Shown here piece by piece: positions 1 through 64,000 of a stretch of DNA of 64,000 bases. How positions within the stretch are numbered: the stretch's first letter is position 1; each line of letters opens with the position of its first letter. Under the pieces are notes generated by a model that saw only the letters and a list, made by a program, of their open reading frames with translations, searched no databases and was not told the origin of the DNA. The position numbers and the translations under genes were made by a program. The DNA lies in contig CAVWVQ010000003.1 in NCBI GenBank assembly GCA_963758525.1, positions 1,344,001 through 1,408,000 of the forward strand. The letters run 5' to 3'. Source of the stretch: an uncultured Phycisphaerales bacterium (GTDB taxonomy: Bacteria; Planctomycetota; Phycisphaerae; Tepidisphaerales; Tepidisphaeraceae).

Positions 1-435
1 GAGTTCCTGGGCCTGAGCCGCCAGGTCATCGAGCGCCTCGAGGCGCAGCCGGTCCGTTTTTTGCCTGTAGTCCATCAAATCGCTCAAGAGCACGCGGCGA
101 TGTGTACCCACCTTGCGTGATGGGAGGGCGCCTTCATCCAACAGTTTGACCAGAAACGGGCGGGAGACGCCCAGCGCCTCGGCGGCCTGCTGCGTCGTCA
201 GTTCCGCGTGTACCGGGAGAAGCGTCACCGCGTTGCCGGCAGCCATTTCCGAAAGCACCCGCACCAGCAAGCGCACAGCGGGCGCGGGAAGCGTGATTGC
301 CTCCCCGTGCTTTCCGGCAATTTGCAATTTCAAATTCCGCTGTGTGTACCGCGCAAGCCGCCGACCGGACTCGCTCGCCAGTTGGGACTCTGCTGCCGTT
401 GGCGCCATCCGGTCGCGGACTTTTGTTGCGGACAT
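1..435 (-). CDS. Excisionase-family (Xis/MerR-like) HTH DNA-binding protein, 3' end outside window; probably antitoxin of an HTH/PIN pair
   Basis: Manual translation MSATKVRDRM...AAGNAVTLLPVHAELTTQQAAEALGVSRPFLVKLLDEGALPSRKVGTHRRV; AGGAG upstream of ATG at 435; not in the ORF track because it runs off the edge. Confidence 0.85.
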   Translation of the reverse strand, partial: MSATKVRDRMAPTAAESQLASESGRRLARYTQRNLKLQIAGKHGEAITLPAPAVRLLVRVLSEMAAGNAVTLLPVHAELTTQQAAEALGVSRPFLVKLLDEGALPSRKVGTHRRVLLSDLMDYRQKTDRLRLEALDDLAAQAQEL

Positions 436-457
436 CTCTCTGACTCCTGACAGTCCT

Positions 458-510
458 ATTTTAGGCGTACCGGGCAAACAAAACAAAAGAAACAAACGAA
501 ATATTCGAAT
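458..510 (-). promoter_or_regulatory. Putative promoter (TTGTTT-N17-TAAAAT) overlapped by ~9-bp-period direct repeats
   Basis: Minus strand reads ttcgaatat ttcgtttgt ttcttttgt tttgttt, then TAAAAT at 463-458. Confidence 0.5.
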
Positions 511-627
511 CCCATCTTTTTTTGACCGCGGCTGCATTCGTCGCGAAATTTTCGAGTGCGCCGGCGGCATGCTTGAGTGCTATCATCTCAAGCGCAACAT
601 CCATGGAGCAGACCAAAGGAACAACCT

Positions 628-1008
628 ATGCCCACCGCATTCGATATCGGAAAGAAACTCGTCGAACTCTGCAAAGCCGGCAAGACCAAGGAAGCGATCG
701 ACACGCTCTACAGTCCCGACATCGTGAGCACCGAGGCGCAAGGCCCCCCGGGCAAGCCGTTGAAGATGGAAGGGATTGCCGCCGTGAAGGGAAAGAACGA
801 GTGGTGGTACGCGAACCACGAAATCCACGGCGGCGAGGTCGTCGGGCCTTGGCCGCATGGGGATCAATTCATCGTATGCTTCAAATACGACATCACCCCG
901 AAGACCGGCCCAATGGCGGGCAAGCGGATGACGATCGACGAAGCCGCTCTGTACACCGTCAAGAATGACAAGGTCGTCGAGGAGAAGTTTTTCTATCACA
1001 TGGGATAG
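628..1008 (+). CDS. SnoaL-like / NTF2-family protein
   Basis: MPTAFDIGKKLVELCKAG...LYSPDIVSTEA...EAALYTVKNDKVVEEKFFY; AAGGA upstream of ATG 628. Confidence 0.8.
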   Translation: MPTAFDIGKKLVELCKAGKTKEAIDTLYSPDIVSTEAQGPPGKPLKMEGIAAVKGKNEWWYANHEIHGGEVVGPWPHGDQFIVCFKYDITPKTGPMAGKRMTIDEAALYTVKNDKVVEEKFFYHMG

Positions 1009-1012
1009 GAAA

Positions 1013-1047
1013 CGAAATCCGAATTCCGAAATCCGAATGTCGAATCG
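1013..1047. repeat. 7-bp tandem repeat (CGAAATC-like x5)
   Basis: cgaaatc cgaattc cgaaatc cgaatgt cgaatcg. Confidence 0.75.
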
Positions 1048-1065
1048 AAAAGCACAAAACGAATA

Positions 1066-1217
1066 AAGAGCCGCGAAGGCGCGAAGCAGCGAAGACAAAC
1101 GCGAAGGAAGACAATTCAATTGCGCATAAAACCGAAGGCAAAATTCTTTGGGCTTTCCGCCCTGCATTTTTCTTACCTTCGCTTCTGTCTTCGCGCCTTC
1201 GCGTCTTCGCGGCTCTT
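1066..1217. repeat. Palindromic ~155-bp element (AAGAGCCGCGAAG...CTTCGCGGCTCTT), copy 1
   Basis: Inverted arms built from CGCGAAG units; related copies at 19006-19163 and 43434-43593. Confidence 0.9.
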
Positions 1218-1221
1218 CGAT

Positions 1222-3731
1222 TTATTTGCCTGCGGTCGGGTTGGCGCCGCTGCCGATAAGATTGTTCACCAGAAACTCCATCCGGCGTTTTGAACCGTAG
1301 GGCGTCTCCGCCGATCCGTGATGCGCGCCGGTGACGACGACCAATTCAAAATCCTTGTTCGCCTTTTCCAGCGCGTTGACGACCTGCATGGTCGATGACG
1401 GGTCCACGTTGTCGTCCATTTCTCCGACCATCAGCAGCAGCTTGCCTTGCAGCAGATGGGCGTTGACGACGTTGGAATTCTCCGCGTACTGCGGCCCCAC
1501 GGGCCAGCCCATCCATTGCTCGTTCCACCAGATTTTGTCCATGCGGTTGTCGTGGCAGCCGCAGTCGGCGACGGCGACTTTGTAGAAGTCATTGTGCCAG
1601 AGCAGCGCGGCCATCGCGTTTTGCCCGCCGGCGGAACCGCCGTAAATTCCGACGCGCGTGAGGTCCATCTGCGGATACTTCTTCGCGGCGGCGGTGATCC
1701 ACGCGATGCGATCCGGGAACCCGGCGTCGCGCAGATTTTTCCAGCAGACATCATGAAATTGCTTCGAGCGGCCTGAGGTTCCCATGCCGTCGATTTGCAC
1801 GACGATCCCCCCGCGATCGGCGATCGCCTGTCGCGCACCATACCCAGGCTGGAACGATTTGGGGACGTAGAAGGACTGGGGACCGGCGTAGATGTCTTCC
1901 ACCACGGGATATTGTTTCGCAGGGTCGAAGTTGCGGGGGAAGATGATGATTCCATAGATGTCGGTCGTGCCGTCGCGTCCCTTGGCGACGAAGCGTTTGG
2001 GAAACCGATCGGCGTTGATCACGTTCGCCGTCTCGAGCTTGCAGACCAATCGGCCAGCTTCGGCGCGGCGAAGCTCGGTCACCGGCGGTTGATCGACACG
2101 CGACCATTTGTCGAACAGATATTTCCTGTCGGGCGACCAGGCGATCTCGTGGGTGCCATCACCATCTGTCAGAACGGTCAGATTGCTGCCATCGAAGTTC
2201 ACCCGGCAGACGTCGGTGTAATACGGGTCTTCGCCGGGTCGAATTCCCCCGGCCTTGAATAGAACTTGACGTTGATTCGGGTCCACGCTGATGACGTCCT
2301 GCACGACCCAGGGCCCCTTCGTGATCTGATTTGTGACGCGGCCGGTCTGAGCGTCATACAGCCAGAGATGATTCCATCCGTCGCGCTCCGACATCCAGAT
2401 CAATTCATTGTCCCCGATCCACTGGCAGAAATATTTGCCGGAGTAATCGATGAACGTGTCGCTGCGTTCGTCGACGATGGCCCGCGCATTCCCGGTTGCC
2501 GCGTCGATCGCAACGACTCTCAGTGCCTGATGCCCTCGCTGGTTGTAAACGAACGTGAAACGTGACGAATCTTGCGACCAGCGTACGTCTTCGATGCTCC
2601 AGGGATTGTTAAACAGATCATTCTTGAGCGCAACCTGCTCGCCAGTTTCGATGTGAAACAATTGCGGGCGCGGATGATCGATCCGATCGCCGGGCTTGAG
2701 ATAATTCAGCGTCCGCAGCCTCGGCTGGATCTGATCGGATGGCGACGATTCCACCATATAGATCGGATGATCCTCGCCCTGCTGCACGCGCATCGCCGCG
2801 ACGTTTTTCGAGTCGGGCGACCACCAGACGCGCCCGGCCTCATAACCGTCCGACGGCGTCCCGTCCTGGCTCAACCGCGTCTGCTTGCCGTCCCCGTTGC
2901 TCTGCAAGAAGAGATTGCCCTCCCGCGCGATGATGAGCCAATTTCCGTCTGGCGAAGCGGGGCCGGCGCTGGAGCGCGCGCGGCTTTGCGGAATGGCGCG
3001 GTCGCGCCTCAGGGCGCTCTGCGTCGACGCTGGCCGGGGCGATTGGCGCCGATGATCGCACTCGCGCGCTGCTTCACCGCCTGATATACGCCCAGCGTCT
3101 TCCCGGCCTGATCCGTAACGAGCCAGACATGGCCGACGTACGTCGGCTGCTCGAACCGATCGCCCGGCTTGAGCGTTTGATATGGATGGCGCTGTCCATC
3201 GGTATCGATCCAGAAGATCTCGACGACGCCGTTGGTTTGATTTTCGAAATTGATCTGGGTCGCCGTGCCGCTGTCCACGCTGGGCCGCGGATCGCCCGAC
3301 GACGGCAACGAGGGCTCCTGAACAGCCGCATCCGCGCGGCGCGGAGCGTATCGGTCGTCAGATTCAGTTCCCACCCCTGCTCGCGTCCTTGCAGAATGAT
3401 CGACCCAGGATCTGATTCGAAATCGAGCGCCTCGACCGGAAGCCGGTCGGCGGCAATTGCTCTGTTCATCAGCCCGGACAGTTTGGCCGCGACGCGCGAA
3501 TGATCGAAGGCGGGCTGCCGGGTTGCTGCGTCGGGATCGACCAGAATGAACTCCCGCCGGCCGTCGAAGAGATCGACGCGGTACCAGAAGCGGGTGTTGT
3601 GCGCGAACCAGTGCGGATCGACCTGGTCGCGTTCGAGATGCCCGGCTCCGCGCGGGAGCGGCGCCGAAGATGCAGCTCAACGTCAGCGCCATTGCGAGCA
3701 GCGGCTTGCTTCGCAAGCGAGCGCGCAGCAC
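1222..3731 (-). CDS. S9 / DPP-IV-family serine peptidase with VHL-beta-like insert; several frameshifts in the 5' part, start uncertain
   Basis: GIYGGSAGG nucleophile motif, DDNV Asp and HG His in 1222-2907; signal-like N-terminus and INFENQT..VEIFWID..G.R..Y segment spread over frames of 3009-3773. Confidence 0.85.
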
Positions 3732-3771
3732 ACTCAGCCTGGTGAACCGGCCATAAGGCGCCTCTGGAATC

Positions 3772-4107
3772 ATGAAGTTCCTCCGCGAACCGTTACTCTA
3801 TCAGAACGCTTACGTCTGGTTCGTCCTTGTTTCTTCGCTGGACGTCATGCTCACGTGGGTCGTGCTTGCGTATGGCGGGCGCGAAGCAAATGGATTGGCC
3901 AGGTTCGCTTTGCGGCGCTTTGGCTTGGTCGGCCTCGTCGGCTTTAAGTTCGTGCTGGTGGTGTTCATTATCTGCTTATGCGAAGTCATCGGCCGTCGCT
4001 CGCCGGTGGGAGGAAAGCGGCTGGCCGAGTGGTCGGTCGCCCTAACCTGCGTGCCCCTCGTCATCGCGCTTCTGGAAATTCGGGTGCAATTGGCGTCAGT
4101 CTTTTGA
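3772..4107 (+). CDS. Small membrane protein, DUF5658-like
   Basis: LDVMLT...GGREAN motif and hydrophobic helices. Confidence 0.7.
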   Translation: MKFLREPLLYQNAYVWFVLVSSLDVMLTWVVLAYGGREANGLARFALRRFGLVGLVGFKFVLVVFIICLCEVIGRRSPVGGKRLAEWSVALTCVPLVIALLEIRVQLASVF

Positions 4108-4235
4108 AAATCGCCTCGATTTGACGCCGTGAATACCGCCAGCGAAAATGATGCCTCGTGATGTTCACGAAACTCACGGTCACGGGTATGAGATCCAGTA
4201 ACGATCGTATTTTTTTGCAGAGAGGACGGAAGAGT

Positions 4236-4736
4236 ATGCCGGACGAGATCAATCGCCGAAATTTCCTGGCCGCTGCCGCGGCGGCGACGTGCGCCTGTGC
4301 TTTGTGCCCGATGGTGCGTGCGGACGATGACGACGACGATGATGATGCTCCGCCGCCCAAGCCGCTTCCGAAAGGCCCGGTCGCCGCGGGGAATCTCACC
4401 GACTACCCCAAGGACGGCCCGTACGACGCGCTGAGCAAGAGCAAGCAGATCATCCTGGTGCGTCAGGACGGCAAGCTGTACGCAATGACCGCGCTCTGCA
4501 CGCACAAGCTGTTTGTCATCAAGACCAAGGACAACCAGCTTTTCTGTCCGAAACACAGCAGCCGATTCGACCTCGACGGCAAGCCAGCGAAAAAGCCGAA
4601 CGGCAAAATGGGTCCGGCGAAGAAGCCTCTGGTTCACTATGCCATCAGTGCCGATGCGAATGGCGCGATCACGGTAGACACTTCCAAAACTGTCGAAGAA
4701 ACCGACCCGGCGGCGTCCGTCAAAGTCGGAAGCTGA
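4236..4736 (+). CDS. Tat-exported Rieske [2Fe-2S] protein
   Basis: RRNFL twin-arginine signal; CTH and CPKHSSRFDLDG Rieske boxes; poly-Asp linker. Confidence 0.85.
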   Translation: MPDEINRRNFLAAAAAATCACALCPMVRADDDDDDDDAPPPKPLPKGPVAAGNLTDYPKDGPYDALSKSKQIILVRQDGKLYAMTALCTHKLFVIKTKDNQLFCPKHSSRFDLDGKPAKKPNGKMGPAKKPLVHYAISADANGAITVDTSKTVEETDPAASVKVGS

Positions 4737-4793
4737 GAAAGCAGTTTTCGATAAAACTGAAAACCTACCTCCGATCGTGCATAATTCACGGCG

Positions 4794-6221
4794 GTGGAGA
4801 CGATCTGGAAAATCCTCGCGACGCTGGGGCTGGTCGCGATCAACGGCTTTTTCGTCGCGGCAGAGTTTGCCGCGGTCGGGGCGCGGGCTTCTCATATTGA
4901 AACCAATGCCGATCAAAGCGTGCTGGCCCAGCTCTCGCGGCACGTGAAGGAACGGCTCGATCTGTATCTCTCGAGCTGTCAGTTGGGGGTCACGCTGGCG
5001 AGCCTGGGGCTGGGGGCGGTCACCGAGCCGCTGATTGCCGGATTGCTCGATCCGCTGCTGAACCGCGTGCACGTGCCGGCGCACGATCTGTTTGCCATTT
5101 CGCTGACGGCGGCAATGGGAATCAGCACCGCGATGCATATCGTGATCGGCGAGCAGGCGCCGAAGAACTGGGCCATTCAATTTAGCGATCGCGTGCTGCC
5201 GCTCGTCGCGGCGCCGCTGATCATTTTCACCTACCTGTTTTTTCCGGTCATCTGGCTGCTCAACGCGGTCACCAACGCCGTGCTTCGCCTGACGGGCGTT
5301 CCAACGCGCATCGGGGCGCACGGAACGCTTCCCCACACCGAGGAAGAGCTCAAGGCGCTGCTCTTTCAGGCGGTGGCCAAGGGCGTGATTCCAAAATTGC
5401 GCGGGTCGCTTCTTGCCAGTGCATTTGCGTTTGAGGACCTCAAAGTGCGCCAGATCATGGTGCCGCGCACGCACGTCGATTTCCTGAAGATCGATCAGCC
5501 CATCGGCGAGCTGCTCCGCACCGTGCAGAAATCCGCGTTCACGCGCCTTCCGGTGTGCAACGGGGATCTCGACCATGTCATCGGGCTGATTCACATCAAG
5601 GATCTGTTCGCGCATCTCAAGCTTGTCGCGGGAAAGCTGCGATTCACCGATGAGAAGACGCCTGAGGGCGAAGCGATCGCGATTGCCGACGGGAAACCGG
5701 GCTCGCAGGTGCACGTGATCGGCTCGGGGGAGATCAACCTCCGCGAGATCCTTCGCGAAGTCCTGTTCGTGCCCGAGCTGACGCCGGTGCCGAAGGTGCT
5801 CCGGCAGTTTCAGACCAGCCGCGTGCACCTGGCGGTGGTGGTCGACGAATATGGATCGACGGTCGGCGTCGTCACGCTCGAAGACGTTCTGGAGGAAATC
5901 GTCGGGGAGATTGAAGATGAATTCGATCCGGAAAAACGAACCGACTTCATTGCCGAAGCCGGCGGTTTCAAGGTGAGCGGAATTTATCCGCTGCACGATC
6001 TGCGCGACCGTCTCAATCTGCCGGATCTCGAGGCGGACGATATCGACACCGTGGGAGGCTACGTCGTCCAGCAACTGAATCGCTGGCCGCGCGCCGGCGA
6101 TGTCGTCCCGATCGGCAACTACACGGCCAAGGTGCTTTCGGTTCAGCAAAAGCGCGTGGGGCAATTGTTTCTGACGCCGGTGGTCCAGGCTGGGAACGGG
6201 AATGCGGGAAAATCTGCATGA
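4794..6221 (+). CDS. Hemolysin/CorC-family (CNNM-CBS-CorC) membrane protein
   Basis: NGFFVAAEFA, QLGVTLASLGLG, GEQAPK, VVDEYG...TLEDVLEEIVGEIEDEFD. Confidence 0.92.
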   Translation: METIWKILATLGLVAINGFFVAAEFAAVGARASHIETNADQSVLAQLSRHVKERLDLYLSSCQLGVTLASLGLGAVTEPLIAGLLDPLLNRVHVPAHDLFAISLTAAMGISTAMHIVIGEQAPKNWAIQFSDRVLPLVAAPLIIFTYLFFPVIWLLNAVTNAVLRLTGVPTRIGAHGTLPHTEEELKALLFQAVAKGVIPKLRGSLLASAFAFEDLKVRQIMVPRTHVDFLKIDQPIGELLRTVQKSAFTRLPVCNGDLDHVIGLIHIKDLFAHLKLVAGKLRFTDEKTPEGEAIAIADGKPGSQVHVIGSGEINLREILREVLFVPELTPVPKVLRQFQTSRVHLAVVVDEYGSTVGVVTLEDVLEEIVGEIEDEFDPEKRTDFIAEAGGFKVSGIYPLHDLRDRLNLPDLEADDIDTVGGYVVQQLNRWPRAGDVVPIGNYTAKVLSVQQKRVGQLFLTPVVQAGNGNAGKSA

Positions 6222-6237
6222 GCGGTCGACTGATCGA

Positions 6238-9200
6238 TCACGATTCGTCGCTGCCGTGCGTTGCCGCGGCGCCGCGCGGTTCGAGGGTATCGGCATGGTC
6301 GGAGAGTGCGAAGCCTTCGTCCGCGTTTGATGGTTCGCCCGGCTGGGTGAGCAGAAGGTGATGGCGGCGATGCGAAACGCCCCACGCGGCAAGCATCCCC
6401 GCCGTGAGCATCGCGTAGCCGAGCATCGACAGGAGAATCCACTGCAGCCGCGGATCGTCGACGAGCGTGGCCGACGCGCTGTCTGGACCGGGGGCTTCAG
6501 GAACCGGAATGCGTTGCCAGGCGGCAAGAAGGGCCTCGCTCTTCGATTTCTGGTCGGGAAGCTGGGCCTGCAACTCGGAGAGACGGGCGGTGTCGGCGGT
6601 GAGGTTCGCCGCCTTGGCGCGGAGCCCCTCGACGGCCGAGTAGGCGGCGTCGGTCTGCTCCGTGTTGGTCCGCACCGATGCCAGGGCATCGGCCTCCTCC
6701 ATCTGGGCGGCGGTGAGGGCGGCCTTGGCCTTTTCCAGAGCGGCGGCGCGGTCCTGTGCCTGTTGCGCGGTCAGTTGCTTATGACTGTCTTCGGCGAGCT
6801 GCTTGCGCCGGGCGTCGATCTTCGCCTGCAATTCGGTGATCGATCCCTCCAGCTTCCTGGCTGCCGCGTCCGCCTGGGGATCGGCGGCGGCAACTGCCTG
6901 GGCCTGCGCCTGGCGCGCGCTGTTGATTTCATCGAGCTGTTTCTTCAATGATTCCTCAAGCGCCTGCTGATCGGCGGGCAGCTTCTCCACCTGCGGGGCG
7001 GCGGCCGACAGCGCCTTGAGCATCTCGCCCATCCGTGAGTCGGTCTGGACGCGCTCCTTTTCCATTTCCTTCAGATTGTCATCGATGAACTGCTGCATCG
7101 ACTTCACTTCGTCGGCGTAGATGTCGCCGGTCCCGATCAGATCGCGCCGGGCGTCCATCTTGTTTTTAATCGACTCCGCTTCGCTCTTCAGCGCCGCCGC
7201 GTCGGCATCCAATCCGCTTCCGACCGCCGCGTTGTAGCGATGCTCGGCAACGGAAAGATCCTGCTCCATCTCCTGCAACTGGGTGTCGGCGGCCCAGACT
7301 GCCTTGAGACGCGTTTCCTGCTTCTCGGCCAGCACGCGGCGCAAATCCGCGAGGCGCTGCTGCTCCGCTTTTTGCCGTTCGACCAGATCCGCATTGAGCT
7401 GGCGGATGGTGTCCTGAGCCTGCTGGGCGGCGATGAGATACGCACTGAGCTGCGAACCATCCTTGAGCGACCCCTGCGCCTGGTCGATGCGCGACCGGAA
7501 ATCCGCCAGCGCCTGATCCAGCGCCTTGTTTGCCTTGTCGGCGGCGGTGGAATGCGTCACGCGCGTCTCGGTGAGGCTTTGCGTTGCCGCGGCCAGTTGC
7601 GTTGACAGCTCCTTCACCTGCGGATCGGCGTCCGCATTGACCGCGTGCGCAGGCGCGCCGGCATCGGCGCTCCCCGGAGCTGGAACCGCCACATCCAGGC
7701 GATCCACTTCGGCTTGTGCCAGGTGCAGCTTCTGCGCCGCATCGTTCCAGGCCTGCCGCAGCGCGGCGCTTTTCGCCTTGTTCTGGGCGAGCGTCTGCTG
7801 AGCGGAATCAAGCTCCGCGCCGGCGAATTGCTCTTCCTGCAGCGCCGGGGCGAGCCGATTGATCTCCGCGGTGATCGCCTCGACCGCGTCGCGCGATTTG
7901 AGATAAGCGAGGCGGGCGCTGGCCGAGTCGTCGGCAAGCCGCTGATTCTCCCGATAGAGAGCACCGATGAGCGCCGCAAGCCTGCGTGCGTCGGTCTGAG
8001 GATCCCTGCCGTTCACGGTCAGAACAAATTGGTTGGTATTGGGAGCAAATGCGGCCCCCGACACCAGATTGTCATACGTGCGGTTGTCGGCGACCTGCGC
8101 CGGCGCCGATGACCCGGTCGAGAGAAAACCTTCTTCCTTCCCCGGGTTCTGGGAAGTAAACAACTGGCGCGCAAACTGGCGAAGGTCTGCATTTCGCAGC
8201 AACTGCTGCTCGGCCAGCTCGAAGCCGCGCTTGTCCGAAGGGAGCAGATTTTCCAGATTGTTGAATCGAAGCCGTCCTTCGGCCGTCCCGCTGACGTGAT
8301 AGAAGAACCAGATGCCCGCCGCGGTTGCCAGCGCCAGGGCCAGGATGATCGGCAGCACGATTCGCAGATGCAGATTCGTGGGGGCCGGCGGAGGGACCGG
8401 AGGCAGGCCGTCAAATTGCGGAGAGGGCCCCGAACGGCGCGGCGCAGCCGCAGCCGCGGCCGGGGCTGGCGGCGTGCTGTCCGGCGGAAGCGGCCCGCGT
8501 CGATCCAGCGGCGGGACGCCCACGCCGCGGGGACGCCGCGGAATCTCAGCATCCGATCGCACCCGCGCGGCCGGCGCATCGGGCGGCGACGCGGCCAGGG
8601 TGGTCAGCATGCTCGCGCCGCGGCGGCCGGGATCGGAAGGCGGGACAAACGTTTCCCCCTTCGCTTTGGCTTGGCCGAACACTTCCACTTCGCGCGGCCG
8701 GGGTATCGTCAGGCCGTCAAATTGCGTCGTGATCTGTCCCGAGGCAAGCGAGCCGCCCCCAAACGGCGGAATTGCCACGTCCGCGCCGGGCTGCGACCCG
8801 AAGGCAAACGGACTGGCCGACAGCGAGCGATTCCCCATCCGGGGGCGCGGCGGCATGTGAGTTGCCGGCTTCCGCGGCGCGGTCTCGGATGGAGGTGTCG
8901 CGCCAGAATCGGAAATCGAGAAGAGCTGTTGCGGCGATTGCTCCGGAGGCACCGGATCGGCCGCGGGCGGCTCGTGCGCGGGCCGATGCGGATGCTCGCC
9001 CAGCACTTCCACCACATCGCTGATATGCCCCATCGAATCGGGCAGCGCGTCCAGGAAATCGGGAGTTGCTTCAAATAGTTCCTGCGGCGGTTCGTCCGCA
9101 TTCATCTTGGAGAGGTGGTACCCCAGCGATTCCTCCGACTCATCATTGACGTTCGCAACGTCGCCATCCCCCGGCAGAGCGACCACGATGTCAGCGGCGA

Positions 9201-12200
9201 CCTCGGGAGCAGCAACCAGGGGATTCACGGCGAGTTGGGGAGGCGCAAACAAGCTGGTCATCGGCGGCGCTGGACGAGACAAATCCAGCGGCATCCCGCC
9301 AAGGAAGGTGCCCAGGTCGCGCCCCATTCCGAAGAACGGATCGACCACGGCGCCTGGCGCGGACGGCGGCAGCGGCGCCGCGGCGGCAATATCAACCACC
9401 GGCGGCTCAAAGAGGACCGATTCCTCCGCCGACGGCTTTGCCGCGGCTTGCGGCGCGTCTGGCGGCGAATCTCCGCCTGCCGACGGCTCAAAGAGCATCG
9501 CTGCGTCGCCCGAGGGCTCGGGCGGCGGCTCTAACGCTTCGGGCAGCGCATCTGTCACGCAGGTCGGTTCCAGGTGAACCGGCGCTGGAGGGGGCGTCTG
9601 TGCGAGGTCGAAATTCTCGGGCGGCAAATCAGCGGCAATTGGCACGTGCGCGACGACAGGTTCTGCAGGCCCTGACGCCGGATCGGGCGCGTGGAGCGAA
9701 AAGTCGGCATCGTCTCGCGGCTGGTCGAAGATCGATTCTTCTTGCGACGGACGCGGCAGGAGCGTGAGCGAATCATCCGGCGCCTCCCTTGCAAACGCGT
9801 CCCCGAGGGAAAGCGAATCCTCGGACAACCCCGCCGGGGCTGTTCCCCAGGTATCGGCCGGCAGGTCGCCCAGAGCGAGGTCGGATGACGGCAACTCTTC
9901 GGTCGATGCCAGCAGCAGCGAGTCGTCGGAAAGTGCGGTAAATTCAGGTTCGGCTGGCGCCGCCGTCGGCGCAGACAACGCGATCTGCGCGGCGAATTCT
10001 TCGTCCACCGGCGGAGGCGGCAATTCGAAATCGTCAACGATCGGCGTCGGCAACACTGGCTTGGGCGGGCGCGGAGCCGGCGGCGGAGTTGCATCGGCGA
10101 GAATTTCGCGCGTCGCGGCCGCGACGGAGGCGAGGTCGGCCTCATTCACGGCCAGCGCCGGAGCGTCGGTTGCAACCAGATCCAGAAACGGGAGATCGTC
10201 GGAGGAGAGCGTATCGATCACCGTTTTCGCGCCGAGCGATGGCGCGCCGCCCGAATCGGTTTCGTCATTCAACGCGAACGGCTCGACGACCGAATGCTCG
10301 GCGACGATTTCCGCGGAAGTGACCGACTCCGACGCGAACTCGATCTTCTCCGCCGGGAGCGCCGCGAAGATCATCTCATCAACCGGAGGCAGGGCAACGG
10401 AGACCTGCCCGGCTGGCGCAAAGCCCTCCTCCGTGCCGGTGACGGGCGGAACGGACAATGGAATCTCTTCGTGGGCGTGAAAGGCGCTGGCGTCCGGTTC
10501 GATCGCCGCCGGAACCGCCTGGTGCTCCAGCGGCGTCGGCTGAGCAACTTCCGCGAGCCTCGCCTGCAGCAACGAATCGGCCTCGCTCGGCCCGGAACCA
10601 TCCGCTGGCGTTGAAAGCGGAATCTCCTCCGTGGAATGAAATGCGCCTGGAGCGGCTTCGATCACAACCGGCGGCGTCCCTGAAACGGAAAGTGCCGGTT
10701 CCTCGGCGGAGTGAAACGTGCTGGCCGACGACTCAACCACCACCGGCGCCGGCTCGCTCAACGCCAACTCTTCCATTGGCGCCGCAGCGAGATGGGTGGT
10801 CAGCTCCGCATCGAGATCAACCGCGGGGTAGAGCGTCTCAGACGACTCATATTCGTACGCGGTCTGTGGCGGAAACTCCAACGCAGGCGCGGCGACGTGC
10901 AACACCGGTTCGTCGCTCTGTGCCAAAGGTGCGGAGGCCGAAAGCTCCAAGTCGGGCGCGTCGGCGGGATAATCCGAAATCACTTCGTCGACGGGCAATT
11001 CCTGTTGGACCAGATCGTCCAGTTCCATTTCAACCGGCGAAGACTCCGAAATAGCGACCGCGGCCGCGTTGTCCGCATGCGGTTCCAACTCGAGTCCGTC
11101 GATCCCCTGCGGCCGGTTCCATGATGCGTCCTCTGAAAGCTCGATGTTGATCGGCTCAAGCTCCTCCGATTCGCTGTCATTAGGCTCGGCATGGGAGGCG
11201 CTCGAATCGAGCATATCCGCAGGAGCGATCACTTCGAGAAAATCGCCGACGTCGGAGTTTGCGGAGATCGACTCGGAATGTGTCGTGCTTGCGTCGGCTG
11301 GAGTTAAATCGTCGTTTGACCGCGTCACTGAGATGAACGGGGCCGATGGCGTCATGTCGACACCGGACTCCAGTTCGTTGGCATCCGACGCCAAAGCGGA
11401 GGGCATTGCCGGGGCGGCATCACCGGCACGTTTGCGTCCGAACGGCCAGAAACCGAATCGGCCGCCGGTGCGCTTGGGGCCAATGGTTTTCACGAACGCG
11501 GCCGCGTCCGCGGATTTGGTGACGACAGTCGGCTTCACGACCGCGGCTGCATCGCCAACAGGTGGCAGGGACGATGAGCCATTGTCGTGCGGCAAGGAAT
11601 CCGCTTGGGCCCCCGCCGCCGGAGCATCGGGAGTCATTACTGTTGGCACCCCGGCTGCATCGGGATGACCCGAAAGAATTTCCTCCGCTTCTGCGTCTGA
11701 AATCGGTTGAGCGGTCTCGACGATCGGCGCCGGTCCCTGATCGGCGAACTCATCAACGGCGCGGGCGAAAACCGAATCCGTCATCGCGGCGGATTCGATC
11801 ACTTCGGATGGACCGGCGGAATCGGCGGCGAGCGGCAACTCCGCCGCGAGCGTTTGGGCCGACTCGGGCGTCGGATCGGTCGGTTCGATTACCTCGCCCG
11901 ATTGGGGCCCGGCGCCTGCCGTCTCAGAGGCTGCCAGGAGATGTGGCGCGGATATCGAAGCGGGCGTCGCGTCCCGGTCAGGAAGCGCGACGTCGATCGC
12001 CGCCTCGCGGCTGTCTGTCTGCGACGCCAGCGTCGGCGACGACGGATCGGCGGAATTGTCTGTCGGGGTCGTGGCATCTGCCGGCTTTTTTTGCCCGAGG
12101 AGCGCCCGGAAGCGATCGCGAAAACTTGGCTTGGGCGACGCGATCGGAGGCGGCGCAGCCGGCGCGTCGGAATTGTTCGGCGCGACAAGCGTCTGATCCG

Positions 12201-15200
12201 CGGGCGGATGCGCCGTTGGTGACTCGCCATTCGAAGATGAATGTGCGTCCGTTGCTGCCGATAGCGAATGCTCATTTAATGGAGCGACCGCCGCGGCGTC
12301 AGCGGGTTCCGTTTCGAGCAACTCCGCTTCTTCGAGCTTGTTTTCAGAATCGGGGACAGTTTCCTCATCGCCCAGCGCGGTGTCAGACCAGGTTGATGCC
12401 CCCGACGTTCCGCGACTGGCCGGCGGGGCCGTCTCCGGGCCGGAACGTTCGTCAAAAATCGAGAATTCGCCGCTCGGTCCAAAGGCTTCGGCGCGGGCGG
12501 CCGGTATCGAATCCTCGTGCTCCTGCGGCGGCCCAACAACATCCGCGGCGGGAGCCTCGGTCGGCACGGCGTGATCTTCTTCAGCGGCAAACAGATCGCG
12601 CTCCGGCTCCAGGAGCGCGGGCTCTTCTTTATCAAGCGCTTCAACGGGGGCCGTCTGGTCAATGACTGCAGGCGGAGGTTCGATCGCGGTCGGTGCGGCA
12701 AGGGTCCGCTCCTCAGCCGACGTTTCAGAATGCAATTCTTCGGCAATCAGGGCGTCAAAGTCAGTATCGATCGGCTGCGCGTCAACTTCAGCGAGATGGC
12801 CCAAGTCGAGTTCTTCTTCGGCTGCAACTGCATCCCCAACCACCTGCTCGCTGACACCCTCATCGCTCGCGCCAGCCTCCACGTTTGCCGCTTCGATCGG
12901 TGATTCAGTTGCTTCCGATGGCGCACCCGGGTGCAGTTCGGCGGCAATCAAATCGTCAAACGCGGCGTCTGCGGGCTGCGACTGGAAAGCAGTTTCAAGA
13001 TTTTCCTCAGCGGATCCCTCGCCGGCCGCGTCAGCCGGCAATGCGACATCGGCCGATGTCCCCGCGGGTCCCTCCATCGCCGGTCCAGGAATCTCCTGCG
13101 CAGCAGGCTCCTGAACTGCAAGCTCAGGAGCTTGGTGCGAGGCTTCGAGTTCAACGGAAGCATCGGTCGATGCTGAATCCGGTTGAGGATGCGCTGCGGC
13201 GACCAGATCGTCAGAATAGGCTTCGGCGGACGATGCCGCAGGTTCGACCGCGTCCGATTCGGTTTCCGCTTCCGGCGCAAGGTCAACACGCGTGGAAGAT
13301 TCGGCCGGCTCCTGGTCCGCAGGCTCAGGAGCCTGGTGCGAACTTTCAAGTTCAACCGAAGAAACGGCGAATTCTAATTCGGCTGCCGGATGTACTTCGC
13401 CGGCGACCAGATCGTCGGAATAAGCTTCCGCGGTCAGCGATGCGGGTTGGACTGCTTCGTCCGATTCGGCTTCCGTTTCTGCCGCAGGATCAACGCCCGC
13501 AATGCCAGCGTGTGCGGAAGACTCCACCGGCTCTTGCGGCAGCGGTTCGGCAGTGTCGTGAGATGCGTCAAGTTCAATCGGCGCAGCGGCCGATTCTGAC
13601 ACCGCTTCCGGATGCAAGTCGGCGGCGATCGAATCGTCGAAATGAACTTCATTCGGCGGCGGAGCGAGTTCGAGCGTATCGCGAGACTCGGCTTCGCTTG
13701 CAGCCGGAATTTCGGCATGCGTGGCGCGTTCGGCCTGTTCTTCGGCGAGCGATTCATGGACGTCGGAAGACGCTGCGACGTTGACATCGGAATCAACCGA
13801 TTCCGATGCCGCTTCGGGATGCAAATCCGCGGCGATCAGATCGTCAAAATCAACTTCCGCGGACGACGCCGCGACTTCCAATGGAGCGTGCGAGTCGGAT
13901 TCCGTTTCAAGCGGAACTCCAACGTGCGCGGAAGACTCGGACGGTGCTTCGACTACCAGTTCTGCAGCTTCGCCCGGCGCTCCGAGCCCAAGCGGAGAAG
14001 CGGCTGATTCTGACGCCGCGTCGGAATGCACTTCGTCGGCAATCAGACTCTCGGCATCGACTTCGGCGGACGATGCCGCAACTTCCAACGGAGCGTGCGA
14101 GTCGGCTTCCGTTTCAAGCGGAACCTCAACGTGCTCGGAGGACTCGAACGGAGCTTCGGCCACCAGTTCTGGAGCGTCGCCGGGCGCTTCGAGCCCAAGC
14201 GGAGAAGCGGCTGATTCTGACTCCGGCTCGGGATGCGATTCGTCGGCAATCAGACCGTCAGAATTGACTTCCGCTGACGGCACCGCAATTTCCAACGGAG
14301 CGTGCGAGTCGGCTTCCGCTTCAAGCGGAACCTCAGCTTGCGCGGAGGAGTCGGCCGGCGCTTCGACTGCCAGTTCGGCAACTTCGTCGGGCGCTTCAAG
14401 CTCAATCGGAGAAGCGGCTGATTCCGACGCCGCTTCGGAATGCAAGCCGACGACCAAATCTTCAGAACCGACTTCCGCTGACGGCACTGCGATTTCAAAC
14501 GGAGTGTGCGAGTCGGCTTCCGTTTCAAGCGGAGCCTCAACATGCGCGGAGGACTCGGCCGGCGCTTCCGCTTGCGGCTCGGCAGCTTCGCCGGGCGATT
14601 CGAGCTCAATCGGAGAAGCGGCTGATTCCCGGGCCGTTTCGAGATGAATTTCGTCGGCGATCTGACCTTCAGCATTGGCTTCCGCTGACGGCGCCGCAAC
14701 TTCCAACGGAGCGTGCGCGTCGGCTTCCGCTTCAAGCGGAACCTCAGCGTGCGCGGAGGACTCGGCCGGCCCTTCCGCTACCAGCTCGGCAGCTTCGCCC
14801 GGAGATTCGAGCTCTAGCGGAGAAGCGACCGATTCAAACGCCGTTTCGAGATGAAGGTCGTCGGCAATCAGATTGTCAAAATCGACTTCCGCGGACGATG
14901 CCGCAACTTCCAACGAAGCGTGCGCGCCGGCTTCCGTTTCAAGCGGAACCTCAACGTGCGCGGAGAACTCGGCCGGCGCTTCCGCTACCAGCTCGGCAGC
15001 TTCGCCCGGAGATTCGAGCTCTAGCGGAGAAGCGACCGATTCAGACGCCGTTTCGAGATGAAGGTCGTCGGCGATCAGATGGTCGAAATCGACTTCCGCG
15101 GACGATGCCGCGACTTCCAGTGGAGCGTGCGAGTCGGATTCCACTTCAAGCGGAGCATCAGCGTGCGCGGAAGACTCGGCCGGCGCGTCCGTTACCGGTT

Positions 15201-16830
15201 CGGCAACGTCGCCGGGCGATTCGATTTCAATCGGAAAGGCGGCGAATTCCGACGCCGCTTCGGGGTGCAGATCGGCGGCGATGAGATCGTCAAAATGCAC
15301 TTCCTCTGACGGCGGAGCGAATTCGAGCGCTTCGTGCGGCGCAGCTTCAGTTTCAGCCGGAGTTTCGACGTGCGCCAGGTGTTCGGCCGGTGGTTCAGCG
15401 AGCGGCGAATGGACCTCGGAAGCGGCCGCAGCGATTGCGTCAGGATCAAACGAATCGGATGCAGCTTCGGGATGCAATTCATCGGCAATCAGATCGTCGA
15501 AATCGACTTCCGCCGACTGCGGCTCCAGCTCGATTGGAAGCAATGACTCCCCTTCGACCGGGGCGGCGAAGTCGCCCGTCGAACTGATCGTCGGCGAAAA
15601 GCTTTCGTCGCTAACATGAGATGCGTCGAAGGCGACCGTGCCCGAAACATCGGCTCCTTCGGGAACTGCGATGTCCGACGGCTCGGGGACCAGTTCGTCA
15701 GTCGCGCAGGCAAGATGCGAAACTTCCAGCGGCGGCTCAGCATCCCCCACGGGAATCGCCAGGGGAATGTCGTCGTCGGAAACATCGGCCGGCTCCAGCT
15801 CGGCTTCCGCGGGGAGCGGCTCGAGTGAGCCGCCGTCAAGCTCCGCCTCGCTGGCAAAGTGCTGCGGCAACTCCGGCTCCGACGGCTCCAGGGGGATCGG
15901 CACTGCCGCGGCTGGCTGAATTCTGGTCGTCCTCGGCGGCATCGAAACCGGCGCGGACGGCGCAAGATCGTATTCCTCGGGCTCCGCGGGGCGCTCGATC
16001 CGGGCCGGCGGGGCCGCCGCCGGGCTGTTCGCGGCAGCGGCGACGAGCCTGGAGGGGTTTGCTTTGACCGGCTCGGGCTCGAAGTCCTCGGTTTCCAGCG
16101 GCTCCAATTGCCGATGAACCGAATCGTCGCTCGCGAGTTTCGCGGTGCCGACCAGGTCTTCCAATTCGTCGATATGCGCGCTGGCCGAAACCGCCGCCAC
16201 GTAGCGCATTTGGGTGTCGCCGATGCGAATGTCATCGTCGAACTCGATCTGCACCTGGTGGATCTGGCGATCGTTGACGAACGTTCCGGTGCGCGAGTGA
16301 AGGTCGCGGATCCAGTGAGCGCCATTCTGTTCGAAGATCAGGGCATGGCAATTGGAGACAGCGGCTTCAACCAGATGAATATCGCAGCCTGCGCGTCTGC
16401 CGATGAGAATGCTCCGCCCCTCGATGGGGATGGGAATTCGCTCGCCGTCAACCGAAACGCTGGCGTCGGGGGCTGCCTTTGGGACCGAAAGCGATTTTCC
16501 TCCGCGATTGCGAAACAGGAAGGTGAAGGCGCCGATTGCCACATAATCGCCGTCGGTCAGCAGCGTTTCGGCCGTCTGCTTTCCATTGACCAATACGTGA
16601 GTTCGGCTGGCCAGGTCGCGGATGTAGACCCCGCCATCGGTCTGCACGATTGCGGCGTGAACCTTGCTGACGGTGGGAGAAACCAGGTTGAAGTGCGACT
16701 TGCTGGCCGCCCCGATGATCATGCAAGGGCGCGTGAGAGGGAGATTGGGCTTTCCCGCGTGCTTCCCCTGAGGGACCAGCGCTGGCACCCCCGCTGACGG
16801 GGAAGAAGCTGAGCTAGGGCGTGGAGCCAT
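6238..16830 (-). CDS. 3530-aa protein: two N-terminal FHA domains, very long acidic Ala/Glu/Pro-rich repeat region, TM, coiled coil, second TM
   Basis: FHA motifs (VSKVHA...RDLASRT; IGRR...VSNCHA...RDLHSRTGTFVN); uninterrupted 10.6-kb ORF; TM segments IVLPIILALALATAAGIWFFY and WILLSMLGYAMLTAGMLAAWGV. Confidence 0.85.
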   Translation of the reverse strand: MAPRPSSASSPSAGVPALVPQGKHAGKPNLPLTRPCMIIGAASKSHFNLVSPTVSKVHAAIVQTDGGVYIRDLASRTHVLVNGKQTAETLLTDGDYVAIGAFTFLFRNRGGKSLSVPKAAPDASVSVDGERIPIPIEGRSILIGRRAGCDIHLVEAAVSNCHALIFEQNGAHWIRDLHSRTGTFVNDRQIHQVQIEFDDDIRIGDTQMRYVAAVSASAHIDELEDLVGTAKLASDDSVHRQLEPLETEDFEPEPVKANPSRLVAAAANSPAAAPPARIERPAEPEEYDLAPSAPVSMPPRTTRIQPAAAVPIPLEPSEPELPQHFASEAELDGGSLEPLPAEAELEPADVSDDDIPLAIPVGDAEPPLEVSHLACATDELVPEPSDIAVPEGADVSGTVAFDASHVSDESFSPTISSTGDFAAPVEGESLLPIELEPQSAEVDFDDLIADELHPEAASDSFDPDAIAAAASEVHSPLAEPPAEHLAHVETPAETEAAPHEALEFAPPSEEVHFDDLIAADLHPEAASEFAAFPIEIESPGDVAEPVTDAPAESSAHADAPLEVESDSHAPLEVAASSAEVDFDHLIADDLHLETASESVASPLELESPGEAAELVAEAPAEFSAHVEVPLETEAGAHASLEVAASSAEVDFDNLIADDLHLETAFESVASPLELESPGEAAELVAEGPAESSAHAEVPLEAEADAHAPLEVAAPSAEANAEGQIADEIHLETARESAASPIELESPGEAAEPQAEAPAESSAHVEAPLETEADSHTPFEIAVPSAEVGSEDLVVGLHSEAASESAASPIELEAPDEVAELAVEAPADSSAQAEVPLEAEADSHAPLEIAVPSAEVNSDGLIADESHPEPESESAASPLGLEAPGDAPELVAEAPFESSEHVEVPLETEADSHAPLEVAASSAEVDAESLIADEVHSDAASESAASPLGLGAPGEAAELVVEAPSESSAHVGVPLETESDSHAPLEVAASSAEVDFDDLIAADLHPEAASESVDSDVNVAASSDVHESLAEEQAERATHAEIPAASEAESRDTLELAPPPNEVHFDDSIAADLHPEAVSESAAAPIELDASHDTAEPLPQEPVESSAHAGIAGVDPAAETEAESDEAVQPASLTAEAYSDDLVAGEVHPAAELEFAVSSVELESSHQAPEPADQEPAESSTRVDLAPEAETESDAVEPAASSAEAYSDDLVAAAHPQPDSASTDASVELEASHQAPELAVQEPAAQEIPGPAMEGPAGTSADVALPADAAGEGSAEENLETAFQSQPADAAFDDLIAAELHPGAPSEATESPIEAANVEAGASDEGVSEQVVGDAVAAEEELDLGHLAEVDAQPIDTDFDALIAEELHSETSAEERTLAAPTAIEPPPAVIDQTAPVEALDKEEPALLEPERDLFAAEEDHAVPTEAPAADVVGPPQEHEDSIPAARAEAFGPSGEFSIFDERSGPETAPPASRGTSGASTWSDTALGDEETVPDSENKLEEAELLETEPADAAAVAPLNEHSLSAATDAHSSSNGESPTAHPPADQTLVAPNNSDAPAAPPPIASPKPSFRDRFRALLGQKKPADATTPTDNSADPSSPTLASQTDSREAAIDVALPDRDATPASISAPHLLAASETAGAGPQSGEVIEPTDPTPESAQTLAAELPLAADSAGPSEVIESAAMTDSVFARAVDEFADQGPAPIVETAQPISDAEAEEILSGHPDAAGVPTVMTPDAPAAGAQADSLPHDNGSSSLPPVGDAAAVVKPTVVTKSADAAAFVKTIGPKRTGGRFGFWPFGRKRAGDAAPAMPSALASDANELESGVDMTPSAPFISVTRSNDDLTPADASTTHSESISANSDVGDFLEVIAPADMLDSSASHAEPNDSESEELEPINIELSEDASWNRPQGIDGLELEPHADNAAAVAISESSPVEMELDDLVQQELPVDEVISDYPADAPDLELSASAPLAQSDEPVLHVAAPALEFPPQTAYEYESSETLYPAVDLDAELTTHLAAAPMEELALSEPAPVVVESSASTFHSAEEPALSVSGTPPVVIEAAPGAFHSTEEIPLSTPADGSGPSEADSLLQARLAEVAQPTPLEHQAVPAAIEPDASAFHAHEEIPLSVPPVTGTEEGFAPAGQVSVALPPVDEMIFAALPAEKIEFASESVTSAEIVAEHSVVEPFALNDETDSGGAPSLGAKTVIDTLSSDDLPFLDLVATDAPALAVNEADLASVAAATREILADATPPPAPRPPKPVLPTPIVDDFELPPPPVDEEFAAQIALSAPTAAPAEPEFTALSDDSLLLASTEELPSSDLALGDLPADTWGTAPAGLSEDSLSLGDAFAREAPDDSLTLLPRPSQEESIFDQPRDDADFSLHAPDPASGPAEPVVAHVPIAADLPPENFDLAQTPPPAPVHLEPTCVTDALPEALEPPPEPSGDAAMLFEPSAGGDSPPDAPQAAAKPSAEESVLFEPPVVDIAAAAPLPPSAPGAVVDPFFGMGRDLGTFLGGMPLDLSRPAPPMTSLFAPPQLAVNPLVAAPEVAADIVVALPGDGDVANVNDESEESLGYHLSKMNADEPPQELFEATPDFLDALPDSMGHISDVVEVLGEHPHRPAHEPPAADPVPPEQSPQQLFSISDSGATPPSETAPRKPATHMPPRPRMGNRSLSASPFAFGSQPGADVAIPPFGGGSLASGQITTQFDGLTIPRPREVEVFGQAKAKGETFVPPSDPGRRGASMLTTLAASPPDAPAARVRSDAEIPRRPRGVGVPPLDRRGPLPPDSTPPAPAAAAAAPRRSGPSPQFDGLPPVPPPAPTNLHLRIVLPIILALALATAAGIWFFYHVSGTAEGRLRFNNLENLLPSDKRGFELAEQQLLRNADLRQFARQLFTSQNPGKEEGFLSTGSSAPAQVADNRTYDNLVSGAAFAPNTNQFVLTVNGRDPQTDARRLAALIGALYRENQRLADDSASARLAYLKSRDAVEAITAEINRLAPALQEEQFAGAELDSAQQTLAQNKAKSAALRQAWNDAAQKLHLAQAEVDRLDVAVPAPGSADAGAPAHAVNADADPQVKELSTQLAAATQSLTETRVTHSTAADKANKALDQALADFRSRIDQAQGSLKDGSQLSAYLIAAQQAQDTIRQLNADLVERQKAEQQRLADLRRVLAEKQETRLKAVWAADTQLQEMEQDLSVAEHRYNAAVGSGLDADAAALKSEAESIKNKMDARRDLIGTGDIYADEVKSMQQFIDDNLKEMEKERVQTDSRMGEMLKALSAAAPQVEKLPADQQALEESLKKQLDEINSARQAQAQAVAAADPQADAAARKLEGSITELQAKIDARRKQLAEDSHKQLTAQQAQDRAAALEKAKAALTAAQMEEADALASVRTNTEQTDAAYSAVEGLRAKAANLTADTARLSELQAQLPDQKSKSEALLAAWQRIPVPEAPGPDSASATLVDDPRLQWILLSMLGYAMLTAGMLAAWGVSHRRHHLLLTQPGEPSNADEGFALSDHADTLEPRGAAATHGSDES
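12900..15520 (-). repeat. Intragenic ~207-bp (69-aa) tandem repeat, 7 well-conserved units plus degenerate flanking units
   Basis: GTGCG(A/C)G anchor at 13888, 14095, 14302, 14506, 14713, 14920, 15127 (spacing 207, once 204). Confidence 0.9.
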
Positions 16831-16890
16831 TAAGAAAACCTGCCGGCAATTCGCATCTGGGCAAAGAATTAAACGTGTTCAAGCCAAAAG

Positions 16891-16914
16891 AGTTCGCTGC
16901 AATTGCAGCGAACT
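16891..16914. promoter_or_regulatory. Perfect 24-bp palindrome, candidate operator upstream of the giant FHA gene
   Basis: AGTTCGCTGCAATTGCAGCGAACT equals its own reverse complement. Confidence 0.55.
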
Positions 16915-17226
16915 TTCACCTTCAAGACCGTGAACAGTCAGCACACGGCTCGGGCGGCATGCCGCCTCCCTTATATCAGCATATGCAGTTTATCAGAATG
17001 AACGACCCGAGCGAAACAAAAATGATCGTCGTTTGGCACGGAGTTTATGGGACGAGTCCGGTCCCGGGGCGGAAACTGCGCTTTTTGAAGAACTTGCGTG
17101 GTCTCCGTTGGGGTCCGACAAAGTGGCGGGAACGACTCGGGTCGGGGTTCCTTCATTTCCGCTGCGGCACCGGCCGCGCCTCGCAAGCAAGGCGGCTAAA
17201 GAATAAGGAAGGGTAAACGTCCCGGA

Positions 17227-18791
17227 TCAGTGCTTGAAATGGCGTTGTCCGGTCAGCACCAGAGCCGCCCCATTGCGATTCAGCAAGTCGATCGTCTCCT
17301 GATCTTTCAGGGAACCGCCGGGATGGATGACGGCCGTCACTCCAGCGTCCAGCAGAATCTGCGGGCCATCGGGAAAGGGAAAGAACGCATCAGACGCGGC
17401 GACCGCGCCCTGGCGCGAGGCCCCGCTTTTACCACGGCAAGGCGGGCGGCCGACGGTCGATCCATCTGGCCCGCGCCGGCGCCGAGCAGCATCTTGTCCC
17501 CCGCGACCACGATGGCGTTGCTCTTGACGTGTTTGCAAACCAGCCAGGCGAAACGCAGGTCGCTCATCTCTTTCTCCGTCGGCTTACGTTCTGACGCGAC
17601 CATCCACGAGGATTCGTCGAGTCCGAGCGTGTCGCGCTGCTGCATGAGATATCCGCCGACGATCTTGTGCATGTGCAGTTCCTCGGGGTCGCAGGTTCCC
17701 AGCGGGCCGACCTCGAGCAGCCGAACGTTTTTCCATCGTGCCCGGAGCTGATCGAGCGCTTCCTGCTCGAACGACGGGGCGACGATGACTTCGAGCAACT
17801 TGTTGATGGCCGTGATCGCGTCGGCAGCGGCCAGATCGACCGGTCGGTTGAGCGCGACGATTCCGCCAAAGGCGGCCAGCGGGTCGCCCTCATATGCGCG
17901 GCGGAAGGCGTCGGCCAGCGTATCCGCACTCGCGCAGCCGCAGGGCGTCGCGTGTTTGACGATGCACGCGGCGGGCGCGGAAAACTCCTTCACGACGTTC
18001 AGCGCGCCGTCGGCGTCCAGCAGGTTGATATACGAGAGATCCTTGCCATGAAGCTGCCGGGCGAACGCGACGGACGCCTCGGTCGGTTTCTTGCCGACAA
18101 GGAGGGTTGCCTTCTGGTGCGGATTTTCGCCGTAACGGAGATCGAGGGTCTTGTGCAGATTCAACACGATTCCGCTGCTGTCCATCCCAGCGGAGCTGGC
18201 CAGGAAATTCGCGATCAGCGAGTCATATTCGGCCGTGTGCGCGAATGCGTCGCGCGCCTGGCGGAGGCGCTGCCGGCCGGACGACGCGCCGCGGTGAGCG
18301 CGCAGATCTTCCAGAATCCGTTCGTATCGAACCGGATCAGTGACCACCGTGACAAAGCGATGATTTTTCGCGGCAGAGCGGATCATGCTCGGGCCGCCGA
18401 TGTCAATGTTCTCGATCGCTTCGTCGAAGGTGACGTCAGCTTTGCGGACGGTCTGCTCAAACGGATAGAGGTTGATGCAAACCAGATCGATGGGGCGGAT
18501 GCCATGCCGCTCCATCGCGGCAACGTGATCCGGGTGATCGCGCAGCGCCAAAAGTCCGCCGTGGATGGCTGGATGAAGCGTTTTCACGCGGCCGTCCATC
18601 ATTTCGGGAAAACCGGTGACCTCCGCGACATCAGTCACCGGCAATTCGTGCTCGCGAAGAAATCTGGCAGTGCCGCCGGTGCTGATGAGTTCAACGGCAA
18701 ACTCGCGATGCAGCGCCGTCGCGAATCCGGCAAGGCCGGTTTTGTCGGAAACAGAGAGCAGCGCCCGCCTGACGGGAACGAGTTCGGTCAT
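17227..18791 (-). CDS. purH: Bifunctional AICAR transformylase/IMP cyclohydrolase (one frameshift near 17410)
   Basis: [46 protein letters not shown]-terminus ASDAFFPF...RHFKH in the adjacent frame. Confidence 0.97.
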
Positions 18792-19005
18792 GGGGGCAGA
18801 TTAGAGCGGGTTTGCGAATGAATTTCACGCGCCGGGGGGTGTGGTGTTTTCCAGCGGCATCAGCCGCGTGGCACCGTTCGCATTCCTCGACCCCGACCGC
18901 CATTGTCTTCGATTGCATGATCTATTTCCCTCTTTTGTGCCACAACCCATTGAGATCTTCGCGCGCTGCGCAAATTTTCCCGGGCAGGGGATCAGCCAAA
19001 AGATC

Positions 19006-19163
19006 AAGAGCCGCGAAGACGCGAAGACGCGAAGACAAACGCGAAGGAAGACAATTCAATTGCACCTGAAACCCCAAGGCACAATTCCCTGGGCTTCGAT
19101 CCCGCATTTTTGATTTTCTTACCTTCGCGTCTCTCTTCGCGTCTTCGCGTCTTCGCGGCTCTT
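19006..19163. repeat. Palindromic ~155-bp element, copy 2
   Basis: Same arms and largely the same spacer (gaagacaattcaattgc...) as 1066-1217. Confidence 0.9.
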
Positions 19164-19244
19164 CGTTTTGGTTGCGGCCGAGCGAAGCGAGGCAGCGCTG
19201 GGTTTTGGTGTTGTTTGCGGCCATTCACTCATTGAATTCAGGAG

Positions 19245-19304
19245 CGAGGCCAGCGTCGGACCGAATCCCAAATACTTGCGGCGATACAACGACAACGCCC
19301 GGTC
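19245..19304 (-). mobile_element. Very short ISNCY/IS1202-like transposase remnant
   Basis: Minus-strand peptide DRALSLYRRKYLGFGPTLAS resembles the Y..FGPTLA.EKL motif of that group. Confidence 0.45.
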
Positions 19305-19827
19305 GGGCGGCGTTGGCGTCGCAAGCGTGCAACTCGGCGCCGCTTGCGGACACACCATCGTCGCGCTCTCGCGCAGCGCCGAAAAGCAGGAACAGCTCAA
19401 GCGGATTGGCGGCATGGCGGTGTTCAATCCGACCGACCCGCAATGGGGAAAGGAACTCCCGGGCTTTCTGAAGGATCGCCGGGTCGATCTGGCGATCGAC
19501 AACATCGGCGGCGCATTGCTCCCGCAAATGATCGATACGCTCGGCCATCATGGCCGGGTGAGCATCGTCGGCCGGCTCGCCGGGCCCGTGCCGCAGTTCA
19601 ACAGCGCCGCGCTGATTTTCCGCCGACTTCGCTTGGGCGGCGTCGCGGTCGGCGCATATGGCCCAGTCGATGGGCAGGCCGCCTGGAAGCAGATTGTCGA
19701 AACCCTCGCCAAGCGCGATGATCGCCCGCTGATCGATCATGTTTTCCCATTCGATCAGCTTCCCGCCGCGTTTGAGCGATTGGCCAAGGGACCGATGGGG
19801 AAAGTTCTGCTGGCCGGGCCGCAATGA
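19303..19827 (+). pseudogene. 5'-truncated MDR (zinc-binding dehydrogenase/quinone reductase) gene
   Basis: Begins at SGGVGVASVQL (Rossmann glycine motif), ends GPMGKVLL; the N-terminal GroES-like half is absent. Confidence 0.8.
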
Positions 19828-20513
19828 AGAGCAAGAAACCTCCGCTGCGGCTCCAACCCACGACGCTGTGGGAGTATCCCTCGCAGCACTATGGCCAGGG
19901 CACGCAGGGCGATCCCAATTATCGCGGTGCCACACCAAGCTATATTGTCTGGAACCTGCTGGAGCACTACACCAAGCCCAAAGACCTAGTGATCGACCCC
20001 TGCGCCGGCAGCGGCACCACGCTCGACGTCGCCCGCGAGCTGGGTCGGCGCGCGCTTGGCTACGACATTGCGCCCTCCAGAAAAGACATCTTCCGCGTCG
20101 ATGCCCGCAATCTCCCGCTGGAAAACGAAAAGGCTGACTTTGTCTTCATCGATCCTCCGTACTCGACGCACATTGAATACAGCGACGATCCACGGTGCAT
20201 CGGAAAGTTGGATGCTGCTGGCGGGGAGTATTACCGCGCAATGGAACAGGTGCTCTCGGAAATCCATCGCGTGCTTCGCAAGGATCGGCACATGGCGCTG
20301 TATGTCAGCGACTCTTTTGTGAAAGGGAAAGGTTTCTATGCCATCGGCTTTGAGCTTTTTGCGCGGATGCAAAAGCTCTTCGAGCCCGTCGACATCATCG
20401 CGGTCACGCGCCATAACAAAACGCTGGAAATGGGGAACTACCGCAAAGCCGCGGAGGAGGGGAACTTTTTTCTTCGCGGGTTTAATTATTTGTTCATCAT
20501 GTGCAAGACGTGA
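19824..20513 (+). CDS. SAM-dependent amino-methyltransferase (N4-C/N6-A DNA MTase or TRM11-like), solitary
   Basis: DPCAGSGTT motif I followed by DPPY motif IV. Confidence 0.85.
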   Translation: MKSKKPPLRLQPTTLWEYPSQHYGQGTQGDPNYRGATPSYIVWNLLEHYTKPKDLVIDPCAGSGTTLDVARELGRRALGYDIAPSRKDIFRVDARNLPLENEKADFVFIDPPYSTHIEYSDDPRCIGKLDAAGGEYYRAMEQVLSEIHRVLRKDRHMALYVSDSFVKGKGFYAIGFELFARMQKLFEPVDIIAVTRHNKTLEMGNYRKAAEEGNFFLRGFNYLFIMCKT

Positions 20514-20524
20514 TCCGGAAAGAG

Positions 20525-20612
20525 AATTTAACCACGGATTACACTGATGGCACGGATAAGAAGGAATTTATTGCATTTCATCCGTGTAATCCGTGTAATC
20601 CGTGGTTAAATT
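20525..20612. repeat. Inverted repeat built from 9-bp ATCCGTGTA units
   Basis: AATTTAACCACGGATTACAC...GTGTAATCCGTGGTTAAATT perfect 20-bp arms. Confidence 0.85.
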
Positions 20613-20642
20613 TTTTTCAAGTGATCGCATTGGAGGTATCGG

Positions 20643-22438
20643 ATGCCCATGATTTCCCCAGATCAGGCTAAGGACGAATATGACGTGGTGATCGTCGGCT
20701 CCGGCGCGGGCGGAGGACAAGCGGCATACACGCTCACGCTTGCCGGCTTCAAGTGCGTGATGCTGGAAGCGGGACGCAGCTATGACCCCGTTAAAGAGAC
20801 GCCGATGTTTCAGGCGAACTGGCAGGCGCCGATGCGCGGCGCGTCCATTCCGGGGAAGCCGTTTGGCTTTTACGACGCGACGGTGGACGGCGGGTGGGAA
20901 GTGCCCGGCGAGCCGTACACCAGCGCACACCCGGCCGGAAGAAGAATTCAAATGGTGGCGGGCGCATGATGGGAGGACGGACCAATCACTGGGGACGTAT
21001 CTCATTGCGCAATGGGCCGTACGACTTCAAACCCAAGTCGCGCGATGGACTCGGATTTGACTGGCCGATGAGCTACGAAGATGTCGAGCCGTACTACACG
21101 AAGGTCGAACGGCTCATCGGCGTCTACGGGACCAACGAAGGGATGGAAAACACGCCGAATTCTCCCGACGGCGTGTTGCTGCCGGCGCCAAAGGGACGCG
21201 CGGTGGAGCTTCTCACGCAGAAGCACGGCAAGGCGATGGGAGTTCCGTTTATCTCCGCGCACCGCGCGGTGCTTACCCGGCACCTCGATTGGAAAAACCT
21301 GCCCGCGAAGCTCCACCCGGGCAACAAATGGGCGCAAAAGATCGTCCGCGAGGCAATGGCCAATCGCTCGGCCTGCTTTTGGGCAACCAGTTGCGGCAGG
21401 GGTTGCTCGGTTGCGGCAAATTATCAGTCGACCACAGTGCATCTTCCGCCGGCGCTGGCGACGGGAAATCTTGATCTGATCTCCAACGCCCACGTCCGCG
21501 AGGTACTGGTCAACAAGGACGGCAAAGCGACCGGTGTGCTGTTTATTGACAGAACGACCGGAAACGAACGCCGTGTGAAGGGGAAGGCGGTCATTCTCGC
21601 CGCCGGCTCATGCGAGACGCTGCGCATCCTGTTGAACTCGAAGAGCAGCGGCAATCCGGCGGGTGTTGCGAATTCAAGCGGCCTGGTCGGCAAATATATC
21701 ATGGATACGACCGGCGCTGGTATGTCCGGTCAGATCCCGACGTTGGAAAATCTGCCGCCGTTCAACGAAGACGGAGCTGGCGGGCTGCACTTCTACGCGC
21801 CGTGGTGGCTCTATCAGGAGCAGAAGGCCGGCAAGTTGAACTTCGCGCGCGGGTACCACATTGAATTTGGCGGGTCGCGCCAGATGCCGGGCGCGGATAG
21901 TCCAGTGCCTGCGGAGTTGGCACGCGGAAGTTATGGCACGAAGTTCAAGGAAGACGCACGCCGGTATTTCGGTTCGTTTGTCTTCTTCGACTGCCGGGGG
22001 GAAATGATCCCCAACGAGCATTCGTATGCCGAGCCCGATCCGAACGTGAAGGACCGCTGGGACATCCCCGTGCTGCGGTTCCATTGGAAGTGGAGTGAGC
22101 ATGAGCTGAACCAGGTCGTGCACTCGCAGAAAATCTTCGCGGCGTTGATCGAATCGATGGGCGGCCGCGTCGACGGAAAGCCGGCCGGCGAAGGGTATGA
22201 ATGCATCAAGCGGCCCGGTTTCATCATTCATGAAGTCGGCGGGACGATTACTGGCGACGATCCGAAAAAGTCCGTCTGCAATCAATGGAGCCAAACCTGG
22301 GACGTGAAGAACCTGTTCCTCTGTGACGGCGCGCCATTCGCGTCCAACGCGGATAAGAATCCGACGCTCACGATCCTCGCGCTGAGCTGGCGGGCATGCG
22401 ATCACCTGATCGATGAGGCGAAGAAAGGAAACCTGTGA
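20643..22438 (+). CDS. GMC-family FAD oxidoreductase (frameshifted at ~20930-20965)
   Basis: [15 protein letters not shown] motif; [24 protein letters not shown]. Confidence 0.92.
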
Positions 22439-23133
22439 AAAACGAGCAGACGCTGATCGACCTGACTATCCACGGAACCGCGCCTCGCACGATTTCCCGA
22501 CGTCGGGCGATGCAATGGGTTCTGGCGGCCGTTGCTGCGTCGAGCCTGCGCCCCCCTTCGGGAGCGCGTGGCGGCGAACATCCAACAACTCTACCGGCGG
22601 GCATCGGATACGGGACCGATCCGAATCTGCTCAAGACCTACAAGCCCGGTGATCTGTGGCCGCTGACGTTGACTGCGCCGCAGCGCGCGACGGCAATCGC
22701 GCTTGCCGACGTCATATTGCCGAAGGACGACCTCGGCCCCGCCGCCAGCGAGCTCGGTGTCGTCGATATGCTCGACGAGTGGATTTCCGCTCCCTACGAA
22801 CATCAGCAGAACGATCGCGGGCCCGTCGTGACCGGCCTCGACTGGCTCGAAGCAGAGTCGAACAAACGGTTTCAAACCAGCTTTGCAAAACTTGACGCGA
22901 CGCAGCAGCATGCGATCTGCGACGATATCTGCTTTGTTGAAACCGCCAAGCCCGAATTTCGCGACGCCGCGCAGTTCTTCGCGAAATTCCGCTCGATCTC
23001 CGCCGCGGCGTACTACTCGACGCCGGAGGGTTGGAAAGCAATCGGATATGTCGGCAACGTCGCATTGGAAAAGTTCGACGGGCCGCCGGAAGAAGTGCTC
23101 AAGAAACTTGGCGTGACGCAGACGGTGGTGTGA
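22435..23133 (+). CDS. Gluconate 2-dehydrogenase subunit 3 family protein
   Basis: SRRRAM Tat-like signal; LADVILP...ASELGV; YYSTPEGWKAIGYVGN; overlaps the GMC stop codon. Confidence 0.85.
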   Translation: MKNEQTLIDLTIHGTAPRTISRRRAMQWVLAAVAASSLRPPSGARGGEHPTTLPAGIGYGTDPNLLKTYKPGDLWPLTLTAPQRATAIALADVILPKDDLGPAASELGVVDMLDEWISAPYEHQQNDRGPVVTGLDWLEAESNKRFQTSFAKLDATQQHAICDDICFVETAKPEFRDAAQFFAKFRSISAAAYYSTPEGWKAIGYVGNVALEKFDGPPEEVLKKLGVTQTVV

Positions 23134-23284
23134 TTGTCAAGGTCAGAGAACGCCGAGAAGCACAAGAACAGCGGGAACGCTCAGGATCACGATGATCTGC
23201 GACACCACGATCGTCGCCAGGACGTGATCGAAGCGAAGGTATTTCCTGTACGCCACGCAGAGGCGATAGCTGAGGAAGTGGAAC

Positions 23285-23526
23285 GGGGACGCAGCTAGTT
23301 ATTCCGCGCTTACCGCTCACATTTTCCCACCTTTCTGAATCTTCTTCGGGCGGCCCTCGCGGCGGACGGTATGGCCAAGACCCAGCTCATGGGCCATCTT
23401 GGCCGTCCACCCGGCGTTGCCCAGCGGCCGGCCACGTCGTTCGCTGGTTTCGATCGCCTCCCGCTCGGCGTCAGTCGGGGGCTGGTTTACCAGTTCAATC
23501 CGCTCCCGTCCACGCTCGACCGGCCA
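23285..23526 (-). pseudogene. 3' remnant of a REP-associated tyrosine transposase (RAYT) with adjacent REP-like motif
   Basis: WPVERGRERIELVNQPPTDAEREAIETSERRGRPLG..WTAKMAHELGLGHTVRREGRPKK (stop 23317), followed by aataactagctgcgtcccc. Confidence 0.7.
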
Positions 23527-23791
23527 GGAGAAACTAAAGAACGTCTATCGTCACCAAGGCGCAAAGCCTGACGCTCTCTCGGGTCACCAACGCCTGATAC
23601 GGCAGCGTGGGGTCACTCCCCTGATGTGCCAGTATGGCGAGACGTGACCGTTGCAAGGAGAGAGTGGCCGCTGAAACCTCAATGCCCCACCCTGATTGCA
23701 AAGTCTGTTTTTGCCGCCGACCGCGGCAGCCGAAGGTCTATGCACTAAACATTGTCGCCCAATTCATCCATGGCAGTCTTTAGTTCTCCCC
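23526..23791. mobile_element. 266-bp non-coding element with 14-bp imperfect terminal inverted repeats and an internal long hairpin
   Basis: AGGAGAAACTAAAG ... CTTTAGTTCTCCCC; same ends recur at 44476-44537; genes on both sides break at the ends. Confidence 0.6.
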
Positions 23792-23918
23792 TGCCGGATT
23801 CAAAGCCCGGGTTCGCCAGCAATTGGGTGCTGGACATGAGGACGCGACCTGGAAGCGCCTCGATGACGCATCCCATGTTCGTTCGTTTGCGACGCTGCTT
23901 GTTCTTTTCTGCGGCCAT
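23792..23918 (-). pseudogene. N-terminal stub of a planctomycete secreted protein
   Basis: MAAEKNKQRRKR...IEALPGRVLMSSTQLLANPGFESG (LEPRxLL-like motif plus NPGFE), cut at the element end. Confidence 0.6.
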
Positions 23919-24064
23919 GGTGGCGTCCTTTGTGCTTGGTGGTCGATATGAAATCGAGCCGGTAGACGCACCCGCGGGTCTTGGCCGGCCGAGCTGATTC
24001 GCGATACGCCATATCAAGATAGCGAGAGTCGCAGTTCCGGCGTGTCAGAATTCAGGATATCGAC

Positions 24065-26440
24065 TTATCCGCTGTGACTGAGAGACGAAACCAGGAAATA
24101 CCTTGCGGTTGAGACGTTCGGGTACTTCAACTTAACGATTAGTTTCTTTTTAGCGCCGGGTTTGAGATGCAGGTGCTTCGCGGGCACGGTCGCAACGATA
24201 GTATCGCTCGCGTCGAGCGTCTGGTCTGTCGAGAGAAATAGCTCGATGCCAGTCGCTCCCGTGTCGAGGGCCGTTCCGGTATTTTGCACGATGACGCTGG
24301 CGGAGCCGGGCTGACCAAAATTCGGAACGACCGTCTGCGGAGTGATCGCCACGATTACGTCGTTTACGTAAGGTTTGGTGATCGCAAACGGACTTGACGC
24401 AACGACGCTCTCACCCTTCGAGGAATTGACGCGCGTGAGGACGTAGTAGGTGCCGGTTGGAAGTACAGGATACTTGAAGGCGAAGAGCAGTGTCGTCCCT
24501 TGTCCGGATTTCAGCTTGGAAAACTTCCGGGCGGGGCCGAGTTGCGCGTCGCTTCCGTCGAGTGTCTGATCGGCGGAGAGAAAGAGGCTCACGGTCGCCG
24601 GGCCGGAGAGATTAGCACCGCTTTGGTTGCTGATTCGCACCTTCAGATTGCCCTTGTTGCCAGCAGTGACATTGGCGGGCAGCGGAGCGATCACCGTGCC
24701 GGTGACCGGTGCGGGCGCTGGCGGAGGGATCGCAGCGGAAAGATCAATACCAAAGCCGCCAGCTGCTCCGGCTGCCGCAAACACGCCTGCTGTATTTTTG
24801 ATGGTATTCGGCTCGATGATCACCGTGTACTGTCCGTTGTCGGCGGCATCAAGTGTGCCGCCGGGAGGCGTAATTGCAAAATCGATGCGATTCGAGAGTT
24901 GGGACGTCACGCGAGTTGCGAATTGACTGAATCCGTTCGGGCCAGTGACCAGAACGCACGAGTTGCCGATCGACGAATTGTCGAGCGGCGCCTGGGATAG
25001 GAGCAACATCGTGAAGCGAACGGATGTTGCCCCTGCAACTGGTTCGCCATCGAGGTTGTCGAAGTCCACAAATAGACTGCTGTCACCTCCACCACCGTTG
25101 TCAGCATTTTCCCAAAGCTCGGTCCCGTGGACGCCATCGTCGGCACTGAAGAACAAAGTCCTATCGACGTAGGTCAGGTTTGATTGATTGGACGAGGCAT
25201 CGTTGCCAATAAGCGTCGTACCGTATGTGGTGCCGTCGCTTGTCCAGAGCCCGTCCCCATTGCCAGGGTCGTTTGCGGTGAAGACTAAGCTTTCACCGCC
25301 AGAGGTAAGGCTTCCGATGCTTGAAAACGAATGCACCTCTGATGTCCCGACCAGCGTCCCGTCACTTTTCCAGAGGTCGCTGAAGGTGTTATCGAAGTAG
25401 ATGTTGCCGAAGGTGAAATACAGTTCGCCGTTCACGTTCGTCAGTTCTGCCGGATTAGAACCATCTGGCCCCCCGACGATGTCCTTTACCAACTGGGTCC
25501 CCGCCGCAGTGCCGTCGGTCTTCCAGAGTTCGCGGCCATCAACTCCGTCGTCTGCCTCGAAAAACGCATTGGTGCCGGCCACCGTGAAGGGGCCGGGATG
25601 CGCACTCCCGGATGGGGGAGTATACCCGAACGACTTGATGGGAATTGCGCTGCCGATTGTTCCGTCGCTTTCGAACAATTGACTGCTGTTGAGGAAGCCG
25701 TTCGTGAATATCAGCTTTCCGTTGATCGTACCCAGATGATTAAAGCTATAGTCCTCGTAGACGTCGGTCAGCGAATTCCCGTCGGTGGACCACAGTGCCA
25801 TCGGACGAGTGTATTCGTCGCCGTTCATGCTGTCGGCGAGAAAGTACAGATCATTGCCAAATGCCGTAAAATCGAATGGCACCCCATCGTTGCCCACGCT
25901 TCCAACCTGGCCGACCGGATAGGTTCCAGCCGAGGTTCCGTCACTCCTCCAGATGTTGTAAATTCCGCCGTACTGCTCGACCCCATGCACGAAAACAAGC
26001 ACGCCGTTGTCATTCGCGAGCGAGCTGTTCACACCCGAAGTATCGGGAACCGCAACTGTGCCATTCGCTGTCCCATCGCTCTTCCAGACGGCCGATTCGA
26101 TGCCGTCATTTGCAATGAAATAGAGGGTTCCATTCACGTTCGTGAGCGAGGTCGGACCCGAACTTGCGACGCCAGGATTGATGTCCTTCACCATGACGGT
26201 GCCCGCTGCGGTACCGTCTGACTTCCAGAGCTCAACACCGTGGGAATCATCCTCGGCGGTGAAAAATAGGCCGCCGTTGACGTTTGTCAGGTTCGCGGGA
26301 GACGATGAGGTTCCGCCTGGGAAAATGTCACTTACAAGTTGAACTGAGAACAATCGTCTGGGCTCAAGAAATTCGCAGGACGCGCGGCACAAAGCTCCTC
26401 CCCCAAATTCGTCGGAGACCAGACGCTCTCGCCTTCGCAT
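24065..26440 (-). CDS. Secreted ELWxxDGT-repeat protein with C-terminal Ig/CARDB-like domains
   Basis: EFLEPRRLFS motif; repeated ELWKSDGTAAGT; GGAGG upstream of ATG 26440. Confidence 0.9.
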   Translation of the reverse strand: MRRRERLVSDEFGGGALCRASCEFLEPRRLFSVQLVSDIFPGGTSSSPANLTNVNGGLFFTAEDDSHGVELWKSDGTAAGTVMVKDINPGVASSGPTSLTNVNGTLYFIANDGIESAVWKSDGTANGTVAVPDTSGVNSSLANDNGVLVFVHGVEQYGGIYNIWRSDGTSAGTYPVGQVGSVGNDGVPFDFTAFGNDLYFLADSMNGDEYTRPMALWSTDGNSLTDVYEDYSFNHLGTINGKLIFTNGFLNSSQLFESDGTIGSAIPIKSFGYTPPSGSAHPGPFTVAGTNAFFEADDGVDGRELWKTDGTAAGTQLVKDIVGGPDGSNPAELTNVNGELYFTFGNIYFDNTFSDLWKSDGTLVGTSEVHSFSSIGSLTSGGESLVFTANDPGNGDGLWTSDGTTYGTTLIGNDASSNQSNLTYVDRTLFFSADDGVHGTELWENADNGGGGDSSLFVDFDNLDGEPVAGATSVRFTMLLLSQAPLDNSSIGNSCVLVTGPNGFSQFATRVTSQLSNRIDFAITPPGGTLDAADNGQYTVIIEPNTIKNTAGVFAAAGAAGGFGIDLSAAIPPPAPAPVTGTVIAPLPANVTAGNKGNLKVRISNQSGANLSGPATVSLFLSADQTLDGSDAQLGPARKFSKLKSGQGTTLLFAFKYPVLPTGTYYVLTRVNSSKGESVVASSPFAITKPYVNDVIVAITPQTVVPNFGQPGSASVIVQNTGTALDTGATGIELFLSTDQTLDASDTIVATVPAKHLHLKPGAKKKLIVKLKYPNVSTARYFLVSSLSHSG

Positions 26441-26485
26441 AATTTTCCTCCGTATCAAACGGCACCAGCAGCGCAGTTCCCGGAT

Positions 26486-26884
26486 TCAGTCGACCCGCAT
26501 CGCTTGCGCTCTTTCATCGTCGTTCAGAAATGGCGATGAGTGCACCGCCCCATCCAACGATGCCCGGAGCATTTGCCCTTGGGCGCGAATGATGACGGAG
26601 AAAACGTAGAACACCAGCCACACAAAGGACGCCGCGAAGAAAGAGGCAATTTGAACAGCAACGTCCCCGCCACCGTTCGAACGATGCGCCGGATGCGATC
26701 CCACAGTGTGGCCTTGGGTGGTATAAAGGAAGGCGCCCCCAAAAAGCAGCAGCGCGACCAGTGCGCCTAAGACGTTTAGCGTCGTGCCAAGAGCTATCAC
26801 CGCCTTGGCAACGCGGTACGCATCGTTGTATCGCTTCATCACCTTTGCCGTAGAAACCGGGCGGGGCGCGACTTGAACTGTCAT
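26486..26884 (-). CDS. Hypothetical two-TM membrane protein
   Basis: GGAGG RBS; two hydrophobic segments; RY.DAY and AQGQML.ASLD.AV.SSPFL segments. Confidence 0.7.
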   Translation of the reverse strand: MTVQVAPRPVSTAKVMKRYNDAYRVAKAVIALGTTLNVLGALVALLLFGGAFLYTTQGHTVGSHPAHRSNGGGDVAVQIASFFAASFVWLVFYVFSVIIRAQGQMLRASLDGAVHSSPFLNDDERAQAMRVD

Positions 26885-27442
26885 TGGATTCCTCCCATTT
26901 GACTTGTGCCACACCATCGTCGCGAATGCAGTAATAACCGGATTCCACTCGGAGTCAAGAAGAATCGTCGTTGCAATTTCGTAATGCGTCCTCTGAAGGC
27001 TTCGATTTCGCGTTGCACAAGGGTTTGGAAATCAAGGCGCGGCGGGCTGCTGCGGATTTGCCATTGTGGTTTCTTCTTCATGCGCACCAAAAACGACAGA
27101 GTTGGTGCCATGACTGTGACACTCATGGCCGCCTCCGAAGGTTGTTGTCTTGGAGCAGTTCGGAACCTCCCGCCCTCGCGAGATTCCGTTTGTCCAATCG
27201 CTCCCCATCCCATCGCCCTGACCCAGGATGAGCCGGGTGGAATGACTGATACCTATGAAGCGTGCGCGGCTTTGAGCGAATGTCACCTTGCGGGAATTTA
27301 TTTTGACCCCGCCCCGTCGCTGGAATGTACCCGGCCTGCACGATACCTTGATTTCCGGAAAATGAGCGAACTCTCGGGCGAATTGCGCGAACTCCAATTG
27401 CTTCTGGACCGGCACCTTGCGGGTGAAGCGGGCGGAAAGCTG

Positions 27443-27750
27443 TAAAGGTGACATCCACCGTTTTCATTTGTCATGTTCCGGCACCTTCGGCCGCGTCTCG
27501 GATTCAGAGTGTACTGCAGCCACATCCGGCCGGCCATTTTCGGGGTCGAGGGATCGACACCGAGGCGGCCGGCCACGCTCGAAGCTGAGTGCGACCGTGC
27601 GACCCGTTTTACCGCGGCCGGATCGATCGGCTCGTTCACCAGCGCCGTCCAGTTCCGCGGGCGGTCGATTGGCCAATCGTCGAGGAGCTTTCTGGCCAGC
27701 TCCTTTTGGCAGCCCAGGCTGGACCAGTGCCAGTCCTGCGCCCGCTCCAT
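27443..27750 (-). pseudogene. Second degraded RAYT 3' remnant with REP-like end
   Basis: ERAQDWHWSSL...LLDDWPIDRPRNWTALVNEP...ERGRP (frameshifted), followed by ggtggatgtcacctttac. Confidence 0.7.
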
Positions 27751-27990
27751 GGCGGCGGTTTTTCGAGCGGAAGCCAAGTGGAGTGCGGCCACGGGTTATA
27801 CTGCCGGCATCCTGCAATCTTGCTTCTCATCCGGGCTATCCGAGCCATCCGCGGTTAGATCTCTTCGGCCTCGAATGACGCGCCTCCCGGAGATACCCGG
27901 AGATGGGGCGAGGCGAGCGGCTGCTGGGGAGAGTGTCTTTCTCCCTCCCACGGGTGAAACACGCCAGCATAGTACCGCCATCAGCCACAG

Positions 27991-28059
27991 TGCAAGCAAT
28001 CTTTTGTTAGTTACTCCGGGGTCAAAAATGTAAAGTTTTGTAAAGTTATGTAAAGCGAA
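27991..28059 (-). promoter_or_regulatory. 69-bp module with three 10-bp-phased GTAAA boxes, copy 1
   Basis: TGCAAGCAA-N30-GTAAA-N5-GTAAA-N5-GTAAAGCGAA; same spacing at 45528-45596. Confidence 0.6.
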
Positions 28060-28345
28060 GCCGCGTTTTTTGCATGGGAAGCGGGTTTGATGATGTGCAG
28101 CCGCTTGCATTGTTCCGGAGATGTAAAGCGATCGGTGGGCTCGCGCGGGAACGGCGCAGGGCGTCCGGCTTCGGCGTGCGATCTTGCACGACAGCGGACC
28201 TCTTCAGTTTCTTCCGCTCAGCCGCGCTCCGCGCATCGATCCGCCGGGAGCCCGTCGCGGACTTCGGGTGGCAGTCGCCGCGACGACCGGGGTGCGGGAC
28301 GACGGAGGGGTTCGGCTTGTCGGTCGCCGTTCGACGACCAAATCA

Positions 28346-28383
28346 CCCTCACCCCAGCCCTCTCCCGGAGTACCGGGAGAGGG
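28346..28383. repeat. CCCTC-type palindromic repeat (ccctcaccccagccctctcccggagtaccgggagaggg)
   Basis: Related copies at 32465, 32567, 33541, 33618, 57674. Confidence 0.85.
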
Positions 28384-28550
28384 GGAGAGAGGGCCGATGG
28401 GCGAGGAACGGGTTGCTGGCGGCGCGGCACACTCTTGGAGGGTGCGCCGCGTGAATCCCAGGAGTGTGCCCGCAGCATCAGGCGGCGATGAGGTTACAGC
28501 GGGAAATGTAACGTCATAAAGTGGCGAGGCTCCCGCGGAACATGGCGCAG

Positions 28551-28580
28551 AACCTCTCAAAACCTGTCAAAACCTCTCAA
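28551..28580. repeat. Triple 10-bp tandem repeat
   Basis: aacctctcaa aacctgtcaa aacctctcaa. Confidence 0.8.
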
Positions 28581-28678
28581 CTTGACTCGCGCGACTCCGG
28601 CGGCGCGGCATGCAGTGGCGGAGGATTCGCAAGCGGAATTGACGCCGCAAGGGCGGGGAGAGGCGAACTGCGGAGCGG

Positions 28679-29011
28679 TTACCGCGGCGAGACGAACACT
28701 GGCTCGCCCTTCGGACTCGACTGGGCGGGGTGATTGCGGGTGAGGTAGTCGTTCATCGTGAGGACAAGCATGATGCAGAGCCAGAGGATGCCGGCGCCGG
28801 CGACAAACCAGGTGGTCCAGCTTTCATTCTTCATGTGCATGAAGAAGAGGACGATCAGCAGGCCCTTTGCGCAGGCGATGGCGACGGCTATGCCGTTGTT
28901 GGGGTAGCGGCCGATGTCGATGTAGGAGACGCCGACGGTGATGGCGAGCAGGACGAGCAGGATCACGTAGATCGTGACGTAAAGTTTTACCGAATGAGCT
29001 GGTGTGGCCAT
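28679..29011 (-). CDS. coxD: Cytochrome c oxidase subunit IV (caa3-type)
   Basis: Three TMs, IACAKGLLIVLFFMH, DYLTR; last gene of the operon. Confidence 0.88.
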   Translation of the reverse strand: MATPAHSVKLYVTIYVILLVLLAITVGVSYIDIGRYPNNGIAVAIACAKGLLIVLFFMHMKNESWTTWFVAGAGILWLCIMLVLTMNDYLTRNHPAQSSPKGEPVFVSPR

Positions 29012-29020
29012 GGTGTCCCC

Positions 29021-29697
29021 TTATCCTTGTCGCAGGAGGTACAGAGCCGGGTAGAGAAAGACCCAGACGATATCTACGAAGTGCCAGTAGAGGCCGAAGA
29101 TTTCCACCGGATTGTGGTATTCCGCGGAGAAGTGGCCGTGTCTGGCGAGGACGATGAGCACGATCATGATGCTGATCCCGACCAGCATGTGGGTGGCGTG
29201 GAACGCGGTCATGATGAAATAGAAGAGCATGAAGAGCCGCTCCTGAGGGGGCGCGGGTGCTGCTGGCTGGCGGGTTTGGAAGCCTCGTCGGGAGGGATGG
29301 TGGTGAAGTTGATGCCGGGGACCAGGCACTCGTGTGTCTCCAGGGAATATTCGAACCCCTTGAAGCCCAGGAAAATCAGGGCGAAGACGATGGTCAGGCC
29401 GATGTGGAGGACGATGCCGCGATCGTTTCCCTGTTTGGCGCTGCGGACGGCCAACGCCATGAACAGACTGCTGGTGAGCAGGACGGCGGTATTGATGCCG
29501 CCGATCCAGAGTTTGAGATCTTCGCTGCCATGGCGAAACGCGTCGGGCCAGCGGGTGCGATAGACGGTGTAGGACGTGAAGAGCACGCCGAAGAAGAGGA
29601 CTTCGGTGGCGAGGAAGAGCCACATGCCCAGCGTCGCGGAATGCGTCTGCTGCTCGATGTCTTCGTACTGCTGCTCGACATAGGCGGGCTTAGACAC
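29021..29697 (-). CDS. coxC: Cytochrome c oxidase subunit III (frameshift in C-run near 29245)
   Basis: [15 protein letters not shown]...[15 protein letters not shown]...[16 protein letters not shown]. Confidence 0.92.
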
Positions 29698-31342
29698 TGG
29701 GCTCCTCCTGGCGGCTTTCCTGAAGCTCGAGGTAATAGGCGTATGGCTCGTGCGTGACGACGGGGATGGTGTGGAAATTATGCTCCGGAGGCGGCGAGGT
29801 GGTGGTCCATTCCAGGCCGGTGGCGCGATAGGGGTTGTTGCCCGCGGTCTTGCCGTAGCGGAGCGACAGCGTCAGATAGATGAGGGGAAGCACGTAGCCA
29901 ACCGCGAGGATGGAAGCGCCTGCGCTGCTGAGATCGTTCCAGAACTGGAACTCCGGCGGGTAGACGGGGTACCGCCGGGGCATGCCGATGTACCCGAGGA
30001 TGAATTGCGGGAAGAAGGTGAGATTGAATCCGATGAAGATGATGATGGCGGAGACTTTTCCCCACCATTCGTCATACATTTTGCCGGTGATCTTGGGCCA
30101 CCAGAAATGGACGCCGCCCAGGTATGTCATGACCATGCCGCCGACCATGATGTAGTGGAAATGGGCGATGACGAAGTAAGTGTCGTGGACGTGAACGTCG
30201 AGGCCGAGGGTTGCGAGCATGACACCGGTGAGTCCGCCCATGGTGAAGAGGCCGATGAAACCGAGTGCGTAGAGCATCGGAGTTTGCAGGGAGATCGAGC
30301 CTCGGTAGAGCGTGGCGGTCCAGTTGAACACTTTGATGGCCGAGGGGACGGCGACCACCATGCTGAGGAAGGAGAAGACCATGCCGCTATAGACGGAGAT
30401 GCCGGCGACGAACATGTGATGGGCCCAGACGAGAAATCCCAGGATTGCGATGGCGACGCTGGAGAAGGCGATGAAGATGTATCCGAACGGCGCCTTGCGC
30501 GAGAAGCAGGTGATCAGTTCGCTCTCCACGGCCATGCCTGGCAGGATCATGATGTAGACGGCCGGATGGGAGTAGAACCAGAAGAGATGCTGGAAGAGCA
30601 GGGGATCGCCGCCGATGGCGGGGTCGAAGATTCCGATGCGCCAGATGCGTTCGATCCCCACCAGCGCCAGCGTCATCGCCAGAACGGGAGTCGCCAGGAC
30701 CTGGATGATGCTGGTCGCATAGATTCCCCAGACAAACAGCGGCATGCGAAACCAGGTCATTCCCGGGCATCGCATGGTGTGGGTGGTGACGATGAAATTC
30801 AGGCCGGTGAGGATGGTGCTGAACCCGACGATGAAGATTCCGATCACGACCAGCACCACGTGCGTGTTGGAAAAGCTGCTGGAGAGGGGCGTGTAGAACG
30901 TCCATCCGGTATCGACGCCGCCCCAGATCAGGGCGAAGAGCGTAAATGCGCCGCCGATGATGAAGAGGTACCAACTGGTGAGGTTCAGTTTTGGAAACGC
31001 GACGTCGCGCGCGCCGAGCATGAGCGGCATGAGGAAGTTGCCGAGCACGGCGGGGATCGACGGGATCAGGAAGAACCAGACCATGATCACGCCGTGCATG
31101 GTGAAGAGTTTGTTGTAGGTCTCGGATTTGACGATCCAGTTGGTCGGGTAGACCAGCTCCAGGCGGATGAGCGTGGCGGCGACTCCGCCGATGGCGAAGA
31201 AGAGCGTGATGGAGACCATGTAGAGCAGCGCAATGCGCTTGTGGTCCTTGGTCAGCAGCCACGAGCGGACGCGGTAGTCGTGGTTGAGAAAGTTCAACTG
31301 CTTTCTGCGCACCGGAGCGGGAATGTAGGCGGCGGTAGTCAT
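29690..31342 (-). CDS. coxA: Cytochrome c oxidase subunit I, type A2
   Basis: [23 protein letters not shown] (YS motif), WAHHMF, HFHY, GMPRRY. Confidence 0.97.
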
Positions 31343-31343
31343 G

Positions 31344-32419
31344 TCATCTGCTTTCCGTGGGCGGCGGCGGTGGCGGCGGATAGGGAGTCTCGGCCGGCGG
31401 GAAATTGGGCACAGCGCCGGGCTGATCTCCCGGCGCCGGCCGTGTGGCAGGCGCTGCCAGCGCCGGCGCGGGCCGCTGGCTCACCTGGTCAGCCGGGAGG
31501 TTGCGCACCGGCTTGAGACTCTTGATGTACTGGATCAGCTCGTACAGTTGCTCTTCACTGATCTGCCCCAGGTAGCTGGGCATCACCGCGGGGTAACCGG
31601 CGACGATCTGGCTGCTGGGATTGAGGATCGAATCGCGCAGATATTCCTCATCGGCAGTAATGGTCGATCCGTCCTGCAGGCTGACCTTGCTGCCATAAAG
31701 GCCTGCGAGGCTGGGAGCGCGCTGACCATGACACTGGACGCAACCCAGGCTGGTGAACAATTGCTTGCCGGCGGCGGCAGGAGTCTCGGCCGGCACAGCG
31801 CCGGCGAGCCACGCCTGGTAATCCGGCTGAGTCATGACATAAATCGTTCCCACCATATTGGAGTGGCCGGCCCCGCAATATTGGGAACAGAAGAGGTGAT
31901 AGGTGCCGGTCCGCGTTGGCTGACACCATTCGGTGACATAGCTTCCGGGGACCACATCCTGCTTCATGCGGAACGCGGGGATGAAAAAGTCGTGAATGAC
32001 GTCCTGCGACGCGAGGACCAGTTTGATCGGGACGCCGACGGGGATGTGCAGCTCGTCGATTTCGCGGACACCTTCGGGATGCTCGATCTTCCACATCCAT
32101 TGTTTTCCAATGACGTGAATCTCGATGCCCTGCCCGGCGGGGCGTTTCATTTTGACGTAGAGGTCTGCGCCCAGAAATACATGACGAGCATCAGCAGGAA
32201 CGGGACAATGGTCCACGTCACCTCCAGCCCGTAATGCTTGGGCATCTTCGGCGGGATTTCATCGTCGGACCGTCGGCGATAGCGGATGCAGAAGAAGACG
32301 ATGCAGGTAAAGATCAGGAACGTGAAGAACGCGGCAACGGCCAGTTCGAAGAGGAACAGGGCATCGACCTGCGGCGCGAAGGTCGAAGCTTGCGGCGGAG
32401 CAAAGGGGACACCAGTCAT
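31344..32419 (-). CDS. coxB: Cytochrome c oxidase subunit II with C-terminal cytochrome c (frameshift near 32170)
   Basis: [27 protein letters not shown]uA site, CVQCH heme motif. Confidence 0.93.
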
Positions 32420-33478
32420 GACCGCACCTCCCGCGAGGGCGCGATCGTTGCTGGGCGCGCTTCCCCCTCTCCCGGTACTGGCAGGGGTGAGGGTGATTTG
32501 GAGAGGAGGAAGGCGCTGATATCCCGCAGAGAATTGATTGCAGGTTCGAGACGCTTCGTACGGTCGAAATCACCCTCACCCCAACCCTCTTCCGGAGTAC
32601 CGGGAGAGGGGGAAGAGCCCAACGCTCGTGCTCTCACCCCCTGCGCTTCGGGAGGCGAGATTGCCCGCTTGTGATAGTCACGGATCTCGTGGGTGAGCTT
32701 GAGGCCAATGTAGCCAAAGAGGAGAGCCGCGAAGCTGATGCAAATGGTCTGTAGGATCCGAATGATGCGATGCCCGCGGATGGAGAGGGTTGGATCGTAA
32801 TCGACGCAATATTGCTGATTGGGTTGATCGACCTGCGAGACGCGACCGGCGGCGGCGTCATGAATGGCGGATTCAACGTCTGCGGGAGCCGCGTCGATGC
32901 CAAAGAAATTGTGGGAGAATTTCCCATCCGGAGTGAGCACCATTACGCCCGTTGGATGAATGAATTTCCCCTGGCGCTGGTCGAACGTGTAGTGGAAGCC
33001 GACGGCTCGCGCGACGGCGTCGATCGAATCTTGCGCCGATGAGAAAGTGCCAGCCGTCAGCTTGGTGAGGATATTTGTAGGCGCGGAGGCAGGTTTTTTT
33101 GTGGCCCGCGGCAAGAGCGGGCGTATCGCGGCGATCGAAGCTGATGACGACGACCTGGAAATCGCGGGCGGCAACCGGCGCGATTCCATTCAGCTCCTCG
33201 GTCAGATGCAGGAATGCCATGGGGCAGAGATCGGGACAGGTGAAATAACCGAGGACGAGAAGAACCGGGGTTGTTCCGAGGTAGTTTGAGAGGCGCACCG
33301 GGCGGTTCTGATCGTCGATGAAGGCCGCGTCCGGCGGGATGCGCGAGCCAACGCGTTGCTCGAGATAGGACTGGCGCACTTCGTCTTGTGTCGAGAGATT
33401 TGGTGCGCTTTGCAACTGCGCAAAGGAGGTTTCTCCGGATGCTACGAGGCAGAGAAGAAGCAGAGCGAAGGGTCTCAT
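32416..33478 (-). CDS. SCO/SenC copper chaperone (frameshift near 33035), repeat-derived C-terminal tail
   Basis: YFTCPDLC; VISFD; HPTGVMVLTPDG. Confidence 0.85.
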
Positions 33479-34068
33479 GGCTGACCCCCTTGCCCGCTAT
33501 TTTTCGAGGCGATATTCCCGCCAACGGGGGAGCCATTGTCCCCCTCCCCTGTTACTCCGGGGGAGGGCTGGGGCGGGGGCGGTGCTGCGATGGCCTTGCT
33601 GTCCTGCGCTGCCAAGTCCCCACCCCGACCCTCCCCCGGAGTACCCGGGGAGGGGGGAAGAGCGGAGCTCATGGATCGTTGCGTCGCCAGTTTGTTGACG
33701 ATGTCATCGGGGATTCTGGGCTGGCGCGTGGTTGGGTCGGTGGTCCAGCCAAGCTCATCGAAGATCAGTCCCTTCTCCCGGCGCAAGTCCGCCAGATCCT
33801 GCCAGGGGAGTTCATTATGCTTCTCGATGGGCTGCAAATTTGGTGGCGGGAATCGCTCTGGCGGCGTCGCTGCGGAGGTCACGACGTCGGCGGCGCGCGG
33901 CTGCGCCAGGTAATACTCCGCCAAAATCCAAACGCCGGCGTGAATCACCACCGCGCTGACGAGGAAGATGACCAGGAAAATCATCAGGCCGCGAACGCTC
34001 ACCTCCGAGCGCTCATAGCCCTGCTGGAGCGCCTGGGGGGAAGGAGATTGTTGGTCGGCGTGTGTCAT
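33475..34068 (-). CDS. actG: ActG-like ACIII subunit with repeat-derived C-terminal tail
   Basis: GYERSEV-TM-PPPNLQ...GW....RIP pattern; position after actF. Confidence 0.65.
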   Translation of the reverse strand: MTHADQQSPSPQALQQGYERSEVSVRGLMIFLVIFLVSAVVIHAGVWILAEYYLAQPRAADVVTSAATPPERFPPPNLQPIEKHNELPWQDLADLRREKGLIFDELGWTTDPTTRQPRIPDDIVNKLATQRSMSSALPPSPGTPGEGRGGDLAAQDSKAIAAPPPPQPSPGVTGEGDNGSPVGGNIASKNSGQGGQP

Positions 34069-34077
34069 GTTACCGCG

Positions 34078-35283
34078 TCATCGTTCAGGGTTTGGATTGA
34101 CCTCGGGCGCGGGGCCGACGGGAATCAGATCGCCGGCCGGCATCAGGGGCCGGTCGGAGGCCAGCCAGAGGAAAAATGCCAGCCACAGTCCCCCCATGCC
34201 GATGGGGAAAACAAAGTCCATCCAGCTCAAGATATGCCAGACTTTCGGATAAGGATTGTCGCCGGATGGCCCGATCTGCCAGAACAGATCGATCAGCCGC
34301 AAGACGATCAGTGCCAGGCAGAGGCCGAGCATGACGTGGACTTTTCGCTTGAGCTGGCGCATCAGCAGAATGATGAAGGGAACAAAGAAGTGGAAGACGA
34401 CGAGGATCAGTCCGATCCACCACCATCCGTTGGAGAGGCGCTCCACGTACCAGGGGATTTCGTCCTGCTTGTTGCCCATCCAGATGACCAGGAGTTGAAC
34501 GAACGAGAGGTAGGCCCAGAAGATGACGAAGGTGAGGAGGATGTTTCCCAGGTCGTTGAGGTAATTCGCGCGCGCGTGCTCGCGAAATGGAGGCGTGTTG
34601 ATCATGAGCGTGAAGAAGACGAGCAGCACGCACAAGCCGGAAATGCCCTGCCCGGTGATGACGACAAATCCGAAGACGGTGGAGAACCAGTGCGGATCGC
34701 GCGACATGAGCCAGTCGACACTGGCGAAGCTCATGGTGATGAAATAAACGACCATTCCTCCTGCGCTGACGTTGTGCAGGCGCAAAGCGGTGGAAGGATC
34801 ACCAGTGCGGTCGTGGCGCAGCGATGCGGTGCGCAGATACCAGGCCATCGTCAGCCAGATAATGGCATAGAGAATTGCCCGGCAGACGAAGAAGGTTGCA
34901 TTGAGATAAGGCTGCTCGTGCCGGAGAACCGCATCGTGCGCAAGGGCATCGGGGCGGTCCCAGATGAAGAGGCTGTGCATCCCGAAGAGGATGGGGAGGA
35001 AGAGGACGATCAGCAGCGGCAGCGTCATGGCGGCGTGCTCGCCGAGCCGGCGGACCATGAAGCCCCAATAGCCGCCCATGAGATGGTGCATCATCACCAC
35101 GCCCATGGAGCCCAGGGCGACACCCAGCCAGAAGAGCCAGGCGAGCAGGTATGCCTGGTAGAATTTCTCCGACTGAAAGATCCAGCCGATGGCGGCGAGG
35201 ACGATCCACGCGAGCCCGACCATCACCGACCAGCGCAGCACGCGATCGCGTGGAAAGGGAGGGAAGTTGACGTTCTTGATCAT
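34078..35283 (-). CDS. actF: Alternative complex III subunit ActF
   Basis: Multi-TM; DWLMS..PHWFST.FG; DLGNILL; WAYLSFVQLLVIWMGN...EIPWY. Confidence 0.9.
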   Translation of the reverse strand: MIKNVNFPPFPRDRVLRWSVMVGLAWIVLAAIGWIFQSEKFYQAYLLAWLFWLGVALGSMGVVMMHHLMGGYWGFMVRRLGEHAAMTLPLLIVLFLPILFGMHSLFIWDRPDALAHDAVLRHEQPYLNATFFVCRAILYAIIWLTMAWYLRTASLRHDRTGDPSTALRLHNVSAGGMVVYFITMSFASVDWLMSRDPHWFSTVFGFVVITGQGISGLCVLLVFFTLMINTPPFREHARANYLNDLGNILLTFVIFWAYLSFVQLLVIWMGNKQDEIPWYVERLSNGWWWIGLILVVFHFFVPFIILLMRQLKRKVHVMLGLCLALIVLRLIDLFWQIGPSGDNPYPKVWHILSWMDFVFPIGMGGLWLAFFLWLASDRPLMPAGDLIPVGPAPEVNPNPER

Positions 35284-35959
35284 GGCCGAATCCCCCGTTC
35301 TTTTTGCAGCCGGCGTTCCAGATCCGGATGTTCATGCACGGCCAGTTGCAGCGCGCGGATGTAGGCGACGATCGCCCAGCGATCGTCGGGAGCAACGCGA
35401 TCGGAGTAGCTGAACATGGTTCCGTATCCGTTGGTGATGACGTTGTAGAAATAGGCGTCCGACTGGTTGACGAGGCGGGGAATGTAGTAGCTGGGCGGGG
35501 AGTAAAACCCGCGGCGGACGATCATGCCGTCGCCATCGCCGGCGGTGCTATGACAGACCGAGCAATAGACGCGGTACTGCAACTCCCCGCGCTCCAGCAA
35601 ACCGCGGGTGATCTTCATGGGGATGTTCTGCGACGAAGCCAGATCGGGGAATTGCGCCGGACCGGCGGAGCGCACCAGCACATAAGGAATGCCGGGCGAT
35701 TGATCGGCCGGCCGAGGCACCACGCCGCTGATCAGGGGCGCTCCGACATGCCATCGGCGAAAATGTCGCTCTCGGTGTATGGCTTGTAATACGGCTGGCG
35801 CTCCATGTTCGCAGTGGGTTTCCAGCTTGGCAGCACGAGGAGAAACGTGACGCCGCCGCCGATGAAAGTCAGCGCGATCGTGAGCAGCAGCAGATACGCC
35901 TGATCGACATTGCGCTGCTGGCCAACCAATTTGCTGGTGTCTGGCACTTGCTCGCTCAC
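35280..35959 (-). CDS. actE: Alternative complex III monoheme cytochrome ActE (frameshift in C-run at ~35737)
   Basis: M..QP.YKPY..SD.FADG.S.RP then CSVCH, ITNGYGTM, DRWAIVAYIRALQ. Confidence 0.88.
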
Positions 35960-36508
35960 CAGGGCACCTCCATCACCGCGATCGGCTCAAGCGACAGCAG
36001 AAAGTCCCGCGTTTGTTCCACGTCAAACTGCGCGTCGGTTGCCTCGATGCAGACGAAGAAGCGTGTCTGGCTGGCCAGTTCGAAAGTGGAAGCGCGAAAC
36101 ATTGGGTGATAAGGCGAGGGGAGCCCGTTGAGGATCAACATGCCAAACAGAGCCAGCGTTGCGGCGCCGAGGATGGTCATTTCGAAGGTGATCGGAATGA
36201 ACGCGGGCCAACTGTTGGGAGGTTTGCCGCCGATGTTCCAGGGATAGCTGACGACGTTGGCGTACCAGAGCATGAAGTATCCGCCGAGCCCCCCCACGAT
36301 GCCGCCGACGAACACCATCAGCGGAATGCCCGTGTGGTGATAGCCGAGCGATTCGCACAGGCCTTCGACGGCGTAGGGCGTGTATCCCTCGGTTCGGCGA
36401 TACCCGGCGGCGTGAATTTTCTCGGCGGCGGCGACAATCGCCTCGGGAGAATCAAACGACGCGGCCATGCCATACAGCCGGTGCGCGGGAGAGTGAGGTT
36501 GTTCGGTT

Positions 36509-36519
<11 letters not shown>
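35956..36519 (-). CDS. actD: Alternative complex III subunit ActD (DUF3341)
   Basis: EGYTPY; NIGGKP..SWPAFIPITFE; GLP.PYHP.F. Confidence 0.9.
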
Positions 36520-41088
<4,569 letters not shown>

Positions 41089-41092
41089 GGGA

Positions 41093-41752
41093 TTACCTGT
41101 GGCACAAAGAGCAGTTCTGGAGCAGTTGTTTGGGAATCAGGTTGTATTGATGAGCCAATTCCGCTCCGACCCGCTCCTGGTCCGGCGGCGGCGTCCATTC
41201 CATGTTGAAAATCTCGCTTCGCGGCCGGATGAATCGCTCGGGTTCACGGTGGCACGTGAGGCACCACTCCATCTGCAGCGACGCCGCCTGGAACGTCAGC
41301 GGCATCTTGTCCACGCGGCCGTGGCACGTGCTGCAGCCGATTCCCTTTGCCACGTGGATGCTGTGATTGAAGTAAACAAAATCAGGGAGGTTGTTGACTC
41401 GCTGCCAGTGGATCGGTGTGTTGGTGCGCCAGCTCTCCCGCACCGGGTCGAGAATCGACGCATTGGTCCAGATCTTCGAATGGCAGGTCATGCAGGTTTT
41501 GGTGGGCGGAATCCCCGCGAAGCTGGAATCCTGCGCCGACGTATGGCAATAGCGGCAATCAATCCCCAGCCCGCGCACGTGATGCTCATGACTGAACGGC
41601 ACCGGCTGATCGCGGAATACGCCGGCGTCGGTGACGTAAGGAGATCGCTCGATTGCGGTGGCAAGCCAGACGGTGCCGCCTGCCGCGAAGATGCCGCCAA
41701 AGATGCTCGCCTTGGCGATGGTATTGAACAGAGGATGAAAAACGCGGGCCAT
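41093..41752 (-). CDS. actA: Alternative complex III pentaheme cytochrome ActA
   Basis: Five CxxCH motifs (CRYCH, CMTCH, CSTCH, CLTCH, CSLCH); QPVPFSH. Confidence 0.95.
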   Translation of the reverse strand: MARVFHPLFNTIAKASIFGGIFAAGGTVWLATAIERSPYVTDAGVFRDQPVPFSHEHHVRGLGIDCRYCHTSAQDSSFAGIPPTKTCMTCHSKIWTNASILDPVRESWRTNTPIHWQRVNNLPDFVYFNHSIHVAKGIGCSTCHGRVDKMPLTFQAASLQMEWCLTCHREPERFIRPRSEIFNMEWTPPPDQERVGAELAHQYNLIPKQLLQNCSLCHR

Positions 41753-42101
41753 CTTTCCCTAATCAGAACAACCAAAGCAGTAACAGTCAGCGCTGCATCT
41801 CAACTGGGCTGAACGTTTTTGCGCCGTGCATAAGCGGGCACTGTAGGGAGACAGTTTCAAAACAGACAACGGGAAAAATGGATGAGTCTCGCGAGTTATC
41901 AAGTGACAAGGTGAATCAGCGATATCTTAAAATCGGCAGGAATCCTCTGCCTCTCCGGAACCGCGCGAGAGGGCAGGAGGGCGAGGGCAGCGCAGGGGTG
42001 AGTGTAGTTGGAACGTAAGCGATTCGTGGGATACGACAGCTGGCTATATCTCCTAAGAAAATACGGAAACGGTGGGCGAATACACCCACGCTGAAGATCG
42101 T

Positions 42102-42198
42102 GTAGGGGCGGGATTCATCCCGCCGCTCTGTTAAGCCGCGGGAGATCGAACACGGCGCGTGGGAGCCATCGAATTCGGCGGGATGAATCCCGCCCTAC
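42102..42198. repeat. GTAG-type REP doublet (inverted pair)
   Basis: gtaggggcgggattcatcccgccg ... cggcgggatgaatcccgccctac; second doublet at 46251-46318. Confidence 0.85.
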
Positions 42199-42250
42199 GG
42201 AAGTGGCGATACGAGTTTTTGGTGTGCGTTAAATTTGGCCGATGCCGCTC

Positions 42251-42831
42251 TCACGATTCTTTGGAGATTCTGCCATTTCGTTCCAAGGCCGCTCGTACGT
42301 GTGACTTGCTGATGACGATGAGCATCGCGATGCCCAGAGCCAATCCGATGATCCAGCCGGCCAGACTTCCCAATGAATCAATGACGCCACGAACTTGCGC
42401 AAATTGCTCGCGCCACGGGGGTAGCAGCCAACGTACATAGAAATATGAACCGCCCCCTCCGACGATGATGCTTCCGATGGCCCACAGGCGCAGCACAGGC
42501 TGCGACCAGGAGTTAAGCCGCAAAGCCCCAATGGCGCCGATGAGGAGCTGCGCCGCAAGACCAGTCCCGAGCAGACTGGCGAAGAATAGCCAGAGCACTG
42601 CGCTGATGTGCTTTCCACCGGTTCATCGAAAAAGGGGACGCGGAAATCGCCGGGGATCGCCCCGTGGTGAAAACGGAGCAGCCCGAAGGGCAGGAGCATC
42701 ACTCCGGCCGTTCCATACACCAGTGCGATTGCCGCCACGGACCGAAACCATCTGACGGCCGCCTCATAGTCAGCCGCGCTCGGGTCGTCCGGCACCACAC
42801 TTCGCTCGCCGCTGAATTCATCTTCCATCAT
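42251..42831 (-). CDS. Hypothetical four-TM membrane protein (frameshift near 42610)
   Basis: Hydrophobic helices continue across two ORFs (42229-42909 then 42251-42598). Confidence 0.55.
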
Positions 42832-42908
42832 GGCATCCACCTTCTCAAAAAAATATTGTCCGTTGGCGCGCCGCAACGCCTGTACCACTATAAGCCGCAC
42901 GCGGAGCA

Positions 42909-43376
42909 ATGATGCCTGTCAAAATTTGTGTATTTCTTACCGGGCTCGTTTACCTCTTCTTTGGCATCTGCGGGTTCGTTCCAGCTTTCATCTACCTTCC
43001 CCCGCCGCGGCTGCGGTATTACGACATGCACATGATCGGGCACTGGGGTTTTCTGTTCACCTGGCTTGCGGTCAATCCCGTCCACAACATTCTGTATCTG
43101 ATCATTGGCGGCGGCGCCATCCTCGCATCGCCCCTGCGATTCACCGCCATCGGCTACGCCCGCGGATTGTTCTTTGTAACATTCATGCTGACGTTCACGG
43201 GCTTACTGCCGTTGGGAATCGCGCAGCTGTGGGGCCTTTTGCCGCTCTTCGGCTGGAACGTCATGCTGCACAGCGTCACCGCAATGCTGCTCTACTATTA
43301 CGGCTTCATCTACCCCCTTGATTTGGGAGGAAGGGAACCAATTTCACAGATGCAGACGTTGCAGGTGCGGCCTTGA
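42909..43376 (+). CDS. DUF4383-like membrane protein
   Basis: G.VYL..GI.GF.P; VNPVHNILYL; LH near C-terminus. Confidence 0.7.
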   Translation: MMPVKICVFLTGLVYLFFGICGFVPAFIYLPPPRLRYYDMHMIGHWGFLFTWLAVNPVHNILYLIIGGGAILASPLRFTAIGYARGLFFVTFMLTFTGLLPLGIAQLWGLLPLFGWNVMLHSVTAMLLYYYGFIYPLDLGGREPISQMQTLQVRP

Positions 43377-43433
43377 AGCGCTCGGCGCCTTGTGCGGGCG
43401 GACTGTTGCGCCAGCGCGGCAAGCAGCAGGGCG

Positions 43434-43593
43434 AAGAGCCGCGCAGGCGCGAAGACGCGAAGGAAAACGCGAAGGAAGAGGAGACGCGGGATCTTTCGCG
43501 CCTTTGTTGACACGTTTCTATCTGTCGCTCTCTTACCCGAGCTTTCGTTCTTCTTCGCGTTTTCCTTCGCGCCTTCGCGCCTTCGCGGCTCTT
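43434..43593. repeat. Palindromic ~155-bp element, copy 3
   Basis: AAGAGCCG...CGCGAAG arms and CTTCGCGGCTCTT end, different spacer. Confidence 0.85.
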
Positions 43594-43617
43594 CCCCTTG
43601 CGTTTTGCCGCAGGGGG

Positions 43618-44440
43618 TTGTTTGCGCTGGGTGTATTTCTGTTGGCGCTCCCCCGCTTGTCGCTGGCACAAGGCGTTCAACTTCCCGCAGGTCCGCTGGC
43701 GGCCAATGGCGAAACAAAGCCGGCGATTCTGAAAGACGTCGGCATCGATCAGAAGCTTGGCGCGCAGTTGCCGCTCGATCAGATCTTCCGGGATGAACAG
43801 GGACACCCGGTGGCTTTACGCGCAGTCATGGGAAAACGGCCGGTCATCCTCACGCTGGTTTACTTCCATTGTCCGATGCTCTGCACGATGGTGCTCAACA
43901 ACCTGGTGCAATCGATGCGGCAGATGAACGAGACACCCGGGCGTGACTTTGACATTCTCACCATTAGCTTCGATCCGCGCGACACGGTGCAAACTGCGCG
44001 AGAAGAAGACGAACTATTTGGCCGCATACGGCCAACCGCAGGCCGCGGGGAACTGGCATTTCCTCACCGGCTCCCCCGGTGCCATCGCCGCGGTCACGTC
44101 AGCGGTCGGCTTCCGGTATGCGTGGGATCCCGACACTCGGCAATTCGCGCACGCCAGCGGCATCATCGTGCTGACACCGCAGGGGAAAGTGTCGCGGTAT
44201 TTCTATGGCGTGGATTATGAGCCGAAAGATCTGCGCCTGGCATTGGTGGAAGCCTCAGGAGGCAAGGTGGGCGGCTTGGTCGATCAGATTCTTCTGATCT
44301 GCTGCCAGTACAACCCCGCGACGGGAAAGTATGGATTGGCGATCAGCCGCGGGTTGAAGGCTCTGGGTTTGATCACCATGGCGGGGCTGGCGTCGACGGT
44401 GCTGTTTTTCGTTCGCAGGCGTCCGCGTTCGGTAGGGTGA
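43618..44440 (+). CDS. Second SCO/SenC protein (frameshift near 44000; start uncertain)
   Basis: VGIDQKLG, YFHCPMLC, SFDPRDT, WHFLTG, FAHASG, SRYFYG, YNPATGKY. Confidence 0.88.
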
Positions 44441-44475
44441 TGCAGGGGCGAACGATCACTCGCCGCTTTCCGGCC

Positions 44476-44537
44476 GGGAGAAACTAAAGGTGACGCGAAC
44501 CTTTATATTAAGGTTCGCGTCACCTTTAGTTCTACCC
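44476..44537. mobile_element. 62-bp miniature element with the same ends as 23526-23791, containing a perfect 22-bp inverted repeat
   Basis: gggagaaactaaaggtgacgcgaacctt tatatt aaggttcgcgtcacctttagttctaccc. Confidence 0.65.
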
Positions 44538-44568
44538 AATGGCCAACAAAGGACCAAGCCCAACGGGA

Positions 44569-44760
44569 GGGCACGCAGGCACGAAGGGAATGACGCGGCT
44601 GAGGCCGCGAGCTTCTCCGTTTTGCAGGCGTGTGAAACCGCGCCCCGCGACAGTAGATCGCCCTACAACCTCCGTCGCGCCAGCGTCCTACCCTTCGTGC
44701 CTTCGTGCCTTCGTTCCTCCGTGCCTCCGTGCCTCCGTGCCTCCGTGCCTCCGTGCCTCG
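44569..44760. repeat. 8-bp unit repeats (CGTGCCT[C/T]) with an inverted partner
   Basis: About 8 tandem units at 44691-44760; gggcacgcaggcacgaaggg near 44569-44588 is the inverted form. Confidence 0.8.
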
Positions 44761-45405
44761 CTATTTTGCATTTGCAGCCGCCCGGGGGGACGACGCGATA
44801 TCTGGTTTGAGCTTTGCGCTGTTGACGCGCTTCGCTGCCCGGCGGCTGATCTCTTCGGCCACGAAGTCCGGCGGTATTTCGTCGAGCATCCGTTGGGCGT
44901 CGTTGATGGACTTTGCCAGCCGTTGCTCTGCTTCGCGTCTGCCGCGGACATTATTGACTTCCCGCTCGTGGACGTCCGGGTCGGTTTCTCCCAAAGCGAT
45001 GGGCGCGAGAACGCCCATGCGGCGAAGCAGTTCCAGACTGATTCGCGTGTCGCCGGCGGATACGGCGGCATCGACATTGGCGACGGCATTGTCGACCATC
45101 GACAGCAGGCGATGCTGGGCGGATGCCTTGGTATCGGTCTCCCACGCGTGGAGCAACGCCGCGAAGCGCGGGTCGGTGCGCCGCCAATTGTAAATAGTCT
45201 GCCGGCTGACGCCGGCGACCTCGGCGGCCTTGCTGAAACCTTCACCCGAAGCCAGCGCCAGGATTGCCGCCTGCTGTCGCGGCGCCAGTTCGGCGGTGTC
45301 TGCCGTCAGCTTCGCCAGGGCGTGCGCCGGCGGTGAGGCGGGGGCGGAGCTGGCTGGGGGCTGGACCGCGGAAGCGAGCGACTTATGGGTGGGAACGTTT
45401 GTCAT
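44761..45405 (-). CDS. Helix-turn-helix protein (phBC6A51/terminase-small-subunit-like)
   Basis: LAPRQQAAILALASG...KAAEVAGVSRQTIYNW...DPRF; GAAAGGAAGG upstream of ATG. Confidence 0.8.
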   Translation of the reverse strand: MTNVPTHKSLASAVQPPASSAPASPPAHALAKLTADTAELAPRQQAAILALASGEGFSKAAEVAGVSRQTIYNWRRTDPRFAALLHAWETDTKASAQHRLLSMVDNAVANVDAAVSAGDTRISLELLRRMGVLAPIALGETDPDVHEREVNNVRGRREAEQRLAKSINDAQRMLDEIPPDFVAEEISRRAAKRVNSAKLKPDIASSPRAAANAK

Positions 45406-45527
45406 GGAAACCTTCCTTTCAGTTAGGATGGCGGGTTTACCAGCAACGGGAGGAGAGAATGAACATTTACTTTGAAGGAAAATTCCATCGCCGAATCGCG
45501 GGGCACATGTCTAGTTTTCTGTCTGAA

Positions 45528-45596
45528 TGCAAGCAAGTTTTTGTGATTTACGCACAGCTCGAAGGCGTAAAATTCCGTAAAGGTGTGTAAAGCGAA
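45528..45596 (-). promoter_or_regulatory. 69-bp module with three 10-bp-phased GTAAA boxes, copy 2, upstream of the HTH gene
   Basis: Colinear with 27991-28059 without gaps. Confidence 0.6.
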
Positions 45597-45672
45597 CGGC
45601 TGATTCCGAGCGACAAATGGGGGTTGACCGCCCGGCGGTCACTCGCGTTGTCCCGGTTTGTAAAATCCGTCG

Positions 45673-45918
45673 ATGGTTCGAGCGATCAAAGAAAGCACCG
45701 TCGTTGGCCCCGGCGGGCGCGTCATCATCGACCACTCCGATCTGCCCGAAGGCAGTTCCGCCGAGGTCATCGTGCTGGTGGACGATCGGAGTCTGGGCGA
45801 TTCGCAGGCCCCGCGCTCGCTCTGTAGCTATGTAGGGGCGATGAAGGGCCAGTTCAAATCCGCCGCCGATGCCGACGCTCACGTTCGTGAACTGCGCGAC
45901 GAATGGGGTCGGCCATGA
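45673..45918 (+). CDS. Small antitoxin-like protein without a downstream toxin
   Basis: V.PGGR.....LPEG...EVIVLV...G..KG.F.SA..AD...R.LRDEW; TAAAAT 6 nt before ATG. Confidence 0.65.
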   Translation: MVRAIKESTVVGPGGRVIIDHSDLPEGSSAEVIVLVDDRSLGDSQAPRSLCSYVGAMKGQFKSAADADAHVRELRDEWGRP

Positions 45919-46250
45919 CCGGCGTTGCTTCGGCAGCGGGCCGGCACGCTTACCCAACGGCCAATCAAGGTCCAAATCCCAATACCCAGGGAATGACGGC
46001 GGGGTCGACGGGAGCGCGATCCCCCAGTGCGGCCGGCGAGCTGTTCACAAATCCGGCTCGCCGGGGGCTCTGAGCATGGATTCCGCTCAGGTTATCGATT
46101 GCAATTGGTTCGCCCACCTCTTATTTGCGGAGCATTCAAGCTTCAGGCAAATGCGGCGTTCTCCATTTTTTCCAAGCTTCTGTCCGATCACCGGCCGCGT
46201 TCGCAAAAGGGGTGTAACTTTTATTTGTGGCGATTGCAGATTTTGCGATC

Positions 46251-46318
46251 GTAGGGCGGGATTCATCCCGCCGTTTTCTCAGCCGGCCAACAAATCGGCG
46301 GGATGACTCCCGCCCTAC
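46251..46318. repeat. GTAG-type REP doublet
   Basis: gtagggcgggattcatcccgccg ... cggcgggatgactcccgccctac. Confidence 0.85.
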
Positions 46319-46559
46319 TCGGAGCCGATCGCCACTTTCGAGCGCCACACCCTCGCAAAAGCGCCCCTGCAAAAAATGCTTGCTCCGCGCCAGCCCCATT
46401 TGTTACGGTGCCATGTTATCGGTCGCGAGTTTCAGTTCCGTGGCAGCGCCAGGTGGATGAGGCGTTCAGTGTTCACCTTTCAGCCAGTTTGTTGTCTCCG
46501 ACGGTGCTCCACCGGGAGCGACCGACGATGTACTTCGCGCAACGTAAGGAGGGCCAGGC

Positions 46560-49216
46560 ATGTCGTTCACGAGAAGTAGCAAGCCGGCCGATGGCTCGGG
46601 TGTGAGTCGAAAAAGGCATCGCCGACACGAAGTCGAATCGCTGGAGTGCCGACGGCTGTTGACGGCGCTGTTGGTCACCACGGCCGACGACTCCATGGGT
46701 CACGCGGGCGAATCGTTGCGTGATGCAATTGCGACGGCCAACGCCGACGCGATTGGCGGAACATCCGATGTGATCACGTTCGATCCAAATCTCAACGGCG
46801 ATACGATCGCGCTCAAACAGGGACAACTGGAACTAGGCACCAACGGCGCCGGCAGCGGCGTCATCACCATCGACGGAGGAAATGGGATCAGCGTTACTGG
46901 CAGCGGCACCAGTCGCGTCCTCCAGGTTGACTCGAACCTCAGCGCGATCTTCGCCGGCCTGACGATCACTGGAGGCAGCGTTTCCGGCGATTCGTCCGCC
47001 GGGGGCATCTATAACCTCGGCACGCTTACGGTCAGCAACTGCACCATCTCGGGAAACTCGGCGGGCATCGCCGGCGGCGGCATTGATAACGAAGGCACGC
47101 TGACGGTGAGCGGCTCCACCATCTCCGGGAACTCGGCCGAGAGCACCGGCGGCGGAATCTCCGGCAGCGGAATCATCACTGTCACCCACTCCACCTTCGC
47201 CGGCAACTCGGTGGCCGGCGGTGATGGCGGCGGCATCTTCAGCTATTACATGTTAACCGTCAGCGGCTCGACCTTCTCCAAAAACTCCGCCGGACAAGGC
47301 GGCGGGATTTCCGCCCTCGGATCGGTCACGATCAGCGACTCGACGTTTTCCGGAAACTCGGCTGCCAACAACAGCGGCGGCGGCATATACGGCGGCAGCT
47401 ACAGCACGCTGACCGTCAGTGACTCCACGTTCTCCGGCAACAAAGCCGATCAGGGCGGCGGCATCGCCATCAACAATACCGCCATGCCGACATTGTTCGG
47501 CACGATCGCAGCCGGCAACACCGCTGACTCGGAATCGGACGGCCCGGATGTTTTTGGCGCCCCGCAGAGCGGAAGCACCTACAACCTCATCGGCGACGGC
47601 ACCGCCATGACCGGCATCAGCAATGGAACCGGTGGCAATCTGATCGGTACCAGCGCTGCTCCCATCGTCCCCGGACTTTTGCCGCTGGCCTACAACGCCG
47701 GTCCGACCGAGACGATGGCGTTGACCGCCAGCAGTCGCGCCCGCAACGCCGGCGGCCCGGTGACGACCCTCAGCACCGTCGCCGACATGACCACAACGAG
47801 TCTGTCAGTCGACCTCGCGGCCGCCATCGCAAGTACGCCTGGCCAATACCTCATTCAAGTCGACAGCGAACAAATGCTCGTCACTGACATCAGCGGCAAC
47901 ACGCTGACCGTCTTGCGAGGATACGACGGCACAATTGCCGCGGCCCACGCAGCGGGCGCGTCCGTTTACCTCGCCACCGACCAGACCGGTGCACCCCGCG
48001 CAGTGCCGCCCGACATCGGCGCATTTCAGTATCGCCCTGGCACCGCCACAAAGCTCACCAAGAATACCACCACGTCCGTCGTGTTCGGCCAAGCTGTTAC
48101 CTTCACAGCTACGGTGGCTCCACCGGTCGCCAGCTCACCACCCCCGACGGGAATGGTCACATTCGAGAACGGCTCGGCCGTGATCGGCATCGCCGCGCTA
48201 AGCGGCGGCGTCGCGACGTTCTCCATCAGCTCTCTCGCGCCGGCGGTCTATTCAATTCATGCGGTTTACGCCGGAAGCAATAACTACCTTGCCAGTGGCT
48301 CCAGTTCGCTTCAACAGACGGTCCGCCCTGCGGCAACCGACACAAAGCTGACGAAGAACACGTCCACTCCAATTCAATATGGTCAGAGTGTGACGTTCAC
48401 CGCCGCAGTGACCCCGGTGATGCCGGGCGCGGGAACGCCAACCGGCGTCGTCACGTTCAAGGACAATGGAGCAACAATCGGAACCGGCTCCATCGGCCAG
48501 GGCATTGCGACCTTTAGCACGACTTCGCTTCCCGTTGGCAGCAATTTGATCACTTCGGTCTACGGGTCAGATAGCAATTTCAACTCCAGCACTTCTGGCG
48601 GGCTCACTCAGACAGTCGACAAAGCTGCCACGGCCACGAAGCTGACCAAGAGCAGCACCACCGTCCTGAAGTTTGGCCAAAGCGTCACCTTCACCGCCGC
48701 AGTGGCCGCATTAAATCCCGTCGCGGGAACGCCGACCGGCACCGTGACGTTCGTCGACAACGGAGCGACGATAGGCACAGGAACGCTCAGCGGCGGCGGC
48801 GCGACTTTTTCGACCCGTTCACTGTCCGTCGGCAGCCATTCGATCACAGCCATCTATGGCAGCGACTCCAACTTCACAACCAGCACGTCGAGCGCGATCA
48901 CCCAGACGGTGAATCAGTCGGCGACGACAACAAAGTTGGCCAAGAGCACGACAACTGCCGTCAAGTCTGGAACGAGCGTTACCTTTACGGCCACTCTCGC
49001 GGCGGTCAGCCCGGCGCGGGAATACCGACCGGCTCGGTGAAGTTCATGGACAATGGCATGCTGCTGGCCACTCAAACGCTCAACGCCAGCGGCGTGGCTC
49101 TCTTCACGACCACGACGCTGCCGGTGGGAAGCAATTCGATCACCGCCATTTATGGAGGCGACGTCGACTTCTCCACCAGTACCTCTGGCGCGGTGACGCA
49201 GACTGTCACGTCATAA
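46560..49216 (+). CDS. Secreted adhesin-like protein: GGGI/FSGN beta-helix repeats, choice-of-anchor Q, four Big_3-like Ig domains (frameshift near 49012)
   Basis: AAGGAGG RBS; ESLECRRLL; ISGNSA..GGGI repeats; GPTETMAL...DIGAFQ; GQSVTFTA..PTG.VTF repeats. Confidence 0.88.
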
Positions 49217-49339
49217 AAAAGGAAGCCGTTTCATTCAGAGCCGGCGGCTCATGGTCAAGGGCGACGAATCTATGAAGATGGCGTGCCGGCGTCAGCGAAT
49301 CACTTGGCTTGCCTTTCTCGAACGCAGCCGCAGGGGCAA

Positions 49340-50560
49340 TCAGTTTGCCGCTTGCGCGAGCTGCAGCCCGTGCTGGTCGGCGGAATCGGCGCGCACGATC
49401 TGGCCGACGGTTCCGGAAGTTCCGACGCTCTGAATTGCCATCACGCGGTTGTCGGCGGTGCCGGCGAAGATGATGCCGTCCTTGTTGTTGATCGCCCAGG
49501 CGGAAAAATAGTTCTGCTTGGAGACGAAAGCGCGCGTGCCGGTGGTCTTGTCGATGGCCGCGATGCTTTGATCGTTGCGCGCGACGTAGACGTACGCGTT
49601 GTCCTCGGCCAGGAATTGCGTGGCGTCGGCGGCGATCCATCGTGGCTGGCGGTCATATTGCGGGCCCTTGCCGGCTTCGACGACGGGCGCGGCCTTATCC
49701 AGCGCGACCAGGCCGACCCCGGGGACCGATTCCAGAACCAGATCCTTCGTCAGCGCCGGCGTGGCTTTGAGCCCGACGCCGGCGAAGTATTGCCATTTCA
49801 CTTTTCCGGTCGTGCGGTTGAGGCAATAGAGTTTGCTGTCGTACGAGGCGACGTACAAACCGTTCTCATCGATCTGCAGATCGCCGTAGATGGGACCGTT
49901 GGTTTGGAAAAATCCGAAGCCCCAGGCCGGCTCGCGATTTTCAACCGACACCGCGGCCACCCGTCCGTCCTCGCCGGCGGCGTAGACAACGTCGCTGAGG
50001 ACCACCGGCGTCGAGGAAGCCGAAACGGAAGGGAACATCAGGCTCCAGCGGACGGGGACGAATTCATGCGTTATGTCCAGACAGACCAGCCGTCCGCCGC
50101 CGGCGAAATCCGCGCACAGGAACAGTTCACCCTTGTACCCGACCGCGCCCGATCGGACCGCGAACGGAAGAGGCGCCGTGCGCACAAACAGGCCGCTCCT
50201 GCGATCGTATATCTGCAGGGCATTGAGAGAGGTGTAGATGATGATGTCTTTCATCAGGACCGGCGGATGCAGGGTGGCGATCCCGCCGGGGATGGGATCG
50301 GCGTGCAGCAGCCTGCCGGTCTCGCGACTGATCACATACGATGTCCCGTTGGCAGCGTAGGCGAAGATGAGATCTTCCCGCACGTAGACTTGCAGGATGC
50401 CTCCGGCATTAGCATCAACGTTGGCCGTCCACTTCTTCATGAACGTGTTGAGCGGAAGCGCCGCCGGGCCGGCCTCCACCAGCGGGGGAGGCGCTTTGGC
50501 GCCGCAGCCGGCGGTCAGCGCGGCAAAAAACAGCGAGAAGATCAGTAGGTGCTTTCCCAA
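49340..50560 (-). CDS. PQQ-like beta-propeller lipoprotein (BamB-like)
   Basis: LTAGC lipobox; YVASYDSKLYCLNRTTGKVKW propeller repeat. Confidence 0.8.
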   Translation of the reverse strand: MGKHLLIFSLFFAALTAGCGAKAPPPLVEAGPAALPLNTFMKKWTANVDANAGGILQVYVREDLIFAYAANGTSYVISRETGRLLHADPIPGGIATLHPPVLMKDIIIYTSLNALQIYDRRSGLFVRTAPLPFAVRSGAVGYKGELFLCADFAGGGRLVCLDITHEFVPVRWSLMFPSVSASSTPVVLSDVVYAAGEDGRVAAVSVENREPAWGFGFFQTNGPIYGDLQIDENGLYVASYDSKLYCLNRTTGKVKWQYFAGVGLKATPALTKDLVLESVPGVGLVALDKAAPVVEAGKGPQYDRQPRWIAADATQFLAEDNAYVYVARNDQSIAAIDKTTGTRAFVSKQNYFSAWAINNKDGIIFAGTADNRVMAIQSVGTSGTVGQIVRADSADQHGLQLAQAAN

Positions 50561-50657
50561 GGTGTGCTCCGAGTAAGGCGCTATGCGGGTTGAACAGGGC
50601 GGGGCGTGCGCGACGTTCCGGGCAAGAAGGAGCAAACTGCGTTTGCACGACTGCAAT

Positions 50658-50680
50658 TGCAGGCTGGAAGCCCGCACCAC
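50658..50680. repeat. Single REP-like palindrome
   Basis: tgcaggctggaagcccgcaccac. Confidence 0.55.
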
Positions 50681-50892
50681 AACGTGATGCCTGGAAATTC
50701 GCGCACGACCACAGGGTGCAAGGATAGCAATTTCGCTTGTTTACGGTCAAACCTAAGCCGGGAATGGCACAGCCGGCAGTTTCAGCCGAGGTGACGACTT
50801 TTGCACCCAGCAGCCCGATAGCTGCAATATTTCGGCAATTCAGGCGTTTTGACGGCAATTCGACGCATCTACGCTTTGAGCAGGAGAAAAAC

Positions 50893-51585
50893 ATGTCAAT
50901 CGCACGTCTGGCTCAAACGCTTTGCCTGATGACGGTTCTCGGCGGCACGACGGCGCTCGCCCGAGCCGACGACATTCCCGCGCCGGCGACCCAGCCCGCC
51001 AATGACCGCCCTGCTCCGGCGGGCGATCCCGAAACGATCGTTCAGCGACTGCGCGAGCAGCTGTCGGCAATGCAGTTGACCGACGATCAAAAACAGAAGA
51101 TCGACGATGCGATGGGAAAGGCGGAGCAGTCACTCAAAACGCTGGATTCTGACTTGCAGAACGCGACGCAATCGCAGCGCGCGCAGCATCTCCGCGACAT
51201 TTTCGACGCTCTTCGCGAGCAGGTCCGCTCGGTGCTGAGCCCCCAGCAGCAGCAGGAACTTCGCCGCAAAATCAACGGCAGCGTGTCCAATCGCCTGCAG
51301 CGCTTGCGCGATGGGCTGTCGAAAATCGATCTTAGCGCCGATCAAAAGCAGAAAGTGAAAGACCTGCTCGAAGATGCGCGGAGCAAAATCGAAGCCGCCC
51401 GCGCCGGCGCCGCCGATGCGGGCAACGACGGCGCGGAGAAGCTTCGTGAAGCCGGGGCAGAATTGCGAGAGAAGCTCGGGCAGATTCTGACCGACGAACA
51501 GCGGCAGCAGTTGCGGGATTACATGGAGAGCAGCGGCGCGACGACAAGCGGCGCGACAACGCAGCCGCAGCCATCGGCGAAATGA
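50893..51585 (+). CDS. Periplasmic Spy/CpxP-like helical protein
   Basis: Signal peptide; repeated LTDDQKQK, LSPQQ, LSADQKQK, LTDEQ motifs; CAGGAG RBS. Confidence 0.75.
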   Translation: MSIARLAQTLCLMTVLGGTTALARADDIPAPATQPANDRPAPAGDPETIVQRLREQLSAMQLTDDQKQKIDDAMGKAEQSLKTLDSDLQNATQSQRAQHLRDIFDALREQVRSVLSPQQQQELRRKINGSVSNRLQRLRDGLSKIDLSADQKQKVKDLLEDARSKIEAARAGAADAGNDGAEKLREAGAELREKLGQILTDEQRQQLRDYMESSGATTSGATTQPQPSAK

Positions 51586-51601
51586 TAGAATCTCGCGAAG
51601 A

Positions 51602-52543
51602 ATGAACCACGACCAACTCTTCAAGGCACTTCTTACGACGTTTTTCGCGGAGTTCGTACAGGCTTTCTTGCCGGATGCGGCAAAATATATCGAGCCTGAT
51701 TCGATCGAGTTTCTTGACAAGGAGATCTTTACCGACATCGCCTCCTCGGAAAGACATGAAGTCGATCTGATCGTCAGGGTCCGCTTCCGCGGCGGCAAAC
51801 CAGCGTTCTTTCTGATACACGTCGAAAACCAAGCCTCCCCGGAAAAAGAGTTCCCCCGGCGGATGTTCCGATATTTTGCCAGACTGCATGAAAAGTATGG
51901 GCTGCCGGTCTTTCCGGTGGCCATCTTCTCGTTTGACAGACCGCTTCGGCCGGAGCCGGATCGATATCGGGTGGCGTTTCCGGAGTTTCGGGTTCTGGAC
52001 TTCGTCTTCCGGGCGATCCAACTCAATCAGCTCGATTGGCGCGATTTTGTCCGCAAACCCAACCCCGTGGCCAGCGCGTTGATGTCGAAAATGCGCATCG
52101 CACCTGGAGACCGGCCGAGAGTGAAGCTCGAATGCCTGCGGATGCTGGCGACCCTGAAGCTGGACATCGCCAGATCGACACTGATCGGCGCATTCATGGC
52201 AAACTATCTGAAGCTGACGTCAGCCGAGACGGCGGTGTATAATCGCATGCTGCAAACGGTCGCTCCGAAAGAACGAAAGGTAGTCATGCAGTTGACGAAT
52301 GAGTGGATCGAACAAGGAGTCCAAAAGGGCTTGCACCAGGGACGCCAGGAGGGTGCGCGGGATCTGGTTATCCGTCTGCTCAAGAGGCGATTCGGCAACC
52401 TTCCGGCGAAATTGGCCAAGGAGGTCAATCGTCTGGACGATGCCACGATGTTCGAATTGGGCGATGCCCTTTTCGATTTTGAGGAGCCGGCAGACGCGCA
52501 ACGTTGGCTCGCACAACGCAAACCCTCGCTTTCCGCTAAATGA
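51602..52543 (+). CDS. Rpn-family (YhgA-like PD-(D/E)XK) nuclease with C-terminal DUF4351-like domain
   Basis: HDQLFK.LL..FF.EF; DL.......FLIHVENQ; F..RMF.Y; G...G.QEG...L.RRFG tail. Confidence 0.85.
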   Translation: MNHDQLFKALLTTFFAEFVQAFLPDAAKYIEPDSIEFLDKEIFTDIASSERHEVDLIVRVRFRGGKPAFFLIHVENQASPEKEFPRRMFRYFARLHEKYGLPVFPVAIFSFDRPLRPEPDRYRVAFPEFRVLDFVFRAIQLNQLDWRDFVRKPNPVASALMSKMRIAPGDRPRVKLECLRMLATLKLDIARSTLIGAFMANYLKLTSAETAVYNRMLQTVAPKERKVVMQLTNEWIEQGVQKGLHQGRQEGARDLVIRLLKRRFGNLPAKLAKEVNRLDDATMFELGDALFDFEEPADAQRWLAQRKPSLSAK

Positions 52544-52584
52544 CGTGCGCGATTACGCGCACGTGCGAGCAGTATGCTGCCCTC

Positions 52585-52637
52585 AGGGCAGCCGCTAAAC
52601 GGTTTTTGGAAGCGCGTAATCGCGCAAGGTCATATAG
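52585..52637 (+). mobile_element. 53-bp IS-end-like repeat, copy 1
   Basis: 50/53 identical to the reverse complement of 59264-59316. Confidence 0.8.
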
Positions 52638-53294
52638 TTGAACAATCGCGTGGGTGCGGAAGCCGCGACATCGCGACCGGAAGATCGGCTCGGTCTGAAG
52701 GTCGCGCAGGCGGTCAACGTCTGCTTCACCCGCATTTACCATCGCCTTGAAATTCGTTCGCCACTGAAGCTTCCCCGAACGGGCAACGCGATCATCGTCT
52801 GCAATCACACCAGTGGACTGGACCCCTTGCTGATCCAGTCGGCCAGCCGTCGGCTGATCGTCTGGATGATGGCCAAGGAATACTATGACGTGAAGTGGCT
52901 TCTCCCTTTCTTCAGAATGATCGAGGCGATTCCCGTCGATCGCGGCCGGCCGGACGCGGCGGCAACCCGCGCCGCCCTCAAAGCGTTGGCCGCCGGCCAT
53001 GTTCTGGGCGTATTTCCCGAAGGGAGAATCGAAGCCTCGCGCGAACTGCTTCCGTTCCACACCGGCATTGCGGTGCTGGCGGCACGAAGCGGTGCACCGG
53101 TCTATCCGGCCTATCTCGACGGCACCCAGCGGGGCAAGGAAATGGGAAGGGCATTTGCCGTCGCGAACCGCGCAACGATTCGCTTCGGGCGGCAAATCCC
53201 CCTGGAAAAACATCGCGGGGGCCGCGAGGAGCTGACTGCCATGGCTCGGAAAATTGAGTCGGCAGTGCGAGAATTGAGCCTCGACGCAAAATGA
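52638..53294 (+). CDS. plsC: 1-acyl-sn-glycerol-3-phosphate (lysophospholipid) acyltransferase; start may be GTG 52650
   Basis: NHTSGLD (NHxxxxD) and FPEG motifs. Confidence 0.88.
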   Translation: MNNRVGAEAATSRPEDRLGLKVAQAVNVCFTRIYHRLEIRSPLKLPRTGNAIIVCNHTSGLDPLLIQSASRRLIVWMMAKEYYDVKWLLPFFRMIEAIPVDRGRPDAAATRAALKALAAGHVLGVFPEGRIEASRELLPFHTGIAVLAARSGAPVYPAYLDGTQRGKEMGRAFAVANRATIRFGRQIPLEKHRGGREELTAMARKIESAVRELSLDAK

Positions 53295-53408
53295 ATCCGC
53301 AAGTCCAGTTTGAATGGCGCCGCTTGGCGCTTATTTTCGCTGCAGTTTTCGCGTTCTAATACCCGATGCATTGAGCAAGAGCGTTACAGTCGGAAAAGTT
53401 TATAAATC

Positions 53409-53436
53409 TTGACTCCGACCTGACCTTTCGTAGAAT
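53409..53436 (+). promoter_or_regulatory. Sigma70-like promoter TTGACT-N16-TAGAAT
   Basis: Near-consensus hexamers in an AT-rich intergenic patch. Confidence 0.6.
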
Positions 53437-53442
53437 TGCTGA

Positions 53443-53529
53443 GTCAGTTGATCTGAAATTGAAGCGCCACGGCGCATTTTCTCCCCTCCGGAAGACACCG
53501 ACCCTTTGAAAGGCGGTGTCTTCTTTTTT
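53443..53529 (+). ncRNA. Candidate ~87-nt small RNA
   Basis: Own promoter, GCGCC-AC-GGCGC hairpin, UUUUCUCCCCUCC linker, terminator; no credible ORF. Confidence 0.5.
53491..53529 (+). terminator. Rho-independent terminator
   Basis: GAAGACACCG...CGGTGTCTTC followed by T6. Confidence 0.8.
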
Positions 53530-53669
53530 CTGCAACGCGGACTGTTATCGGACCTGGCTGACACCCTCGCTTGCCCGCCGGCGTGATCGCGCGTCGTCGA
53601 AGCGCGCAATCGCTCCGCTGCCCATCGCGGCTCCCGCCCCGGAGAAACGCGCTTTACTATTAATGACGC

Positions 53670-54011
53670 TTACCCCGGAGGCCAGGTGAACGGGCGTCCG
53701 CCCAGAACATGCAGATGGATGTGAAAGACAGTCTGCTGTGCACCGCGCCCGCAGTTAAAGACGGTTCGATAGTCGCTGTGACCCAAGCGCTTCATGAGCT
53801 TGCCAGTCAGCAGAAACATCCCGCCGACCAGATCGGCATCGGCCGGTTCGAGGTCGTTGAGGGTGGCGATCTGCTTTTTTGGAATTACCAGCAGGTGCAC
53901 TGGCGCCTGCGGGCTGATGTCGTGGATCGCAATGTAGCGATCATCCTCGTGCTCGATGCGGGCTGGGATCTGGCGGGCGATGATCTTCGAGAACAGGGAT
54001 TCCTCAGCCAT
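53670..54011 (-). CDS. Histidine triad (HIT/HinT) nucleotide-binding protein
   Basis: LFSKII; DISPQAPVHLLVIPK; QTVFHIHLHVLGG...WPPG. Confidence 0.93.
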   Translation of the reverse strand: MAEESLFSKIIARQIPARIEHEDDRYIAIHDISPQAPVHLLVIPKKQIATLNDLEPADADLVGGMFLLTGKLMKRLGHSDYRTVFNCGRGAQQTVFHIHLHVLGGRPFTWPPG

Positions 54012-54089
54012 GCCGGAGTTCTCGCGCATGCGACAGGGGTTGTCAACCGCGCGCTTGTGTTCAGCGACATGGTTTCTACACTCCCGGCG

Positions 54090-54887
54090 GTGCCGATTGA
54101 CCTGACGACATTTGACGCGGTTCTGCTCGACCTGGACGGAACCGTTTATCACGAGGAGCATGCACTGCCCGGCGCCGTTGATTTGATTCACCGGCTGCAG
54201 CGGCAGGGCAAGCCGTACGCGTGCCTCACCAACAGCACCAGCAGCCCGGAGCGGATCGTCGCGCGGCTGTCGCGAATGGACATCGACGTGGACGCCGCTC
54301 ACGTCTATACAGCTGCCGCGGCCGCGGCGGACTATGTCGTGCAACGATTCAGCGCGGGCGGACAACGGTCCAGGGTCTTTAATCTGTCGACGGAAGGCGT
54401 TCACGAGATGCTTGATGGCCGGGTGCGGTGGATCAATGGCGCCCAGGAGGCGTGTGATGCGGTGATCTGCGGCGTGCCACTCAATGTTTTTGCCACGACC
54501 GAGCGGCAGCGGACGGCGATGCTTTTGCTGCGGGCAGGAGCCGCGCTGGTGGCGATCTGTGCCGACCGCGTCTACCCCAGCCCGCGCGGGCTGGAGTTTG
54601 GCGTCGGCGCCATGGCGGCGATGCTCGCCTATGCGTCTGGCGCAACTCCCATCGACTGCGGAAAGCCGCAGCCGCTCTTTTTCCACGAGCTGTGCAACCG
54701 TCTGGGCGTGGAGCCGCAGCGATGCGTGCTGATCGGCGACAACCTCGAGAGCGACATCGCCGGCGGCAAGAGTGTTGCGATGAAGACGGTGCTGACGCTG
54801 GGCGGAGTCAGTTCGCGGCAGGATGCTGAGGCGCTGCCGCCAGAACGGCGGCCGGACTGGATCATCAACGATCTGCGCGATCTCTAA
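54090..54887 (+). CDS. HAD-IIA (NagD-like) hydrolase
   Basis: DLDGT, LTNS, GKP, IGDNLESDI; alternative ATG at 54069. Confidence 0.9.
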   Translation: MPIDLTTFDAVLLDLDGTVYHEEHALPGAVDLIHRLQRQGKPYACLTNSTSSPERIVARLSRMDIDVDAAHVYTAAAAAADYVVQRFSAGGQRSRVFNLSTEGVHEMLDGRVRWINGAQEACDAVICGVPLNVFATTERQRTAMLLLRAGAALVAICADRVYPSPRGLEFGVGAMAAMLAYASGATPIDCGKPQPLFFHELCNRLGVEPQRCVLIGDNLESDIAGGKSVAMKTVLTLGGVSSRQDAEALPPERRPDWIINDLRDL

Positions 54888-54899
54888 ATGAACCTGACG

Positions 54900-57512
54900 C
54901 TACTGGTCCGGCTGACCGTTATAGACCCACAGGAGCAGATTTTTGATCAGGGCCTCGGCGTAGACATGATGATACCCCTTGATGCCCAGCGTGCTGGTGC
55001 CCAGCAGCGCGTTGGTCAAATCCAGCGGCGTGTAAATGATATGGCCCCGCCCAAAGCTGATCATTTCCGGCATCTCCGGCGTCTCCGCCATATCACGTCC
55101 GACCGGCTCGGTCAGCCGATCCATGCAGGGGCCGATCCCGTTCACCAGCGGATGAGTCGCGGGGATCGGCGCCGCTTGGGCATCTGGGATGAGCACACTG
55201 AGCAGACCGCTTTGCGATGATGCAAAATCGGGATTGCCGCCGCAGGAGTCGATCAGCAGCACGCCGCCGCTTCGAACGTAATTACGGATGGCATTTAATT
55301 CATCGTAAGAGAATTGGTGTGCATCCGTTCCCGTGAGATCCGCGATTGGATTGCGCTCCGCGTTCAGATCTTTGATGTCGACTGATTGCACGTTCGCCGC
55401 AAAGGACGTTTTCCACTGAAAGCCGCGGGCGAACCGCGTCCAGGCATAGGGCTCGGGGTCCCAGTTGCCCGAGTATCGAAGCCGGGCGACATTGATGGTC
55501 ACGTCGGGCTTGGCCGTGGGCGCTGGCACGTAAGTCGTGTCCAGCCGATTGTGAAAATCGCGTTTGCCGGCGGCATAGAGAAAAATGTTCAGCCCGAGCT
55601 GATAGGCCGGCTCTACCTTCTGCCAGTCGTGAACGTCCCAGGCCCGCGCCACGTCGCGCGGCGAGTTGACCATCAACAGGCGCGCACCGTTGCTCACGCC
55701 CTTCAAGGGAGGCGGCGCATCCAGCTTGAATAGCGCGTGATACAGCGGGTGATCCGGCGGAAGATCCTGGTATGGATATTCGGGGAAAAGCCTTTGCGCC
55801 AACTTTTCGGCAAAGGCGTTGAACGTCTGCGAATTGCCGTCGGCGTGCGTAAAGAGCAGGCCCCCGGCTCGCACGAAGTTGCGGAGCTGATCGCACTGGT
55901 CGCCCGAGATGAACGGTGCCCATGCGGCGGCGAGATACAGCACGGGCGATTCGGTCCACGCACGCCAATTCGTTGCGATCGGGACGAGTTGGGCGTTGAA
56001 GGTATGCTCGAGTTCGCGCGTGGCGTATCGCGCGAGGTTCGAGATGTCCCTCGGATGATCGAGCACGACGCCGTCGATGGTCAGCTTATTGAACAGCACC
56101 GGATGACGGCCGCGCGCCAGGAAGAGGAGCGTCAACGAGGTGTCGATCGGATCGCCGAAGGAGCCGTCCTTTTGTTGCCCCGCCAGTTGCGGCAGCGCCA
56201 GTTCGGTGTACCAGTCATGCTTGCCGAAGAATTTGTATCCGGACGCCAGCCCGGCGCGGGCGACGCCGTAGAGCGTATACGTGCCGAAGTGGGCATCATT
56301 GGGCAGGGCCATGATGTGATCCCCGTCATTCATCCAGGCGAGCGCCTTGATCAGCGCCATCGAGCGTGAATCAACACCGATGGTCGCGGATGGCGCGAGG
56401 CAATCATGCACGATGCACAGCGACGCGACCCCGGCCGCCGTCATCGAAAGCGTGCCGGGACGCCCCTGCTGATACCCGAAGCTGCCATCGGCGCTTTGAC
56501 AGTTCAGCCAATGCTTCTGAACGGCAAACCAGTATGAGTTGGGGATGGAAACTCCCACCTCGTTCCCCGCCCAGACGCCCAGCAGACCGTACTGAGAGTT
56601 GGAGTTGTCCCAGTTCAGGCTTTGCGTCGGGGGCCCGGGCGCGGGCATGCCATAGGTGTACGCTCCTTCACGACTGGCGCTCTGAAGCCACTGCACGTCC
56701 CGCACCAACACGGCGCGGTCGACCGACCGATCGATCAGCGCCAGGGCGTTGGCCCGCAGCGAGCGCCCGTACGTCTCGCTCCGCGGATCCATGATCTGTC
56801 GCTTCATCGCATCAATCGCCGGCCCCATGAAGTCGGATCGCGGAGTCAACTCCGGATCAGTAATCGCGTCATTGCATTGCAACAGCGCGTAGGCGCACAG
56901 CGCGTCTTCAGCGGTCTGATACGCGGGATCACCTTTGACCAGATGCGTTTTGGGATCGTACGCACTCATCAGAAAATGAGCCCCGCGGCTAATGGCGTCG
57001 CCGACCTGCTTGTCGTCGAGCGAGTTCATTTGGCCTGGCAATGGATGCGGCACCGGACGGATGACAACGATCGGCTTGGAAGTTGGGGCGGTCGTTGCAA
57101 CCGCCGGCTGGGTGAGCGGATGGACCGGAGGAGGCGGCGGTGGCGCCACAACGACCGGCAAAGATGCCGGCGGCGTCACGCTGTTTTGTGTTTCAGGGGA
57201 GTTGTCTTCCGGTGTGACTTCCACCGGGGCCGATGCGTGCTTTGCAGAGCCCGTGGTTTGAAAGTGCAGCACGCCCCAGAACCCGACAAAAAGCACGAGC
57301 AGCACAATCGAGCTGATGATGATGCTCTTGGGCGTGGAGAAGCGGTCGATCAGGCGCTCAAAAAAATTCTTCGGCGCCCATGCCTGCTCCGAAAGTTTGC
57401 CCTCCAGCACAAAGTATGCGCCGCAGTTTTCGCAATACGCGCCGACGACGCCCAGCCCCACGGAGTTGACCGTATCGCAGTGCGGACATCGTATTTTGCG
57501 GATGATCCTCAC
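54900..57512 (-). CDS. Membrane-anchored protein: Zn-ribbon, prenyltransferase/alpha-barrel-like region, two DUF4159-like domains
   Basis: CPHC...CENC; TM; DNSNSQYGLLG; LRNFVRAGGLL and IRNYVRSGGVLL repeats. Confidence 0.75.
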   Translation of the reverse strand: MRIIRKIRCPHCDTVNSVGLGVVGAYCENCGAYFVLEGKLSEQAWAPKNFFERLIDRFSTPKSIIISSIVLLVLFVGFWGVLHFQTTGSAKHASAPVEVTPEDNSPETQNSVTPPASLPVVVAPPPPPPVHPLTQPAVATTAPTSKPIVVIRPVPHPLPGQMNSLDDKQVGDAISRGAHFLMSAYDPKTHLVKGDPAYQTAEDALCAYALLQCNDAITDPELTPRSDFMGPAIDAMKRQIMDPRSETYGRSLRANALALIDRSVDRAVLVRDVQWLQSASREGAYTYGMPAPGPPTQSLNWDNSNSQYGLLGVWAGNEVGVSIPNSYWFAVQKHWLNCQSADGSFGYQQGRPGTLSMTAAGVASLCIVHDCLAPSATIGVDSRSMALIKALAWMNDGDHIMALPNDAHFGTYTLYGVARAGLASGYKFFGKHDWYTELALPQLAGQQKDGSFGDPIDTSLTLLFLARGRHPVLFNKLTIDGVVLDHPRDISNLARYATRELEHTFNAQLVPIATNWRAWTESPVLYLAAAWAPFISGDQCDQLRNFVRAGGLLFTHADGNSQTFNAFAEKLAQRLFPEYPYQDLPPDHPLYHALFKLDAPPPLKGVSNGARLLMVNSPRDVARAWDVHDWQKVEPAYQLGLNIFLYAAGKRDFHNRLDTTYVPAPTAKPDVTINVARLRYSGNWDPEPYAWTRFARGFQWKTSFAANVQSVDIKDLNAERNPIADLTGTDAHQFSYDELNAIRNYVRSGGVLLIDSCGGNPDFASSQSGLLSVLIPDAQAAPIPATHPLVNGIGPCMDRLTEPVGRDMAETPEMPEMISFGRGHIIYTPLDLTNALLGTSTLGIKGYHHVYAEALIKNLLLWVYNGQPDQ

Positions 57513-57673
57513 ATGCGCTCCGGCGGACCTCGCCCCTCCGACTGCTCAAAGGGAATGATAACATCCCGGCAACGGCAGATCGCAAAGTCACAGCTATCAT
57601 ATCACCCGCCAGCGCCGTCGGTGCGTTTCAGGGCGCATGACATGGTCCCGGGGATTCCCGGTAGCTGATTCTT

Positions 57674-57715
57674 CCCCCTCCCCTGGTACTCCGGAAGAGG
57701 GTCGGGGTGGGGGGC
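57674..57715. repeat. CCCTC-type palindromic repeat
   Basis: ccccctcccctggtactccggaagagggtcggggtggggggc. Confidence 0.75.
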
Positions 57716-57816
57716 GGTTGTTGTGTGCAAGTGTTCCTATCGTGTCTCATCTTCCCCGCTCTGGTCCCCGCGAGGGGCTTCCGAAAGCCGCACGAATCCT
57801 GCGCTTCACGCTTCGC

Positions 57817-59256
57817 TCACCATGCCTTAACGTAGCGGTCCATATCGAATTTCCGGTCCAATCCCGCGGAGTTCATATAGCGGACCGTGCCAAAGATCTT
57901 TCGCTCTCCCCACGGACGATCGTGCAGGCCGTAAATCCACCCGACGTTCGCATAGGCGTTTGGATCGCGACCGCACAGGAAGTATTTGTTGTTTAGATAA
58001 AGCGTCTGGTCGAATGCCTCCCGCGGCGTGCGCTTCCATTCAAGGATCTTCTTTCCCCAGTACATCCGCATGTAGTTGTGCATGTAACCAGTGCCGGTCA
58101 TCTCCCGCTGGGCCGCGTTCCAATACGGATCGTGGGTTTGCGCGGCCTCCAGTTCGGCGAGCGTGTAGACTGTGGCTCGCGGATCGCCCTCATGCTTCGC
58201 CAGCGTCTGCTTCGCCCATGCCGGCAGCGCATCGTAGCTGTCATAATCGTGCTTGAACTGAACGTAATTGAATGCCAGCTCCCGGCGCACGATCAATTCC
58301 TCCAGCAGCGAATCCCGATCCGCGGCTGGCGCGGATTCGGCTTTCATCGCCGCCAGGGCAATCTGCAGGGGCGAAATCTGGCCGAAATGGAGATACGCGC
58401 TCAGATGAGACGTCGCGTCCTCGGCGGGTTCATTCCGCTTTTCCGCATAGCCGGAAAGACGCCGCCGGATAAATTGCGCGAGCAACTTCCCGGCCGCCTC
58501 TTCGCCTCCCATGAATCGATTCGACGGGGCAACGCTTCGATCAAGTTTCAATTGCGCCAGCGCCGCGGGAACATCCGCCAGATCGATATTCGAGATGAGA
58601 TCGGCTCCTCGCTTGCGATCTTTCCCGCGCCGTTTGTTATTAGAAATATTTGAGATTTCAGATTTGAGATGTGAGATTTCAGATTCGAGACCGTCGCCCA
58701 TCGCGCGCTGCTTCACCTTGAGCGCGACCAACGGCACGAGATATTGGTCCCAGATTCGGTGAATTTTCGGTCGAATCGTCCTGGCCGCGAACTCCGCTTT
58801 GTCTGACACTTCTTCGACAGGACAAACCACGTCACTTTCGACCTGCACGACCCGGCAGGGAGATTTGTCGGCGACATGATCGCGCCATCGTTTTTGATGC
58901 CGCAGATAACCTCGATCGCAGACGAGCATTGCCGCGTTTTTCGCGCAACCGATCGCGACGTCTGCCGGGCTCCCGTGTTGAATCACGAATCGAATTCCCC
59001 GTTTCGACAGATTTCGCGCCACGTCGGCCAGTCCCTGGAGCATGAACGCATAGTGGCGTTCGTTTGCCTCGGGGTAATCGTCCATCAGCCCAAAGCAAAC
59101 GACCACCGGCAGGTTCAGTTCGTTCGCCTGTTCGATCGCGTATTCCAGCGCGTGATTGAAGCGCGTGCGCTGCGACGCCTGCATCCAGTAGAGGACGAAA
59201 TCACCCGCGGCGGATGGAGCGTCCTTCAGCAGGTGAACGCGTGTCGATTGGATCAT
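57817..59256 (-). CDS. phr: Class II CPD photolyase
   Basis: VLYWMQASQR..NHAL; S.LS.YLHFGQIS; THD.YWNAAQ; MHNYMRMYWGKKILEW; GRDPN; R.IFG.VRYM. Confidence 0.95.
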   Translation of the reverse strand: MIQSTRVHLLKDAPSAAGDFVLYWMQASQRTRFNHALEYAIEQANELNLPVVVCFGLMDDYPEANERHYAFMLQGLADVARNLSKRGIRFVIQHGSPADVAIGCAKNAAMLVCDRGYLRHQKRWRDHVADKSPCRVVQVESDVVCPVEEVSDKAEFAARTIRPKIHRIWDQYLVPLVALKVKQRAMGDGLESEISHLKSEISNISNNKRRGKDRKRGADLISNIDLADVPAALAQLKLDRSVAPSNRFMGGEEAAGKLLAQFIRRRLSGYAEKRNEPAEDATSHLSAYLHFGQISPLQIALAAMKAESAPAADRDSLLEELIVRRELAFNYVQFKHDYDSYDALPAWAKQTLAKHEGDPRATVYTLAELEAAQTHDPYWNAAQREMTGTGYMHNYMRMYWGKKILEWKRTPREAFDQTLYLNNKYFLCGRDPNAYANVGWIYGLHDRPWGERKIFGTVRYMNSAGLDRKFDMDRYVKAW

Positions 59257-59263
59257 CGGGCTG

Positions 59264-59316
59264 CTATATGACCTTGCGCGATTATGCGCTCCCAAAAACC
59301 GTTTAGCGGCTGCTCT
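59264..59316 (-). mobile_element. 53-bp IS-end-like repeat, copy 2
   Basis: Inverted copy of 52585-52637, ending 7 nt before the photolyase ATG. Confidence 0.8.
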
Positions 59317-59323
59317 AACACAA

Positions 59324-61549
59324 TCATTGCATTCGGTTTCTGACTGTCTCGGGTTTCACCACCGGCACTTCGACGCCGCCGTTCTGCATGGCGTCGAGCA
59401 CCTGCTTGGTCATCTTCTCGGACAGGTCTTTCATTGCCGCTGTCTGACCGTTGCCCTCGAACTTGAACCCGGACTTCTCGGCGACGAGCAGTCCGATCAA
59501 CGTCCCGAACAATCCCTGCCCGGGCCCCGCCGAGCCCGCCGTGTCCCCGCCGCCCGAGACAAACATATGCTCCGGCACCAGCGGCTGATTGCTCTTGGCC
59601 AGGTGCTCGGCCACCAGCGCTAATGCATACAGACGAGGATCGCCATACGACTGAATCTTCTGCATCAGCACCGACGCTTCCGACAAGCCGATCTGCAGCG
59701 TTCGCTGGCTCTCGCCTTTTCCGGCCAGCACCCGCTGACGACTTTCCGCCTCCGCGGTCACAACCGTCTGCTCCGCCTGACGCCGGGCGCGCTCCAGCTC
59801 CGCGTCGGCAACCACCACCGTCTGCTGCGCCTGCTTGCGCGAGCGCGACAGATCGGCGTCGCCCTGGTTCTCGGCGATGCGAATCTGCACCTGCGAATTA
59901 GTCAATTCCGTCTGCTTCTGCGCAAGAGCCTGCGCTTCATTGAGCGTCCGCAGTTTTTCCGACGCCGTCTTCTGCCGATCGAACGTCTCAAGCTGCTCGA
60001 TCGAGAGCTGGCGGATGCGAAGCTGTTCGAGCAGCGTTTCGATCTTCCCTCCCGCCTCGGCGGTGTCCGGCTTGCCGATCAGCACGTCGACACACTCGAT
60101 ATCAAACTCGCTGAATCGCCGCTGCAATTCCGCGCGCGATTCCACCTGGATGACATCGCGCTGCTGCAGCAACTCGAGCATTGTTTTCTTATGAGCGACG
60201 TCGCGGAAATACGCGCTGAGCATGGGATCCAGCGTCTGCGTGATCAGCTTCTTCACGTCGCCAAAGCGCTGAATCACGCTCGGCGCTTTCATGTAGTCAA
60301 TGTGCACGACCACGCTCAGCGGAAGCAACGGCTCATACGCGTCCTTCGTGACAAGGTCGATGCTCCTGAGACTGTCGTCGTAATGATGCGCTTCGGTCTT
60401 GCCGGTGATCCAGTGCAGCACGAAGTTAGTCGTCGGCACCAGAATCATCTGGCCGGCATAGGTATTGAAGGGGTACTTGCCGGGACCGAATGGCTTGTCC
60501 CAGACGCCGCGCTCGCCGCGCGCCACGCGCTCGCCATGGCGGAAGCTGTCGCCCGAAACGTCTTTGCCCATCGGCCCGTAGTAGCTGACGACCACGCCGA
60601 CGTAGCCGATCGGCACGACCATCTTCGGATTGATCTCGACAGTGGCGAACCAGCGGTTGATGAAATAGGTGCCATCAACCAGCGGAACGTATTGCCGCCC
60701 GCGCCGTCCGCCGGCACGGAGAAATGCCTCGGGGTCCTGGAAGTTGTTGTGGTAGTTGGCGTCGGTCGTGTCGTTCCCGACCGAGGGCGCGATGATCTCG
60801 CCGGGACTGAGCGACGGGCCGTCCTGAATCGTGACGATGCCGATGCTGTCCACGATCATGCTGCGGCCGGGAATGAGCGGGTCGGTGGTTTCGACAGGGC
60901 CGCCGATAACGACCGGGCTGAACCCGTCGATCTGCTTCAGCTCTTTCTGCCAGTCGAGCAGCTTTTCCAATTCGGCGCGTCCCTGAATGTTGAGGTGATA
61001 GACGGTGTCCTCCGTGATGACCACGAAGCATGCCAGGTTGATCGCGTAAACGCCTTCGCGCAGGATCGAGCGCTGCCGGCCGCGCTGCCCGCGCAGCATG
61101 CCGTCGCCCGTCGCGGCTTCTCCCAGAAACATCGCCGTGTCCTGAAAGTTGTTGCACGCCACCACCCGCGCGAGCGTGTGGCTCGGCTCCAGCGGCTGGC
61201 CGTCGCGCGCGTACACGTAGCCGACCTTCCCCTGCGGAATCGTCACCAGCGGCAGCTTATGAATGCGATACTGCCAGCGAAAGTAAAACGAATGGATGCC
61301 ACCGCGCAGGATCATCGCCTGGTATCCCGCTTCGCCATTGAAAGCGATGAAATGCCCCTCCGCGATCGATCCGCCAGCAGACCAGAGCTTCTCAACGATC
61401 CCGACGCGATCGTTGGGGATGTAGCGAACTCCCAACAGCGTTGGAATCGCGAGCAATCCCAGCAGAACCAGGAAGGTCAGTCCCGCCCAGCCGACGGCAT
61501 TGGGGGAAACCTGCGACAGCAGATCAGCGAGCAGTGAACCGGTGTTCAT
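59324..61549 (-). CDS. SPFH/flotillin-domain membrane protein
   Basis: N-terminal TM; VGIVEK; repeated GQRGRQ/GRRGRQ modules; band-7-like region and coiled-coil tail. Confidence 0.85.
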   Translation of the reverse strand: MNTGSLLADLLSQVSPNAVGWAGLTFLVLLGLLAIPTLLGVRYIPNDRVGIVEKLWSAGGSIAEGHFIAFNGEAGYQAMILRGGIHSFYFRWQYRIHKLPLVTIPQGKVGYVYARDGQPLEPSHTLARVVACNNFQDTAMFLGEAATGDGMLRGQRGRQRSILREGVYAINLACFVVITEDTVYHLNIQGRAELEKLLDWQKELKQIDGFSPVVIGGPVETTDPLIPGRSMIVDSIGIVTIQDGPSLSPGEIIAPSVGNDTTDANYHNNFQDPEAFLRAGGRRGRQYVPLVDGTYFINRWFATVEINPKMVVPIGYVGVVVSYYGPMGKDVSGDSFRHGERVARGERGVWDKPFGPGKYPFNTYAGQMILVPTTNFVLHWITGKTEAHHYDDSLRSIDLVTKDAYEPLLPLSVVVHIDYMKAPSVIQRFGDVKKLITQTLDPMLSAYFRDVAHKKTMLELLQQRDVIQVESRAELQRRFSEFDIECVDVLIGKPDTAEAGGKIETLLEQLRIRQLSIEQLETFDRQKTASEKLRTLNEAQALAQKQTELTNSQVQIRIAENQGDADLSRSRKQAQQTVVVADAELERARRQAEQTVVTAEAESRQRVLAGKGESQRTLQIGLSEASVLMQKIQSYGDPRLYALALVAEHLAKSNQPLVPEHMFVSGGGDTAGSAGPGQGLFGTLIGLLVAEKSGFKFEGNGQTAAMKDLSEKMTKQVLDAMQNGGVEVPVVKPETVRNRMQ

Positions 61550-61829
61550 AATAACCGTCCCCGGCGATCGCCGGATTGAATGAGTCGATCAAGAGGAGGT
61601 TATCATACCTCGCTTGAGGTGCGGCGCATCGGTATACGCGCACCGACCCCAACCGCTAAGTATCGGCAGAATCGACTATTGGAATTCGTTACGAAAATGG
61701 AGGCGGATTCTAGACGGATGAACGAGTGAATGCTCCTCGGCGACAAGCTCACGGCGCTTTCTTCAGAGCGAATTTCTGTTCTCCAGGAACGAGCGGATAT
61801 TCAAGTTCCCGCAACGGCGGACAGATCGG

Positions 61830-62165
61830 GTTCTTGCCAGTCCAAGCCGGGGAAGGCGCAAAGTCACGATTAAAGGTCATCCAGGTGCAGCCGCTCTCAG
61901 TCGCAAGGGCGGCAAGCTAGGCATCGGCGACGAGCTTGCCGGCGACCCGGCCGTCGCGGCAAAGACGGACAAACTCGCCAAAATGCTTCGCGCCGGGGAG
62001 GATCCGCACACAGTTCGGCAAGTTCCAGATGCGCTCGGCTTCCGCCAGCGCCGAGGCAAGCGGCGTCGGCACAGGAAATATCTTCCGATTGGTTACGATG
62101 CGAACGAAGCCCGACAAAACCAGTTCTGACATTCCGGGCGTATCAACCAAGCTTGCCGAGGTCAT
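61830..62165 (-). pseudogene. Degraded VapC-type PIN toxin
   Basis: LSGFVRIVTN.KIF..P...G.LVADA*LAALA.E.G....RDF: in-frame TAG at 61917, N-terminal D.NV motif missing. Confidence 0.75.
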
Positions 62166-62427
62166 GCGCCGGTCACAGGATCGCGAAATTGTTCGTCCTG
62201 AGCATCTTGAACACTCGCATTGCTGCTCAAACCAATTCCCGCCGCGGGTCCCCCTCCTTGAAACGTGATCATGCGATACCGAACCGCGGGTTTCTCTGTT
62301 TGCTCGACGCGCAACAGCATTTCGAGCAACGCATCATTCACGACGTCTGCGATCGCTTACCTTCAGCCGCCGCAAAGCGCTTCGCACGCTCCAGAAGCGG
62401 ATCGTGAATGTCCACAGTTGTTCGCAT
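62162..62427 (-). pseudogene. VapB-type RHH antitoxin, frameshifted
   Basis: MRTTVDIHDPLLERAK..AA.EG, then VVNDAL...TFQGGG..GI.LSSNA in another frame; ends in ATGA. Confidence 0.7.
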
Positions 62428-62548
62428 TGGCGGTAACGTAACGACCTTGCAATCTTATCGTCAAAGTATGATGCAAAGATGCCGCGCCGCGAAATCGCGG
62501 CACAAATCCGTGCACCCTATCAGTTTTTCCCCATGCCGCATCAAAAGC

Positions 62549-63118
62549 TCAGATCAACCGTCCGCCGGCTGTGAGCGGCACCGGCTGCGGACCGGGCTTG
62601 TAGCTCGGCTCGACCGCCAGTTGCAACGGACGCCGGCGTCCTGCGGGGGGCAATCCATCCTCGTCGATGATCCGCTGAATCGCCATGATCCCCTCAATCA
62701 ACGTCTCGGGCCGCGGCGGGCACCCGGGCACATATACATCGACCGGCATAAACTGATCGATCCCCTGAATCGTCGAGTACGTGTCGAACACTCCGCCCGT
62801 GCTGGCGCACGCCCCCATGCTGATCACCCATTTCGGCTCGGTCATCTGCTGATAAATATGCTGCAGAACCGGCATCATTTTGATCGTGACGCGCCCGGCC
62901 ACGATCATCAGATCGCTCTGCCGCGGGCTGAAGCGCATCGCCTCGGCCCCAAACCGCGCCAGGTCGTAGCGAGACGACGCGGTTGCCATCAGTTCGATCC
63001 CGCAGCAAGCCGTCGCGAACGGCATCGGCCACAGAGAGCTGCGCCGCGACCAGTTCACCACCCGCTTGAGAACCGTCGTCAGCACGTTGTCGGGCAATTG
63101 TTGAGTATCGAGATTCAT
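62549..63118 (-). CDS. nuoB: NADH-quinone oxidoreductase subunit B
   Basis: [49 protein letters not shown]. Confidence 0.97.
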
Positions 63119-63348
63119 GGCAACATCCTTAATTTCGCTATCGACATTGTAAGTGCATCGCCGCGACGAAGCCAGAAGACGGCGTGCCCAGATTTTTGGA
63201 AGACTGCTCGTGCGTCTGGTGCTATTTCCGGGGTAGCCGTCGAGCTTGCTGGCGGTCTTCGGAGAGCCCGTGGAATAACTCAATGGCCACCAGCCAACTG
63301 TGGCCACCAGCCAACAGTGAATCGCGCGTGGAATCTGCTATCATTTCA

Positions 63349-63576
63349 ATGATGATCGTCCTCAAGGCCCATTTTGATGGCAAGGTGCTCGTGCCTGATG
63401 AGCCGCGTGATCTGCCTGTCAATCAATTCGTGCGGATCGAGCTTGAGCCCATCGAGCCATCCAACATTGTCAGCAATGCCTGGGTGAACTACCGCGAGCT
63501 CACGCGGCGATTGGCCGATCTCTCGACGCCGGGCGCCGAATTGTTAACGGAATCGGTCAGTCGAGCGAGGCGGTGA
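63349..63576 (+). CDS. Small antitoxin-like protein (DUF104/AF2212-like N-terminus)
   Basis: LKAHFDGKVLVPDEP.DLP motif; TATCAT just upstream. Confidence 0.65.
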   Translation: MMIVLKAHFDGKVLVPDEPRDLPVNQFVRIELEPIEPSNIVSNAWVNYRELTRRLADLSTPGAELLTESVSRARR

Positions 63577-63630
63577 ATGGTGCTCGTGCTCGACGCCAGC
63601 GTGTGGGTCCTTCATCTCACGAAAGCGTAG
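63577..63630 (+). pseudogene. PIN-toxin N-terminal stub
   Basis: MVLVLDASVWV...stop, directly abutting the antitoxin-like gene. Confidence 0.5.
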
Positions 63631-63945
63631 TAATCCTCAACGGTAAGCACGACGGTTCTGAGCGGTCCGCTGCGCCAACTCGGAATGCCCAACGGGCGGG
63701 AACGCTCGATACTTGCCGCCAGCGCCTTCTTTTCGGCGGTCGTCTGCGGCTGGTTCACCGGGTGAGAGACCAACGGATGGCAATCCGTTGGCTTTCTGGT
63801 TGTCTCTCGCTGGACAATCATGCGACCCGCTTCCGGCTCGCCGGCGGCGTCGCGGTGCGGCGGCCGTCAGCGTTAATTGCGTGGTTTTTGCCCTGAAGCC
63901 AACTTCAACATTACGGCGGAAGCCCCCTTTCTTTAGAATCTCCCC

Positions 63946-64000
63946 ATGCCCCGCCGCCAAGGCAATGTCCGCATTGGAATCTCCGGCTGGCGATACGTCC
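63946..64000 (+). CDS. DUF72-family protein, 5' end only
   Basis: MPRRQGNVRIGISGWRY motif; TAGAAT 6 nt before ATG. Confidence 0.7.
   Translation, partial: MPRRQGNVRIGISGWRYV

Follow-up and report, generated by a model that had tools for sequence, protein, structure and literature searches.

The question raised by this locus is how two broken genes came to be joined by 266 bases (23526-23791) that carry inverted motifs at both ends. The window, i.e., the whole stretch of DNA that was analysed (64,000 nucleotides; positions 1,344,001 to 1,408,000, forward strand, of contig CAVWVQ010000003.1), holds the same pair of motifs around a shorter unit, and a sequence-only reading had seen in the 266 bases a non-autonomous element with asymmetric GGGnnnAACTAAAG ends, a CCGGC target preference and variable cargo. 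The stretch is, instead, the broken, leftover guide-RNA end of an IS110-family element and not a mobile unit itself. It is established that the interior is an IS110 right end, that the arms are the outer 8 bases of a repeat and that the right junction lies on a CT core; the fuller reading, which we consider very probable, is that of an orphan IS110 right end, predicted to code for a bridge RNA, between two outer arms of a RAYT-type repeat that was likely the target of the element. The features of the site, in window coordinates, are the following.

23274..23300, no strand: terminal repeat (GGGGACGCAGCTAG family) of a broken RAYT element, just past the stop codon
23317..23528, minus: 3' remnant of a RAYT-type (Y1 HUH) transposase, ~68 codons
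23532..23539, plus: left outer arm AACTAAAG, cut exactly at the AG/CT core, the AG being common to the IS110 end
23538..23779, plus: orphan right non-coding end of an IS110 element, ending ATGGCAGT-CT
23540..23581, plus: predicted target-binding loop of the bridge RNA, damaged
23549-23555, plus: left target guide CGTCAC-C, intact, within the predicted target loop
about 23564-23568, plus: place of the lost right target guide, an 11-13-nt deletion between repeated AAGCC
23582..23649, plus: predicted donor-binding loop, with the left donor guide ACGGCAG at 23599-23605
23627-23632, plus: right donor guide TGCCAG (TACCAG in most relatives; A read at 23628 in three public runs)
23778..23785, minus: right outer arm, i.e., core CT and right half of the IS110 target site
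23793..23918, minus: probable 5' stub of a secreted-protein gene, 42 codons, ending NPGFESG
44476..44537, no strand: empty head-to-head doublet with arms 44482-44531, each carrying CGTCAC-CT-TTAG

The repeat arms and the broken genes

The motif positions given earlier are correct: GGAGAAACTAAAG is at 23527-23539 with its inverted partner at 23778-23790, and the same pair recurs at 44477-44489 and 44524-44536. In the window GGAGAAACTAAAG is found five times at ≤1 mismatch (four exact) against 1.02 expected, a number reached by one of 100 shuffles. The boundaries and the nature attributed to these ends were not confirmed, the repeat starting at AACTAAAG; the “ends” are outer arms that belong to AACTAAAG-GTGACGCGAAC, the terminal repeat found in RAYT-type tyrosine-transposase elements. 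Indeed, in 37 outermost copies taken from relatives the bases ahead of AACTAAAG differ from copy to copy; 27 have G at -5 and 18 have GG at -6 to -4 (background 14%). AGGAGA and CTCCCC are thus to be regarded as flank and GGGnnn as a biased flank outside the repeat; on the left side of the site, CCGGCCAGG is RAYT coding DNA. As had been noted, three of the four ends abut CCGGC and target duplication is lacking, but the target preference drawn from this does not hold, the motif adjoining 2 of the 37 outermost ends in relatives (background 4.65%) and none of 29 ends of a second repeat family.

The bare 8-mer AACTAAAG is barely enriched genome-wide (34 seen, 21-30 expected), eight of the 34 continuing as GTGAC and belonging to the repeat family; with one mismatch allowed, the whole repeat is found in 54 of 141 genomes, many of which have just a single hit that may be due to chance. 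Free doublets occur at 44476-44537, in similar form at C3:881541-881591, and also in genomes G001, G002 and G084. The repeat lies 48-66 nt from RAYT genes in four loci of relatives (L092, L093, L101, L103) and adjoins a RAYT 3' remnant at C3:1062746 of the host genome (G000), where 23 Y1 transposase matches are found, although only 1 of 18 loose AACTAAAG-type matches falls within 400 nt of a RAYT hit; a complete RAYT element with both repeats inverted was not recovered, and no intact RAYT gene flanked by the AACTAAAG repeat was found in the genome. The occurrence near RAYT genes and as free doublets fits the TIR-flanked tyrosine transposases of PMC3733652, as far as the available text of that paper goes. 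The second repeat family, GCTGTTAAG-GTGACAT, stands beside RAYT hits in 29 of 30 cases. Its copies form the inverted ends, ~60 nt upstream and 31 nt downstream of the gene, of a multi-copy RAYT family of G000 (e.g., C3:303778-304533 and C1:316012-316768) which behaves like an insertion sequence and has purine-rich flanks.

The break of the RAYT gene at the left arm, already recognised in the earlier reading, is solid: over 256 columns up to window 23528 the remnant displays 90% DNA identity to a paralogue (C3:470996-471250), it is 68% identical to residues 161-228 of another, intact copy, and the RAYT match of an unrelated contig likewise ends at 23528. The GGGGACGCAGCTAG repeat, of which 11 of the 15 genome copies lie within 400 nt of a RAYT hit, is present here ~40 nt away (23274..23300). 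As to the gene on the right, the 42-aa stub ending NPGFESG is there in the sequence, its frame extending 16 codons into the repeat arm and the IS end, while its parent could not be confirmed: there is no Pfam hit, relatives are weak (best E 0.23) and the parent gene was not found in this genome or in five relatives. A secreted protein is nonetheless plausible from the E.LE.R.LL-type start, which is common to long open reading frames in relatives, and the stub resembles the beginning of a planctomycete secreted protein. Four relatives possess the neighbouring gene; the downstream genes differ in them, and no empty site was found. Elsewhere in the window, a second, frameshifted RAYT-like 3' remnant lies ~4 kb from the 266-base stretch (27298-27792, minus), and the upstream oxidoreductase gene (20643-22438, plus) is split by a frameshift near 20900-20970, being either a pseudogene or an assembly error.

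The interior and its parent family

The interior is matched in 12 of 141 genomes of the host's family, strongly in three (G155, G085 and G002; E 1e-30 to 1e-39), and in one locus (L012) the match begins directly after the stop codon of an IS110 open reading frame bearing PF02371. With the fragment of this frame as query, 965 longer proteins were retrieved at E ≤ 1e-20, most of the best 120 of them being ~520 aa long with PF01548 and PF02371, and one (P0002) passes the NCBIfam model NF033542 with 143.6 bits against a cut-off of 140. A metagenome scan yielded 21 loci, 13 of which have both ends and an element length of 1932-1975 bp. The parent elements are thus ~1.95 kb long and consist of a left end of ~100 bp that begins CT-GGTATG, a recombinase of ~522 aa and, directly behind its stop codon, a right non-coding end of ~280 bp that ends ATGGCAGT-CT; ten intact right ends are 69-76% identical, globally, to window 23538-23781. 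The relatives that share the right end have the DEDD (PF01548) plus PF02371 recombinase; inside the window there is none. CT is the core at 14 of 15 parsed left junctions and 19 of 20 parsed right junctions, i.e., a short shared core and no target duplication, and the IS end is conserved in relatives as far as this CT, the flank beyond it being variable.

Neither an intact parent nor a left end was found in the host genome, where the interior is single-copy except for one short, decayed piece, the sole other right end (C4:26891) is an orphan and the recombinase of this family is reduced to a 27-aa piece; the four PF02371 genes of the genome are ~31% identical to the recombinase of the parent family, a query for which was matched in 1 of the 141 genomes of the host's family. 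The 27-aa piece (G000 C3:2069940-2070060) directly adjoins a doublet of a fourth repeat family. Counting the copy in the window, right ends without recombinase number eight in four genomes, and the other seven (six in relatives, one at C4) have neither a recombinase remnant nor a left end within their loci. These orphan ends begin at varied points (L002 and L013, for instance, start elsewhere than the copy in the window), a scatter which suits ordinary decay and would tell against a left junction made by the recombinase.

The possibility that the interior is coding was rejected, the open reading frames being short and the indels of the alignment not being multiples of three. Rfam gave no match to the interior and four sub-threshold matches elsewhere, none reaching the gathering score; neither a sigma-70 promoter nor a terminator was found, and the guide-loop pattern had 0 matches in viral contigs.

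Concerning the recombinase, a check of the G--P----SG motif of the C-terminal domain in 30 aligned proteins showed G, P and S to be invariant and D, not G, to follow the serine. In P0002 and in alignment A1, ~100 C-terminal residues lie outside NF033542 and SD replaces the SG motif. A length of ~522 aa exceeds the ranges quoted in the available text of PMC11208160 (300-460 aa) and PMC11187229; no description of a ~522-aa IS110 clade was found in the literature searched, and it may be catalogued in ISfinder or in supplementary tables.

The predicted bridge RNA and its target

The right end is predicted to fold into two loops, one corresponding to the insertion sites and the other to the ends of the element itself, i.e., into a bridge RNA, and the layout of loops in two domains is that described for IS621 in the portion of PMC11208160 available. 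Over 20 sequences, 97.4% of the cells of the two-loop structure are paired, a value attained by none of 500 shuffles, and 6 of the 29 pairs have changes on both sides; since the elements are related and the structure was scored on the same sequences from which it was derived, the p values are overstated. The closing stem of the target loop, whose 5' strand is replaced in the window copy, has an alternative, because RNAalifold, unaided, pairs a CTCTCTC stretch with a downstream GAGAG stretch and leaves the target loop unclosed.

In the loop of the second domain one side has ACGGCAG and the opposite side mostly TACCAG, so that it matches ATGGCAGT-CT-GGTA, the ends of the element when joined; in the window copy the right donor guide has one changed base. 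Donor guide and element end agree in 19 of 20 cases, L054 being discordant, and in L050-L052 they change together (GGCAG to GGCAC), a covariation that represents one evolutionary event. The target guides were compared with the flanks of 11 of the 13 complete elements (L046, with too short a flank, and L056, whose loop was not parsed, were left out): the left guide matches the left flank at 56 of 77 bases (random CT sites: mean 19.4, maximum 35; swaps among elements: p=0.019), the right guide the right flank at 37 of 44 (mean 10.5, maximum 22; p=0.0066). These matches are far above those at random CT sites and modestly above those obtained by swapping among elements, with p values inflated by kinship. 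A palindromic partner within 70 nt is found for only 2 of 13 left flanks.

In the window copy the left guide, ATCGTCAC-C, matches the missing half of the target repeat at 6 of 7 bases, most relatives having G(A/T)CCC in its place; the departure from the family consensus concerns only about one position, in the way that fits the repeat. Since the left half of the target is deleted here, the match is to sister copies of the repeat and not to this site. At the other end, the bottom strand of the repeat arm reads CGCGTCAC-CT-TTAGTT and the right junction ATGGCAGT-CT-TTAGTT, that is donor left half, core and target right half, the junction falling exactly on the CT core. At C4:26891 the second orphan end meets the other GTGAC-type repeat of the genome at CT, and two public runs (X7 and X6) hold close, intact relatives, with TGTT before the closing AAG of the target loop, whose right guide fits that other repeat better than the AACTAAAG repeat; the X7 contig also spans the recombinase gene. 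From the exact right junction, the guide match, the C4 copy and the X7 and X6 contigs we infer, with good support, that the IS110 element inserted into the terminal repeat, a case, it is likely, of insertion into the end-repeat of another mobile element.

Origin of the junctions and relation to known elements

The following order of events may be inferred, with the initial and the third steps being proposals only. Copies of the AACTAAAG repeat would have arrived at G-rich sites in the RAYT gene and in the secreted-protein gene. The ~1.95-kb element would then have been inserted by its IS110 recombinase, with CGTCAC-C as left target guide, at CGTCAC-CT-TTAG of the right-hand arm. A deletion may subsequently have fused the left arm, which faces the opposite way, at its core to an AG at the start of the RNA, taking out the left end, the recombinase gene and whatever separated the two broken genes; finally, the right target guide would have been lost from the RNA. 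What is left would be inert today.

That the site bears witness to mobile-element activity, that its ends belong to a repeat family and that the enzymes are encoded elsewhere was rightly seen in the sequence-only reading. The single non-autonomous unit with ends of its own is, by contrast, largely refuted and very improbable, interior and ends deriving from an IS110 and a RAYT-type element, respectively. It could appeal to the similar flanks of both units (GGAGA on the left, CT(A/C)CCC on the right) and to a left match of 19 of 20 bases that the family-wide G bias does not account for; however, the 16 GG-n3/4-AACTAAAG sites of the genome form, as inverted pairs within 5 kb, only this pair (254 bp) and doublets of 27-50 bp, with nothing longer and no pair enclosing a transposase, so that long copies are missing. 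Furthermore, the interior is single-copy, CCGGC is at background, the right junction is an exact IS110 junction, and its pattern recurs in just 1 other of 401 genomes, with no IS end upstream of that hit. A MITE of 266 bp was likewise rejected: there are no dispersed copies with the same ends and interior and no autonomous partner, and ends and interior have different partners. Hardly more credible is that the junctions are artefacts of the long-read metagenome assembly. Nearby genes are frameshifted in the assembly, no public run has >5% of the words of the stretch, and no spanning read was found in four of the eight runs sharing 4-5% of them, but the right junction, like a second one on a different contig, lies at the very base that the biology requires, and the assembly has no intact parent of the interior available for mis-joining.

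The left junction, where RAYT homology reaches 23528, the arm occupies 23532-23539 and IS homology starts from the last two bases of the arm, admits of two explanations, weighed here as shares of the accounts of this junction only. The one to which we give slightly better than even odds is RAYT-type end processing or a plain microhomology deletion, in which the arm may be a copy of the 44476 unit that crossed into the RAYT gene within CCGGCC(A/G)GG; the 19 of 20 bases shared by 23520-23539 and 44470-44489 hint at this derivation, and a crossover between the two would need no indel. Arms are often shortened and rejoined without any IS (19 times in the loci of relatives, 6 in this genome), and 4 of the 19 truncated arms stop after 9 bases, one base beyond AACTAAAG; E. 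coli TnpA-REP, moreover, cuts at CT with low specificity and performs strand transfer, according to the part of PMC3333891 available. Nevertheless, an end at exactly 8 bases is seen in none of the 19 truncations, almost all of which are rejoined to their own flank rather than to foreign DNA, an intact RAYT flanked by the AACTAAAG repeat was not found in the genome, and E. coli TnpA-REP belongs to another RAYT group. The other explanation, a refinement of the third step above that we hold possible but rather doubtful, is that the IS110 recombinase made the junction: the left arm, a full bottom-strand target, would have recombined at its CT core with a poor CT site at the start of the RNA (a half-match), thereby excising the recombinase. 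The left arm ending exactly at its own core suggests the recombinase; the IS cut in the right arm lies at that very base, and CT stands there on the bottom strand of the two parents. A preprint reports recombination of this half-match kind, across a CT core, for IS621 (bioRxiv 10.64898/2026.08.31.748434), but one substrate there had a complete donor junction, unlike here, and the partner site agrees with the donor at just 3 of the 8 bases to the left of the core and 1 of the 4 to its right. Should the left junction be the work of the recombinase, half-match recombination would have a natural example here. A bolder extension, that the ~522-aa clade uses both RAYT-repeat arms as recombination sites and deletes its own gene and the inter-repeat DNA by half-match recombination, leaving solo bridge-RNA ends and fusing host genes, appears improbable to us; if true, these ends would be a natural record of RNA-guided genome deletion.

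As an orphan IS110 right end in a target repeat, the site may be compared with known systems, each as described in the part of its source that was available. With IS621, an IS110-group member (PMC11208160, PDB 8WT6), the parent family shares the PF01548 plus PF02371 DEDD recombinase, the CT core, the lack of target duplication, an RNA of two loops with target and donor guides, a very short subterminal repeat and targets in palindromic repeats; unlike in IS621, the RNA is in the right end and the recombinase has ~522 aa, and the window keeps only a damaged right end. ISPa11, of the IS1111 group, likewise has a long non-coding region downstream of the transposase and targets REP repeats, but that group has subterminal inverted repeats of 7-17 bp, compared with 2-4 contiguous matching bases in 13 elements here, and a guide order with the top-strand match first, whereas here the bottom-strand match comes first, as in the IS110 group, some members of which also have a downstream region (PMC11187229). 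Since it lacks long subterminal repeats and has the IS110 guide order, the parent is filed as an IS110-group element with downstream RNA, an assignment made from these features. ISPpu9 and the free ssr9 modules offer another IS110 element in REP repeats with transposase-less copies of its RNA gene elsewhere, Ssr9 being a regulatory RNA; those modules have proper boxes at both ends and are mobile, whereas the remnant, besides its damage, lacks a left end and stands opposite an inverted arm (PMC12288879). TIRtrons and TIRYT elements are RAYT-like genes with flanking terminal inverted repeats that also exist as free dimers, as here; 9 of 13 IS left flanks have, beside the core and on the other strand, GGGG(A/T)(C/G), with which their published GGGGWSAS consensus starts. 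The repeat at this site, in contrast, is AAGGTGAC and not GGGGWSAS, with only its outer arms remaining (PMC3733652, PMC6006769).

In all, the site is a genuine scar of an ordinary sort, left by a new IS110 member whose bridge-RNA end has decayed in a RAYT-type terminal repeat, and as IS110 elements targeting palindromic or terminal repeats are already known it is a new example of a known habit. Its practical interest resides in the definition of a bridge-RNA family that can be read (ends in full, CT core and four guides), has been reprogrammed in nature and goes with a long recombinase, one lineage being retargeted to GTGAC-type repeats, and in the caution that seeming inverted ends around an IS110 piece can be the halves of its target.

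Some further observations concern repeats in the window and elsewhere in G000. An abundant short repeat, CCCAATGGCCAACAAAG..., starts right at the end of the 62-bp doublet (window 44536-44560) and has >20 copies on C3 alone. At C3:124519 a lone GGGTAGAACTAAAG, which resembles what we take to be an IS91-like end, lies beside an integrase remnant and is probably outside the repeat family. A transposase start, presumably ISAzo13-like, is cut off at a RAYT terminal repeat at C3:4297650-4298074 and is preceded by a cluster of the AACTAAAG repeat. Finally, RAYT-type repeats often “stutter”, typically 3-7 nt of flank and the first 9-20 nt of the repeat being duplicated head to tail just outside; there are 19 such units in the loci of relatives (L070, L075, L093, L103, L106-L108, L117, L119, L126, L130, L132) and 6 in G000 (including C3:4297529, C1:315032, C3:2841617 and C3:224923), and the stutter may be a signature of how RAYT-type ends integrate.
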